Shown here: piece by piece, positions 1-64,000 of the stretch | Layout: each line of letters starts with the position of its first letter | How positions within the stretch are numbered: position 1 is the stretch's first letter | NCBI GenBank assembly: GCA_024704765.1 | Contig: JAKMXF010000365.1 | Location: 496,001 to 560,000 of the forward strand | Length of the DNA: 64,000 nucleotides | Reading direction: 5' to 3' | Source: Oopsacas minuta | Lineage: Eukaryota > Animalia > Porifera | Translations under genes and position numbers: made by a program | The notes under the pieces: model-generated | Told to the model about the DNA's origin: nothing | The model's database searches: none | What the model saw: only the letters and a program-made list of their open reading frames with translations

Positions 1-291
1 AATAGCTGCTGTTACCTCGAAAAAACATATCAGTATAAGAATTACATGTTTTACTAATCGTGATTTCAGATCTTTAAGAATAGCTTCTGTTTCGAAGTCT
101 CTGACGTCCGCCAATGCTCTCCTATATCTCCTCTTAATTATCATCAATTCATACAAAAGGTACATAATCCAAAACCCAGATACGAATATACTTATTCCTA
201 CCACTATCCCACCATACATATTAATTATTTCGCTGAACGTTTCTATGCGAGGTAACCATTTCATTATTATAGAATTGTCAAAGGAATTCAT
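1..291 (-). CDS. 5' part of an unidentified multi-pass membrane protein, running off the left edge of the window
   Basis: Manual translation from ATG at 291 is open to base 1: MNSFDNSIIMKWLPRIETFSEIINMYGGIVVGISIFVSGFWIMYLLYELMIIKRRYRRALADVRDFETEAILKDLKSRLVKHVILILICFFEVTAAI. It has a hydrophobic helix, a basic loop (KRRYRR) and a second hydrophobic helix. It is absent from the ORF track because no stop lies inside the window. Confidence 0.55.
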   Translation of the reverse strand, partial: MNSFDNSIIMKWLPRIETFSEIINMYGGIVVGISIFVSGFWIMYLLYELMIIKRRYRRALADVRDFETEAILKDLKSRLVKHVILILICFFEVTAAI

Positions 292-729
292 GTTAGATGC
301 TTTGAAAAATCTATAATTTATTTATCTTATATTGTCTGCTCAATATTTTCTTTTATAGCCTACAATAGCTAGGGTAATAGTTTAGGAAAAAGGAGTTTCA
401 GACCTAACACTAAATTGATACTTAGAAGATTGAAAGATATTATAATGAAAGAATTCACTATCAAGAACTTTCTTCTTTCAGTATATCAGACATCTGATTT
501 GTTATATTAATTATAGTACAGAATTGATGAATCATAATTATCTTACAAATATTTTCGATATTACAAATTTGGATTTTGTTGCATATTTTGCTAATAATAC
601 AATTATTTCAATCAAAATTATAAAAATCCTTCTCAAGTTCCAGGATATATATTAGTGATAATTAGATATTGCGTGTGCATACACATTTCTATTTCTCAGT
701 GATTTTTAACGAACAGCTGAGAGGAAATT

Positions 730-1160
730 CAGCATACTCGATTACCCCAGTATAGTTGTTGAAAGCATGTTTCTACCGCAGTTTTGAAATTTGTTTACTA
801 TATTCATAAAAACAATAATTTTCATATGAGAATCTTGTAAATGCGAAATTCGGTTTCAGCGTACTTAGTTACCCTTGGGTAGCCGTTTAGAACCTGTACA
901 TATATTCTTTGGCTAATTTTCTTACTTTTTATTCATAAAAGCAACAATAAATTTACATATGATTAACCTAAAAGTGTGAAAATCGGATTCAGCATGTTCG
1001 ATATATTTGGTGAAGTTTTATTGAATTCTATTTGCTTCCTTGATAATCACGATAAATACATAGTTATGCGGCGATTTCAATATTGCATACCGTAAATGCT
1101 TTCGTTGACAACGGACAACAAACAAACAAACACACAACAATCGAGATTTAATAATATAGA
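730..1160 (-). mobile_element. Non-autonomous Helitron-like repeat, partial copy (5' end present)
   Basis: The reverse complement (TCTATATTATTAAATCTCGATTGTTG...TTTACGGTATGCAAT...GCTGAATCCGATTTTCAC) aligns by eye with 28381 onward. It has a TC 5' terminus and the same internal subrepeat. The left boundary is approximate. Confidence 0.6.
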
Positions 1161-1212
1161 TTAATAAATACAAACAAATAAATTTAGATTCACTTTATGA
1201 TTCAAATATCAA

Positions 1213-2073
1213 TTATTCAAACTGTACTCCTACAAGTATAACACATATAGGACATCTATATCCATTGTCTGCCATGAGATTAGCCCTAATACAATAGTAA
1301 CAAAAGCAGTGGTTACATGCAGCTCTCTGTGGGTGTGTGGGTTTAAATCCACAAGCTGGACACACATTAGGATCTTTGTAATCTGTAGCTGATCTACCAC
1401 TTAATCTCTTATTAATAGATAGCTTAGATATAAACGCTGGTGAAATAATTGGGAGTGCAAAGACGATTAATTCTGAGAAAGTATTCCATAATAGCTCTCT
1501 ATTGAATGTATCGTATAGGATCTGTTGAGCAGACGTTGGATGGTTAATAAAACTGAATTTGTAACCTAAGATAGAATCCATTAGAGAAGGTATTCTGCCT
1601 TTTAGTAGAAACAAAATAAAATTTGATAACTTAGCAGTGTACAGGATTGCTGTTAAAACTCGCTGAAAGTTATATAAGCTTCTATTAGATAGACTGAATG
1701 TTTCCCGTATACTTCCTATGATATCATGCTCCCTCTCCTCTACCCACCCCATTCCTGTAACTAGAAGAGTATAGAACCATCTGGTCCTAAGAGAAAGAGG
1801 GAGTGAATCTCTCCCACACAACACTAGGTTGAGGTATTGTTGGCCGAATGTACTGCCATTGTTAGGAGAAAGGAGAGAAAATTTTAGAAGTAGAAATTGT
1901 AGGATAGCGTGTAGTTCAGGTCTCACTCTAGAATGTAGACCAGGAATGAATGAATGGAATATGCCATTCACTTGCTCTTTGAAAATTATTAGTAGTTGTG
2001 AATCCAGAAAGTAGGAGTCTAGCTGATTCACCCTGAGCACTGGTGGTAGCTTTGGGGAAGCTTTCGATGACAT
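1213..2073 (-). CDS. PEX2: Peroxisome biogenesis factor 2 (RING peroxin), intronless
   Basis: N-terminal LRVNQLDSYFLD, RPELHAILQFLL, TFGQQYLNL, RELLWNTFSE and a C-terminal C3HC4 RING (CPACG...CNHCFCYYC...CPIC) match the Pex2 family. Confidence 0.9.
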   Translation of the reverse strand: MSSKASPKLPPVLRVNQLDSYFLDSQLLIIFKEQVNGIFHSFIPGLHSRVRPELHAILQFLLLKFSLLSPNNGSTFGQQYLNLVLCGRDSLPLSLRTRWFYTLLVTGMGWVEEREHDIIGSIRETFSLSNRSLYNFQRVLTAILYTAKLSNFILFLLKGRIPSLMDSILGYKFSFINHPTSAQQILYDTFNRELLWNTFSELIVFALPIISPAFISKLSINKRLSGRSATDYKDPNVCPACGFKPTHPQRAACNHCFCYYCIRANLMADNGYRCPICVILVGVQFE

Positions 2074-2185
2074 CAGCTAAATCAGCTGTAATTTTAGGGT
2101 GGAGATGATATTGTATTTATCTATAAAAATTATTGAAATATTTATGTATAGCACTCTCTGATAATTCCAAACCTGTGACAGGCGA

Positions 2186-4096
2186 ATGCCATTGAAAAGA
2201 AAAGGCGCAACAGCAACAACTTCTGCTGCTAAAAAATCAAAATTAACTCAGTCTAAATTAAACAAATCTGGTGATGGCACAGTAGAATTGAAACATAAAA
2301 AAGCTATTCAGGAAGTTGGTAAGTGATACGATACTTTGTTTTGTGTGAAATTTGTTAATCAAATGCAATTTAACTCTAATGGGACTTACTTTAAACGTTC
2401 CTACAACATAATTACTAATATAATATCGGATAAAAGTGTCATGTCACGTCTCCAAGCAATGCAATGCAATGAATTAGTACTTACAATTAGGGTAAAGTGT
2501 TATACAAATTAGAAAATCTTATAGATTATGTTAATCTGAGAGATCTCCTAATGAGAGAAGATTGGAAGGAAATTCTGAAAAGCGAGCTTGAGAGTGACTA
2601 TTTTAAAGGAATTGAGACTTTCTTAAATTCAGAATATTCAAAAGGAATACAGATATTCCCACCAAAGGAACAAATATTTAATATTTTCAATATAATTGCA
2701 CCAAATAAAGTTAGTTAATATTATTGCAGTTAATTTCAATTGAATGTATTTGTAATTTCATTCAGGTGAAAGTTGTTATCCTTGGTCAAGATCCATACCA
2801 TGATGATAAACAAGCTCATGGTTTATGTTTCTCTGTCCAGAAGACAGTGGCTATCCCTCCCTCCCTAAAGAATATTTATAAGGAGCTGGTCAACGACATT
2901 CCTGGATTTAAGATTCCAGATCATGGCTGTCTGGATAGATGGGCAGATCAGGGAGTATTTCTCCTGAATGCTACTTTATCTGTTCAGTAAGTTGCTGATG
3001 TAAAAACTGATTGCAAATTATATGAAATTAAATACTATTTAAGTATTAACAGATAGTTTTACGGAAATCCCCAGTATATTCTTGATCTAGACAACCACAA
3101 TAAAAAAGTATATAATCTTACTTTGCCAATTATTTGTCTCTAATTCTCCTCACTAATTGGTAGTATATTTGAAGGATAATTATCCTCCTCTTCATTTAAT
3201 TACTCAATTACGGACACATTTAACACTAAGCAAATATAATAAAATGTAATATACACAATATATTAATTCAATTGATTATAATGATGTCATTCGAATATGT
3301 TCTTACTTGCTTGCGTGTTAATAAGTTCATTATGAATTAATTAATATATCATAGCAGGTGTCTTGGTGTACCGCCCTTGTTTGGGGAGCGAATTTATATC
3401 TAGTGAACGACACAGTTATCACGGGTTACCTCACATGACCCACGCACTAGATTCCTGATTCCTGCTATCTCCAGGGTGAATGAAATTGATACTTTCAAAA
3501 TACTCAACTCAACACAAAGTAAATTGAATTAGTCAGGATCATTGCTTATTGTTTCTTAATACTAGTCATGATATCAATTTCAAAAGGTCGACTTATTGCA
3601 ATTATCTCTTTGACTCTTTCTCAAATACTTGAACCCTCTACTCTTTGTTCTACCTATCCATAGCATTTCATAAAAACACTGTTACACACGGTATAATTAC
3701 TATGTAATTATTCCATATGTATTAATTGGGATAATATTTCATAATTTCACATGACGTATGTATCTATTGTACTTGGATAAACTTCATTATTGTATTCGTA
3801 TATACTCTAGAGCTCATAAAGCAAACTCCCACGCCAAATGTGGTTGGCAGAAATTCACTGATGCAGTGATAAAGAAAATCAGCGAGCATTGTAACAAAGT
3901 AGTGTTTATTTTGTGGGGAAAATTCGCAGAGAATAAGTCCAAAATGATAGATGAAGATAATCACTGTATTATTATATCAGGACACCCGTCTCCTCTCTCT
4001 GTCAAGCACTTCCTAGGATGTAGATGCTTCTCAAAGGCTAATGAGTATCTTGAGAAAAATGGGAAGGAGCCTATCGACTGGAAGATCCCATCTTAG
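2186..4096 (+). CDS. UNG: Uracil-DNA glycosylase family 1; 4 exons (~2186-2318, 2512-2709, 2766-2985, 3811-4096)
   Basis: Catalytic [45 protein letters not shown] and HPSPLS motifs. Exon phases join through GT-AG introns. Confidence 0.95.
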
Positions 4097-4703
4097 ACGA
4101 AAATTAACATAATACATCAAAACACAAACAACTTAGCATTATAGCTTATTTGAACTTTAGTTTGCCAATTATTTTATAAAGATTATTATTCATGTATTAA
4201 TGCGAATAATAATACATTGGTGTTTACAGCCATTTCTTCTTAATTAATAATTTGATTGAGATTATGCAATCATGATTTAATCAAGATGTAGCAGTTAGCC
4301 CAATAATCTCCGCGATATATCAATAAATAATTCAGTATTGCTATGTACACGATAATTTGTATACTATTTTCAATATGTACTGTACACAATATTCTTCTAT
4401 GCAATTATGTGTGTATTTAACATAAATTTGCATGTACACGTTAAAACACCCACAGTATTGTATACTAATCCCTAAAGGGTATTAGATTTCCTTGATTATA
4501 ACCAATAATAATTCACGTAGAAAATGTGTGTGGCAATTAATTAATAAATTGTACATAGTATATATTATACACTGTATCCTCCCACACATTCACTGAATTA
4601 TCACTCATCAGCTTACCAACATATTAATGTTGGAATGGTTAATTGAATTATTTTTCGTAGCACGAAAAGGATTATTTTCATCTTTGATAAATATGTTAGT
4701 TAG

Positions 4704-6847
<2,144 letters not shown>

Positions 6848-7579
6848 AGAGTAACATCTATTCTTGTATGTCTATACCCCCAAGTCAGCTAAAATATTTT
6901 TGTCCAAACAGCATGTATAACAATATGTTTCTATTTTTAGACTATACTGATATCATAACGGAAATAAAATTGTTGTCTATAGCTTTGTCATAAAATATTA
7001 TAAGGTTAATTAGGGTAGTTTTTAGCACCTGTGCTCTCATGAATATTTAATAGCTGATGTAGCCAAAACTTATATATTTTGATGTGTACATTACAAATTT
7101 CCATTTGCTATATAGATTATATTCAAAATCTAAGTTTCAGGTCAAAGTTCTCTCAACCAATATTATTATGCAAATTTCAAACATAAAAGCTTTGATATTT
7201 CTCATTATTACTTCTATTTTAGTATACTGACGAATTCTTTCAGTATTAGGTTCCAAGAATACCCAGATCGTACAGGTAACCAATTTTACGTTCCGTACCT
7301 ATCCACAATCGATTCCTTGTTAACATAATTTAAGGTTACGCACTTTACTTATAAGGAGCAGTAGGATGCAATATAAATACCCCTGATTGTGTAACAATTA
7401 CTATTATGCATAAGTTTTCATTTACCTTTCCTTATTGAGATATTCATTTAGTGTAAGCACTATTAACCTTGAGAGGTATCAGATTTTACTTTGCACCAGC
7501 TCAGACGATAATCATTATCAAATTCATATCACGTTGTGACTCTATTCTATTATAATATTTCATTATTACATCATTGGAC

Positions 7580-9175
7580 ATGTCTACTGAAGTTTACGAT
7601 TCACTGAACATTGAGAGCCTTTCAGATGCTCGTCTAGGGGAATGTCTTAAATCTTATGGTTACCCTTCCCTTGGTCCTATCACAAGTAGCACGCGGGGCG
7701 TGTACATGCGTAAGCTTCTTACACTAGTTGGCAGATCGGGTAGTAACAATCTAAATGGTCCCTTTACTACTCCTATTCCTATCGCTAATAACCACACCAA
7801 GAGCCCTAGTACCGGACGATCCCGTGGGAAGAGAGTAAAGTCAACCACAAGTTCTGAAACCAGTTTTGGTAGTCCTCAGAATCAGCAGAATGGCAATGAA
7901 GATCCCAGGACGAAGATTTCCAAAATTGAGTCTCCTTCCTCCTCGAGGAAGATTGAGAATTCAATTCCATTTCCTCGCAGCAAGAGCTACTCCCCTCGTC
8001 TCGGAGACCACACAAGCGGATCAGCTCCAAACTCCTCCCCTGATCTCTTCTTCTCGGGGTCTCTTGAAGGGTGTCAAGATGAAAATAGTCTGTATAACAG
8101 ATCCTGTGGATCTAGCTCCAGTTCAAGTCGATCTGACCAATCACTAGACTCCCGTATGAACAGAGGTACAGATATTTCTATCCCTGGTTACTCTATGTAT
8201 GTATCATCAGCTGACCAACAGAGAGGATTAGTCAGAGATCTCCTCTACACTCTCAACAACCCCAAGTTCGTAGGATCAGATGTCTGCTTCCAGACTTCAC
8301 ACGGAGACCGTCTCTTCGCTAGTCGTGCTGTACTAGCAGCTCGTTGTCCATCCATGGTCCCTTATCTCTACAGCACGGAGGTAGCTGTACCCCTCAAGGT
8401 TATGACACTGACAGGCCAAATGTGTGTTGTATGGGCACGGCCTTCAGATCTGATTGCTAACGTAAAGTACCGAATATTCTTCCAGCAAGGAATACATATG
8501 AAAGCTCAGCGTCTTGTCTATGACCAGAAAGAAATGTTAGATCACATGTCTCTATCATCATTCGGGATATACGTAGCTTCTACGATACATCTGTTAATAT
8601 CTTCTGATGCAGCTCCTACTAATGATATTCCTGACGTAGAACAGTCTTTACAAACTCAAGAGGAAGCTCCAGTCCCAGCCATACCTTGCCTCGTGTCACA
8701 GTCTTCACTACCACTCGGTATGAAGTCTCCTCTTAACTCATTCAAACAAGAGATGATACGAGACGCGATGAGTTCTCTCAGAGACTCAGCTGACGGAGAG
8801 AAGGAAGAATCTCTTCCCTTCCATGTTGAACATGTAGTTTACTTGCCTGGGGTAGATCATGGTTGTGCTCAGAGCTTCTTACGCTATCTCTACTCAGACA
8901 CGATTGATCTTAACCTCTCACAAGTTGTACAGATAGCTACACTAGCTCACACATTCTCCATACACCACCTCAAGAATCAGAGTTTAGAGTATCTAAGACA
9001 ATCCATCAATGAGAATCACATCATAGACATCTTACATGAAGCTGAAAGGTTTGGCTGCGAAGAGATCACTGAAATATGTCACCAATACGCTAAGAAGAAT
9101 AATATTCAAATTGAAGAACGAATGAACCATAGTATGGTAACGGAGAATCTAAGCCGAATGCATCTCACACAGTGA
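7580..9175 (+). CDS. LEM domain + BTB/POZ domain interrupted by a ubiquitin-like domain + BACK-like helices; intronless
   Basis: LEM: LSDARLGECLKSYGYPSLGPITSSTRGVYMRKLLTL. BTB N-half: SDVCFQTSHGDRLFASRAVLAARCP. UBL: VMTLTGQMCVVWARPSDLIANVK...GIHMKAQRLVY...STIHLL. BTB C-half/BACK: FLRYLYSDTIDL...LAHTFSIHHLKNQSLEYL...IIDILHEAERFGCEEITEIC. The first ATG is at 7580 (the track starts on a TTG at 7574). Confidence 0.8.
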   Translation: MSTEVYDSLNIESLSDARLGECLKSYGYPSLGPITSSTRGVYMRKLLTLVGRSGSNNLNGPFTTPIPIANNHTKSPSTGRSRGKRVKSTTSSETSFGSPQNQQNGNEDPRTKISKIESPSSSRKIENSIPFPRSKSYSPRLGDHTSGSAPNSSPDLFFSGSLEGCQDENSLYNRSCGSSSSSSRSDQSLDSRMNRGTDISIPGYSMYVSSADQQRGLVRDLLYTLNNPKFVGSDVCFQTSHGDRLFASRAVLAARCPSMVPYLYSTEVAVPLKVMTLTGQMCVVWARPSDLIANVKYRIFFQQGIHMKAQRLVYDQKEMLDHMSLSSFGIYVASTIHLLISSDAAPTNDIPDVEQSLQTQEEAPVPAIPCLVSQSSLPLGMKSPLNSFKQEMIRDAMSSLRDSADGEKEESLPFHVEHVVYLPGVDHGCAQSFLRYLYSDTIDLNLSQVVQIATLAHTFSIHHLKNQSLEYLRQSINENHIIDILHEAERFGCEEITEICHQYAKKNNIQIEERMNHSMVTENLSRMHLTQ

Positions 9176-9918
9176 AGTGTAACTGAACTGAGCTGAGAGA
9201 GTGATAGCTTATTACTTCCGTAAATGTATTACGTAGTTATATACGGTGAAATAATGCAACTAAAAAGAAAATTGGTATATTAATTAATATATCTCTCTCT
9301 CACTTTTCTAAGTATATACTGTAACATGTTGTATGTATGTGTGCAGATCTTATCAAATGCACTAGTTTTCCGTTTTTATTTATGTATTTTCATGTATATC
9401 TTCTCATAAATAAAATTTGTGTTCTGACGAATTTGCTATCTAAAATACCAAATAATTACAGATTCACTCTCCTGGAGGAGGGTTAATTGAAATATTTGTA
9501 TTAATTCTATGGTCTGGGTCTGAATCCTGTCCAGGAATCGAGTGTTGTAACTTAGAAATTTCCTACAGAGAATGAGTATATTAAATAACCATGGATAATA
9601 GAGAAGAATTACCTTTGAAAAATACTATTAGCCAATTGATAATATATTGTAGATGCCGGATATAAGCACCATCCTCTGGAAAACTAGTCTCATATAATAC
9701 TGTATATTTTATGCGAGGTATAAGCATATATATATTGTTCTCATAACCGGCTTCCACTTTATCTTATAACTTATTTCCTTACCCCTGTAATTAGATTGTG
9801 AAATAATCTTCGAATATTAATTTAATTAATAATCCAGCACATACCTTTTTGAAATATTGATAGAAATATACCGACATAATCTACTCTTTAGAAACAGCTG
9901 ATATAAGTGATACTGGTA

Positions 9919-12581
<2,663 letters not shown>

Positions 12582-12760
12582 TTCTGTTCATTTTGTAAGT
12601 GATAAGATAACTGATATTACTGGGACATAGTATACGAAGTTTAAGATTTTAAACGACAAAATTCTTTTCTAAGTGCAACTCTTGTCTAAGATATTTTCCA
12701 CTCAAATATTTAGTTTTTCTCAACAAATAATTATAATAATTTACTACAGCAGTTATAAAT

Positions 12761-14113
12761 ATGACGTCATCCAATAAGATAAGTAAGAGAAAATCTATAA
12801 TCGAGGGAGATACATCGAAAGATACATTCTCTGATCTAGAGTTAGATGAGTGGGTAGTTAGAGCTTGTTCCTATCTAGGTATACATCATCCTACCCCGGT
12901 ACAGTCTAACTGCATTCCTGCTATACTCAGGGGTAGGGACTGTATCGGGTGTGCAGAGACTGGGAGTGGAAAGACAGCTGCTTTCGCACTTCCTATTCTA
13001 CAAACTCTAGCTGTAGATCCCTATGGTATATTCGCATTAGTCCTTACTCCCACTAGAGAACTTGCTATACAAATAGCAGATCAGTTCAAAGCTTTTGGAG
13101 CTCACATATCTATCCGGGTTACAGTAGTAGTTGGGGGTATGGATATGATAGAACAAGGTATAATGCTAGCTAACAAGCCTCATGTGGTTGTAGGGACTCC
13201 AGGGAGACTAGCTGACCACCTGAAAAGTACAGATTTCAGTCTGAAGAAGGTTAGATACCTTGTCTTGGATGAGGCAGATCGATTACTTGCCCCTTCATTC
13301 CAGCCTGACCTAGAGACGATATTCTCCTCTCTTCCTGCTAGGAGGCAAACTCTTATCTTCTCCGCTACCCTGACAGATACCCTTAAACAGCTGAGCGCTA
13401 TCACAAACGACAACTGTTTCTCCTGGACAGAGCCGAGACAAACCGCAACTGTATCAACTCTTGACCAGAAATACATATTTATACCAGCCAAAGTTAGAGA
13501 TGTTTATCTCACTCATTTAGTGGATTTATTCCACACAATAGAGAATAAAACAGTGTTAGTATTCACTAGCACTTGCAAGAGTTGTCAGGTATTGACTGAG
13601 CTACTTAGGAAACTAGATTGTCCATGTGTGTGTATGCATTCTATCATGAATCAGAGCGAGCGTATTGCTTCTCTAGCAAAGTTTAAATCGTCTCTAATCA
13701 AGGTACTGGTATCAACAGATGTAGGGAGCAGAGGACTAGATATACCTCGTGTGGGTGTGGTTATAAACTACAATGTACCAGCCAGTCCTAAGGACTACGT
13801 TCATAGAGTTGGTAGAACAGCTAGAGCGGGGTTATATGGGCGTGCGGTGACCCTGGTGAGCCAATTCGATGTCAAGAGACTGCTAGCTATAGAAAAGCTC
13901 ATTAGTACGAAAATGGAGAAGTTCGAATTGCAGGAGAGTGTAGTTCTTAAGAAGCTACAAACAGTTTCTATAGCGAGGAGGGAAGTAGAAGTTAGGTTAA
14001 AAGAAAACGAATTTGGAGAGAAGCAAAGGATTAACAAAGCAAAGAGGAAATTACTGGAAGATGCGTTAAGGGAACAAGATGAATTAGAGAGCGAAATAAA
14101 GAGGAAGAAGTGA
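12761..14113 (+). CDS. DDX49: DEAD-box RNA helicase DDX49/Dbp8; intronless
   Basis: Q motif, AETGSGKT, PTRELA, TPGRL, DEAD, SAT, RGLDIP and HRVGRTAR, plus DPYGIFALVL and FGEKQRINKAK typical of DDX49. Confidence 0.92.
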   Translation: MTSSNKISKRKSIIEGDTSKDTFSDLELDEWVVRACSYLGIHHPTPVQSNCIPAILRGRDCIGCAETGSGKTAAFALPILQTLAVDPYGIFALVLTPTRELAIQIADQFKAFGAHISIRVTVVVGGMDMIEQGIMLANKPHVVVGTPGRLADHLKSTDFSLKKVRYLVLDEADRLLAPSFQPDLETIFSSLPARRQTLIFSATLTDTLKQLSAITNDNCFSWTEPRQTATVSTLDQKYIFIPAKVRDVYLTHLVDLFHTIENKTVLVFTSTCKSCQVLTELLRKLDCPCVCMHSIMNQSERIASLAKFKSSLIKVLVSTDVGSRGLDIPRVGVVINYNVPASPKDYVHRVGRTARAGLYGRAVTLVSQFDVKRLLAIEKLISTKMEKFELQESVVLKKLQTVSIARREVEVRLKENEFGEKQRINKAKRKLLEDALREQDELESEIKRKK

Positions 14114-14745
14114 TTTAAGTTACAAGATTAATTCAATCATGCTTGTGTCTTTTTGTAATAGTTTTGAATTTAATTTATAATACAGTGCTATTGTCGTGTC
14201 TGTTGAAACCTATTATAGATGAATTAGGTACCAGAGAGAATAGTGACCCCATTAGCATTCGTTTAGTCACAGATAAATGATCATTTGTTAGAGCATTTAA
14301 TTCTTAGCGTATGCCATCCCTATGCAGCTACTGTTTATTTTGTATGGCCAGGGCTGAAACAGAAATATACCTAATACACAAAGGGAAATTATCGAACGGA
14401 ATCTTCCACCAAAATCATAAAATTTGATGTGGCATTACCAGCTCTGCGGATATTAATGTAATAGATTTTTGTGGGCGAATATATTTCCTACCCAAAATGA
14501 CAATTACTTATAAAATTTTATATTCCTGCCCTCCAGCCTATTGCATAATGTGCTTTAACAGCTTATACATGAGTATTACATTATAATACAAGTTACAGGA
14601 GTCTAAATAGTCACGGTAACCAGACCACACAATTCTGTCACTAAGCAAACATTAAAGAATATCAAGTAAATATCTGGAATTGACCACAACTACACATAAT
14701 GGAAATAAAGACATTAGTTAGTGGTGTGTGGCAGTAGGCCTAACT

Positions 14746-15324
<579 letters not shown>

Positions 15325-15412
15325 TCAATGAATACAAAATAGCTATGAGTGCAATATAGTAGTAAAATTTCAACTATTAATTCAATGCAAATATTTAATG
15401 GTGGTTACTGCA

Positions 15413-15451
15413 CTTGAGTGATATCTTGAGTGATATCTTGAGTGATATCTT
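15413..15451. repeat. 12-bp tandem repeat (CTTGAGTGATAT)x3 upstream of CDC42
   Basis: Directly visible. Confidence 0.9.
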
Positions 15452-16205
15452 ACTAGAAATAATTTTACTGAATCAATTATATAGAAAAGAATAGCTTCCA
15501 ATATAAGTGTATCTATAGACGAAATAAATAAGTAGGTACAAGTCATTGTAACCCGATTCTATGAGAACCTTCACTAACAAAGTAATATTCTAATAAATTA
15601 AGAACTGTACTGGTTAAAAATCTGTGTAACTACATATTATAATCGTTCATGTATTGAAGAGGCCATTCAGCCAAATGGATTACTACGAAATGAGACAATA
15701 CTTTTGTTTATTATATGAGAGGGTTGGCTTCTCGTCTTAATGTAAATACTACACCTGGTGACTTGTATTATGGTATTCACCACATTACTTAGTTATTGAC
15801 ACTTATGGATTAGCACTATTGAATTAGCCAATAACCTAGACAATGTAAATATGCAATTTGAAAACCTTTTCGTAGAGACTACAAATATCCTGATTGAATG
15901 TACGTGTGTTGTAACGATAGAAGTATTTATGGGATTATCAACTAGAATATTTGCCTTTGAATAAGCTCGTTTATATATATTCATATAGAACAAGATATAA
16001 ATAAACTAAGCACAGTAAGATATATTAAGAATTAATATTATTCTAAATATAACCTATAAGAATTAAAATCATTATAATGGTTTAATGGATATTTCTGTAA
16101 TTGAGCCAAAATAGAATTGTATAAGAACAGTTGTAAGCATTGGTTTTCTTATACTTAATTGCAAGCCTTATTTTGCACATTTTCTCTTAAAATATCACTA
16201 TAGGC

Positions 16206-16237
16206 CAATGGTTCTCAACCTGGTGTCCGCGGATCCC
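16206..16237 (+). mobile_element. Solo hAT/Charlie-like terminus relic
   Basis: CAATGGTTCTCAACCTGGTGTCCGCGGATCCC resembles the CAGTGGTTCTCAACC terminus of hAT-Charlie elements. No partner end was found. Confidence 0.45.
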
Positions 16238-16727
16238 ATATAATTCACCAAATGGGTCAAGCCACTTATAATTGTAAATTTGTATCATTCAGTTAAACCG
16301 TAAAGAATAATAATTACACATTAGAAAGGTTTATTGGGAGTGTTCTTGATACGGTTTAGACGTAGCCCTGTAATGTAATTCCTTGCTATAATAAAGGAAG
16401 AAATCCCAGCAGCAGCTAGGGCAAACCAACTTATAATCAATGTTCTGGTTGTGATCTTTCTTGGGAACTTCCTTGTGTTCATGTGTTGTATCGCGAAATT
16501 CCCGGCTGAATTAATTAATAGCTAAATAATCTAACCTGCATGGGGGATTTTGACATAATAATATGAGAACAATCAAGGTAGATTAATACGTACATAGACA
16601 AAGAACTAGTAGAGTATTACACCAATAACAAATTTGTATATATATATATTTACATATATACAAAACACAGGGTAAATGATCCTACATACAGTAGTAATAT
16701 ACAGTTTGTATTAAGACTCTACTGAAA

Positions 16728-19700
16728 TCAATTGACATAATTGATGTAGTTTTTGCAGTTAGCACTGGATGGTGTAGTTTGCGTCATACCGCAGGTAGAG
16801 AGGATATTGGCAGCATCTCCAGCATTTAGGTTAAAATTCAGACCTAGCTGTGCTTTCGTTTCCAGAGCAATTATTACACAAGGACAGTGATCAGCTGTTG
16901 GGTTATCACTTAGACATTCACATATCTGTTCATTCTGTACAATCACGCATACCTCGGTTGCAGATGTAGTACAGTGACATAATCTACATGAGAAACGCTG
17001 AGCTCGATTGATAATTGCTTCAGAATTCTGTTGAATAAAAGCATCAGTAAATCGCCTTACGTCCTCAATTTGGCCATCCACTACAAAGTCCAGATCCCAG
17101 AAACTGGCTGAGCTACGCTCGGAGCACATCAGTAGATCAATAAAGTCACGACCTACGTTCCTGAACTCAGGATCAGGTGTCACTGCAGAGGACACATCGG
17201 AAGTGACAGACCCATATGGGACAGACTGTAGGGTAGCATCCCCCGTTGCTGGAAGGTACCACACTGCCAATGCCTCATCTTCATAATTATTAGCCGCTCC
17301 AAATGGATTTATTAAATTATTAGAAGTAGTAAACTCTCCAAGATTGAGAGCAAAAGCCAGTACCATACTCTCCCAATTGTTGATAAATTGACCCAGGAGA
17401 GAGTCGAACTTATCTGTTGAGTAGTCATCAGCATCTCCGTTCGTTAACAGAATCAAAACAGGAACGAAGGTAGCATCTCTTGTGCTTTCTCTAAGTATTG
17501 CATTGTCAAGAGCGAATTGGAGAGCTGTGTATGCAATTTCTCTGTCTCCTTCAAAAAATCCCCCAATATTTTGCAAATTACCTGTTACGGCTTGTAAACT
17601 ATCAATCGTGAAAGTTGGATCAGGAATAGGGGGAGAAAGTTGGTATGGGAAACCAGTGCCTTCAATTACGAAATGAGGTTCTTGTGCATTTGTGTATTCT
17701 TTACCTCTTTGCGTACCAGGTCCAAATGTAGATTTGCCACCATACCCAACTATTTGATAGCGATTAGGATAATCAGTTGTATTACCAATACACAGAAGTT
17801 TCAATTCTCGTTCTAACTCGGGTAAATATGTTCTCAACCAGTCCTGCTGACGATCCATTGAAGAAGTGTCATCAACGACGAGGATAAAGTCTACAGCCAC
17901 GTTATTGCCGCAAGTCTGTGAAGCTGCATTCCTTGTGAATTCGCCGCAACGAATATCCCCATCTGATGTACTACATATACATGGTGGATCAACTAAGAAG
18001 AGAAAATATAATAAATACGATTGTTATATTAAATACTCACGAGCTATAATCATAGTATGATACTTACCTATTACTCCATCGCATGTATCATTACTGGAAA
18101 CACACTAAAATGAAAAAACATTAATAATACAGTATTCAGTTACAGGAGACCAGGGGGACGTCTATACGAGTATACGTATGTAGTCCAATCAACAGTATCT
18201 ATATTTTTTCAACGATTCTATACTCACCAGATATCTTCCTTTCTCGCAATAATACAAACGCCTTGTTCCTGGATCCAGGAATAAGGCGGCACTAGGTGAA
18301 CATGGTTCATCTACGAAAGGTCTCTAAAACACAAAATGTATAAAGTTACCATACAAGGAACATTGATATATTTATTTAAGGCAAACTTACAATCTCTATT
18401 GCACCGCCTGTTTCTCCAGTTTGTCCCTATTAGAACATAATTATTAATTTGTTATAATAATACCAAAACTATAAATCTTACTTACCGTGGGACCAGGGGG
18501 TCCAGTTAGGCCTTGATCTCCCTGTGGACCCTATAAATAGATGTAAATTGACTTTAAGGAACTGTCGAAATTCCTGAATTACGTATTAACCGCGTAGGTG
18601 TTAACGAGAGTTTTGTACACAAATAACACAATACAATTCATAAAATGGAAGATTAAAATAGTTTTAATTATCAATCTACCGGAGTTCCTCTTTCTCCAAC
18701 TGCGCCACGAGATCCAGCGAGCCCCTATATGAGAAACGAGTATATTATATATGAAACAGATAGTTACAATAATTCTTTTTATAATGTTGATATAAAAATA
18801 TAAAGACAAAGCAATACACTTACAGCAAATCCCTTATCTCCAATCTCACCAGGAATTCCTTCCATGCCCTATACAATACATAATACAATAAAAATATTCA
18901 TTAATATTCTTCATACATTAAGTGTATTTATACAAACCTTTTCTCCCTTACAGACATCGCTTCTACATACACCAATACCTCCTCGTTCTCCCTAATAGTT
19001 ATAGTTGTATTTAGAAGATGTATACACATATGATACTAAATATACATAATTTCTTATGATAATACTTACCTTTTGTCCTTTTCCTCCCATCCTACCAGTG
19101 TCTCCCCTCTCTCCCTACAAGCAATAGCAACACAACATCAAATATTATAAATAAAATTCTATTAACATCAATAGAAGTGATCAAATTCTTCATTTCTATT
19201 ATACAACTCTACTTCATTAACTTACTTGCTCTCCAGGATTACCTTTGATACCTTGTATACCCTGAGGACCCTACAATGAAATATTATATAAATGATAGCA
19301 ATATTATATTATTATTGTAATTATATGTATATGAACACAAATATAACTTACCTGGGCTCCTTGAGCACCCTTTACTCCCTGATCACCTCGCAAACCTTCA
19401 TCTCCCTTAGAATTAATAAATTTGATAATATAAATCCAATTATGAATTATAACTTCGTATCTAGCAATAATACTTACAGGTCGACCGGGAACACCTGGAA
19501 CTCCCTGAAATCCTTTCTCTCCTATAACTCCCTGTAAGATACATGTATGGTTAGTAAATTATATTATAACATATTGTTCATTTCAAAATATAATGCTTAC
19601 CTGTGGTCCTGTAGGACCTGAATCACCAGAGGGGCCAGCTGGTCCTGGATTACCCTAAAGGTGTGTTATTAACATCATCAACAAATTTGAGAAAGTAAAT

Positions 19701-21453
19701 ATGAATAATAACTTACAGCTGAAGTAGAAGTGAAATTGAGGCATGCCTGTAAAGTAAACAAGTAAATACAAATAGAATTCTTATAACCTACAGGTGTATA
19801 TTGTGTTTATTATCCAACAATAGATTATGAACTACAGTTTGACTAACCTCTAAAGTATCGCATATGCCTGGTATTCCATCATCTCCACGATTTCCCTATT
19901 GTTAGAATTGAATAATCTATATCTGAATTAGTTAATCTTACATATACACTAACATACCGAATAACCCTTAGGTCCTATTCTTCCTCTATAGCCAGCTGGT
20001 CCAGTACAACACTCCCTCTCTACAAGTTGAGATATTTATCAATTTTTTAAATACAGAGGTCCCGGCACTTATCTATAACGAGAGTTTACTGTACAAGATA
20101 TACAAACAATATTCTTACTTTTACAAACTCTAGAGGTGATATTCCCAATTTTCTGTGTAGCATCCTCAAAAGTCTCAAATATGAAACTATCACTAACTCC
20201 GATAGCGCTCAGCTGCACACTGTCCACCTGAGTACCAAATCCTATAGCAATAACCTCAACACCTCTAGACTGTAGAGCATTACTGAAGGACATTAAAGTA
20301 GAAGCAGGAGTCTCGTCCTCTCCATCAGTTAGAAAGAACAATATACGTCTACGGTTATCTATTGCGTTAGCGGTAGTGAGGAGCTCAGAATTAGCATGAC
20401 CTATCGCGAGCAACAGGTTGGTGCCTCCACTGAAAAATGGTTCTGATCGCAAAGTGCTTGAGAAGATAGCTTTATCTGATCCTAATGGAAATGTTCTACA
20501 AACAAGTGTAAGCTAACTATCCCAATAATAAGTTATACTATAGTGTAAACATACCTTCTGATTTGTGAGTCGAATATCGAGTAGCAGTATCGATTAGCAG
20601 TAGAGGTTAATTGGTCGACAACATTAATAACAAAATCTTTTTCCTGATCGTAACCACTCTGACCCAGACTACCACTACCATCAATCACAAAACACACATC
20701 AACTGGGGCCTGTACACAGTCAGGGCTAGTGGGAGGGACGAACAATCGCACTTCGCTAGAACCGCTTTCATACACGAAATTGTTTTGTACGATCTAAATA
20801 TAATGCAACATAAATGAGTATATAATTCAATAATTACGTATAATATTATTACTTACATTCACTCTGTAGGTACCTTCCCTTCCAGCTTGAATATTAAGGA
20901 TACTTAGTGTTACACTTCTACTTACACCTTGTTCTCTTAGCAGATAAATGTGTGGGAAATTAACTGAGTTGATTCGACCGTAGGTTTTACCATTCTCTGT
21001 ATAAGTATCAAATGCTCCCCCATCAAAGTTTATCAGTACATCATTATAATACCATTCTACTGATTCCTCGGTAGCTCCTGCAACAGTATAAGTTAGTTCG
21101 ATGTTAACATTTCTTCCTTCTTTCATGTAGAATGAAGCACCGATGCCCTTGGTTTGATGTGTGTCAGGAACAGATGTGGGTTGAGGAGAAGGGGCCTCTC
21201 GGTTTGTAATTTCAATAAATGTTGATAATCCAGCATTTACTAAATAAATAAACATTGATTATAGAAATTCGTTAATAAGCAAATATTATAAATAGTTGTT
21301 CATGTTTCTTTAAGAAATACCCGTCCCAGACTAGTCAAAAATACTATCAGTTTAAATTAACACATCCGCCGAAATATTATCGGCACAATACCTACCTGCA
21401 TATACAAACAAGAAGCTAACAAATAAAAGACTAAATTTACAAAACTTAGCCAT
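16728..21453 (-). CDS. Secreted short-chain collagen: signal peptide - Ig-like - vWA - interrupted Gly-X-Y - Cys linker - vWA-like - Cys-rich tail; about 20 exons
   Basis: Exon 21453-21396 gives MAKFCKFSLLFVSFLFVYA(V), a signal peptide. Ig-like exon ~21239-20857. vWA with MIDAS DGSGS and FLTDG (20784-20080). Small phase-0 Gly-X-Y exons of 36/45/54 bp lie between ~19650 and 18390. The last exon from ~17962 carries DFILVVDDTSSM and LLLTNGDAD. Confidence 0.88.
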
Positions 21454-22582
21454 AATTACTATTGTAAGAAATACAAAGATATCACTCAATACATATATAT
21501 AACAGGACTCAACTCTACAACACTAACTGAGTTTATTTTAGAGTTGTGTTCTTGTTGTAATCTGAAACTACAAAAGATATTAGTCTTTAAGGTATGTGTT
21601 TTGGATTAGAATAAATTATTCAAGACGTTACTACCGCAATGGACGCATTACATCAACATGATATATTTTATGTATATACGCGATCTTGTTAGTTGTTAGT
21701 GATTACTAATTCGCAGCACAATATAACGCAATATTTTGGTTTATTAAACAACTAAGCATAATATTAAAGCAAATATTAATAATTTGAATAATTTCAATGT
21801 TAAGACAACCAAATTATTGTTAAATATTCATTGGAACAAATCGTATTTCTGATATATCACATAATAATAGCAGGCCAGTCAACAACGCTAAATAATATTA
21901 ATAATAAGTTGTAGAGCTAACAAGATATCTTCTTACTATCTCTAGTCTACGCGTATAGTTGAGAAGGCAATTTATAATAATCAAATTGATGAATACATTA
22001 GTAGCCAAAATAATCAGATTTATATTCGTAATGAAAAGGAACATTGAAAGTTTATCACTTCATTTCAACCAATTCTCACACCAAGACGAGACTTTAGCAC
22101 CTTTTGAAGTCATAAAATTAAAACTTTCCCGGCAGTATTCGGTTGATAGCAAGACGCAATTATTGCTTTGCAGAAAATTGTCCACTTGACCTATTTGGTA
22201 AGAGAACAAAGTTTGCAAACACTGTTCATAATTAAACTAATAACTTTATCACCAACGAACCACCAATTTTGATGAATACCCAAATCTTATCCACACACAA
22301 ATAAATGTTGTGTTGAGATAGTAAATTATATTTTGACTGGAAGTTTGAGTTTGATACCACAAGGATATGTACATATAAGAAAGAAACACTATATTACATT
22401 TGTCAGTTATTTAGGAATAAATAAAAGGCACATTTATTGGAATTATAGGAAAAATTAACCCACATAAATATGTTATTTAGGAATAGACAATACAACTACA
22501 AATTAAAAGAAAGTTCCATACAATAACCGAAATAATAATTACAATTTATAAACTTCGTCAGCCGTCCAAAAAAGTAAAATTC

Positions 22583-23842
22583 TTAATTTTCAGCATAATT
22601 ATACTTGTGAAGAAAATCGTTGATCTTCAGATAAGCTTCTAGAGTAGAATTAAACTTAATAATTGGTGGTATTAAGGTTAAAAATCCATGAAACATTTTC
22701 TCACTAAGAAAATACTCAACTCCTACTCCACCATCCTCCAGCCGTTCTCTAAGCAGTTGTCCTTCTGTTAGTAAGATATCATACTCTGCACTAACAATGA
22801 GGGTAGGAGGGAGATTAGTGTAGTCTGGTTGGAATAGAAGGGTAGCATAAGGGTCAAGAAGATTGTCAGCATATACAGAGTATTTCTCAATCATTGAGTC
22901 AGTAGGTTCCCAATCTACCTTAGGAAGGAGGTGAGGATAAGCAGATTGTCTCTCTGTATATTTTCTACTCAGGAGAGGGAGTCTTAAGTCAATTAGAAGA
23001 TTATACAATTCTAAAGATCCGCTAAACAATAGAGAAGTACATGTAACTAAAGAATACTTGGAGATTAACCTTGGAGAATTCTCCTTCCTCTGAAACGATT
23101 CCAAATTAGGATTTACAAACTGTACCCAAGGATATATAAGAGATAGTGTAAGTATAGGAGCATACTTATCATTATAGCCTAGCTCTTTCCACTTGAAAGC
23201 TACGTACAGACTAACATGACCTCCAAAACTGTCTCCACCAAGAGAAATACGTGTTTTATCAACTCCGAATGTGTCACTATTCTCAAATATATGTGTTACA
23301 ATTTTCAAACATTCTTCATGTGCAGTTGGAAATATGAACTCAGGACTACGAGGATAATGAGGTGATATAATTTTAAGTTTCATTTTATTTGACAAATATC
23401 TCATAGAAGCATCATAATCCTTTGGAGTTAGTCTGATTCCCCCTCCCCCATGGAAGTATATAAGAAGAGGTTGATTAGATATGTATAGAATATCATTAGG
23501 TGTATAGCTATATACTTGGAGTCCATTTATTTCCCACTCTTGTGTAGTAATAGGAATTTGAGTCATGTTAGGAGAAGTGAAGTATAGAGAAGTATTCTGT
23601 GTTAAAATGTCCAACGAATAACGGATACTAGATTTAAAATCTATAATCCTCCAACTAGCCAGCAATGCAATGAAATTGATTTGGGTAACACTGATCAAAG
23701 GCCATACAGCCAAATAGAATACAATAGGACATGTTATTTCACTGTGCTCCTTCTCTAAGTCACAACCATAAAATACATGATAGAAAACAGCTGATACTAC
23801 TACAACTATAAGAGGAATGACGAATAATACTTTACTGACCAT
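22583..23842 (-). CDS. Arylacetamide deacetylase/NCEH1-like esterase (HSL family), copy A; intronless
   Basis: N-terminal membrane anchor, HGGG oxyanion motif, GDSFGG nucleophile elbow, AEYDIL (Asp) and HGF (His). Confidence 0.88.
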   Translation of the reverse strand: MVSKVLFVIPLIVVVVSAVFYHVFYGCDLEKEHSEITCPIVFYLAVWPLISVTQINFIALLASWRIIDFKSSIRYSLDILTQNTSLYFTSPNMTQIPITTQEWEINGLQVYSYTPNDILYISNQPLLIYFHGGGGIRLTPKDYDASMRYLSNKMKLKIISPHYPRSPEFIFPTAHEECLKIVTHIFENSDTFGVDKTRISLGGDSFGGHVSLYVAFKWKELGYNDKYAPILTLSLIYPWVQFVNPNLESFQRKENSPRLISKYSLVTCTSLLFSGSLELYNLLIDLRLPLLSRKYTERQSAYPHLLPKVDWEPTDSMIEKYSVYADNLLDPYATLLFQPDYTNLPPTLIVSAEYDILLTEGQLLRERLEDGGVGVEYFLSEKMFHGFLTLIPPIIKFNSTLEAYLKINDFLHKYNYAEN

Positions 23843-24063
23843 TAGCTGTCCTCAAAGCTAGAGTATTCTCATAAATAACATTATATAATACAGTAGACTC
23901 CGCATAATAGGGTCACATCGGTGCCAGGCCATTTGACCCGATTAACCGGAGTAACTTAACAATTTGTCCTTATTATTCAAGTGATATTGAGTTGTTTAAC
24001 AATGAACTCAATATTGTCAGTGACAATAATATAAATAGTACAATCTAAAAATTTCTAATACTA

Positions 24064-25317
24064 CTAAGGATGAATATGCTTGTGAAGAAAATCGCTTATC
24101 TTCCCATAAGCTTCAAGAGTGGAATTATTAAACCTAATTACTGGAGGCATTATCGAGAAAAATCCGTGAAACATTTTCTCACTAAGAAAATACTCAACTC
24201 CTACTCCACCATCCTCCAGCCGTTCTCTAAGCAGTTGTCCTTCTGTTAGTAAGATATCATACTCTGCACTAACAATGAGGGTAGGAGGGAGATTAGTGTA
24301 GTCTGGTTGGAATAGAAGGGTAGCATAAGGGTCAAGAAGATTGTCAGCATATACAGAGTATTTCTCAATCATTGAGTCAGTAGGTTCCCAATCTATCTTA
24401 GGAAGGAGGTGAGGGTAAGCAGATTGTCTCTCTGTATATTTTCTACTCAGGAGAGGGAGTCTTAAGTCAATTAGAAGATTATACAATTCTAAATTTCCAC
24501 TCAACAACATAGAACTATATGTAACTATAGAAGATTTGGAGAGCAACCTTGGAGAATTCTCCTTCCTCTGAAACGATTCCAAATTAGGATTTACAAACTG
24601 TACCCAAGGATATATAAGAGATAGTGTAAGTATAGGAGCATACTTATCATTATAGCCTAGCTCTTTCCACTTGAAAGCTACGTACAGACTAACATGACCT
24701 CCAAAACTGTCTCCACCAAGAGAAATACGTGTTTTATCAACTCCGAATGTGTCACTATTCTCAAATATATGTGTTACAATTTTCAAACATTCTTCATGTG
24801 CAGTTGGAAATATGAACTCAGGACTACGAGGATAATGAGGTGATATAATTTTAAGTTTCATTTTATCTGACAAATATCTCATAGAAGCATCATAATCCTT
24901 TGGAGTTAGGATAGCTCCCCCTCCCCCATGGAAGTATATAAGAAGAGGTTGATTAGATATGTATAGAATATCATTAGGTGTATAGCTATATACTTGGAGT
25001 CCATTTATTTCCCACTCTTGTGTAGTAATAGGAATTTGAATAACGTTTTGAGCCAAGAAAATAGAATAATTTAAAGTTATAATGTCAAAATTTAAACGAA
25101 AACAAAATTTAAAATCTATAACTCCCCAACTATCCAGCAGCCCAAAAACATGCGCACTGATTTCACCGATCACTGGTAATATAGCGTAAAGGAATAAATC
25201 CAAACAAGCAATTTCATCGTGCTCTTTCTCTAAATCACAGCCATATAACACACTGTAGAATACTACTGCTACTATTAAGATAATAAGTGATGTGATAAAT
25301 GTAACTTTACTGACCAT
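24064..25317 (-). CDS. Arylacetamide deacetylase/NCEH1-like esterase, copy B; intronless tandem paralog
   Basis: Same motifs as copy A. The ATG equivalent to that of copy A is at 25317 (the track starts at a GTG). Confidence 0.88.
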   Translation of the reverse strand: MVSKVTFITSLIILIVAVVFYSVLYGCDLEKEHDEIACLDLFLYAILPVIGEISAHVFGLLDSWGVIDFKFCFRLNFDIITLNYSIFLAQNVIQIPITTQEWEINGLQVYSYTPNDILYISNQPLLIYFHGGGGAILTPKDYDASMRYLSDKMKLKIISPHYPRSPEFIFPTAHEECLKIVTHIFENSDTFGVDKTRISLGGDSFGGHVSLYVAFKWKELGYNDKYAPILTLSLIYPWVQFVNPNLESFQRKENSPRLLSKSSIVTYSSMLLSGNLELYNLLIDLRLPLLSRKYTERQSAYPHLLPKIDWEPTDSMIEKYSVYADNLLDPYATLLFQPDYTNLPPTLIVSAEYDILLTEGQLLRERLEDGGVGVEYFLSEKMFHGFFSIMPPVIRFNNSTLEAYGKISDFLHKHIHP

Positions 25318-25710
25318 TTTGTCTGTCACAAAGCTAAAATACGCTAATACCTAAACTGAAAAGTTTATAAGTTACGTAACTATATAAAGAGGGGATGGAT
25401 ATCTCCTCGGTTGCATGGGGCCGATACTAGTAGTCATACTGTCAGCTGGGTATCCTTATAATTCACTAAATAAGGTTTTCCCAGTACTAATGACTAACAA
25501 TTGAGAAGATGCTAAATTAAAAATATCAAGAACTTCATAAATACATATAGGTCAGTGTTACCATATAATAACATAGAGGGATATTACAACGATTCTACAT
25601 ACCACGGGATTACCGTATTTACAACACACAGAGAAGACAATCTCTATCTAAGCTAATTAGTAATTCTTCAAAGTTAACAAAATATAATAGACTTGTGCCT
25701 TGTATGAGTA

Positions 25711-27751
25711 TTACGCTTTCTCAACGTAATTGGACGGCAATAAGCCTCTCTGTCCTGTCCCGGAATTGGTAGCTATCATCCAACCATCATCAATTATTTC
25801 GGCATCAATAATACGGTCTCCCTCGTTAAACGACACTTCATCATCCTCAGCAGCTTGATAGTCGTATAGAGCTACGTAATATGATGCCTACAGTGTAAAA
25901 GAGATCAACTAATTCCTCCAATTGTAGCCAAGCAGTAATTAATTATAATAAAAAATTCACAGTGGATATAGTTAGATAAATGGTAAGCTATAGATAATGG
26001 AAGATACCTTAGCTTGTGCTAGGACTGGAGCTGGCGCAGGAGCTTTAGCTGGGGCTGGGGCTGGGGCTGGTGTATGGATCATAGCAGTTGCCTGCGGAGC
26101 TATAAGATACAATTTATAAATTATCTGAATTAATGATTTCAATTACGTTACTCACGGATATAAGGCGCTCTCTCAGGTTCATCTTGATACTTTGTGGTAT
26201 AAGCCTCTGGTCTAGGCTCTGAGGGGTCCTGACCAAACTGTCCAGGCTTATAATCTTTATGATAAAGGGCCTAGAAATACAGATAAGCTAGGTCAATACA
26301 GCATACTATAAGAAATAGATTTACTTTAATATACTAACAGTAGATAGTTCCCCATGCTTCTTTATTCTAGCATTCTCTGGTGTGTCAGCTACAGCAGTAA
26401 ACTGTTCTAGATTCTTCCTATGTTCTTTCTGATACTCAACCTATATCAATAAAATATTATCATTTAATTCCAATGAACTACTATATATTAATAACTTACA
26501 TGACTTGTCTGCTTTGTTACAGTCTTAAGTCTTCTATTCTCTGGAGTATCTGCTACTGCTGTGAATTTGGTGGTAGGATAGTGTCTGTATAATACAGTAA
26601 AACATCGTTAACACGAACACGGTTAATAGAAATTTGCGGATAAGACGAACTAATATTTGCATAAAATCAGGTCACTACAATGGATTTCAATTCGTATTAA
26701 TTCCGGAATTAACAAACTCACGTCTCGCAATATGGCCTTTTACTGTATCCCTTATAAGTCTTCATTGTTAGCTTGAGGCCACAAGTATCGCAGGAGAAAC
26801 ATCCTTTGTGCCACGCCTATATAAGAGCATACATAAATATTTCTATCAAATAATATAACAATGTAGATATCCCATACTTTTGTGTTGATTTCTTAATACA
26901 ACTCATTTGACCTTATATGGTCATGATTTGTATGGGTATTATTATGCAACTGGCTTCACACTCTGATCTTTATCATTAATTATTCTATGAACGTCTAATT
27001 TAGGAGCTCAGTACAATCATATCATTCATAATTTGTCATAATCGTACAGGTACTGATGCATGTGTGTTATTAGCACAGCCAGCACGCTCCATTACGTGTA
27101 GTGGTTAGGCAATTCTATTGAAATAATTACGAGACGTGTTATATTACAGTGGGGTATATGCTTGTAAATATATGTTAGTCTACGTAGACAACTAGACAGA
27201 ACCGCTGATATGATAAGTGTATAATGAAGTATAGGTATAAGCTAAATTTTCCGCGAATCCAGCACAATCTGAACTACAAGAGGGACACTTTATGTTTGTA
27301 TTAAATATTTGGTTAAATATTGATTTTCTTCATGCAAATAAAAATTATTTGTACAATGTATGCACCCTCCAGAGCTGGGCGCAGCTAATTGAAACCATGA
27401 GCATATAACAACATAAATACATGTGGTATAGGTATGATAGGGAGGATTTGTTATAGGGACACATTCCTTCATTATACAGCTATTACATGTAATGCAATTT
27501 CATATAATAAGATCGAAATCTGGGGAAGAGAGATTATTAATGTTCGCTCGTGGACAGAGTTAATATACAGTGCGTATGTCAAAAACATATCGATTTCTAA
27601 GTTATTTCAAGAACAATCGTAAGGGTTGTCCTGAGCCCCTGAAATATTCAAGAAACCTGGTAGAAGCGAAATAGCAACTCACCTGGTCCAAACAAGATAG
27701 CTTTTCCGTTGCATAGACAGTTTTTTTACATCTTCCACAAGGAGGATTCAT
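25711..27751 (-). CDS. LASP1: LIM and SH3 domain protein (LIM - 2 nebulin repeats - SH3); 7 exons, missed by the ORF track
   Basis: Exon 27751-27683: [23 protein letters not shown]. Exon ~26817-26719: [32 protein letters not shown]. Two [10 protein letters not shown] nebulin repeats follow. The last exon (~25887-25711) is an SH3: [17 protein letters not shown]...DDGW...[11 protein letters not shown]. Confidence 0.93.
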
Positions 27752-28380
27752 TTCTCACTTATGAAATTGATTATAAAGCTAATCTAATTCGATAAAGTTA
27801 TCAAAAAGTAAGAGAAGGTGTCTTTTAAAGGTATACTGGATGAATTACATTACCTTTTCTGGTAATAAGAAAGAGTGTAAATTGATAAAATGAAATATAG
27901 ACTATGAGTAAATGGTGAACAGCATTACATGGACAATTCAGGCATATTGTACATTCATGGTTGAGCCTATACGTGGTCCAGCGAGTAGTAAGAAGCCTGG
28001 AGAAATGGTTTCTTTGTGAATTCAAAGACCCGAGATTCGAATTGAATTGAAACTTACCAGAAAAGGCAATGAGTAGCCAATCTGGCATATAACACAAAAA
28101 TAATTACAAATTGCATGTAAAAAACCGTAATTAAGAATTTTATTCGGAATTCTAACCAAAATTATCCAATTCTTAACCTGTGGAAATATTCGAGTCATAC
28201 AGTAATTTGTATAGAAAACTACATTTATAGTTGTATATTAGAATGAATCTCTATCAAATACATAGGTTACAACATGGCAAACAATGCAACTAAGAATCCT
28301 TTTCAACAACAAAGAAATTGTATCATTTAATCGCGATGCAATGAATGATACAGCAGGTGTCTGACATCGTAACACATAAG

Positions 28381-29025
28381 TCTATGTTATTAAATCTCAA
28401 TTGTTGTTCGTCTGTTTGTTTGTCCGTTGTTAAGGAAATAATTTACGGTATGCAATTATAAAATAGTCGAGTAACTATGTATTCATCGAAGTAAGTAAAT
28501 ATAAATCAATGAAACTTCACTAAACATTTCGAATATTTTGAATCTAATTTTCACACTTTTGGATGAATCATATGTAAATTTTTGTCGTTCTTATGAATAT
28601 CAAGTAAACAAATACTTGAAATATACTTAGAGATTTGCTCTTTCGGCTATAATGGGATAACAAAGTATGCTGAATCCGAATTTCGCATTTTAAAGTTTCA
28701 CATATATAAAGTTATTGTTGTTTTTATGAATATCAAGTAAACAAATATTTGAAATCTGAAATTATACGTGGAGACTTGCTCTTAATTGCTATAGAAGGGT
28801 ATCAAAGGATGCTGAATCCGATTTCGCATATTTACGTTTCTCTCATGCAAATTCTTTATTGTTTTAATGAACAAAAAGTAAACAAATAGTTGAAATATTA
28901 ATTTATTAGTTCAATTTTGAATTTTATACTTTGCTAAATTCGGGGCACGAAGTGCCGAATCCCATGCGAACACAAAATGCTCGCAAGCCGCGCAGCGCGA
29001 GTAAGCGAAGCGGCTCGTTAACTAC
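28381..29025 (+). mobile_element. Non-autonomous Helitron-like element with ~140-bp internal tandem subrepeats
   Basis: 5' TCTATGTTATTAAATCTC end. Three or more copies of a unit containing TTATGAATATCAAGTAAACAAAT and TGCTGAATCCGA(A)TTTCGCA. GC-rich 3' hairpin AGCCGC...GCGGCT lies about 10 nt before a degenerate CTAC(T) end. A second copy is at 730-1160. Confidence 0.7.
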
Positions 29026-29311
29026 TAAATAAAATTAGAGGTATATGGTCATATCCAAGTCGCTCTCGGACAATTTGTCTTATCTGAGCTCTATTGTAAC
29101 TTCATTTATAAATTTGTATGTATATTTACGTAGAGGTGATGGCTGTACATTGAGTACTAGTTCTTTCTATGAAACATCAATTCTCTGAAAATATGGTGTT
29201 TCTGCGTATAACATGCAACATTTGAATTAGCTAATGATATTATATTTAGGTGATTTAATTAAAATGAATAAATACATCAACAATCTATTCTCTACTGTAA
29301 TATAACGTGTA

Positions 29312-30865
29312 TTAATCGGAAGAGGGATTAGAATCCTTCTTGAGAACAGATCTTATATTCGTTAACAAACAGCAGGAAGACACTGTAGATGCCAGTAGAC
29401 AGAAGAGGCCAGCTACTACTACTACTAGAGATATGCTGAATACCAAATCTATGGTGTTTAGTTTTGAAGAAATGTGAGTATACAATTCTTTTGATAGCGT
29501 AATAGACTCATCTGAATAGAGGATGGGTAGATACAGGAGAGAGGGTATCTCATTGAAATACACAATCTCTGTCCTCTCCAGTTTAAAGTTTATCTGTACT
29601 CTGTTATGTACTGCTATAGTAACTCCTGTTGTTGGTTCTATATCCACAAATAAGTCATGTATCTCTCTGTCAGGAAAGAGACCTGAAACATTTGATAGGA
29701 GATTAGGATCAGCGTCTAGGAAGTGAGGCTTAGACCCGTATGCTGGAACATCAGGCATAATGCTGGAATTACCAATATAGAATAAACCTTGTGGACAGAA
29801 CTGATACCATCTAGCGTTAGCAGGATTACAGCTAGCATTCTGTAGGAAATATAATGGAAGTCCATAACGGAGTGTGTCTATACCTTTATGCTCAGTGTGT
29901 GAGTTCTTGCAAGCTAATTCTATTGAGCGCATTGCGTCATCAACAAAGAATGTGATCCTGTCATTTGAATTAAGAAATGGCCGAAAGAAGAACCCTTCAG
30001 TACCATTTATCATATTAGCATATTGGTCCCCCCAGATATCCATCTGTCTATTCCCATCCCACTGTATGAACTCTCCTAAAGCCTTGGAATCACATACACC
30101 CGTATTCACAATGCTAGGCTCTTGATCTTGAGGGTTGTCATTAATAAAAATGCTGAAGTTCTTATCTTTAGGAAATATATATAATTTCTTTAGCTCTTTG
30201 ATGAAATCGTCTTCATATCCCCAAATCAGCTGTTTCACTGTTAGACTCTTGTACAGACTTGAATTAGTTTCAAGGATAATAGAGTTCAGAGCTGCAGTAA
30301 GGAAAATACTCTTCTTAGCGATATGAACAGCTCCTGCTAATGGTAAGTTCAATGTCTGGATCACATCATCTTCTGATAGGTCTACACTAGTCGCTCCTCT
30401 GTCGAATACGAATAGTTTATGTTGTGTATAAATCACGTGACAACCGTTTTCTGAAACTGCTGTTACGGTCTTGTTTCTGTACTCCCTGTACCGATAAGGC
30501 CCGACCTCAATTAATTTAGGTGCGATACCCAAAGCCAAGTCACTGGGATTAGTCCAATTGAAAATATAAAAATCTTTATAGATCCGTGCATCTGGAGCTA
30601 TCCACTGTTCGTATATAAGTGTGCCATTCTGTAGTGACATCTCGTGAGTTACCTGTGTATGTATATCTTTATACGTAACAAACCATAATACACCTCCAGA
30701 TATTGTTAGTATAAAACTAGTGATGAATAATATCAGTACAAATATTATTGTGTATATTATTAACCTATGGGAATATTTTGTTACTTTCTTTTCTTGTTTC
30801 AAATTTTCTTTGATTAGCAATGTATCCTCACTCAAATTCTCATCTTCTCGACCATTCTCTGCCAT
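29312..30865 (-). CDS. CD36/SCARB (LIMP-2-like) scavenger receptor class B; intronless
   Basis: Two terminal TM helices, YIFNWTNP, PKLIEVGPYRYRE, TVKQLIWGYED, INGTEG, SKPHFLDAD, H..FVDIEPTTG and YLPILY. Confidence 0.93.
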   Translation of the reverse strand: MAENGREDENLSEDTLLIKENLKQEKKVTKYSHRLIIYTIIFVLILFITSFILTISGGVLWFVTYKDIHTQVTHEMSLQNGTLIYEQWIAPDARIYKDFYIFNWTNPSDLALGIAPKLIEVGPYRYREYRNKTVTAVSENGCHVIYTQHKLFVFDRGATSVDLSEDDVIQTLNLPLAGAVHIAKKSIFLTAALNSIILETNSSLYKSLTVKQLIWGYEDDFIKELKKLYIFPKDKNFSIFINDNPQDQEPSIVNTGVCDSKALGEFIQWDGNRQMDIWGDQYANMINGTEGFFFRPFLNSNDRITFFVDDAMRSIELACKNSHTEHKGIDTLRYGLPLYFLQNASCNPANARWYQFCPQGLFYIGNSSIMPDVPAYGSKPHFLDADPNLLSNVSGLFPDREIHDLFVDIEPTTGVTIAVHNRVQINFKLERTEIVYFNEIPSLLYLPILYSDESITLSKELYTHISSKLNTIDLVFSISLVVVVAGLFCLLASTVSSCCLLTNIRSVLKKDSNPSSD

Positions 30866-31839
30866 GTTGATATAATAAGCGTATTATTTATGGTATAAGC
30901 TGTATTTTGTTGATATTATTCACAGACAAGTCAATACATAAATATAGTAGAAAGATTGATTTGAAGACTATTGTTCTCAATACAGAATCCTGACAAACCT
31001 TGCATTGAAGCTATAGCTAACGTCCTGGTAGTGTGCCATTCTATTGCTAAACTCGTATAAAGAATCCGTAGCTAATGAATAAAATTACTTATATACTCTT
31101 GTGAGATTCTCTCATCATAAAGAAGGAGGAAAGAGATATCTTTCAGATTCGAGGCTAAAGAAAATATTACTAAATTATACTAGGGACATATATGTACTTA
31201 TGATTTTGTAGTAGAGATTACGTTATACACGTATTCTATCTCAATTGGTGACAAAATATTATTAATATTTGTACACTTTAACACATTCGCAACTGGGTCA
31301 GTGCTATATACGGTGTGACCTATCCATGGGACACAGAGCATTTTAATTTGCTTTGATGATTTCTTTCAGTATTGTAATTAAGCTATAAGCAATGGTTAGG
31401 TTTATTGAAATAGCTATAGTAGTGTCTTAGCTTGGCAAAAAGTTGACAGAAAAAGTACACATATTTTCCCGAAATTCTAAATTTCGTACATTTGGTAGAA
31501 AACAGTTGTAAAAGATCAGAAAGTGATGATAATTGCGGGAAATATGCATATATTATGTTTGATTTTTGTGATGCCTTTTAATGAGTCTGTATTTTGCATA
31601 GCTTCTCTTTTGGCTCCCATTATGAACGTGTTGAATTACAATATCATGAATTTAATATAAGTACAAAACAAACACAGCAAATAATATACATAGAGACAGT
31701 TTAACATATGGTTGACAAGTAAGAGGAAAATTCAGGTTATACTTACAAATACGCTAGAGTAAAGTTCTACATCTTGGGAGAACATTTTAAAGTAACATGA
31801 TATATACGTAGATACCACAATCTCAAGTATTTATAGAAA

Positions 31840-34800
31840 TTAGTTGGGACCTGGAATAGTTGGGGGACTGGTAGTACCACTAGTTACAACAGGAATAGTT
31901 GGAGGTTCCGTAGCTGTAGTTGTAGTCGCTGGAGTAGTAGTAGTAGTTCTGAAAATTATATCCTCACATGTTCCGCAACACACTGAAACATAACGTGGGT
32001 CATCACAGTATCGAGGAACAGATCGTAGGATATAACAGTGATAGAAGGGAGAGTCAATACAGTCTGTAGTTAGTAAGCAGGGACCTTCGTTACAACTCTG
32101 GTAGGGATTTGGTTTAAAGGAAAGGTCACAATTGTCTGATTCCGATTCAGTTAAAGAGTCGTAGCATGTAACTTCCCTTATTTGGCCACCACCTCCACAT
32201 GTCCTAGAACAAGGCTGCCAAGCTTGGCACAGCCAGCTGCCATAGTTTTTACAGGGTCCAGAACCACAGCTAAACAAACAGTTTACGGTTAAGATATTTA
32301 TATTAATAAAATTCGTTGTTTGTGATTGTAAGTTGAAATTGATGAGAATTTGCATTATCTATCAATTATTTTAATGAAGTAAACTACAATCACCTCCAGT
32401 TAATTACTATGCGGAGTCCGATATAACTGATGACTTTATGTTACTTTGACATAAGTGGGTGTTTCGTTATATCTGACTTGGTTCTATCAAGGTGTACAAA
32501 TGTATGTATTTATGGTTCTAGTGAATGTTCTACACATAGCGCTACGCAGAACAAGAATTATTACATTAATTACAAATATTAAACTATTTAGGAGATAACT
32601 AACATGTCCGTATCATCTGGTCTCTCGTGTCCCAATCTAAGACAAACTTCATCTGGATAGACTCTCCCATATTGGCCCAGCTGCTGGAGATTAATCTCAC
32701 GACACCGGACAGTACGTGTCCGTCTACCTAAATGGCAGGTTAGAGTACAAGCGCTCCATGGAGAAGTCTCAAAACCAAAGTTTTCCGGAACAGGGCAAGG
32801 ATTGAGATCGCCTGTACGTCTAACCCTGTTAATAACATTACAAGGCTCAATCGCTACAGGAATTGTCAGACCAGCATCTTCACATACACTAATCCCTACA
32901 TTTGTCTGTAAACCGTTAGCACCAATTTGTCGACATCTATAAAAATAAATAATCAATGTGTATATAAGTGTTTTTCTTTTTCACACAACAATTTATCAAA
33001 AGCAACTCGATTTAATGATCTATACCTCACTGTCCTTGTCCTAGTACCTTCTTCACAGCTTGAGCTACAAGAAGACCACGCCCCCAAGAGGAACTGAGGA
33101 GGACAAGCTATCGCATTACATCTCTCTAAGGGTATTGTTGGACGTGGTAATTGTAGAGAAATACACCTGTCCACAGAGACAGGGACTGCAACCTGATCAG
33201 GTGTAATTTCAACACATACAATCGTATACGCATATACACCTCCTCCACAGGGCCGAGTACATTCGCCACGCTCTAATCTGTACTCCAGAGGTAGGCCAGC
33301 TTGAATACACACCTGTGAATAGATGCATAAATAAATTAGATTACACTCAACTGAGTGTCTGTCTGTCTCAGCAGGGTTGTATCAACTCATTTTCTTGAAT
33401 GAGTTGAATGAGTTGGCAGACAAAATAGATTTTTGCAAACTCGAAATGAGTTGATACAGCCTCGAAACTCAACTCCCGTTATGTCGAAGCTTAAGGAACA
33501 CTAATAATTACTTCGACAGTTTGAAAATATGTTTACAAGTGGGTATTTGGTTATATCCGTGTTCATTATAACGGAGTTGACTGTAATTAGAAATAATATT
33601 AAATTGGTTATATTACCGTTGATTGATCATTTCCAACTAAATTAGTAGATGTACAAGTGAAACAGTTAGGCTGATTGGGAAATATCAGGCCTGTAGCATC
33701 CAGATAAGGTTGATTGATTGGTCCTTGATTAGGTGTAAACGTGTCATCATCTCGTAGCCAGGAGTAAGTGGGATCGGGGTTACCAGTAGCAGGACAAGTA
33801 ATACACACAGGCTGGTCTCCAATAAGCTAGATAATTGAATAAATAACGTTAATATAATTTATATATACATACACATTTACTAGTCTATTAACTTACTATC
33901 TCGTCAGTGCTCTCCTTTACATTATATGTCACGTATCCAGCTTGATTTTGACAAGACCCAGGAGGAGGATCAATTGGTTGAGTTGGATCTATAACAGGTC
34001 TCCTAAACACTCTAACCTCAGTATCTGGTGTATTTACAGTGTTAACACAGTTAGTAGCACTTGCGAAATAATCTCCCTCGTCAGCTAGAGTAGGTCTGAT
34101 GATAGTTAAAACTTGGTCTAGACCTTGACGTGAAAAAGAGTGACGTGAGTCTGCTACAATCTGTCTTACAACGCCGCTAGTATCTCGATGGAACCTGAAT
34201 AAGTAAGGTTTATCAATTTTTTAATTCCTTAACTTAGTACAATATACCCTGGCTAATCCGAATCCTCGTAATTTTTAAGCCGGTAATAATTGTATCTAAT
34301 TCTACTGCAGAACATAATACGATATTGCACTGTTGGCAGACTTTCATCATTTGTACAAATTCATTAATCTAAACGAATTATTTGCAATAGAAGGACTACA
34401 GTTCAAATTATCGAGTGTGTACTGTACAAACATGATATCCCGAGAAATCGTAATTTCTCCCCACACAAATAAATGATATTCTCAGCTGACTCACCAGGTT
34501 ATTGCAGCTAATGGTATTCCATCTTCTCCGAGGGTGTGAGTTATGGTTATCTGTCCCATATTTTCTATACCACAAGCACGCTGATTCATTAGTACTGAAA
34601 CTACTGCACTAGCGCTAGTACATACAGGATCTCGTGGAGGTAAAGGACCTGAAGGTAGTTCTGGCGGAGTTCCTGTTAGATGAAGGGTGAAAAGTATAAA
34701 ATACGATTCTCATAATACGGTAGACCCTCGTTAATCTGAACAAGGCATAAACGTCGTCCAACCTTTGGAAAAATGTTCAAAAAAGACCTTGCTGTATCCA

Positions 34801-36167
34801 ATTCTATAGTGGACAAATTCATAATGCTATATTACACATGTCGGTAGCCTTTTTATCGTTTATACAACTTTCAAAAATAGTACAGTATATCGTATTGTAT
34901 TGTTTCAATGCATTTCACTAATCCGAACGAATTATTTATTGCAATTTTGGAACAGTACTGTTGTTCGGATTAAGGAGGGTATGCACAATAAATATATTCA
35001 AATACAGTGATAGAGCAAATATTAAACGTATTGATTGCGCTAATATAATTTACTATAAACTAACCAAAAGAAGTTAAGGTAATGGATCCAGAAGCTTCAC
35101 CGTGAGGATTAGTAGCAACACAGTCTACAATAACTGAACTTCCTGATGGGAAGGGTCCTAAAGTGTATTTGAGTGTAGTTTGTGCTTCCTATGAATTGTA
35201 TGATTAATTCAATATAATGCAATTACTAAATACAGCACTCACATTAGGATTTGGCTGTGATTCAGCTGTTTCAGAATTTGCAGAATTTGTGCATACAACA
35301 GTTGGTGCGGGATCTCCTTCAAATGTTGCATACACAACAAAGATTCCATCACAACTTTGAGTCAAAGTTGACATAGTGAGATCTACATTTCCTCCATTAG
35401 GTGGTACAGGATCTGTAATTCCTGGTGGAGTTGGGATGAGTACTGGAGGAGTTCCGAGAAACACCTCAGAGGAAGCTGTAGAACTTGCACTACCACTGTA
35501 TACCTACACAACAGTGAAAATGTTAACATAAATTAATGTATATCAAATTCATTTGTGGTATTATAATTTGTTACTTTATGAAGTGCAATTAATAGTGGTG
35601 CAAGCTGACTTTGCTATAATTCTATATTTGGCAATAATTTTGTGATAATAAAAATATTTATTCTTAGAACGTGATTAACGATATAAACTTATAACTCACC
35701 TCAAAGGTATAATCTCCAACATGTCGTGGGTCAATATTTTGGATGTAGATAGTTGAGAAGGACTCACCATTTTGGTTAATATCAGTGTCAATATACAACG
35801 GCCTGTCTCCAAAAAAGTTCATGCTACGTCTAGTTGTGAATGGCCTAGCTTCTGGGGGAGGAGTATCACCTGCTTGTCTGTTTAGAGCAAATTCAATCTC
35901 ATCTCCTTTATAGAACCATCTTACCAATACTTCTTGGTCAGGAATACCATTAGTTACAAACCTGGCAGTGATATCAACTCTACCGCCTAGTTTTGTAAAA
36001 TAATTTCTTCCTATATTCCCTGCAATTGTGTCTGGTATGGGAGGATCGGGACGTGTTCCAGGTGCTTCCTCGTTGATAATATTAAACGACACCCCGCCGC
36101 CGCCTCCGTTGACGACACTGAGAGTAAACAGAGAAAAAACTACCAAAACTCCGATCTTCATATTCAT
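31840..36167 (-). CDS. Secreted ADAMTSL/papilin-like protein: signal peptide - 4 Ig-like - 4 TSP1 - PLAC - Thr/Pro tail; 9 exons
   Basis: Signal peptide MNMKIGVLVVFSLFTLSVVNG. Ig features: RWFY...GDY, DCVATNPHG, ITW...DEGDY, CPATGNPDPTYSW...CTSTN. TSP1: CTRPCGGG, WSSCSSSCEEGTRTR, WSACTLTCHLGRRTR, WQPCSRTCGGGGQIR. PLAC: CIDSPFYHC...YC..PRYVSVCCGTC. Confidence 0.85.
33373..33462. mobile_element. ~90-bp MITE-like inverted repeat in an ADAMTSL-like intron
   Basis: AGGGTTGTATCAACTCATTT at the left pairs with AAATGAGTTGATACAGCCT at the right (one mismatch). Confidence 0.6.
33467..33583 (-). mobile_element. Tc1/pogo-type MITE family A, copy 1
   Basis: The reverse complement begins TA|CAGTCAACTCCGTTATAATGAACACGGATATAACCAAATACCC, near-identical to the start of 53881. 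The other end matches ...AAGTAATTATT...CCTT.AGCTTCGA of 53881-54048. Confidence 0.75.
34718..34985. mobile_element. Degenerate pogo/Tigger-like MITE in an ADAMTSL-like intron
   Basis: TA|CGGTAGACCCTCGTTAATCTGAAC at the left and GTTCGGATTAAGGAGGGTATGCA at the right form imperfect TIRs. Confidence 0.5.
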
Positions 36168-37604
36168 GCTTGTTTGAAGTTGCACTTTATTTGCAAATTT
36201 ATTGAACCGATCTATAAGCAAAGCTCAACAGAACAATCCAACGCAATACACTGTAGATAACATAGCATCCTAAGAAAATGAATATTATATTACAGTATAG
36301 AGCCTACACTGTATGTTTTAACGATAGAAGAGTATTAACTCTACGGTCTATACAGCAGTCAGCTAATAGTTTAATATCTATGTACTATGTTAGTAGAGTA
36401 TTGTAGATTAGTATATTGCTAGATAGTATAGCTACCATATTAAAGTAATTTGCAAATTGCATCGTTTTAATATTGCATTTAGAAAAAATTATCAGAGTTC
36501 TCTCTCAAAGAAGTAGGTCTACTTCAACAATACGGGAAATATAGTCAACAATTTTCAATTATTAGCTAGTGTAAGTAAGTTTCCGAAATGTTTTCGGAAA
36601 AAAACTGAAAAATATGTAAGCCAATGCCAGTAGATGTCAGTTAGAAGAAGAAAATGATAACTGGTATAAATTAAGTAAGTGTACGGATATGAGAACCGTT
36701 TTCAGAAGATCGCATATCCGGTATGTTCTTATTCCTGATAAATATATTTAGGAGAAATGGGATAATTAAATTTCAAGTTTTGTAGTGTAGTTCACTTGTG
36801 TGTCATAAATGACTTACATTAGCCAACTCACCTGTGTTGAGCACTATGTTAGGCTATTCCATTCTGATCCTGTATGTACCTGTATGTAGCAGTACCAAAA
36901 AGAAAGGGAAAACTTCTATTGTGATTTAATTGTTGTTGGAAGTTGTAGCTTTTCCACACACAGTTTTACTATGAGCTCACTGTATACCGGTTAGGGTTAA
37001 TTTTTCGGCATTTCCATTATTTGTCCCAACTCTAATGTTGGCAGTAGTTTGATTACGTTAAAGCAATCGAGAATCCATTACTAATACGTAACTTAAATAC
37101 TGCGATCAAAATAGGATTCGAGCAATAGTATAAACATATACGTAGGACATCTAATATTACAATGCACAATTTCTTATGAAGAGATTATCTTACCCACTTT
37201 TATAGACATTTTCGCGAGTATATGATCAGCTATTAATCCACATTAAAGAGAAATAATTAATCAAAAACACAACAAATTTTTCTCAAAATGAACTATAGAT
37301 CTCAAAATCACATCATACTTATATCCAAATACATTACCAGAACAAACGTTATTACTCCCAATAAAATTCGCAATACGATTTCTCTCTCTCTACACCTGAG
37401 CGATAGTAGTAGTAGAAATCTAACAGCAATTATATATTGCAATAATACTTACAAGAACAATTAATTATACCAGAATACAAACGTTATTTAAGATTCCTCG
37501 TTTCTACCAACACTTGGTAGAGATAAAAATACTGATTTCTATAACAATAGATATATTTAGGTGTTCATATGAACATACCAGATGGTTAGAGCGAGTTGAT
37601 TATC

Positions 37605-40291
37605 TCACTTATCGAGAAGTGACAACTTTAGCACCCTCTCCATCTCCTCGTCCTCAGGGGAGAGGTGAGATATAGGCTGAGAGGGAGGAGGTGCTGATGT
37701 CTGTTTAGACATTTGTATAGCTAGCTCAATCTGTTGTTCATCTGTCAAACCTGTCATATGATATTCATTGTGAAACGGTGGTAAACTGGGGGTAGCAGAG
37801 GATAGAGAGGGAGCTGTAGTTGTGGAGGAGCGAGGAGAGTAAGGTCCTAATGAAATAGATTTAATAAATTTACAAGATAGAAATTAATTATATTATAAAT
37901 CATAAATACCTTGATGAGGAAGAGATTTCATTTGAGTAGATAGACTCTCTTGTAATGCTTCCTGTAACTGATCATTATCAAGATCAACATAGTCATCCAT
38001 ATATCCATCATATGATTGATGAAATTCTTTACCACCTAAGTTGAAAATCTATACAGTGAAACCTCCGTTAGTGAACACTGTTCTTCGATCCCATATTTAC
38101 CCCGATCATTTCTAGTTAGTGAACACCTAGATATAGTCGTTACCAGGGTGTTCACTATAGATGCTTGACTGTATTTTTAAATATATATTTGTGGCATTCC
38201 GTCTGCGAAAATTTCATTGACAGGAAGGAAGGCCATTTGACGGATATAAACGTTTTAACTAAATACTAATTACCAGTATTGTTAGATTCAGCCATACTCT
38301 GTCTAATAGCCATCTGTAGCATAGCATCATCCTCATCTTGATATCCTCCCCCCAGTGTACTGCTTAACATCTCTTGTCTACTCCCTCGGTAACCATGTGG
38401 TATTTTGAAACAGAGAGGGTCAATCACACATAGTTGCATACTACACAAATAATAGCTATAATATTGTAGCATATAATTCTGCTATATTTGAAAATATTCA
38501 ACGTAATTACATTGTAACATTCGTATCCGTACTTACTCTTGTGGATTATTAGATGCTCCTGCCTCCGAATCAGTGAGAGGAACATCATTCCCCTCCATCG
38601 GATGCCTCTCTCCTCTCCTCTGTCTGAGCTCATTAGTTCCCTCATCCTCCCTACTCCCACCTTCCATATACATACACTGATTACCCGCAGGTACAACCTC
38701 TATTGTGACGTATGGAACTGGAATTGAGCTGTCACAACCGTTATAATTCTGAAAAGTTACACGTGCTACCATCACGTGGTAGAGAGGCAATTCTAACTTA
38801 ATAGGGAATCCTGATGGTATCTTCATGGCAAGAAATTCCTTCAGTTTAGAGAAATGAGGAAGATTTAGACTAATTAATTCGATTACAGGTAACACATGCT
38901 CCTCTACCCTGAGAGGGAAGGAATCAGCTAGCCAGACTGTGCCTTTAAATTTCTGAATTTTCTCATTTATTTCTGGGACATTACCAACCAATATTTCTTT
39001 AGGTTTTCCGTCTTTATCAAGTTCAGGAAAGAAGTACTCATAAAGAGTTGGTTTAATACAACTAGGGATAGGAGGATATTCTCCATCAGACTGTGTTTGA
39101 TCAGAGGGATTATCTGCATGATTAGCTTCATGATCAATTGCAGAGAGATCTGCTTGTTGTCCCATGAATCCGAGGAGATTCTGTAGAGGATTGAAAGATT
39201 GTTTTAGTTGCTTTTTAACTCTATCAGGTAGATGCTCTGTTCTCTGACGCGTGATCAGCTGTACTCCTGATACGCTGTACACACGTGCATCTAATCCATT
39301 AACAATATCTGTCTTATCACTTCGGAATATTATGCCTAAACAAATAAGCTGATATAACTCTTATAAGTACAGTAGAGTTATGATAATTAATATTGATAGT
39401 ACCTTGTCTGTTCCGTATGAAGTCAATGTCATCAGTCTTAAGCATAGTAGAAGATAGAGGTATATTGAGTCTACGAGTTACCTCTGCATAACTAACTGGG
39501 TATGGTTCATTATCGTGCATAACTCCGTTGTGAGGATTAGGTAAATTTATCTCATCTGCAAAAGCAGTCTGAGACTCATGGTCAATTTGTATAGATTGTA
39601 CTCGTGTATCATCTAGGTTAAATACCAGAGAAATATGTCCTCTCTCCCAGCTCATGTTATCAAAACCTAGAGAGAGTACAATTAAATACATTCCAATAGT
39701 CCATATAGGTTGTTAAGTATACTACAAACCAGTTAGTGTTGAGTCTACTCTAATACTCTTTCCAGCCTTCCAAACTTTGTACGTGTCACTAGGACACACC
39801 CTCGATACGAAAGGTACCCAGCTGGTGAACTCCCACTTCATCTCCACGTAGAAATCAGCTGATTTACTGAGCGTCTGTAACAAGTGTGGTATCAGCTGTT
39901 TCTGTTCCTCAGATACCTGATGATCTCTGTATGATAATACCTCTGATACCTGAAGATAAATCAGAATTATATAAAATGAAAATTATTTATTCGTTCTAAT
40001 ACTCACTAGGTCTGCATTTGCTCTAGCAGTAGCTTCATGTAGAGCTGACCATCCATTCTTATTAGTAACATTAGCCCTGGCACCATGTTTCAATAGGAGT
40101 TTCACATAGGCAACTTCTCCTAGCATGACTGCTAACATTAAAGGAGTGTTACCTCTAGGATCCTGAGTCTCAATACCTTCTGGGTATAAATGGGGACTCT
40201 TGAGGAGTCTCTCCAGGCCAACTTTATCACCTACCCACACGTAGTAGTGCAGTGGCCATCGTGTTTTAACTTCCATATCACGAGAAGCCAT
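37605..40291 (-). CDS. ANKRD13: Ankyrin repeat domain 13 family (ANK - GPCR-chaperone domain - 4 UIMs); about 7 exons
   Basis: WPLHYYVW, QDPRGNTPLMLAV, GWSALHEA, DFYVEMKWEFTSWVPFVSRVCPSD, WERG and PSGFPIKLELPL. UIMs: DAMLQMAIRQSM, QLQEALQESL, QIELAIQMSK, EMERVLKLSL. Confidence 0.92.
38054..38171. mobile_element. pogo/Tigger-like MITE in an ANKRD13 intron
   Basis: TA|CAGTGAAACCTCCGTTAGTGAACAC ... GTGTTCACTATAGATGCTTGACTG|TA, with imperfect TIRs and a TA duplication. Confidence 0.7.
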
Positions 40292-40524
40292 ATTTATAGC
40301 TACTTAATACGTTGTATATGATGAAAGAATTGTTATATATAGCACTCTTCTACGTAACTTAATATCTGCATGGACCATACTACAATATTTGTTACATTAG
40401 AATTGGGCTAATTGACATAATTGCATGTATTTTGTTCACAAAATTTCTATAACATCAGGTTAAGAATTATAATTAATATAACTAAGGATAGATGCAGCAT
40501 ATAAATAATATTGTAAATAGACTG

Positions 40525-43500
40525 CTAGGTGTGTGTTGGTATAATCTCCCATAGACTCCTAATACTGATTCCAGCTGGTAGTCTCTCTACAGCTAATCCC
40601 AGCTCTTCAGAGAACACAGGCTCTCTATGTCCTGAATCACTGAGATATCCTAGATAGGAGCAAGGTGTGTTACTTTGTACAATCTCTGATTCTTCTATAA
40701 GCTGATCGGGTGACGTCACGAAGCTATCTGGTACCTCTGTTCCTTGTGGGGGCTGAGCAAGAGAAGAGGATTCTACCTGTGTAATATAATTTATAACACA
40801 AGTATTAATCAAATAAAACTATTCACACATTTGTAAGTTAATTCCAATTCATATTTTGATATTAATTAGCTATTACCAAATGCACTTTTTGAAATAAGAA
40901 ATAGGCAACAAACTATTCCCATGACTACGACAATCAATCCCAATCAACTTGTCCGTAAATTCCAGAACAGCCGTAAGCGTAAAGCAGAAGATTCTCTAGC
41001 GAATCAATCCAAAAGGAAATCTCCTAACAAGAAAGCTCCAACAACAACACACCAGTTCTCTACCCAATTACCCTCTAATTTCTCATTTGCTCCCATTCAC
41101 ACTACTACACCTCCCCAGACGCTAGCCCCCCTGGATTGGGGAGTGAAGGAGCATGTAAGGGTAACAAGTCGTAACCCAATCACTTGGGCTACTAGCATGT
41201 CATCTAAACAGGTTTCTGCAGGTACTAATTCATTCGTGTCGGGAGATATTTCAACATCTCAAGACATAAAATCTCAGTTTAGAGAGAGTCTCCTCGCCTG
41301 GATTCACCCTGCTCTACCCTACGTAGTTACCAAGCAGAACTCCTCATTACCTGATAACCTCATAGAAGAAATGAAACAGGATTGGCAGACAGCACTCAGT
41401 TCTGCATACCAGCATCTGACAGCTAAACAGTGCAATTACTTCTATCTACTCTCCACAAACCTAGCTATCCTATTCACATCTGCTACAGCTAGCTCTCCTG
41501 CTAATGCATTGATAACTGGAGCTAGTGACAAGCTAGAGACAGCTCTCAAACAAGAGGAAGTACAGCTACAAGAGAAACAACCAACAGCTGATACAACAGC
41601 TGATGAAGAAGCAGGAGACTGGCTAGAAGGATTTGGAATAAGTTCTAAAGATATTTCTTTGTTACCCAAGAAAGGTACTCACATTAATACATCAGTTCTA
41701 AATACTAAAGATATTCATGGATTGGTTAATTTCCTGATTAATTACGACCCGCTATTCTCTAATGGCATTCCTACACTTCTCAGTCCAAATCTTTTCGAGG
41801 GAGCTACTCTACGAGCCGCTAGGTACACCAGCGGTACAAGCGAGGAAGATGGAGAGAAAATGAGGTTTGTTGACATCTCAGGACCTATGCTACCTAGCAA
41901 TATACTACGTCTACACGAACTATTGAAGAAAGAGCATAACGAGTATTCTCTGAAAATGAGGAATCAATCTGTAACGGATAAACTAGTACATGCTATGAGG
42001 TTAGATTGCACTGAGTTGATTGGTGAAGAGATAAGTCTACAAGCACAAATTGTAAAGTCTGTAGTGTATAGACATTCTATGTATCATATGTAATTGTTCA
42101 TGCATAACATACACATACACTGTTAATATTACGGCGTATTCACTTCGTACTTATAGCAATCATTAAATTCTTATACTATTTCATATTTTGATAGCAAAAT
42201 ACACAAATATAATAGCGATTATTCGCAAAATGCTAAACATAAGGAAAGTTGCGAATCCGCCAATATTAATAAGCATATAATAGAATACTAGCAGCATTAA
42301 ATAAGCACTGAGATTGGAGACTGCATCGGATATAGCAGAGGAAAATTCTCTATGTACAGTTAACATTAACCCCATCAGTGAAAAATACACTAGACCCCAG
42401 CCCAATGCAAAAGCAAACGCAAACAGAGCTATATTAAACGTAGGCCATATTGACATGAGATGACATACACTAGATTGCTGTATTAGGCAATGCGAGTGGT
42501 TTTCAATAATGAGATAATAAATAGACATTGACAAGTGTGAGATAGCCTGTAGGCTTGATGCTACGATAATTAACCATTTCATCTTACATCTGTTTAGAAG
42601 GCAAATACACACGATAGCACCAGCTATTAGAAATGTTGGATAGAACAAGGCTGCTACTTTAGCATCCATAGCTTGTTGAGTTTCTAGAATTTTAGTTGAG
42701 AAAGAAATCATCACTATATGCCCACCAAATTCCTTAAAAAATCCCAGCATTAAAATAGTTAAAAAAGGTTTTAAACATTTCCAATCGGTTAAAACTTGAA
42801 AATATTCTCTCAAGCTTATATCCTTACTGACAGTTGATAATTTAATTTTCCGTATTTCTTTTTCCACATTAACGTTTCTACCGTGAAGATGTACGAGTAT
42901 ATTTCTAGCTCTATCATCAAGACCACGAGCAATTAACTGTACAGGAGATGTAGGTAGAAAGGTCAAGAGAATGCAGAACATACAAATTTGTATAATTCCA
43001 ACTACTGCAAGCCAGCGAAATGGAATCCAAATTCCGAACAGAAAAGCCAAAAACATTCCTATTCTAACAACAAATCCAAAAGCTCCGCTTAATACACGAC
43101 GTTGGTTATCCAGAGCAATTTCTGGAATATACGTGAATATAAATACTACGGCTATACCTGTGTAATAGCCCACTAAAGCAACACCTATTATGAGTAAAAC
43201 AGCTGATTCTGCTGTTATAACCAACATCCAACCAGTCCATCCAACCAAACAGTGAATAATTATAAGAGTATTGATACTTATATTGAAATGAACCAGCATA
43301 GGGAGAATTAGTGTAGCAATCATTCGTGTTAAAATTCCAATAGATGCAAATATAGGTAGAGTGTATGAATTAAGTATGTTCTTATCGATCAACTCTTTCT
43401 GGGTGGGAGAGGTAAATCCTATATGAGAGGTTACAGAGATAGCTCCGATATTGCAGGTGAATGCAGCGAAATAAGTATAGAATTCGTTAACTCTCATTTT

Positions 43501-45760
43501 GGGTAATACAGAATCGTAGATGCCATTAGTTAGGCTGTAAAAGATTTATATACACAAACAAAATATGCATATATGGGTCACACACACTAACGACAATGTC
43601 ATGACAAGAGTAAATTGAGATTTCTATTCAGAATTGTATAAGTATATTAATATTTAACACTAACATGTGCAGAGAGACTCGTGAATTGAGTATTAATAGG
43701 AGAACTAGACAATATTTATACTTGATTTCTTAAGGGGATTGAATTGAGTAACTCTAACTGCACCAGAACTAAAGCATCGAATCAGCTGATTGTGTTCATT
43801 CATTCTGATTCCTCTCAAAACGTGTCTAGAAAAAGATCCGCGTAAAATCGTCTTCCTACCTTTGAAAAACATATCTTCTGATATAATGAGGTTAGAATTT
43901 CGTCCAATAAAATCACAGATCACTAATTTATTCCCAAAAGAATTGTGTATCAAAATGTTTAATGACTGATCCAAACAAAACTGAAATTCTACTTGTATAA
44001 AACTCTCATCAGGCTTAAAACGCCGAATTAGTTGTTCAGAACATAGAGAGTAGAGTAATACAGAATTAATATCAGCAAAATCATGTTCTATAACCTCAAC
44101 AGCTAGATAGTCTTTCATTAGCCTCAAATCACCGACTGATCTGTCGTTTGAATGTGTGTAGCCAGGGAAATCTCGTTTGTATTCAAGAGTTGATGAGAAT
44201 ATTTGTATGTTCCCGGTCTTATAACAAGTAGCGTAGATATTATCATTTTTATCACAGTCGTAAAATTGAATTGGTAAGGATAACTGGCTACTTTTATAGT
44301 CAGTCAAATGATAAATATTCGATCCAGCATTTTGCGAAATGAATAAATGATCAGTAAGTGTGATTGCTGCGAAAGTAACCCGAAAAGACACCCCTCGTCT
44401 CCTAACTGCCCTCAGCGTCAATTTAGTAATAAAATAACCATCTACCGTATAGAACCTAACTTCTTCAAATATACATAGTATAGCTATGATTCCGGTAGTA
44501 GGATGAAGAGAGATAGCTACTGGACATATTAGACTACGAAAATCCCAATACAAATCAGGGATCAGTAGAGATGAGGTTCTTATCACTTTAATCAGTGATT
44601 TATCTTTAGAGCAGGAAGATTTCCTTCTAAACATTTGATACAAAATACACTGAAAATATGATCTCCAATTATAAAGGATTATTCGTTACCCCTGTGCCTA
44701 TAATAAAACTTGATACACCATTACTTCTGAAATTACAACAAAACATGTGACAAACATATTTTCACACCTGCTCGCGTGTATTTCAAATTGATCTTAAAGA
44801 AAGGCTCCAACGGGTTGCCAGTAGTAATTTGGGGGAAAAATGAGATAAAGTTATAAATATACATTTAGAGATGTTATTAATTACCTCGACACCAAGGATT
44901 GGATTGAGTGAGAAGATAGTGTGTAGACTCTGCATTTCTTTAAGAACTTCCTTCAACTTGCTTGGGGGATCCATCCTAAATCCTAACAGATAACCTCCAC
45001 TAAGAGGACTGCTCTCAAGTACCAGAGCCTTACCGAACTTGCTATCACGCATACATACGTGCTTTATCTGAATAAATGGTAGTGAAAGGTTGAACATATC
45101 ATTCATAGCAGCATGCCAAATAACTCGAACATTAGTTATAAAGAAAGTACCTAGTGTTCCCTGCTCACTAGACAAGTTCCACACACCATCCACTTTGTTA
45201 TAAACCTACAAACGTAATTATGAATTAAGAAATATAGGATAGGTCTTTATATCTATAGCATAAATACATACTTCTTCCTTGGGTAACATCCGTAGTTGCC
45301 CGTTATCTATGATAGAACCTTTAAGTTTAATATCTCTATATAGTTTGCTTGTCTCATAAGCACGAATTATATTCTTAATCAATCCGTGTAACCAGGGTGT
45401 GTCTCTGACTAGATTAGTGAATATGAACTCGTATTTAGTCTTGCTATATCTAGTAAGTATTTTTAAACTCTCTGTATTGCCTCTTAGTCTTGATTCTGTG
45501 TTTATCATAGAAGTATTTATGAAGTTTAGATACCCAATAGATAAGTTAACTTTAGAGGTAAGCTCATGTATCCATACTAGTCTTAGATTGGTAATAACTA
45601 GCTTGCCCTTGTCACCGTTGTTTCCTTTCGTGTCTTCAACATCCGTAATCTGTTCTATCATTACCTCACCGGGTCGTAGCTTAAGAGCTGTCATTGGAAC
45701 GTCAAACTTTACAGAACGATCCTCCCATAATGATTCAGGAATTACCTCTTTAATTGACAT
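40525..45760 (-). CDS. BBS5: Bardet-Biedl syndrome 5; 3 exons (45760-~45267, ~45205-44885, 40776-40525) with a 4.1-kb last intron containing three genes
   Basis: [47 protein letters not shown] and [11 protein letters not shown]. The conserved C-terminus [16 protein letters not shown]...SLWEI is 4.1 kb away, joined in phase 0 (GAG|GTAATT ... ACAG|GTA). Confidence 0.92.
40921..42093 (+). CDS. DONSON: DONSON replication initiation/fork factor; intronless, nested antisense in the BBS5 intron
   Basis: [43 protein letters not shown]...[18 protein letters not shown] and ISGPMLP match conserved DONSON blocks. Confidence 0.85.
   Translation: MTTTINPNQLVRKFQNSRKRKAEDSLANQSKRKSPNKKAPTTTHQFSTQLPSNFSFAPIHTTTPPQTLAPLDWGVKEHVRVTSRNPITWATSMSSKQVSAGTNSFVSGDISTSQDIKSQFRESLLAWIHPALPYVVTKQNSSLPDNLIEEMKQDWQTALSSAYQHLTAKQCNYFYLLSTNLAILFTSATASSPANALITGASDKLETALKQEEVQLQEKQPTADTTADEEAGDWLEGFGISSKDISLLPKKGTHINTSVLNTKDIHGLVNFLINYDPLFSNGIPTLLSPNLFEGATLRAARYTSGTSEEDGEKMRFVDISGPMLPSNILRLHELLKKEHNEYSLKMRNQSVTDKLVHAMRLDCTELIGEEISLQAQIVKSVVYRHSMYHM
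42181..43497 (-). CDS. Divergent MFS sugar-porter (SLC2A6/8, Tret1-like); intronless, nested in the BBS5 intron on the same strand
   Basis: About 12 hydrophobic segments. GFTSPT in loop 1, [16 protein letters not shown] (sugar-porter signature region), LPTSP and ALGWGLV. Confidence 0.8.
   Translation of the reverse strand: MRVNEFYTYFAAFTCNIGAISVTSHIGFTSPTQKELIDKNILNSYTLPIFASIGILTRMIATLILPMLVHFNISINTLIIIHCLVGWTGWMLVITAESAVLLIIGVALVGYYTGIAVVFIFTYIPEIALDNQRRVLSGAFGFVVRIGMFLAFLFGIWIPFRWLAVVGIIQICMFCILLTFLPTSPVQLIARGLDDRARNILVHLHGRNVNVEKEIRKIKLSTVSKDISLREYFQVLTDWKCLKPFLTILMLGFFKEFGGHIVMISFSTKILETQQAMDAKVAALFYPTFLIAGAIVCICLLNRCKMKWLIIVASSLQAISHLSMSIYYLIIENHSHCLIQQSSVCHLMSIWPTFNIALFAFAFALGWGLVYFSLMGLMLTVHREFSSAISDAVSNLSAYLMLLVFYYMLINIGGFATFLMFSILRIIAIIFVYFAIKI
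43705..44634 (-). CDS. Divergent NHL-like beta-propeller protein; intronless, nested in the BBS5 intron
   Basis: 312-aa ORF with repeated beta-strand blocks: PVAISLHP...[22 protein letters not shown]...[21 protein letters not shown]...KLVICDFIG. Confidence 0.55.
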   Translation of the reverse strand: MFRRKSSCSKDKSLIKVIRTSSLLIPDLYWDFRSLICPVAISLHPTTGIIAILCIFEEVRFYTVDGYFITKLTLRAVRRRGVSFRVTFAAITLTDHLFISQNAGSNIYHLTDYKSSQLSLPIQFYDCDKNDNIYATCYKTGNIQIFSSTLEYKRDFPGYTHSNDRSVGDLRLMKDYLAVEVIEHDFADINSVLLYSLCSEQLIRRFKPDESFIQVEFQFCLDQSLNILIHNSFGNKLVICDFIGRNSNLIISEDMFFKGRKTILRGSFSRHVLRGIRMNEHNQLIRCFSSGAVRVTQFNPLKKSSINIV

Positions 45761-46128
45761 AAATATGAGTATCTAAAATTATTCTCCATTTAATGGTCAT
45801 TTCATATACATTCTCGGGTAAGTTTTAGCAAAATTGTTCCTCATACGACTTTGTTTTGTTCACCGGAAACGGCCAGTATATAGTACAATATTATGAAAAC
45901 AAAACACGATTTATATTAGCCATATGTCAGTTCAAAAGAGAAATGGAACACGTGTAACATCATAAAATCTTCAATACACTGCAAATGATATAGAAAACAA
46001 AAGTAATAATTTATTCTTTCGAAACTTCTCAATTGAGAAAGAACAGACATATTATTTACATCAAGTGATAAAAGTTGTATATTATTGTGACGTAACTGGA
46101 TACAAATGTAAGTAAATGTATTCAGTCT

Positions 46129-49100
46129 TTATTGGTGTAACTGCATGTTAGCAAAATAAGGAGCAAGACAAGTGAGAGCAAACTTCTCTACAAATTGTTC
46201 AGAGTCCAGAACAGCTATATGAGCACTACGTCCGATAAAGTTACCAGGAGATGGTGGTATATTATAGTGTACTTTGTACCTAATCAGCTGGAGATCCTTA
46301 TGCTTTAGTACAGCTAAGAAGTTTTCTAACATCTCACGATATAGAGGAACTAATGAACACAAGAAATAATTGTATCATTCGTAAGTAAAAGCAATATTCA
46401 ATATCTATCAAATTTCGACAGCTAAGTACCTTGTTCGTAGTTAGGACACGGATGGAGAAGAGAGGAGAAGTAAGGAGTATATTTGTCTTGGGGAGAACCG
46501 ACAAGAATTACAGATTTGAAATGTTGGATTCCTAATTAACAAATTCAATATATAACAACTCAACATACAAACAAATGAATAGATGATTCACACCTCTTGA
46601 AGAACTGAGTTTATAAATAAAACTCTCTCTAGGATTTTCTTCATCTTTCAGCTGCATTTGTAATATACTCGTAGATTTGTGCCATTTCTGCAATATCCAC
46701 ATACCTGGTAAAATACAATAATAGCATATCATAGAACATAGACATAAATGCACTGAGAGAGTCTATAGTATTCTAACCAGCTTGTACAAATCCAGATGTA
46801 TAGACGAGAGAACCAAGATGAGGTCCACACAGAGACACGAATACAGATAGCTTATCCAGAAAGGGTTCAAATTCTACTTTGTCTAGCAAACGTCGTATTG
46901 TCAGGTTACCCATTGAATGTCCAATAAAACTACAAATAAGATCAAGATATAATAAAGAGCTAATTAATAGAATGCATTACACTATACCTTATGTATTTAG
47001 GAGGATTAGGACCAGATATATGTAAGTATTCGTATATCTCAATGAGCAGGTTATCTGCCATATCTTCAATACTAGAGTATGTCTTACCCTGACAACAAAA
47101 TGAATAGTTAAACATATTAATTAACATACAGATAGAATAAGTAAATGGTTTTACCTGATTAGATAATGACATTAAGAATTCTAAGTTCTCTTTAGGTAGA
47201 GCTAATGTCAGGTAAGTTTTGAAGAGGCGAATATCATGGAAGTTACCTAATGAGAATATATTGTAAGAATTGTATTGTATAAAGACAGTATAAGAGCAAT
47301 ACTTACCATCTAATCCATGAACACATACAACAAGATGATAGTCTTTGCTATATTCGTAGAATAGTGGAGGAGGTAAGTAAGGACTAGTAACATCTCTGAA
47401 ACGAGGATAACTAAAGAGTATCAGAGTAATCCATGGTGATAAGTACCAATTTAAAGGGAGAATACAAACTTGTTTGGTATAGTAGTCAGTTGCCCGTGTC
47501 TGAAGCTGTTGTATGAAGCAGTCTGATAATGACCTGACTCACTCTGTGATAGCTCTATAGACCGAGAGCACTGTAGAGGAGGGAGAGGAGATGAACACAT
47601 TATATCACTATGAAGCTGAATACTCCTCTCTAGCGCCGAAGTATTGAAGTCATCTTCTATAGGTGATAATACCTAGAATACACAGATTAAAATATGAATA
47701 TCATTAACCTATGAAATAACTCACTTTAGAAATATCTATTTCATTTTTTCCCTTACTGTCCTCTACAAAATTAGGATTACCTACATTGAATCCTGCACCA
47801 GCTATAGACTGTGACTGAGCATCTAATTCTAGAGTAACCACAAGCTGAGATACAGATGTAACCTCTTTCATTTCTCCCTCTCCATCAGTTGACAGCTGAG
47901 ACATATTATGACTGTTGTCAGATACAGCCATAACTTCATCTAGATCAGTACAGTTCTGGCTACTGCGAGAAGATTCCTCTAGCAAAGGATGAGTTGTTTT
48001 AAGCTTCACCCCAGGATCAGACGTAGCATCAATACCAGAGTGTATCTTAGAAATAGGTGTGGGGGAATAGCATAATTTCATATTAGGATGAGATCTACGT
48101 TTTGTGTTACCACGAGCTCCCTGAAGATAGTTACGAGAAATTAATTCTGTAGCTGAGACAGAGGAGATGGGGGTTGAGTTAGGGGACCGGTGAGGACTGT
48201 CGATTTGGGAAGGAGTAGGATAGAAAAATTCCTCTTGAGAAAAACATTTGCTGTTTCTTAAACGAGGTATTTTCCTCTTTTTATCCTTCTTCACTCTCCT
48301 TTTGAATGGCAGACAATTACAGAATATTCGATCATCTATATCTTCATTCTTATTAGAAGATTTGTGTGTTGGAGTAAATGTATTGTGTGATAGGATTGGA
48401 CGGAGAGGTACATGAGTTATGACGTTACTTGTTGGACTACTAACTCTAATTACTTTTTCAGATAATCCGTTGGTAGCGATTTGAGGTGTGTTTTGAACTG
48501 GAGATAGGGAACGGGATTTTTGTCTATGTTTGTTGTTGATGAAATTGTCAGGTTTATGTTTTGTTTGTGAGTTGAACTCTGAACTTTGAAAAGAATCGAT
48601 GTAGCCATTAATTCGATGAAGTTGATTTTGGGATACATCTTCTAAATTATAATATAAAAATTAATCAAACTGTCTTCAAAACTTCAAAAATGTATAAATC
48701 GTATTTGTATTTAGAAAACATAATTTGAAAACAACAAAATTATGCCCGATTCTCGAGAAATTCTGTAGGAATTTTTACACAGGAATTAAGTAAAGCTAAA
48801 GAATTCCCCCAAATAGTTGACGTAATAATCAAAACATAAAAATTACAATTTAATACCCAGAATTTGTTAGATAACTTAAATACATGTAATAGTGATCTAG
48901 TTATTAGCTGCCATATCAAGTTATCTATGTATTACTGTGGTGTCTGACGAATTCCTTCTAGAAAAGAAGCATAAACGTAGTATTGAACTGATTCAATATA
49001 CCACTGTGGACTGTGAAGTACAACAAATCAGTTTTGATATATTCTAAACAACCATAACGAGATATTACATAACAAAATATGCAGTGAAAAATAGCAGCCA

Positions 49101-52100
49101 CATTTCGCAGTACCCATAAAAATGTCCAAAGTGCGAAAGGTGAGGTTAGTCAAAGGGCCGTGGATATACAAATATGGATTCCTAGAAGATATACTTTCAA
49201 AGGTTCGAAATTGGGGCAGGGGTCTGAAAATTACCCGTCAGGCCTGGGACAGATACACAATGGTGGACCCTACTTACCCACTAAGATATTGTGAAGTAAG
49301 CAATTTCAAGCGTAATAGACTGAAACCTCTGGTACCTACATACTACTTGTCATTCTACAAGGGAGAGAAGCAATTGCTACCTGCTTTAGAGACAGAATTT
49401 CGTAAGGGAGATTGGAGGATACTTAGAGAAGATGATTTAGTATTAGCAATGAATAAAGAGTGTATACGGCAGTGGGAAGAGAGGAAAGCAGAAGAAAAAC
49501 CAGAACCAACGCCAAACGAATCTTAGCTTATTTATAATAGATTCCTATATGGTATAAATTGAAATGCTAAATAATTCGTTATCATTTCTAATAGAAATAT
49601 ACCTTTAGTAGGAGTGTATATAATCTCTTCTATAAATATTCTATCCTGCATGGCACCCATTGTCTCAACACAATACACCCGTGGCCTCGTGTGCAGATAG
49701 TAATTTTGTTGTTGAGTATTTCTAAGAGAATATCATGAATATGAAAACTATAATAATCAAACTTTGAAATTTGGCAAAGAACATTACTTATGGGTAACTA
49801 CCTTATCTGACTTTCATCGTCCAAATATACATTTTCACTACAAAATGTACTGTCTGTTGTAGAAGATCTTACCGACTGACGTAAATATTGTACCTGTGTT
49901 AACAAGTGGTTTAATAAATTACATATTTATACACAGAAATACTAGTTAATACCTTTTCTGTATGACATACGATAGCTAGATGTTTGATAATAGATTCGTT
50001 CCCATAAATATTTGAGACATAATTCTTCCACAACTTGTTAAGCTACACAAGAAAATGCAAGCTTTACAGACATGTATCTTCATTGAAATTTGTTCAAAGT
50101 TCAAACTCACTGTAGTAGACAGTTCAGAGAGTATCTCACAAATGTTGCGTGCGAGAGAAGCTTGCTGAATTGGACTCTAGAGATAATACAATTTAGAAGT
50201 TGGCATATACAAGTTATTTGTAGCTGATCATATCCAGCAATCTTGCAATGATAGTGTAGTATCTTACCTGTAAAACTACAGCTAAATCGTCACCTAAAAC
50301 CAAGTTCTCTATAAGAAATAATAGTGATGAAATGTAATGACAAGTAAATCTGAGGTTAATTGAGGTACACACCTGGCATATCTGGCAACTGAATATTAGT
50401 AAATGAGGAATATGATATTAAAGTGTTACGGATATCAGCATAGCTCCGTTGTAGCAATTCTTCAAGGATCCTATTGAACAAATAAGATATATTAATATCA
50501 TATACATCATGAGGTTATGATTTACTGGTCGATTCTCTAATAAGTTCATGGTGAGGTTGAAATATATAGTCACAATACTAAAAATACACTCACCGAAAAA
50601 CTTGACGAGCATGTCCCTGCCCACTTACGACCTATAAGAATTGCAAAGTAAAGCAGTCTACATATCTATATAAACATCAAAGCAATGAATACAACTTACA
50701 GATACATTAACATTGCCATAAAGCCTGTTACTACTGAGTGTTGTGTCGAAGAGTAAAGAGTTAAAAGAGGGTATAGGTTGAGTACCATACTTTGATGTGG
50801 GAGGAGAAGTAGAGCTGATAAAGGATAATTAGGATTATTAACCAGAATATATTGAATGAAGCAAATCGTGCAAAGTATACTAATACCACAACATTAATTT
50901 CAAACTACAAATCGAATTTTCTATCATTTGGGTAAATAGATATGCAACCAAATACTTCACCAATACTACGAAAATACTCCTACTGTTGTATCCATAGCTA
51001 TCTTGTTTCTATTGTAAAAATCAATTTAGTTATTATTACGTTTTGAAATAATGTAGTTGCTCAGCTAAAATGTAGCTGCTTAGCTACATAAAACTAGAAA
51101 AATCATCAACCATAGACTATACAACAATGCGTAATATCAGTAGGATATTACCTCTCAGTTCAGACAAGTAAATGAAGTAATAGTAATTTTATCTATGATT
51201 AATGTAACTCATAATAATGAGCTCCTTTTAAGGAATTTGTAATTCAAATATTAAACACATAAATAATTTGATATTTGTTAAATCTAGTTACCTAACATCA
51301 GAATTCATGCCAGTAAGACTACTGTGTATCTGTAATCCTACAGCTCCTATCTGTATTGGTCCTGATGTTATTGTTAGGAAATGATTATTGTTATGTCTTG
51401 GCGCGAGGGTAATAGCAATCTGTCTTTGGTTCAAAACAGTGAATGATCGATCTCCTTTCGGTCTAACAGTAAGGGAAAATACATGCTAATTAGTGTGCTT
51501 CAAATAGCCAATGCTATTCTCAGCATCAAATGACTTAATTACATTTACATAAGTAAACTAATTTACTCAATATGAAAACTAGCAGTTCATGGCTTTACAA
51601 TTGTTCTCAAGAAAGAACTGAAGCCTTCACGGTAAGAATGGGTGAAAATAGATTCATAAATCTAGGAATGTTGAGTATACAAATTAATACTAATGATCGA
51701 CTGAGAAACTTCTGGTAAAATTAGTAGAGGCGAATGACAAAGAGCCTTAGAAGGCATTTAATTAAGTTTGAAAATTGAGAATAATTAATACAACGAAACT
51801 TCCACAAGCGGGGTGCCAGGGTCGCCGAAAAATGCTACCCCATTTCCCGTGTGTGGATATTTCAATGTACTCACAAATTATCTCCAGGAGAACATATTAA
51901 TTCTGTATTAAGAAATATCTGAACACTGTGATCTGTTGAAGTTAACTAATTGAGAAATGAATAAGTTGAGACAATTTGAAATTTTAATCCAATCTATTTA
52001 ACATACGAGTGAAGTGGAGACTGGTACGGACAGAGAAAAGACACAACTCCCGATACTAGGAAAGGAATCTCTTCCACAGCTGATGTATACACATTTAGAA

Positions 52101-52416
52101 TAGTAGACACCCTTCTCAACTTGACCTCCTGCAAATTGAAAAGAATAATAATTGAATTCTTACAATATTTGCTGTGTACAAGAATTGTAATATAGTAATT
52201 CACCTTCTCCGTAATGGGTAACACGATCAAGGTTGGCAGGACCTGTTTCATCCAAATATAATGAAATTCGATAATGTCTATATAAGAGATTAATTGTAAA
52301 TTAGTTCATTTAATAATGTACAGGGCACTGAATAAAATCACTTACCCTCTCTGAGTGAGAGCTGCATTGTAAAATCTAGAGATACTCACAAATATTTTGT
52401 ACTCAAAAGTCAGCAT
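46129..52416 (-). CDS. FAM135: FAM135 family protein (N-terminal conserved domain, low-complexity middle, DUF676 lipase-like C-terminus); many small exons
   Basis: First exons give MLTFEYKIFVSISRFYNAALTQRG|HYRISL. Later exons give HLVVCVHGLDG|NFHDIRL, SFIGHSMG, GPHLG and IGRSAHIAVLDSEQFVEKF. Internal exons were only partly traced. Confidence 0.88.
49122..49526 (+). CDS. MRPS34: Mitochondrial ribosomal protein S34 (mS34)-like; intronless, nested antisense in a FAM135 intron
   Basis: LEDILSKVRNWGRGLKITRQAW and FYKGE...DWRIL correspond to the mS34 blocks LxxLLxxLxxxGxGxxVTRxxW and TFKG...DWRLV. Confidence 0.7.
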   Translation: MSKVRKVRLVKGPWIYKYGFLEDILSKVRNWGRGLKITRQAWDRYTMVDPTYPLRYCEVSNFKRNRLKPLVPTYYLSFYKGEKQLLPALETEFRKGDWRILREDDLVLAMNKECIRQWEERKAEEKPEPTPNES

Positions 52417-52835
52417 AAATATACTGTAACTACAATATACGATATAGAGAATAATGATAGGAAATCAGGTTTTAAATATAAGAACACTCATATTTATATA
52501 TTTTACATTACTGTAAACAACTGTGTAAAAATACAATGGATCTAGACTGGTGTGCTGGGAGATATATGCAGATTATGATGATTCAGAATACATTAATATT
52601 TGCTATAGAATCTCATAGATCAGGGAATGAATATCAACAAATAGATCCGAAAACCGTTAGCATAACTTTAGAGATTTTCCTTAACCTTAATAAAACTACA
52701 TACTATAATTCTTGTTCACTTTCTGGATATAGATACAGTGAAGTTGTTCATTGCAAGCAATAAATTGATAAATTGAATTACCGAAATAAATAATCTGTTC
52801 CTTAGAGTCAGGCTTCTTAATCTGCATTTGTCATT

Positions 52836-54489
52836 CTAATCGATTATTTCAATAATACTTATATCGTTGGTCTTTTGAGGTACCTTAACTATATCTATTG
52901 AAAGCAAGGAACATATAGTATGTTGTGAGGAGGAGGGGGACCCTGGAGGGGTGCATGGAGGTGCAGATGAGTTAGAACAATCAAGTATAATCTGGATAGG
53001 GGAAGAGAGAGTAGGCTTAGACGTGGGACTCCAGTGTCCATCCTCAAATAGAAAAATCTCAGAAAGATATTCTTTCCTCCCCGAAATAATCTCACGAAAA
53101 TAATCATCAATAAGTAGAGTATCATATGGAGCTGGAGTAGAGCAAATTGGACATACCCATTTCTCAGTCTCTACACCCATACGAACGAGAGCTCTACCAT
53201 CAAAACATTGTAGATGAGTACAGCTAGAAGAACGACAAGGTAATTGTATAGGAATACCCGTGAGAGGACATTTTAAGCTAAAATTGATCGAAGTTGTAGT
53301 TACAGAGAGTTCAGAATCTGACTTAAAAGCCTGTCTAATTTTCTTCTCTGTAAGAGCGAGGGGATAAACAGGCAATTTATCGATAAGTGATGGTATATCA
53401 AACTGTATCATTTCTATTGCAACATTCCATTGAGACACAACTGTATCTATGTTTGGCAGGAAATACATTTCTACGTTCTGTATATAATGTGTATCTTTGT
53501 TCAGCTGATTAGTTATGTCAATGGGTCTGCAGGTGTGTCTGTATTCAAACTTCTCAGGAGTCTGTACCAGGACTATAGATATACCATTTACTTTAAATGA
53601 GCAAATTCCTCGAGGGACTTGATCAGTGATCGGGTTGTTACTTCGCATGCAAACACGAAACACTACACGAGTAGTTAAACTAGATTCTTCCATTAACTTA
53701 CTAACTTCTGAAGGTGATAGTGTAAACCGAAAAGTAATAAGTCTCTTCTCTCTTGAGTTAGGCATTGGTTGGCAGGTTAACACATCATAGAATGGTGTAG
53801 ATATGTTCTTGCCAAGAAGAGTAGGGAAATAAATTTGTTCATAAGGTTCTGTGCGCCTAAAAATTAACAGGAATTACATACAGTCCACCCCCGTTATATT
53901 GAACACGGATATACCGAAATACCCGCTTTAATCGAAGCATGAAATTGTACAAAGATGGCCTCATATCATCAAAGTAACATAACTTCATCGATTATATCAA
54001 AGTAATTATTGCGGTTCCTTGAGCTTCGATAATAATGAGACTTGATTGTATTAGCGAATAATTTAGAAATAAACTGCTTATAATATATACTTACGAGGTA
54101 ACATCTGGACTTAACTCCGCCATAGAGTAACCATGTTGTCTAAACTGAAATCCAGGAGTAGGACCGGGACGAACATTAACCTGTGAATAGGACTTAGGAG
54201 AGGTGGAAGGAGCTAGCCGTCTATCTTGCATAGAGCTAGTAGGTACTCGTACTCTGTCTGCGTAATTACTACTATAAATTAAATTGATCTTCTCAATAGC
54301 CAGCTTGTCACTCTGAATAACTAAGTTCTTTACTGAAGTTAATACACGACTCTTATTTCCAGAAGAATTACACTTCGCTGTACGGAGCACAGCTCGAAGC
54401 TCCGCCATTTTGAATTGATTAACTTTCTGCATCATTCTGCATAAGAATGCTTCTGCGATAGGGCAGTTTCTCTGAGAGGGGTGTGTCAT
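52836..54489 (-). CDS. PIAS: PIAS-family SUMO E3 ligase (SAP - PINIT - SP-RING); 2 exons (54489-54095, 53856-52836)
   Basis: SAP-like FKMAELRAVL...SGNKSRVL, PFYDVL, PIDIT (PINIT-like), and SP-RING SLKCPLTGIPIQLPCRSSSCTHLQCFD...WVCPIC. Confidence 0.9.
53881..54048 (+). mobile_element. Tc1/pogo-type MITE family A, copy 2 (in the PIAS intron)
   Basis: TA|CAGTCCACCCCCGTTATATTGAA ... CTTCGATAATAATGAGACTTGATTG|TA. Internal sequence is shared with 33467-33583 and 56028-56136. Confidence 0.78.
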
Positions 54490-54659
54490 TTCTAATAACG
54501 GTCATAGAAATATGTCATAAATAAAGATTAATGTAATTCTGACAATAATCATCTGCCCAATATACTTTCAATTGAAATATGCCAGACTACGAAATTAAAG
54601 CTATTCACTGTATTTAACCATGGATTACTTCCAGTCTATTAAATTTGACTTCAATTGTA

Positions 54660-54845
54660 CAGTAGAACTCGGATAAGACGTACTCGGCTTAAGACGTACA
54701 CTCGGTTAAGACGTACTATTTCTTATATCCCAAAATATCAGTCATCATTATTTGTAATGCAAACATATTCGGATAAGACGTACACTCGGTTAAGACGTAC
54801 TAATTTCTGTTTCCCGAGGGGGTACGTCTTATCCGAGTTCTACTG
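54660..54845. mobile_element. 186-bp MITE with perfect 24-bp TIRs and TA target duplication (Tc1/mariner-pogo type)
   Basis: TA|CAGTAGAACTCGGATAAGACGTAC ... GTACGTCTTATCCGAGTTCTACTG|TA, with internal repeats of TCGG(A/T/C)TAAGACGTAC. Confidence 0.9.
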
Positions 54846-55032
54846 TATTTTTATCGATAAAACAAAATCGGTGAAGCTTGACTTGAATAAATGTATTATT
54901 GATAGTTAATATTTTACTGAAGCCATATTATCCAACTATTATCAGTTTGAAATGACATCGTCAGTTTGGTTAAAAGGGCAATATGTTGTTTAAAGTGCAT
55001 CATTTTTATGCTCTGATAAACTCTCACTCAAA

Positions 55033-55366
55033 ATGCAGATAGATTCATTACAGAATTTCATAGATAAATTGACCGCTACACCCGAACCAAAATTGTATAA
55101 ATCTCTGAAATATTTAGCAGTTGAATTAAATACGAAAATTCAGAATTTTCCTAGTTACCACTTCGAGGCTCTAATCTTTATAACTCGAGGTGCTTACCAA
55201 ACAAACTGGATTCAAACATGTCAACGAATTATTCAATAAATTAAAATTCAAGCGTGCAATTACAGATACAAACATTGCCTACCTTGAAGTGATATTCATT
55301 GCAATGGCTGATAGTGATCCTGATCTTAGAATATATCTGGATATTGTTAGAAATGCTTACCAGTAA
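55033..55366 (+). CDS. Candidate small death-effector-domain-like gene or pseudogene (2 segments)
   Basis: A 68-aa ORF is followed, in another frame, by TNIAYLEVIFIAMADSDPDLRIYLDIVRNAYQ*. A 46-nt GT..AG intron (weak donor GTCAAC) would fuse them into a ~96-aa helical protein resembling the DED pattern. Confidence 0.3.
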
Positions 55367-55436
55367 CTTTCACTGATATTATACATAAATATTCCTCCCA
55401 ATGTTAACTACAAATATTATAAATTCATAATTAAAA

Positions 55437-56012
55437 CTAATAAAAATCTTCTTCCCCACCACTATTATCAGATGCTATATTATCCTCTCCGTTATCAAAG
55501 TGTGTATCTGCATAATCTCCTGCTTCATCTACTCCAGATGAGTTTGAGTATATTTCATCTTCACTTCCTGAATCGCTCTTATCTTTATTTCCCTTCTCAT
55601 CTTCAGAACTGCCTTCATTTTCTCCAGTTTTTGTTGCTTTCTTAACTTTTTTAACATTCTTCTTTCTTATATTTTTCCTTTTCCCCTTTGAGTTTACCAT
55701 CATCAGTTCTAAAGGCATTCCTGTAAGATAGAAATCTTCCACTGTCTTGCGTTTCACTACCCTGTTACCAGTTCTAACTTCTAAATTACTAAGTCCAATC
55801 CGTGTATTAATACGTGTATATGTGTATTGAGATGAATAACGCATACTCTTACGGAGTTCTCTCTTAGCTCTCAGACATAATCGGTCTTCATCATGTATGT
55901 ACTGATCTATTTGGTTTATCGCATTTGCAAATTTCGAAAAAAGTTGTTCGGGTTCATTTTCTACTTTGATATTTTCGTTAGAATAAACGTTAAAGTTACG
56001 GCGATGAAACAT
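55437..56012 (-). CDS. POLR3G: RNA polymerase III subunit RPC7/C31 (POLR3G/POLR3GL); intronless
   Basis: EPEQLF, LRAKRELRKSM, MPLEL, a Lys-rich then acidic tail and the diagnostic C-terminal DYADTHFDNGED. The likely ATG is at 56012. Confidence 0.8.
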   Translation of the reverse strand: MFHRRNFNVYSNENIKVENEPEQLFSKFANAINQIDQYIHDEDRLCLRAKRELRKSMRYSSQYTYTRINTRIGLSNLEVRTGNRVVKRKTVEDFYLTGMPLELMMVNSKGKRKNIRKKNVKKVKKATKTGENEGSSEDEKGNKDKSDSGSEDEIYSNSSGVDEAGDYADTHFDNGEDNIASDNSGGEEDFY

Positions 56013-56027
56013 AGCTAAATACAAATA

Positions 56028-56136
56028 TAGCCAACCCAGTTATATCGAAGCTCAATGGACCGCGATTTGTATGTTACTTTGAGGTTTGGGACCATTTTTG
56101 TACAATTTCAGAGCTCGATATAACGAGAGTTGATTG
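56028..56136 (-). mobile_element. Tc1/pogo-type MITE family A, copy 3, filling the POLR3G/LRRC6 divergent promoter
   Basis: The reverse complement TA|CAATCAACTCTCGTTATATCGAG...TGAAATTGTACAAAAATGG...TCAAAGTAACATA...TTGAGCTTCGATATAAC matches 53881-54048. Confidence 0.75.
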
Positions 56137-56193
56137 TATGAGTTTGATATTACTTGTACATTTTATCAAATACAATATTTTCATAGCATCATT

Positions 56194-57504
56194 ATGGTAT
56201 TTATAACTGAGGATTTGATTAGAAAACGTGCTGAACATAACAACTGCGAGCTAGCTACACTAGAAGAGGTATCTCTCCACCAGTTGGACATTGAACGAAT
56301 AGAACATCTAGACAAATGGTGTCGTGATCTGAAAATACTATATCTACAATCTAACCTCATCCCAAGGATTGAGAACGTGTCTCGTCTAAAACAACTTGAA
56401 TACCTCAACTTAGCTCTCAATAACATAGATATTATTGAGAATCTAGAGGGATGTGAGTTTCTAAGCAAACTAGATCTTACACTCAATTTTGTAGGGAAGC
56501 TAAGCAGTATAGAATCTCTGTCATGTAACATACATCTAAAGGAAGTGTATTTGGTAGGTAATCCGTGTGCTAAGTATGATAACTATAGAGCATTTGTAGC
56601 TGCTGTGATACCTCAACTGGTTACACTAGATGGGATTAAGATAGAACGATCAGAGAGATTGACAGCTTGTCAGAATATTGACAGGATAAGAAAGAGTATA
56701 GCCGAGCAGGAGAGAGCTTATGCCAAAGAAAGAGAGTTGGAGAGGGAAGAGGAAGAAGAGAAATGGAGTAAGGCAGAAAACAGGAACAATGAGACTAGTG
56801 AGTCCCAAGAACCAGACAATGGAGAATTTGATCCCATGAATGACCCTATGAAATACACCCCAGAGTCCCGTGTAGCAGTACACAAGTACCTAGAAGAGCA
56901 AAGGAAACCTCAGATAGATGCGTCAAAAAGCCCACAAGAGAATTCCGAAGATGCTCCTAGACGACTTGAGATAGAAGGAAGAAGATTGAATATAAACGAC
57001 GGAAAATATAAGTTTTCTCTCAAAGACGATCCTACAGGAAAGTACAGAGTATTAGAATTAGAAGCTCCTAAATATATGGATACATCTCTTATTACTTGTG
57101 ATGTACAGCCTTACTACATACATATTACCCTAAAGGGTAAGATTCTACAATTAGTATTTCATGAATCAGATGCAGTACATCCTGATAAGAGTAAAGCTGA
57201 GCGGTGTCAGACTAGTGGTAATCTAGTGGTTACTATGAAGAGAGTTAATCCTACCTTTACTGATGAATATTTCAAAGAAATGGAACTACAGAATGAGAAA
57301 AGAGCTGGAAAGGAGTCTAGAGAAGTTGGAAGAGAATACTTAGAAGTAGATCCTAAAGCTCGTCACATGCCGGACCTTAAATGCATGACAACCGATAGCA
57401 GAAGAAGGAATGAGAGACTGTTCCTTGATGATGCACCTCTTGTTAGAAAGGGAGTAGCTAGAGAGGATTTCGTTGATGACCCAGATGTACCACCCCTTAT
57501 CTAA
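56194..57504 (+). CDS. DNAAF11: Dynein axonemal assembly factor 11 (LRRC6/tilB); intronless
   Basis: MVFITEDLIRKRAEHNN, LEEVSLHQLDIERIE, LYLQSNLIPRIENV, LVGNPC, LDG, a CS-like domain (YMDTSLITCDVQPYY...KGKILQL) and C-terminal DDPDVPPLI. The ATG is at 56194. Confidence 0.95.
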   Translation: MVFITEDLIRKRAEHNNCELATLEEVSLHQLDIERIEHLDKWCRDLKILYLQSNLIPRIENVSRLKQLEYLNLALNNIDIIENLEGCEFLSKLDLTLNFVGKLSSIESLSCNIHLKEVYLVGNPCAKYDNYRAFVAAVIPQLVTLDGIKIERSERLTACQNIDRIRKSIAEQERAYAKERELEREEEEEKWSKAENRNNETSESQEPDNGEFDPMNDPMKYTPESRVAVHKYLEEQRKPQIDASKSPQENSEDAPRRLEIEGRRLNINDGKYKFSLKDDPTGKYRVLELEAPKYMDTSLITCDVQPYYIHITLKGKILQLVFHESDAVHPDKSKAERCQTSGNLVVTMKRVNPTFTDEYFKEMELQNEKRAGKESREVGREYLEVDPKARHMPDLKCMTTDSRRRNERLFLDDAPLVRKGVAREDFVDDPDVPPLI

Positions 57505-57666
57505 CAACGATATTATATTTGGCAACCTTTTCTCTATATTAACCATAATTTCCTATACTATCTTATCCAATTACATAAATAAATAAAAATGCGTTAAATT
57601 GCAAGAGATAAAAGGAATCAGTATATATAACCGTAAGACAAGTTGAAATAAATAGTGTTTGAAAAT

Positions 57667-59367
57667 CTAAAGAATTGGGTCAGCATCGTTCCAACTTATA
57701 ACAGCTCTGTTCCATTTGGTTCTTATACATAACTCAAGGGGAGGTATAAGCGAGGAATTATGCTGGGGAGATATAGCTGTTTTTGTATCTACAGTGAGTC
57801 TTATCTGTTCTTCTTGTCTGGATAAACCATCATAATAAAGCAGATCAAATTTCTTCTCTAGTCTCCAGTCTTTGAGTAGGTTTCTATTCGTGTTGAATAG
57901 TACAGTGAAGTGACTCTCAGAGCATACCACCCAGATAGGGAATTCTGGTTCTTTGAGGTTACTGCCTACAGTACATGATCCGTAATGCTCAAACAATGAC
58001 AGCATTCCGATCTCACTAACAGATGGAATACCCTTCAATAACATAGTCATATCTCCACCAGTGTTTAACTGCATATCTCCATTGAATACGTTAGAAACTG
58101 CTCTGCCAGTTAGAAGCAGATTAACCAGCTCTTGAGTACAGTATCCGTGAGCACCTAGCATAAGACTACCAGAATCCATATCCTTGTTAATAGCTGATAC
58201 ACCACGTGACAACAGAGCTGAGTATAGGAATAGAATACATCCAGGATTTTGATTCATAAACTTATCCAAATTATATTCTAAGAAAGAGTTGAGTTCTTCT
58301 AGTCCTCTAAGCTGATGTATTTGTAAGCATTCAGTCAGCTGATCAGACTTATAGCCTGAATTAGATCCAAAATATGGTGAGGCGGCAGGTAGGACAACTG
58401 AGACACATTTATGTCCTCCTGCACGCCATAACACCTCAGCCATAGCATGCCTTAGAGCAGATTTCCTGACAGTACCCTTGGGAGTGAGAGCTTTCTCTGC
58501 AGTCTCATCGCTATGGAATAACAAGTACTTTACGATATGAGCTTGTATAACAGCAAGCAAACCACAAGGACCTCCTTTCAGCTGTATCAGGCCAAACTCA
58601 ATACCAGGTAAGTCACAGAAGAAAAAACCTTGTCTTTTCCATTCGTGATTGAAGGAGCGACCAGTTGATGAGCCGAATACAATATTACGTAATGATACAG
58701 CCTCTTTATAAGAGATCGGGTGAGATGGAACTGATGGTCTATGGGAGAGGTGTGTGTTGATAGTAGTAGGGATAGAGTTAAGATCCAAATCGTCTAAGTC
58801 TTCTAGACAGATAGACTGTGTGCGAAGAGTTGGTATGAATAGTTCTAGCGTTTCTCTCTCTACACTACGAGCTGTATCTAGTGATGAAATCTCTGTATCA
58901 GCTGTTCTTAGGAATTGAGTTTGTTTCTGTGGAATAGCAAATGAACCATTGACTAGAGTAGATTTTGCAGTGGCAGAATCATGTCTAGAGGTAGCAATAT
59001 TCCTCTTAATATCTGTATTGTTATGAGGGAGAGAAGAGGATGAATGAGTGAGGGGAAATGGTTTAGTTGAGATAGATGGATTAGTTATAGCGTGTCTAAC
59101 ATTTCTAACTAATACTTCTAAAATGGTAGATAGAGGTTTATGAGTACTCTTGTTACGTCTCATAGCATCCTCCATACCTACAGCTTGAGCTAGCTCCTTC
59201 CTACTTGACAATACTTGACCTGTTGTTACAGTCTTACACTCCTGACTGAATGCTGTTAGAGTTTGTTTTAGACCACGTCTGACTAGGAATTCCTTTATGA
59301 GAGAACTGCAGAGGACTTCTATTGAGTATATATCAGCTGTTTGTCCGTTACTGTTATCTGACTGCAT
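57667..59367 (-). CDS. MINDY4: MINDY-4 deubiquitinase (FAM188B); intronless
   Basis: N-terminal SSLIKEFLVRRGLKQT, catalytic QLKGGPCGLLA, GYCTQELVNLLLTGRAVSNVF, PIWVVCSESHFTVLF, YYDGL and PPLELCIRTKW. Confidence 0.92.
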   Translation of the reverse strand: MQSDNSNGQTADIYSIEVLCSSLIKEFLVRRGLKQTLTAFSQECKTVTTGQVLSSRKELAQAVGMEDAMRRNKSTHKPLSTILEVLVRNVRHAITNPSISTKPFPLTHSSSSLPHNNTDIKRNIATSRHDSATAKSTLVNGSFAIPQKQTQFLRTADTEISSLDTARSVERETLELFIPTLRTQSICLEDLDDLDLNSIPTTINTHLSHRPSVPSHPISYKEAVSLRNIVFGSSTGRSFNHEWKRQGFFFCDLPGIEFGLIQLKGGPCGLLAVIQAHIVKYLLFHSDETAEKALTPKGTVRKSALRHAMAEVLWRAGGHKCVSVVLPAASPYFGSNSGYKSDQLTECLQIHQLRGLEELNSFLEYNLDKFMNQNPGCILFLYSALLSRGVSAINKDMDSGSLMLGAHGYCTQELVNLLLTGRAVSNVFNGDMQLNTGGDMTMLLKGIPSVSEIGMLSLFEHYGSCTVGSNLKEPEFPIWVVCSESHFTVLFNTNRNLLKDWRLEKKFDLLYYDGLSRQEEQIRLTVDTKTAISPQHNSSLIPPLELCIRTKWNRAVISWNDADPIL

Positions 59368-59462
59368 TCTAGAGGGACTAGAAATGTTTATTACTTACGA
59401 ATAAAACTCACTAAATTCTATAAGAAATATAGTTTAAGAATTAAGATTAAAAAATAATTTGG

Positions 59463-59753
59463 TCATAATAGCAAAGGTAATTCTTTCTTGAGATTTTCAG
59501 CTAATAAATAATGTTCCTTTTTGGAATTATCTTCATTCAAACATTCAATAAACCCAATTAATCCTGCTTCTCCCTTCCCAGCTAATGTTCTGATTAATTG
59601 ATCAGCTGCATCGTCCCTACTTTTCACTTTAGAAATAGAGATATGTTCCTTTTCATTCAACAAACCTTTCTGAAACATAACAACAGCTAAAGTTTGTGGT
59701 TGAATATCTCGTTGTAGCTCGTAGTAATGAGATTTTATGATTTGATCTGTCAT
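59463..59753 (-). CDS. Small CARD-like (death-fold-only) protein, 96 aa
   Basis: IIKSHYYELQRDIQPQTLAVVMFQKGLLNEKEH..I......DAADQLIRTLAGKG..GLIGFIECL..HYLLAENL follows the CARD helix pattern. Confidence 0.7.
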   Translation of the reverse strand: MTDQIIKSHYYELQRDIQPQTLAVVMFQKGLLNEKEHISISKVKSRDDAADQLIRTLAGKGEAGLIGFIECLNEDNSKKEHYLLAENLKKELPLLL

Positions 59754-59835
59754 AACGCCTGTATCTAATCAAAATATAAAGTTCTACTAGAATTCAATTA
59801 TTCTTTTTGCAGTAAAGTTTCACCCTACAAATTAG

Positions 59836-60435
59836 ATGCCTACTGGAAGTGTACAGCACTTTTTACACGGGAGTATTAGTAGCAATGATACTTTACAAGC
59901 TCTCTTGCATTTGTTACGGGGTTTATGTGAAGATGCTGCCCGAGGTTCCATTCCTTTCCTAGACCAGGAAATATCTTATACTATACAATTAGCCACAGGC
60001 AACTCTTCTATGAGTCTACGGGCACGTCGCTCCCTCATGTACGAGGGTTATCCCTGGCTACTGACTTACTACGGACACACAGACTCAGCTGATTCCAGCA
60101 GGCTAGTGGCTGTACGTACTTGTGTACAGGCTGGTACCAGTGATGAACTACCAAAGTTCCTAAGCTGTATAGGATTCAAGAAGGACTTTGAACTCGTGTC
60201 TAAAGGTCACGTTTTTAAGAAAGGAGACATGAGAGTTATTATTAGCAAATTCTACAATCCAGTGAAAGACCCAACTCACCCAGATGGCTACCAACCATTA
60301 GCTAACGAGTATCTGGTAGAAATGTCAGCTGTTAGTCCAAAGTTCTGTGAGGTTCTAGCTAGAGAGATGCACACATTCGCAGAGCAGCTGAAACCACTTG
60401 TTTATTTCGAGAAATTTATCCCAGAATCTTTATAA
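59836..60435 (+). CDS. MED18: Mediator subunit 18; intronless
   Basis: FLHGSI...LLHLLRGLC, FLDQE, LRARRSL, L.YYG, VRTC, FLSCIGF..DFELVSKGHVFKKG.M, YLVEMS and FAEQLKPLV. Confidence 0.92.
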   Translation: MPTGSVQHFLHGSISSNDTLQALLHLLRGLCEDAARGSIPFLDQEISYTIQLATGNSSMSLRARRSLMYEGYPWLLTYYGHTDSADSSRLVAVRTCVQAGTSDELPKFLSCIGFKKDFELVSKGHVFKKGDMRVIISKFYNPVKDPTHPDGYQPLANEYLVEMSAVSPKFCEVLAREMHTFAEQLKPLVYFEKFIPESL

Positions 60436-60580
60436 ATTGAATTATAAATATATTATATCATCCTATGAGATTAATTTGGAATTAATGACACGACGAATTG
60501 CTTTGAGGCATAATTATAATAATCCATAATCAATTGTATATTCAATACAATATAATTAGCATAAATTTAATGTCCTAATA

Positions 60581-61408
60581 ATGGCTAAACTCTTCGAGAA
60601 AAACACCGCACTAGTAACAAAGTTATATTCCAGTAGATGTGATTCTCTGTATAGTATTGGGAAACAAGGCAGAGGGAGGAAAGAGACCAGATTCATTGGA
60701 GGAATATCATTGGATGAATACCTCAATATTTTTATCGTTGATCATGGTAACACGAGAATACAAATATTCACATTTGAAGGATATTTCATAAGTAACTTTG
60801 GTGGAGATTTATTATCATCTCCTTACGCTATAGCCGTTAAAAGCAATGTTGCTATTATAAGTGATGTCAGATTGAAATGTGTGATAAAGTTCGATGGTAA
60901 CGACTGTACTAAAGTAATTAGGAGTGATATGAGGGAAGTTAAAATGCCAATGGGAGTAACTATAGATGGAAATTATAATATATATGTAGCTGATGCTAAA
61001 CGGAATAGTGTAGTGGTTCTGAATCAAGATTTAAGATTTATAATAGAACTGGGGAAACATGAACTCAAATGCCCTAGGGATGTGAAGATACATGGAAACA
61101 ATATAATAGTATGTGATAATGGTGTACATAAGAACGTACATATATTCAACAAGGATGGAGAGTTAGTGAGGAGTATATTTAAGTTAAAGCAAGGGAATAG
61201 TTCCCTTTTCATGTGTATTGATAAATTAGGTAATATCGCGGTTTCTGACAAGGTAAACAGAGAAATATCTATCAGTACTTTTAAAGGCAAATTGTTTCAA
61301 CAGTGGTTTACTTCAGGGAGACCTGCTGGTATAGAGATAACTAAAGACGGACTGATTGTAAGAGCTAATTACGATTTTGGACTAATTTACATTCATAAGG
61401 AAAATTGA
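60581..61408 (+). CDS. Stand-alone NHL-repeat beta-propeller protein; intronless
   Basis: Repeated NHL blocks: GISLDEYLNIFIVDHGNTRIQIFTFEGYFI, PYAIAV, PMGVTIDGNYNIYVADAKRNSVVVL, PRDVKI and CIDKLGNIAVSD. Confidence 0.85.
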   Translation: MAKLFEKNTALVTKLYSSRCDSLYSIGKQGRGRKETRFIGGISLDEYLNIFIVDHGNTRIQIFTFEGYFISNFGGDLLSSPYAIAVKSNVAIISDVRLKCVIKFDGNDCTKVIRSDMREVKMPMGVTIDGNYNIYVADAKRNSVVVLNQDLRFIIELGKHELKCPRDVKIHGNNIIVCDNGVHKNVHIFNKDGELVRSIFKLKQGNSSLFMCIDKLGNIAVSDKVNREISISTFKGKLFQQWFTSGRPAGIEITKDGLIVRANYDFGLIYIHKEN

Positions 61409-61554
61409 ATATTTTAATATGTGTTATCTGCGTTTTAGCTAGCACCTTCAATTTAAGGGGGGGACTTATGGAACCCTCCTCCCTGAACTCTGAGGTTGGA
61501 TCCAACCCTTTATTTACTTGACAATTATTCTATATCTTTATGAATATTTTAGCT

Positions 61555-63510
61555 ATGAAGAATCTCACAATATATATTTATATATTATGCTTACTGTTTC
61601 TGCAATACAGCTACTGTACTGTAACTAAACAAAGAGGTAGGTGAGTGTTAGCTAATAGATTATATTTTCTATTTCATGAATAAGCGCATAGAGTAATAAA
61701 CAAATATTTATGTTGTGCACTTGTACTAGACTACAACAAGAGAGATTATATGAGAATCTTCAAATAAAAGCTCTCCCTCAGGAATACAGATATTTCGTGT
61801 TACTAAACTTCACTTCTCTCTACCCTCCTCCTCCTACAGAGCAACAATCTTGTCCTCTACACTACGGATTATTCCCTCGGTCTTTAGGAGAGATCCTAGA
61901 CAAACACAGTGTACAGGAGCTACATTTATCTCTCACTCAGAGTAACTGGAGATATGGTGTGTGGGGTGGAGGTATACCACGGACTATAGGACCAGTAGGA
62001 GCTCAGCTGGTAGCTTGGCTAGGTAAGAACAAAGAGTATGTCAGTCCAGGTGAGGGAAAATAATAACAATAATTTATATGAATAATATGCTAATACATAT
62101 TAAGATATATACAGGTGAAACTACTAACCAATGGAGAGATCTAGTACATTCATTGGGAGGAATGATGTGTTCCTCTCTCCACGAGATGAAAGAGATCAAT
62201 ACCGTCCTTCCTCTTTACACATTCTCTCCGTGGGGTCTACTTCCTAAAAACACCTCGCTCCTACAGGGTACCATACCTAGAGAGACTGTATGTACCAATA
62301 ACCTCACCCCTCTCGTTAAAATGCTCCCTTGTCCTAGTAAGGGTCTCTCCCAGTTGCTCCTTCCTAAGTCTCTATTCAACAACCTTTATCACTCTCTATC
62401 CGTACACCTGTACTATACAGAAGAAGAAGGAGAGCTAGCTATGAGGATAGAGTTATACTTCTCTCTTGTATTTAATACTAGGAAATGGGAACGAAAAGGA
62501 TTTTCTATATCAGATTTATTTGGTTCAGGAGTGACGTCATTGTGTCCTCTTGTAGTGAGAGAAGAGAGTAGAGTTAGAATCGATTTAAGTGAGCTAAAAG
62601 ACCCTCACCTCCTACAGGTTAAGAACAATAAATTCGTGTTTAGTTCATCTCCTCAGCGATCAACTCCCTTCTACAAACTGCTACATAACTCAACAGCTGT
62701 TAACCCTAAATTCAAGTGGACATCCCCACAGACAGAAAAAAATCTGTTCAATACACAACAAATATTGTTAATAAACAGGTTTGTTACATTTATATAATTA
62801 GATTAATGACTATAACTAATAACTATAAGCTATTATTATACAGATATACATACAGTAATGGACTAGAAGATGGACAAATTTGTAGTGAGATTAAGAACCT
62901 ATTCAACACTTCTCTTATGCTATCTCATCTCGAGACAGTTCCCTGGTACTTCAGAGTATATACACACACTATTAAGACACGGTTAATAACAGATACAGGT
63001 CAAATACTAACCACAGACTTACAAAACCATACTAGACTGTATAAGCTACAACTAGCTAGAGATAATGCACAGCCTCTTATGCTAGAAATGATACACGCTC
63101 TATCTCCTAATACAACACTACACATATGTACTTATTTTCAAAGAGCTGTGTTACATTGGAATAGTTACCCTCCTGATGCGCATCATGGTTTCTACGTACC
63201 TCCAATTGTACTCAGACCTGTCTCATTCTCGCGCGGAATTTCACACCTATTAAATTTAGAAGATTGGACTCCATTAGAGTATACAGAACTGATATATAGC
63301 CGTCCTCTTCTCATCTCACTAGCTACTCCTGATTTCAGTATGCCTTATAATGTGCTGTGTCTAGTCTGTACAGCTGTAGGGATTGGATTTGCTCTCATTT
63401 ACAGACTCAGTACTCAACCTGTTAAGATAGGGCTAGATACTGTTGATACTGGGGGAGAGGGAATTATTATGCGTATAATGAAATTATTTAGAAAAGTTAG
63501 AACTGATTGA
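61555..63510 (+). CDS. PIGT: GPI transamidase component PIG-T; 4 exons
   Basis: A signal-peptide exon from ATG 61555 (MKNLTIYIYILCLLFLQYSYC) is followed by HYGLFPRSLGEIL...ELHLSLTQSNWR, PRETVCTNNLTP..KMLPC, LETVPWYFRVYTHT, YPPDAHHGFYV and TPDFSMPYNV + TM. Confidence 0.93.
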
Positions 63511-64000
63511 GTTATTGCTGTATTAATTATATTAGATTGCAGAAATTTATATTCGCCTTATTCAATGCGGGTTTGTTAAATCGAATTTACGTGATTATAC
63601 AGAATAAATGGTACAATTTATGTAACACGCAAACCTTCTACTCCCTAAGGAAATGGGTATATCATATGATTAGCTAATGCATAGGCTATGGCTAATGATT
63701 TGCTTGGCATGACTTTTTACAATACATACATTATCCTGTTTACCTAATAATTGTGCTAATACAATGAAATGCATGGATTTGATGCTATTTAATCTTATTA
63801 TTACAAACATACAAATATGTATAATGGTTTATTAACGTGCTTTTAACTCATTATGTAATATATCTATCACTAAATAAAGGTGTATTATACAAGGCTATTA
63901 TATAAAGAAGTAAAATATATTATTATTGTTTCTGATGTTATACCTTGAACTACTAAAAATATTCGACCCCTATATCCCCATAGCATTCTTGCTCGTATCT

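What the first reader, a model, noticed from the sequence alone, without database searches (positions are those of the whole stretch)
7580..9175. LEM-domain protein with a ubiquitin-like domain inserted inside its BTB domain
Seen: an N-terminal LEM motif and an S/P-rich linker are followed by BTB strands B1-B2 and helix (SDVCF...ASRAVLAARCP). A ~72-aa ubiquitin-fold sequence comes next, sharing with ubiquitin TLTG, PSD.I.NVK, GI..QRL and LS..I.ST.HL but lacking the C-terminal GG. An ~80-aa spacer, the rest of the BTB (FLRYLYSDTI) and BACK helices follow, with no TM segment. Known: LEM binds BAF-chromatin, BTB/BACK proteins are CUL3 adaptors, and uncleavable UBLs often dock to the proteasome. 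The animal LEM families I know (LAP2, emerin, MAN1, LEM2, ANKLE1/2) carry neither BTB nor UBL. Inference: a chromatin/nuclear-lamina-tethered CUL3 adaptor with a built-in proteasome handle, possibly an undescribed nuclear quality-control module.
Basis: partly seen in the sequence, partly recalled or inferred. Interest (0 to 1): 0.8.

Follow-up and report, generated by a model that had tools for sequence, protein, structure and literature searches.

The report
LEM-BTB protein with nested ubiquitin-fold
An intronless animal gene, under strong purifying selection and apparently transcribed, encodes a soluble chromatin-docking (LEM) protein whose BTB dimerisation domain is split by a complete ubiquitin-like domain; no database or paper searched describes this domain arrangement, and its biochemical role is still only inferred.

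Summary
Window 7580-9175 (+) is one uninterrupted 531-aa ORF. Pfam finds LEM (aa 10-49, E 1.6e-10), ubiquitin (273-341, E 2.8e-9), BTB (E 1e-10, in pieces) and the start of BACK. An AlphaFold model aligns to whole solved BTB domains across both halves (KLHL22 153/154 residues, SLX4 117/119). The ubiquitin fold (rmsd about 1 A to ubiquitin) and a roughly 70-aa disordered spacer loop out between them.

Five orthologues at 75-86% identity (four of them in syntenic, intronless loci), one at 47% and one at 24% identity share the domain order. dN/dS is 0.05-0.12 overall and about 0.01 in the ubiquitin-like domain, its most constrained part. One run with spliced contigs shows introns in both neighbouring genes but none inside this ORF.

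- The insertion sits in the alpha3/beta4 loop, the main CUL3-contact loop, and no canonical phi-x-E motif is recognisable.
- The N-terminal BTB half resembles only the BTB of SLX4, a dimerisation module.
- The C-terminal half and 3-box resemble CUL3 adaptors.

My best reading is a soluble, BAF/chromatin-docked dimeric adaptor of the ubiquitin system. CUL3 use and proteasome docking are unproven. No named relative, paper or large structure cluster has this architecture. I rate it a new variant of known kinds, of moderate interest.

The parts
7580..9175 (+). Complete intronless coding sequence, 531 aa plus stop
   Evidence: ORF list. Identical architecture in orthologues. No joint inside it in the spliced-contig run X4.
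7439..7579 (+). Probable 5' UTR. A pyrimidine tract plus AG ends at 7438/7439, where one X4 contig carries 11 non-genomic letters upstream.
   Evidence: Loose end at 7438 and the rise in depth from bin 7358-7554. Sequence. The 11-mer is absent from the window.
7607..7726 (+). LEM domain (aa 10-49), two helices
   Evidence: Pfam PF03020, E 1.6e-10. Aligns to LAP2 and emerin LEM chains. pLDDT about 82, helices 16-25 and 39-52 in the full-length model.
7817..7840 (+). Conserved basic cluster RSRGKRVK (aa 80-87), candidate nuclear localisation signal
   Evidence: Regex scan and conservation in P0006. The NLS function is inferred.
7730..8191 (+). Ser-rich disordered linker (aa 51-204; 24% Ser)
   Evidence: pLDDT about 30. 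Composition. dN/dS 0.08-0.17.
8192..8386 (+). N-terminal half of the BTB domain (aa 205-269): helix, two strands, two helices
   Evidence: Pfam BTB profile 11-36. SLX4 BTB is the only solved match, E 5e-7. Part of the single BTB fold in the model.
8387..8608 (+). Nested ubiquitin-like domain (aa 270-343), no C-terminal GG
   Evidence: Pfam PF00240. Ubiquitin chains at Z 14-15, rmsd about 1 A and Foldseek TM 0.9. dN/dS about 0.01.
8609..8812 (+). Disordered spacer (aa 344-411) with one conserved amphipathic helix (about 384-399). The distant homologue has only 26 aa here.
   Evidence: pLDDT about 30. Alignment.
8813..9013 (+). C-terminal half of the BTB domain (aa 412-478), preceded by the invariant LPFHVEHVVYLPGVDH
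   Evidence: Pfam BTB profile 53-109. Matches KLHL22, KBTBD2, BTBD6. pLDDT about 90.
9014..9172 (+). 3-box / truncated BACK helices (aa 479-531)
   Evidence: Pfam BACK profile positions 2-34, 20.9 bits. The A5 profile aligns through KBTBD4 residue 178. Helices in the model.

Best explanation
This is a real gene under purifying selection, and it appears to be transcribed. It encodes a soluble nuclear protein built as LEM domain, basic patch, a roughly 150-aa Ser-rich disordered linker, then a BTB domain followed by a 3-box/short BACK. A non-conjugatable ubiquitin-like domain and a flexible spacer are nested in the BTB alpha3/beta4 loop.

Proposed mechanism (inferred): the LEM domain docks the protein on BAF-coated chromatin. 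The BTB core makes it a dimer. The two looped-out UBLs keep the Leu8/Ile44/His68/Val70-type surface of ubiquitin and serve as fixed ubiquitin-like handles for proteins with ubiquitin-binding modules, such as proteasome or p97 receptors or UBA/UIM/UBZ proteins. The protein would therefore couple BAF-bound chromatin to the ubiquitin system.

The layout is N-terminal target-binding domain, linker, BTB, 3-box. This mirrors SPOP (MATH-BTB-3-box), so BAF or BAF-bound proteins would be the targets if CUL3 is recruited. Whether CUL3 is recruited is open.
For: Shown:
- Domain calls above Pfam thresholds.
- The LEM region aligns to emerin and LAP2 LEM and folds with pLDDT about 82.
- A complete BTB forms from the two halves. 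KLHL22 aligns 153/154 residues at Z 12.9, SPOP 150/153, SLX4 117/119 at 32% identity, each spanning model residues from about 1-6 to about 265-304.
- The UBL matches ubiquitin at rmsd 0.7-1.4 A.
- Ubiquitin positions 8, 42, 44, 68 and 70 correspond to L277, R311, V313, H337 and L339 (ungapped alignment). Their character is kept in all 7 family members, including the 24%-identity one.
- The UBL is the most constrained part: 1-4 non-synonymous differences in 74 codons per pair while synonymous sites are near saturation, dN/dS about 0.01 against 0.05-0.12 for the whole gene.
- Four orthologous loci are syntenic and intronless.
- Run X4 has GT..AG joints in both neighbouring genes, none inside this ORF, and far more summed contig depth over it.
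- No TM segment, and a conserved basic cluster at aa 80-87.
- The 3-box/BACK similarity is to known CUL3 adaptors.
Against: - No binding partner was tested. BAF binding, dimerisation, the NLS and UBL-receptor binding are all inferred from family knowledge.
- The Ile44-patch residues are partly structural, so their conservation is weak evidence for receptor binding.
- The Lys48 equivalent is not conserved in P0006 or P0153.
- The insert lies in the principal CUL3-contact loop, and no phi-x-E motif is recognisable there (and sequence inspection).
- The SLX4 dimer residue F708 aligns to a variable small residue, A250.
- The AF2 models rest on only 7 sequences (pTM 0.53 and 0.35) and say nothing reliable about how the UBL sits relative to the BTB.
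- The expression evidence is contigs of one run of unrecorded type, not raw reads.
Confidence: 0.5

Rival explanations
1. One reading: a true CUL3 substrate receptor. BTB and 3-box bind CUL3, LEM selects BAF-bound chromatin as target, and the UBL docks the complex or its products to the proteasome.
For: The C-terminal BTB half and 3-box match KBTBD2, KBTBD4, KLHL11, KLHL22, KEAP1, BTBD6, KLHL3 and SPOP at E 1e-8 to 1e-3. BACK scores 20.9 bits, equal to the Pfam cutoff. In SPOP the BACK region raises CUL3 affinity from 1.0 mM (as printed in the held text) to 13 nM (PMC3616122). The SPOP-like domain order fits.
Against: The roughly 150-aa insert sits in the alpha3/beta4 loop. [quoted passage not shown] In this protein the residues before the insert are YLYSTE and those after it are LPFHVEH, with no Met/Leu/Phe-x-Glu at the KLHL3 spacing. 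The N-half is SLX4-like. No complex model could be run.
Confidence: 0.3
2. A CUL3-independent, SLX4-type BTB scaffold. The BTB only dimerises, possibly also with the organism's SLX4, and the protein acts in genome maintenance on BAF-coated chromatin. The UBL would be read by UBZ/SIM-type modules of repair factors.
For: The N-half hits only the SLX4 BTB among 177,635 distinct solved sequences (E 5e-6 for the single sequence, 5e-7 for the profile; about 50% identity over 46 residues). SLX4 has the highest structural-alignment identity, 30-32%. The SLX4 dimer residue F681 aligns to the invariant L221. SLX4 itself reads ubiquitin through UBZ4 domains (PMC8599992 and the abstract of PMC11388903).
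Against: No other SLX4 feature (UBZ4, MLR, SAP, C-terminal SLX1-binding domain) appears at Pfam E up to 10. F708 is not conserved. SLX4 ranks only 30th-31st for the C-half (E 8e-3). The solved SLX4 BTB chains, which end at residue about 787-795, include no 3-box/BACK, whereas this protein has one. Heterodimerisation is pure speculation.
Confidence: 0.15
3. A lineage-specific accident: a retrocopied or chimeric gene whose ubiquitin insert is tolerated but has no function of its own.
For: The coding sequence is intronless in an intron-rich neighbourhood. The family is very small: 7 proteins in 1.84 billion representatives.
Against: The UBL is the most conserved segment (dN/dS about 0.01). It is retained at the same loop in a homologue of 24% identity whose spacer is 3 times shorter. 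Synteny is kept across species whose synonymous sites are saturated.
Confidence: 0.03

Closest known systems
SLX4/BTBD12 BTB domain (PDB 4ZOU, 4UYI)
   Same: It is the closest solved BTB: the only sequence match for the N-terminal half (E 5e-7) and the highest identity (30-32%) over 117-123 structurally aligned residues. The hydrophobic residue at the F681 dimer position is kept (L221). The conserved LYS/LYT motif in the C-half is shared.
   Different: No UBZ4, MLR, SIM, SAP or SLX1-binding domain. It has a 3-box/BACK that the solved SLX4 BTB chains do not include, a LEM domain, and a 150-aa UBL-plus-spacer insert where SLX4 has a short loop. F708 is not kept.
BTB-BACK CUL3 substrate adaptors (SPOP, KLHL3/11/22, KBTBD2/4, KEAP1, BTBD6)
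   Same: BTB fold followed by 3-box helices. The C-terminal BTB half and 3-box align at E 1e-8 to 1e-3. The SPOP-like order is target-binding domain, linker, BTB, 3-box.
   Different: No Kelch, MATH or PHR domain. BACK is truncated to about 50 aa. The alpha3/beta4 loop that carries phi-x-E is interrupted by a whole domain, and the motif is not recognisable.
LEM-domain proteins (LAP2, emerin, MAN1, LEM2, LEMD1, ANKLE1, ANKLE2)
   Same: N-terminal 40-aa LEM helix-loop-helix with the GPIT..TR..Y.RKL signature. It is soluble like LAP2alpha and ANKLE1.
   Different: None of the listed families (review PMC13144012) carries a BTB or a UBL. This protein has no TM, MSC/winged-helix, ankyrin or GIY-YIG domain.
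Integral UBL-domain proteins (Rad23, Dsk2/ubiquilin, parkin, USP14, BAG1, OASL)
   Same: A ubiquitin fold without a cleavable GG, with hydrophobic-patch residues retained. Structural Z is 13-14 to the Dsk2, Rad23 and OASL UBLs.
   Different: Their UBLs are terminal or tandem, not nested inside another domain's loop. This one is closer to ubiquitin itself (about 38% identity) than to any of them.
GMCL1 / germ cell-less (BTB-BACK protein listed in reviews with LEM-domain proteins)
   Same: It is a BTB-BACK protein tied to LEM proteins at the nuclear envelope, so a LEM-BTB fusion could be read as a Rosetta-stone link.
   Different: GMCL1 (9ijj) ranks only about 20th for the C-half (E 3.7e-4) and is absent for the N-half. 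There is no specific kinship.

Membership tests
LEM domain (PF03020) | A roughly 40-aa two-helix motif that matches the family profile above the curated threshold | tested here: met
   40.8 bits against a cutoff of 24, E 1.6e-10, profile 1-39 of 40. Aligns to LAP2 and emerin LEM chains. Two helices at pLDDT about 82. Also met in P0006 and P0153.
LEM domain (PF03020) | Direct binding to BAF (barrier-to-autointegration factor) | not testable with these tools
   Only the conserved GPIT..TR..Y.RKL signature is seen. No complex prediction is available.
BTB/POZ fold | A complete BTB core (three strands and five helices) formed by one chain | tested here: met
   The AF2 model aligns to 116-123 of about 120 residues of the NS1-BP, SLX4 and ZBTB8A BTBs and to 150-153 of 153-154 residues of SPOP/KLHL22 BTB-3-box. 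Each alignment spans both halves. Pfam scores 42.2 bits in pieces. The model is built from 7 sequences only.
BTB-BACK CUL3 substrate adaptors | 3-box/BACK helices directly after the BTB | tested here: met
   BACK profile 2-34, 20.9 bits, equal to the cutoff. The A5 profile aligns through the 3-box of KBTBD2/4 and KLHL11/22. Only about 50 aa are present, so the BACK is truncated.
BTB-BACK CUL3 substrate adaptors | phi-x-E motif in the alpha3/beta4 loop (KLHL3 M83-S84-E85), the largest CUL3 contact | tested here: not met
   The insert occupies BTB profile positions 37-52. The flanks YLYSTE|UBL...spacer|LPFHVEH have no large-hydrophobic-x-Glu at the KLHL3 spacing (sequence inspection against PMC3616122). 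Loop alignment is ambiguous, so this lowers the membership claim rather than excluding it.
BTB-BACK CUL3 substrate adaptors | Physical binding to the CUL3 N-terminal domain | not testable with these tools
   No multimer prediction or binding assay is available.
Ubiquitin family (PF00240), integral UBL type | Beta-grasp fold matching ubiquitin | tested here: met
   37.1 bits against a cutoff of 25.4. About 38% identity with no gaps over 68-69 residues. Z 14-15, rmsd 0.8-1.4 A. Foldseek TM by target 0.9.
Ubiquitin family (PF00240), conjugatable modifier type | C-terminal Gly-Gly exposed by processing | tested here: not met
   Ubiquitin R72-G76 corresponds to S341-S-D-A-A345, and the chain continues for 186 residues. 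It is not a modifier.
SLX4/BTBD12 | C-terminal SLX1-binding domain, SAP, MLR, UBZ4 | tested here: not met
   No such Pfam family at E up to 10. Only the BTB resembles SLX4.

The most novel reading that the evidence does not exclude
The ubiquitin-like domain was placed in the CUL3-contact loop of an SLX4-type BTB for a functional reason. It would act either as a built-in switch that gates CUL3 access or as a permanent ubiquitin signal on BAF-coated chromatin that recruits ubiquitin readers such as the proteasome, p97 or SLX4-type UBZ proteins. That would make this a previously unknown, ligase-independent or self-gated route for chromatin and nuclear-envelope quality control in early-branching animals.
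Probability: 0.15. Interest if true: 0.75.

Novelty: new variant of a known kind. Interest (0 to 1): 0.55.

Why it matters
LEM proteins, BTB adaptors and integral UBLs are each well studied, but they have not been seen together in one protein. A whole domain nested in the BTB alpha3/beta4 loop was not found in any other protein by the searches run here. If the protein binds BAF, it is a soluble link between BAF-coated chromatin and the ubiquitin system, in which the UBL evolves far more slowly than the rest of the protein. It also offers a natural experiment on how much the CUL3-contact loop of a BTB can tolerate. The similarity to the SLX4 BTB hints at a connection between BAF-coated chromatin and structure-specific repair scaffolds. 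The narrow taxonomic range and the lack of any functional data limit its reach.

Tried and rejected
- **More family members.** A profile search with the 7-member alignment returned only the same six proteins. A search with the distant homologue P0153 returned only itself. Two JGI metagenome scans found no relative. The exhaustive HMMER scan was swamped by polyubiquitins, and only P0002, P0006 and P0153 are true relatives in the top 150, so weaker relatives below 91 bits could be hidden.
- **ESM Atlas.** Searches by features and by shape found only generic BTB or ubiquitin clusters.
- **GMCL1 link.** A specific GMCL1 (germ cell-less) relationship was rejected: it ranks about 20th for the C-half and does not match the N-half.
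- **Splicing.** Removal of the UBL by splicing was not seen.
- **Membrane anchoring.** A TM segment was rejected.
- **Spacer helix.** The helix FKQEMIRDAMSSLRD was inspected for a UIM. Ser lies 2 and 3 residues after Ala where the consensus, as I recall it, has 4, so no call was made.
- **Identity of samples.** Cluster look-up gave no names or NCBI/UniRef sources. P0153's contig is not on record. A literature search for the run and sample accessions found nothing.
- **The 11 non-genomic letters at 7438.** They were not found in the window.
Full report
**1. Observation**

Window 7574/7580..9175 (+) is a single open reading frame of 531 aa from the ATG at 7580. A whole-protein Pfam scan gives these matches:
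- LEM at aa 10-49: 40.8 bits, cutoff 24.
- Ubiquitin at aa 273-341: 37.1 bits, cutoff 25.4.
- BTB: 42.2 bits in three stretches, best 419-475 = profile 53-109.
- BACK at aa 482-513: weak. It reaches 20.9 bits, equal to the cutoff, when aa 405-531 is scanned alone.

The ubiquitin-like segment aligns without gaps to ubiquitin residues 3-71 at about 38% identity (E about 1e-8 for a single ubiquitin chain). Ubiquitin's R72-G76 corresponds to S-S-D-A-A, so there is no Gly-Gly and the chain continues.

The LEM region aligns to the LAP2 and emerin LEM chains. No stretch is hydrophobic enough for a membrane span: the maximum 19-residue Kyte-Doolittle mean is 1.41, inside UBL strands. A basic cluster, RSRGKRVK (aa 80-87), follows the LEM domain and is kept in the 47%-identity orthologue.

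**2. Is the ubiquitin fold really inside the BTB?**

By sequence, aa 233-258 match BTB profile positions 11-36 and aa 419-475 match positions 53-109. The roughly 150-aa insert therefore replaces profile positions 37-52.

By structure, an AlphaFold2 model of aa 205-531 was built from a 7-sequence alignment (mean pLDDT 69, pTM 0.53). Numbering below is model numbering:
- BTB N-half elements at 7-59.
- A beta-grasp domain at 66-136.
- A disordered stretch at 140-210.
- BTB C-half plus further helices at 214-326, with pLDDT about 90.

An exhaustive structural comparison aligns solved BTB domains across both halves:
- KLHL22 BTB-3-box: 153 of 154 residues, Z 12.9, model 1..303.
- SPOP BTB/3-box: 150 of 153, Z 12.9.
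- SLX4 BTB: 117 of 119, Z 12.5, rmsd 2.6 A, 32% identity.
- NS1-BP: 116 of 119.

Ubiquitin chains align to model 64-139 at Z 14-15 and rmsd about 1 A (also Foldseek). The full-length model adds a confident two-helix LEM (pLDDT about 82) and shows aa 53 to about 230 as disordered. The nested topology is supported, with the caveat that the alignment is shallow and the orientation between domains is not reliable.

**3. Is it a real gene?**

A search of 5.8 billion proteins found five orthologues at 75-86% identity (two of them, P0001 and P0002, 86% apart) and one at 47%. All carry LEM, BTB and ubiquitin Pfam hits. An exhaustive HMMER scan of 1.84 billion representatives added one distant homologue, P0153 (512 aa, 24% identity). 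It has the same order, LEM / BTB N-half / UBL / BTB C-half / BACK, but only a 26-aa spacer.

The loci of four orthologues (P0002-P0005) are intronless and syntenic. Each has a protein kinase upstream and an M41/AAA (FtsH-type) protease downstream on the opposite strand, as in the window.

Nei-Gojobori estimates show synonymous sites near or at saturation, with dN/dS of 0.05-0.12 for the whole gene. By segment, among pairs where dS could be estimated:

| Segment | dN/dS |
|---|---|
| UBL | about 0.01 (1-4 non-synonymous differences in 74 codons per pair) |
| LEM | 0.00-0.17 |
| BTB N-half | 0.03-0.09 |
| BTB C-half | 0.09-0.11 |
| Linker and spacer | 0.08-0.20 |

The nested domain is the most constrained part of the protein.

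**4. Transcription**

No run is recorded as RNA. Run X4, from the same sample as the genome runs, nevertheless has contigs with GT..AG joints in the upstream kinase gene (4905>5235, 5476>5534). It also has CT..AC joints in the downstream minus-strand gene (9561>9844, 10117>10364), so it behaves as RNA.

It shows no joint between 7438 and 9343. Its summed contig depth is 14,000-57,000 over 7358-9327, against roughly 40-1,100 in the flanking bins. Contig depth is a poor measure, so I treat this only as a hint of high expression.

One X4 contig has 11 non-genomic letters immediately upstream of 7438/7439, where the genome has a pyrimidine tract plus AG. The 11-mer is not in the window. A 5' UTR intron or a spliced leader is possible. 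A relative, organism B (run X5), carries the ORF on one 1,700-nt contig with 40 substitutions and no gaps.

**5. What kind of BTB is it?**

The N-half, both as a single sequence and as a family profile, matches only the BTB of SLX4/BTBD12 among 177,635 distinct solved sequences (E 5e-6 and 5e-7, about 50% identity over 46 residues).

The SLX4 BTB is described as a homodimerisation module with key contacts at F681 and F708 (PMC8599992). F681 aligns to L221, which is invariant in the family. F708 aligns to the variable A250.

The C-half profile instead matches BTBD6, KBTBD2, KBTBD4, KLHL11, KLHL22, KEAP1, gigaxonin and KLHL3 (E 1e-8 to 1e-4), through the 3-box. GMCL1 scores 3.7e-4, SPOP 2e-3 and SLX4 8e-3. 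The domain is thus SLX4-like at its dimerisation end and KLHL/KBTBD-like at its 3-box end.

**6. Bearing on the CUL3-adaptor idea**

In KLHL3, KLHL11 and SPOP the alpha3/alpha3.1 region of the alpha3/beta4 loop carries the phi-x-E motif (KLHL3 M83-S84-E85). The phi residue buries more surface than any other residue, and mutating E85 abolishes binding. The 3-box contributes about 20% of the interface, and in SPOP the BACK region raises affinity from 1.0 mM (as printed in the held text) to 13 nM (PMC3616122).

Here the UBL and spacer are inserted in exactly this loop. The flanks (...CPSMVPYLYSTE | UBL ... spacer | LPFHVEHVVYLPGVD...) show no large-hydrophobic-x-Glu at the KLHL3 spacing. One defining feature (the 3-box) is therefore met and another (phi-x-E) is not. 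CUL3 binding remains possible but is not the default. I could not run a complex prediction.

**7. The UBL surface**

From the ungapped alignment, ubiquitin L8, R42, I44, H68 and V70 correspond to L277, R311, V313, H337 and L339. These are kept in character in all seven proteins. K48 corresponds to K317 but becomes N in P0006 and E in P0153. K6, K11, K33 and K63 are lost, K29 is replaced by Arg, and K27 is kept. This fits a receptor-binding, non-conjugated UBL, but part of that conservation is structural.

**8. Best explanation and rivals**

I commit, at about 0.5, to a soluble, BAF/chromatin-docked, BTB-dimerised adaptor. In this reading its two looped-out UBLs act as fixed ubiquitin-like handles for ubiquitin-binding machinery.

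Three rivals:
- The protein is additionally a CUL3 receptor with BAF-bound targets, in a SPOP-like layout: about 0.3.
- It is a CUL3-independent, SLX4-type scaffold linked to genome maintenance: about 0.15.
- The insert is a neutral accident. This is essentially excluded by the selection data.

**9. Comparison with the known, and novelty**

The LEM families listed in a 2026 review are LAP2, emerin, LEMD1, LEMD2, MAN1, ANKLE1 and ANKLE2 (PMC13144012). None has a BTB or a UBL. The one paper that contains the terms LEM domain, BTB and ubiquitin-like domain is an unrelated proteome list.

None of the family's clusters has a name or an NCBI/UniRef source. No ESM Atlas cluster of 50 or more members shares the combined shape. 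The protein is a member of the LEM-domain, BTB-fold and integral-UBL classes. It is not an SLX4 orthologue or a conjugatable modifier, and it is an unproven member of the CUL3-adaptor class.

I rate it a new variant of known kinds: a new domain architecture with a nested domain, restricted to a small animal lineage. First-stage notes on the same genome mention hedgling, which would fit a non-bilaterian animal, but I did not verify the taxon.

**10. Limits**

- The family has only seven members.
- The models rest on a shallow alignment.
- There are no raw RNA reads and no complex modelling.
- Polyubiquitins filled the top-150 list of the exhaustive scan, so weaker relatives may be hidden.

Noticed in passing
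window 9649-9684: A short element with about 10-fold higher summed depth than its surroundings and many divergent loose ends on both sides in all four runs. It looks like a high-copy dispersed repeat, perhaps a terminal repeat of a small transposon. It lies inside the region skipped by the X4 joint 9561>9844, so it is probably within an intron of the downstream minus-strand protease gene.
   Followed up: no
window 7427-7439: A pyrimidine tract plus AG lies directly before the point where one RNA-like contig (X4) carries 11 letters (AAAAAACTTAC) that are absent from the 64-kb window. This could be a distant 5' UTR exon, a trans-spliced leader or an adapter remnant.
   Followed up: partly
window about 4600-6847 (+): The upstream neighbour is a protein kinase whose last exon contains [15 protein letters not shown], which I recognise from memory as a CDKL-type activation segment. 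Introns at 4905-5235 (329 nt) and 5476-5534 (57 nt) are confirmed by GT..AG joints in run X4. Its long Ser/Pro-rich C-terminal tail lies in the same exon.
   Followed up: partly
window about 9343-10620 (-): The downstream neighbour on the minus strand is an FtsH/AFG3-type AAA-M41 protease. Introns at 9561-9844 and 10117-10364 are supported by CT..AC joints in X4. The same gene flanks every orthologous locus.
   Followed up: partly
window 7358-9327, run X4: 757 contigs of run X4 lie on the 5.9-kb stretch, 644 of them at 99% identity or more. Their summed depth over the LEM-BTB gene is 14,000-57,000, against roughly 40-1,100 for both neighbours. This may mean very high expression in that sample, whose tissue or stage is not on record.
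   Followed up: no
P0001 aa 384-399 (window 8729-8776): A conserved amphipathic helix, FKQEMIRDAMSSLRD, sits inside the otherwise disordered spacer. It is kept in the 47%-identity orthologue and absent from the distant homologue P0153. It could be an intramolecular or partner-binding motif for the adjacent UBL.
   Followed up: partly
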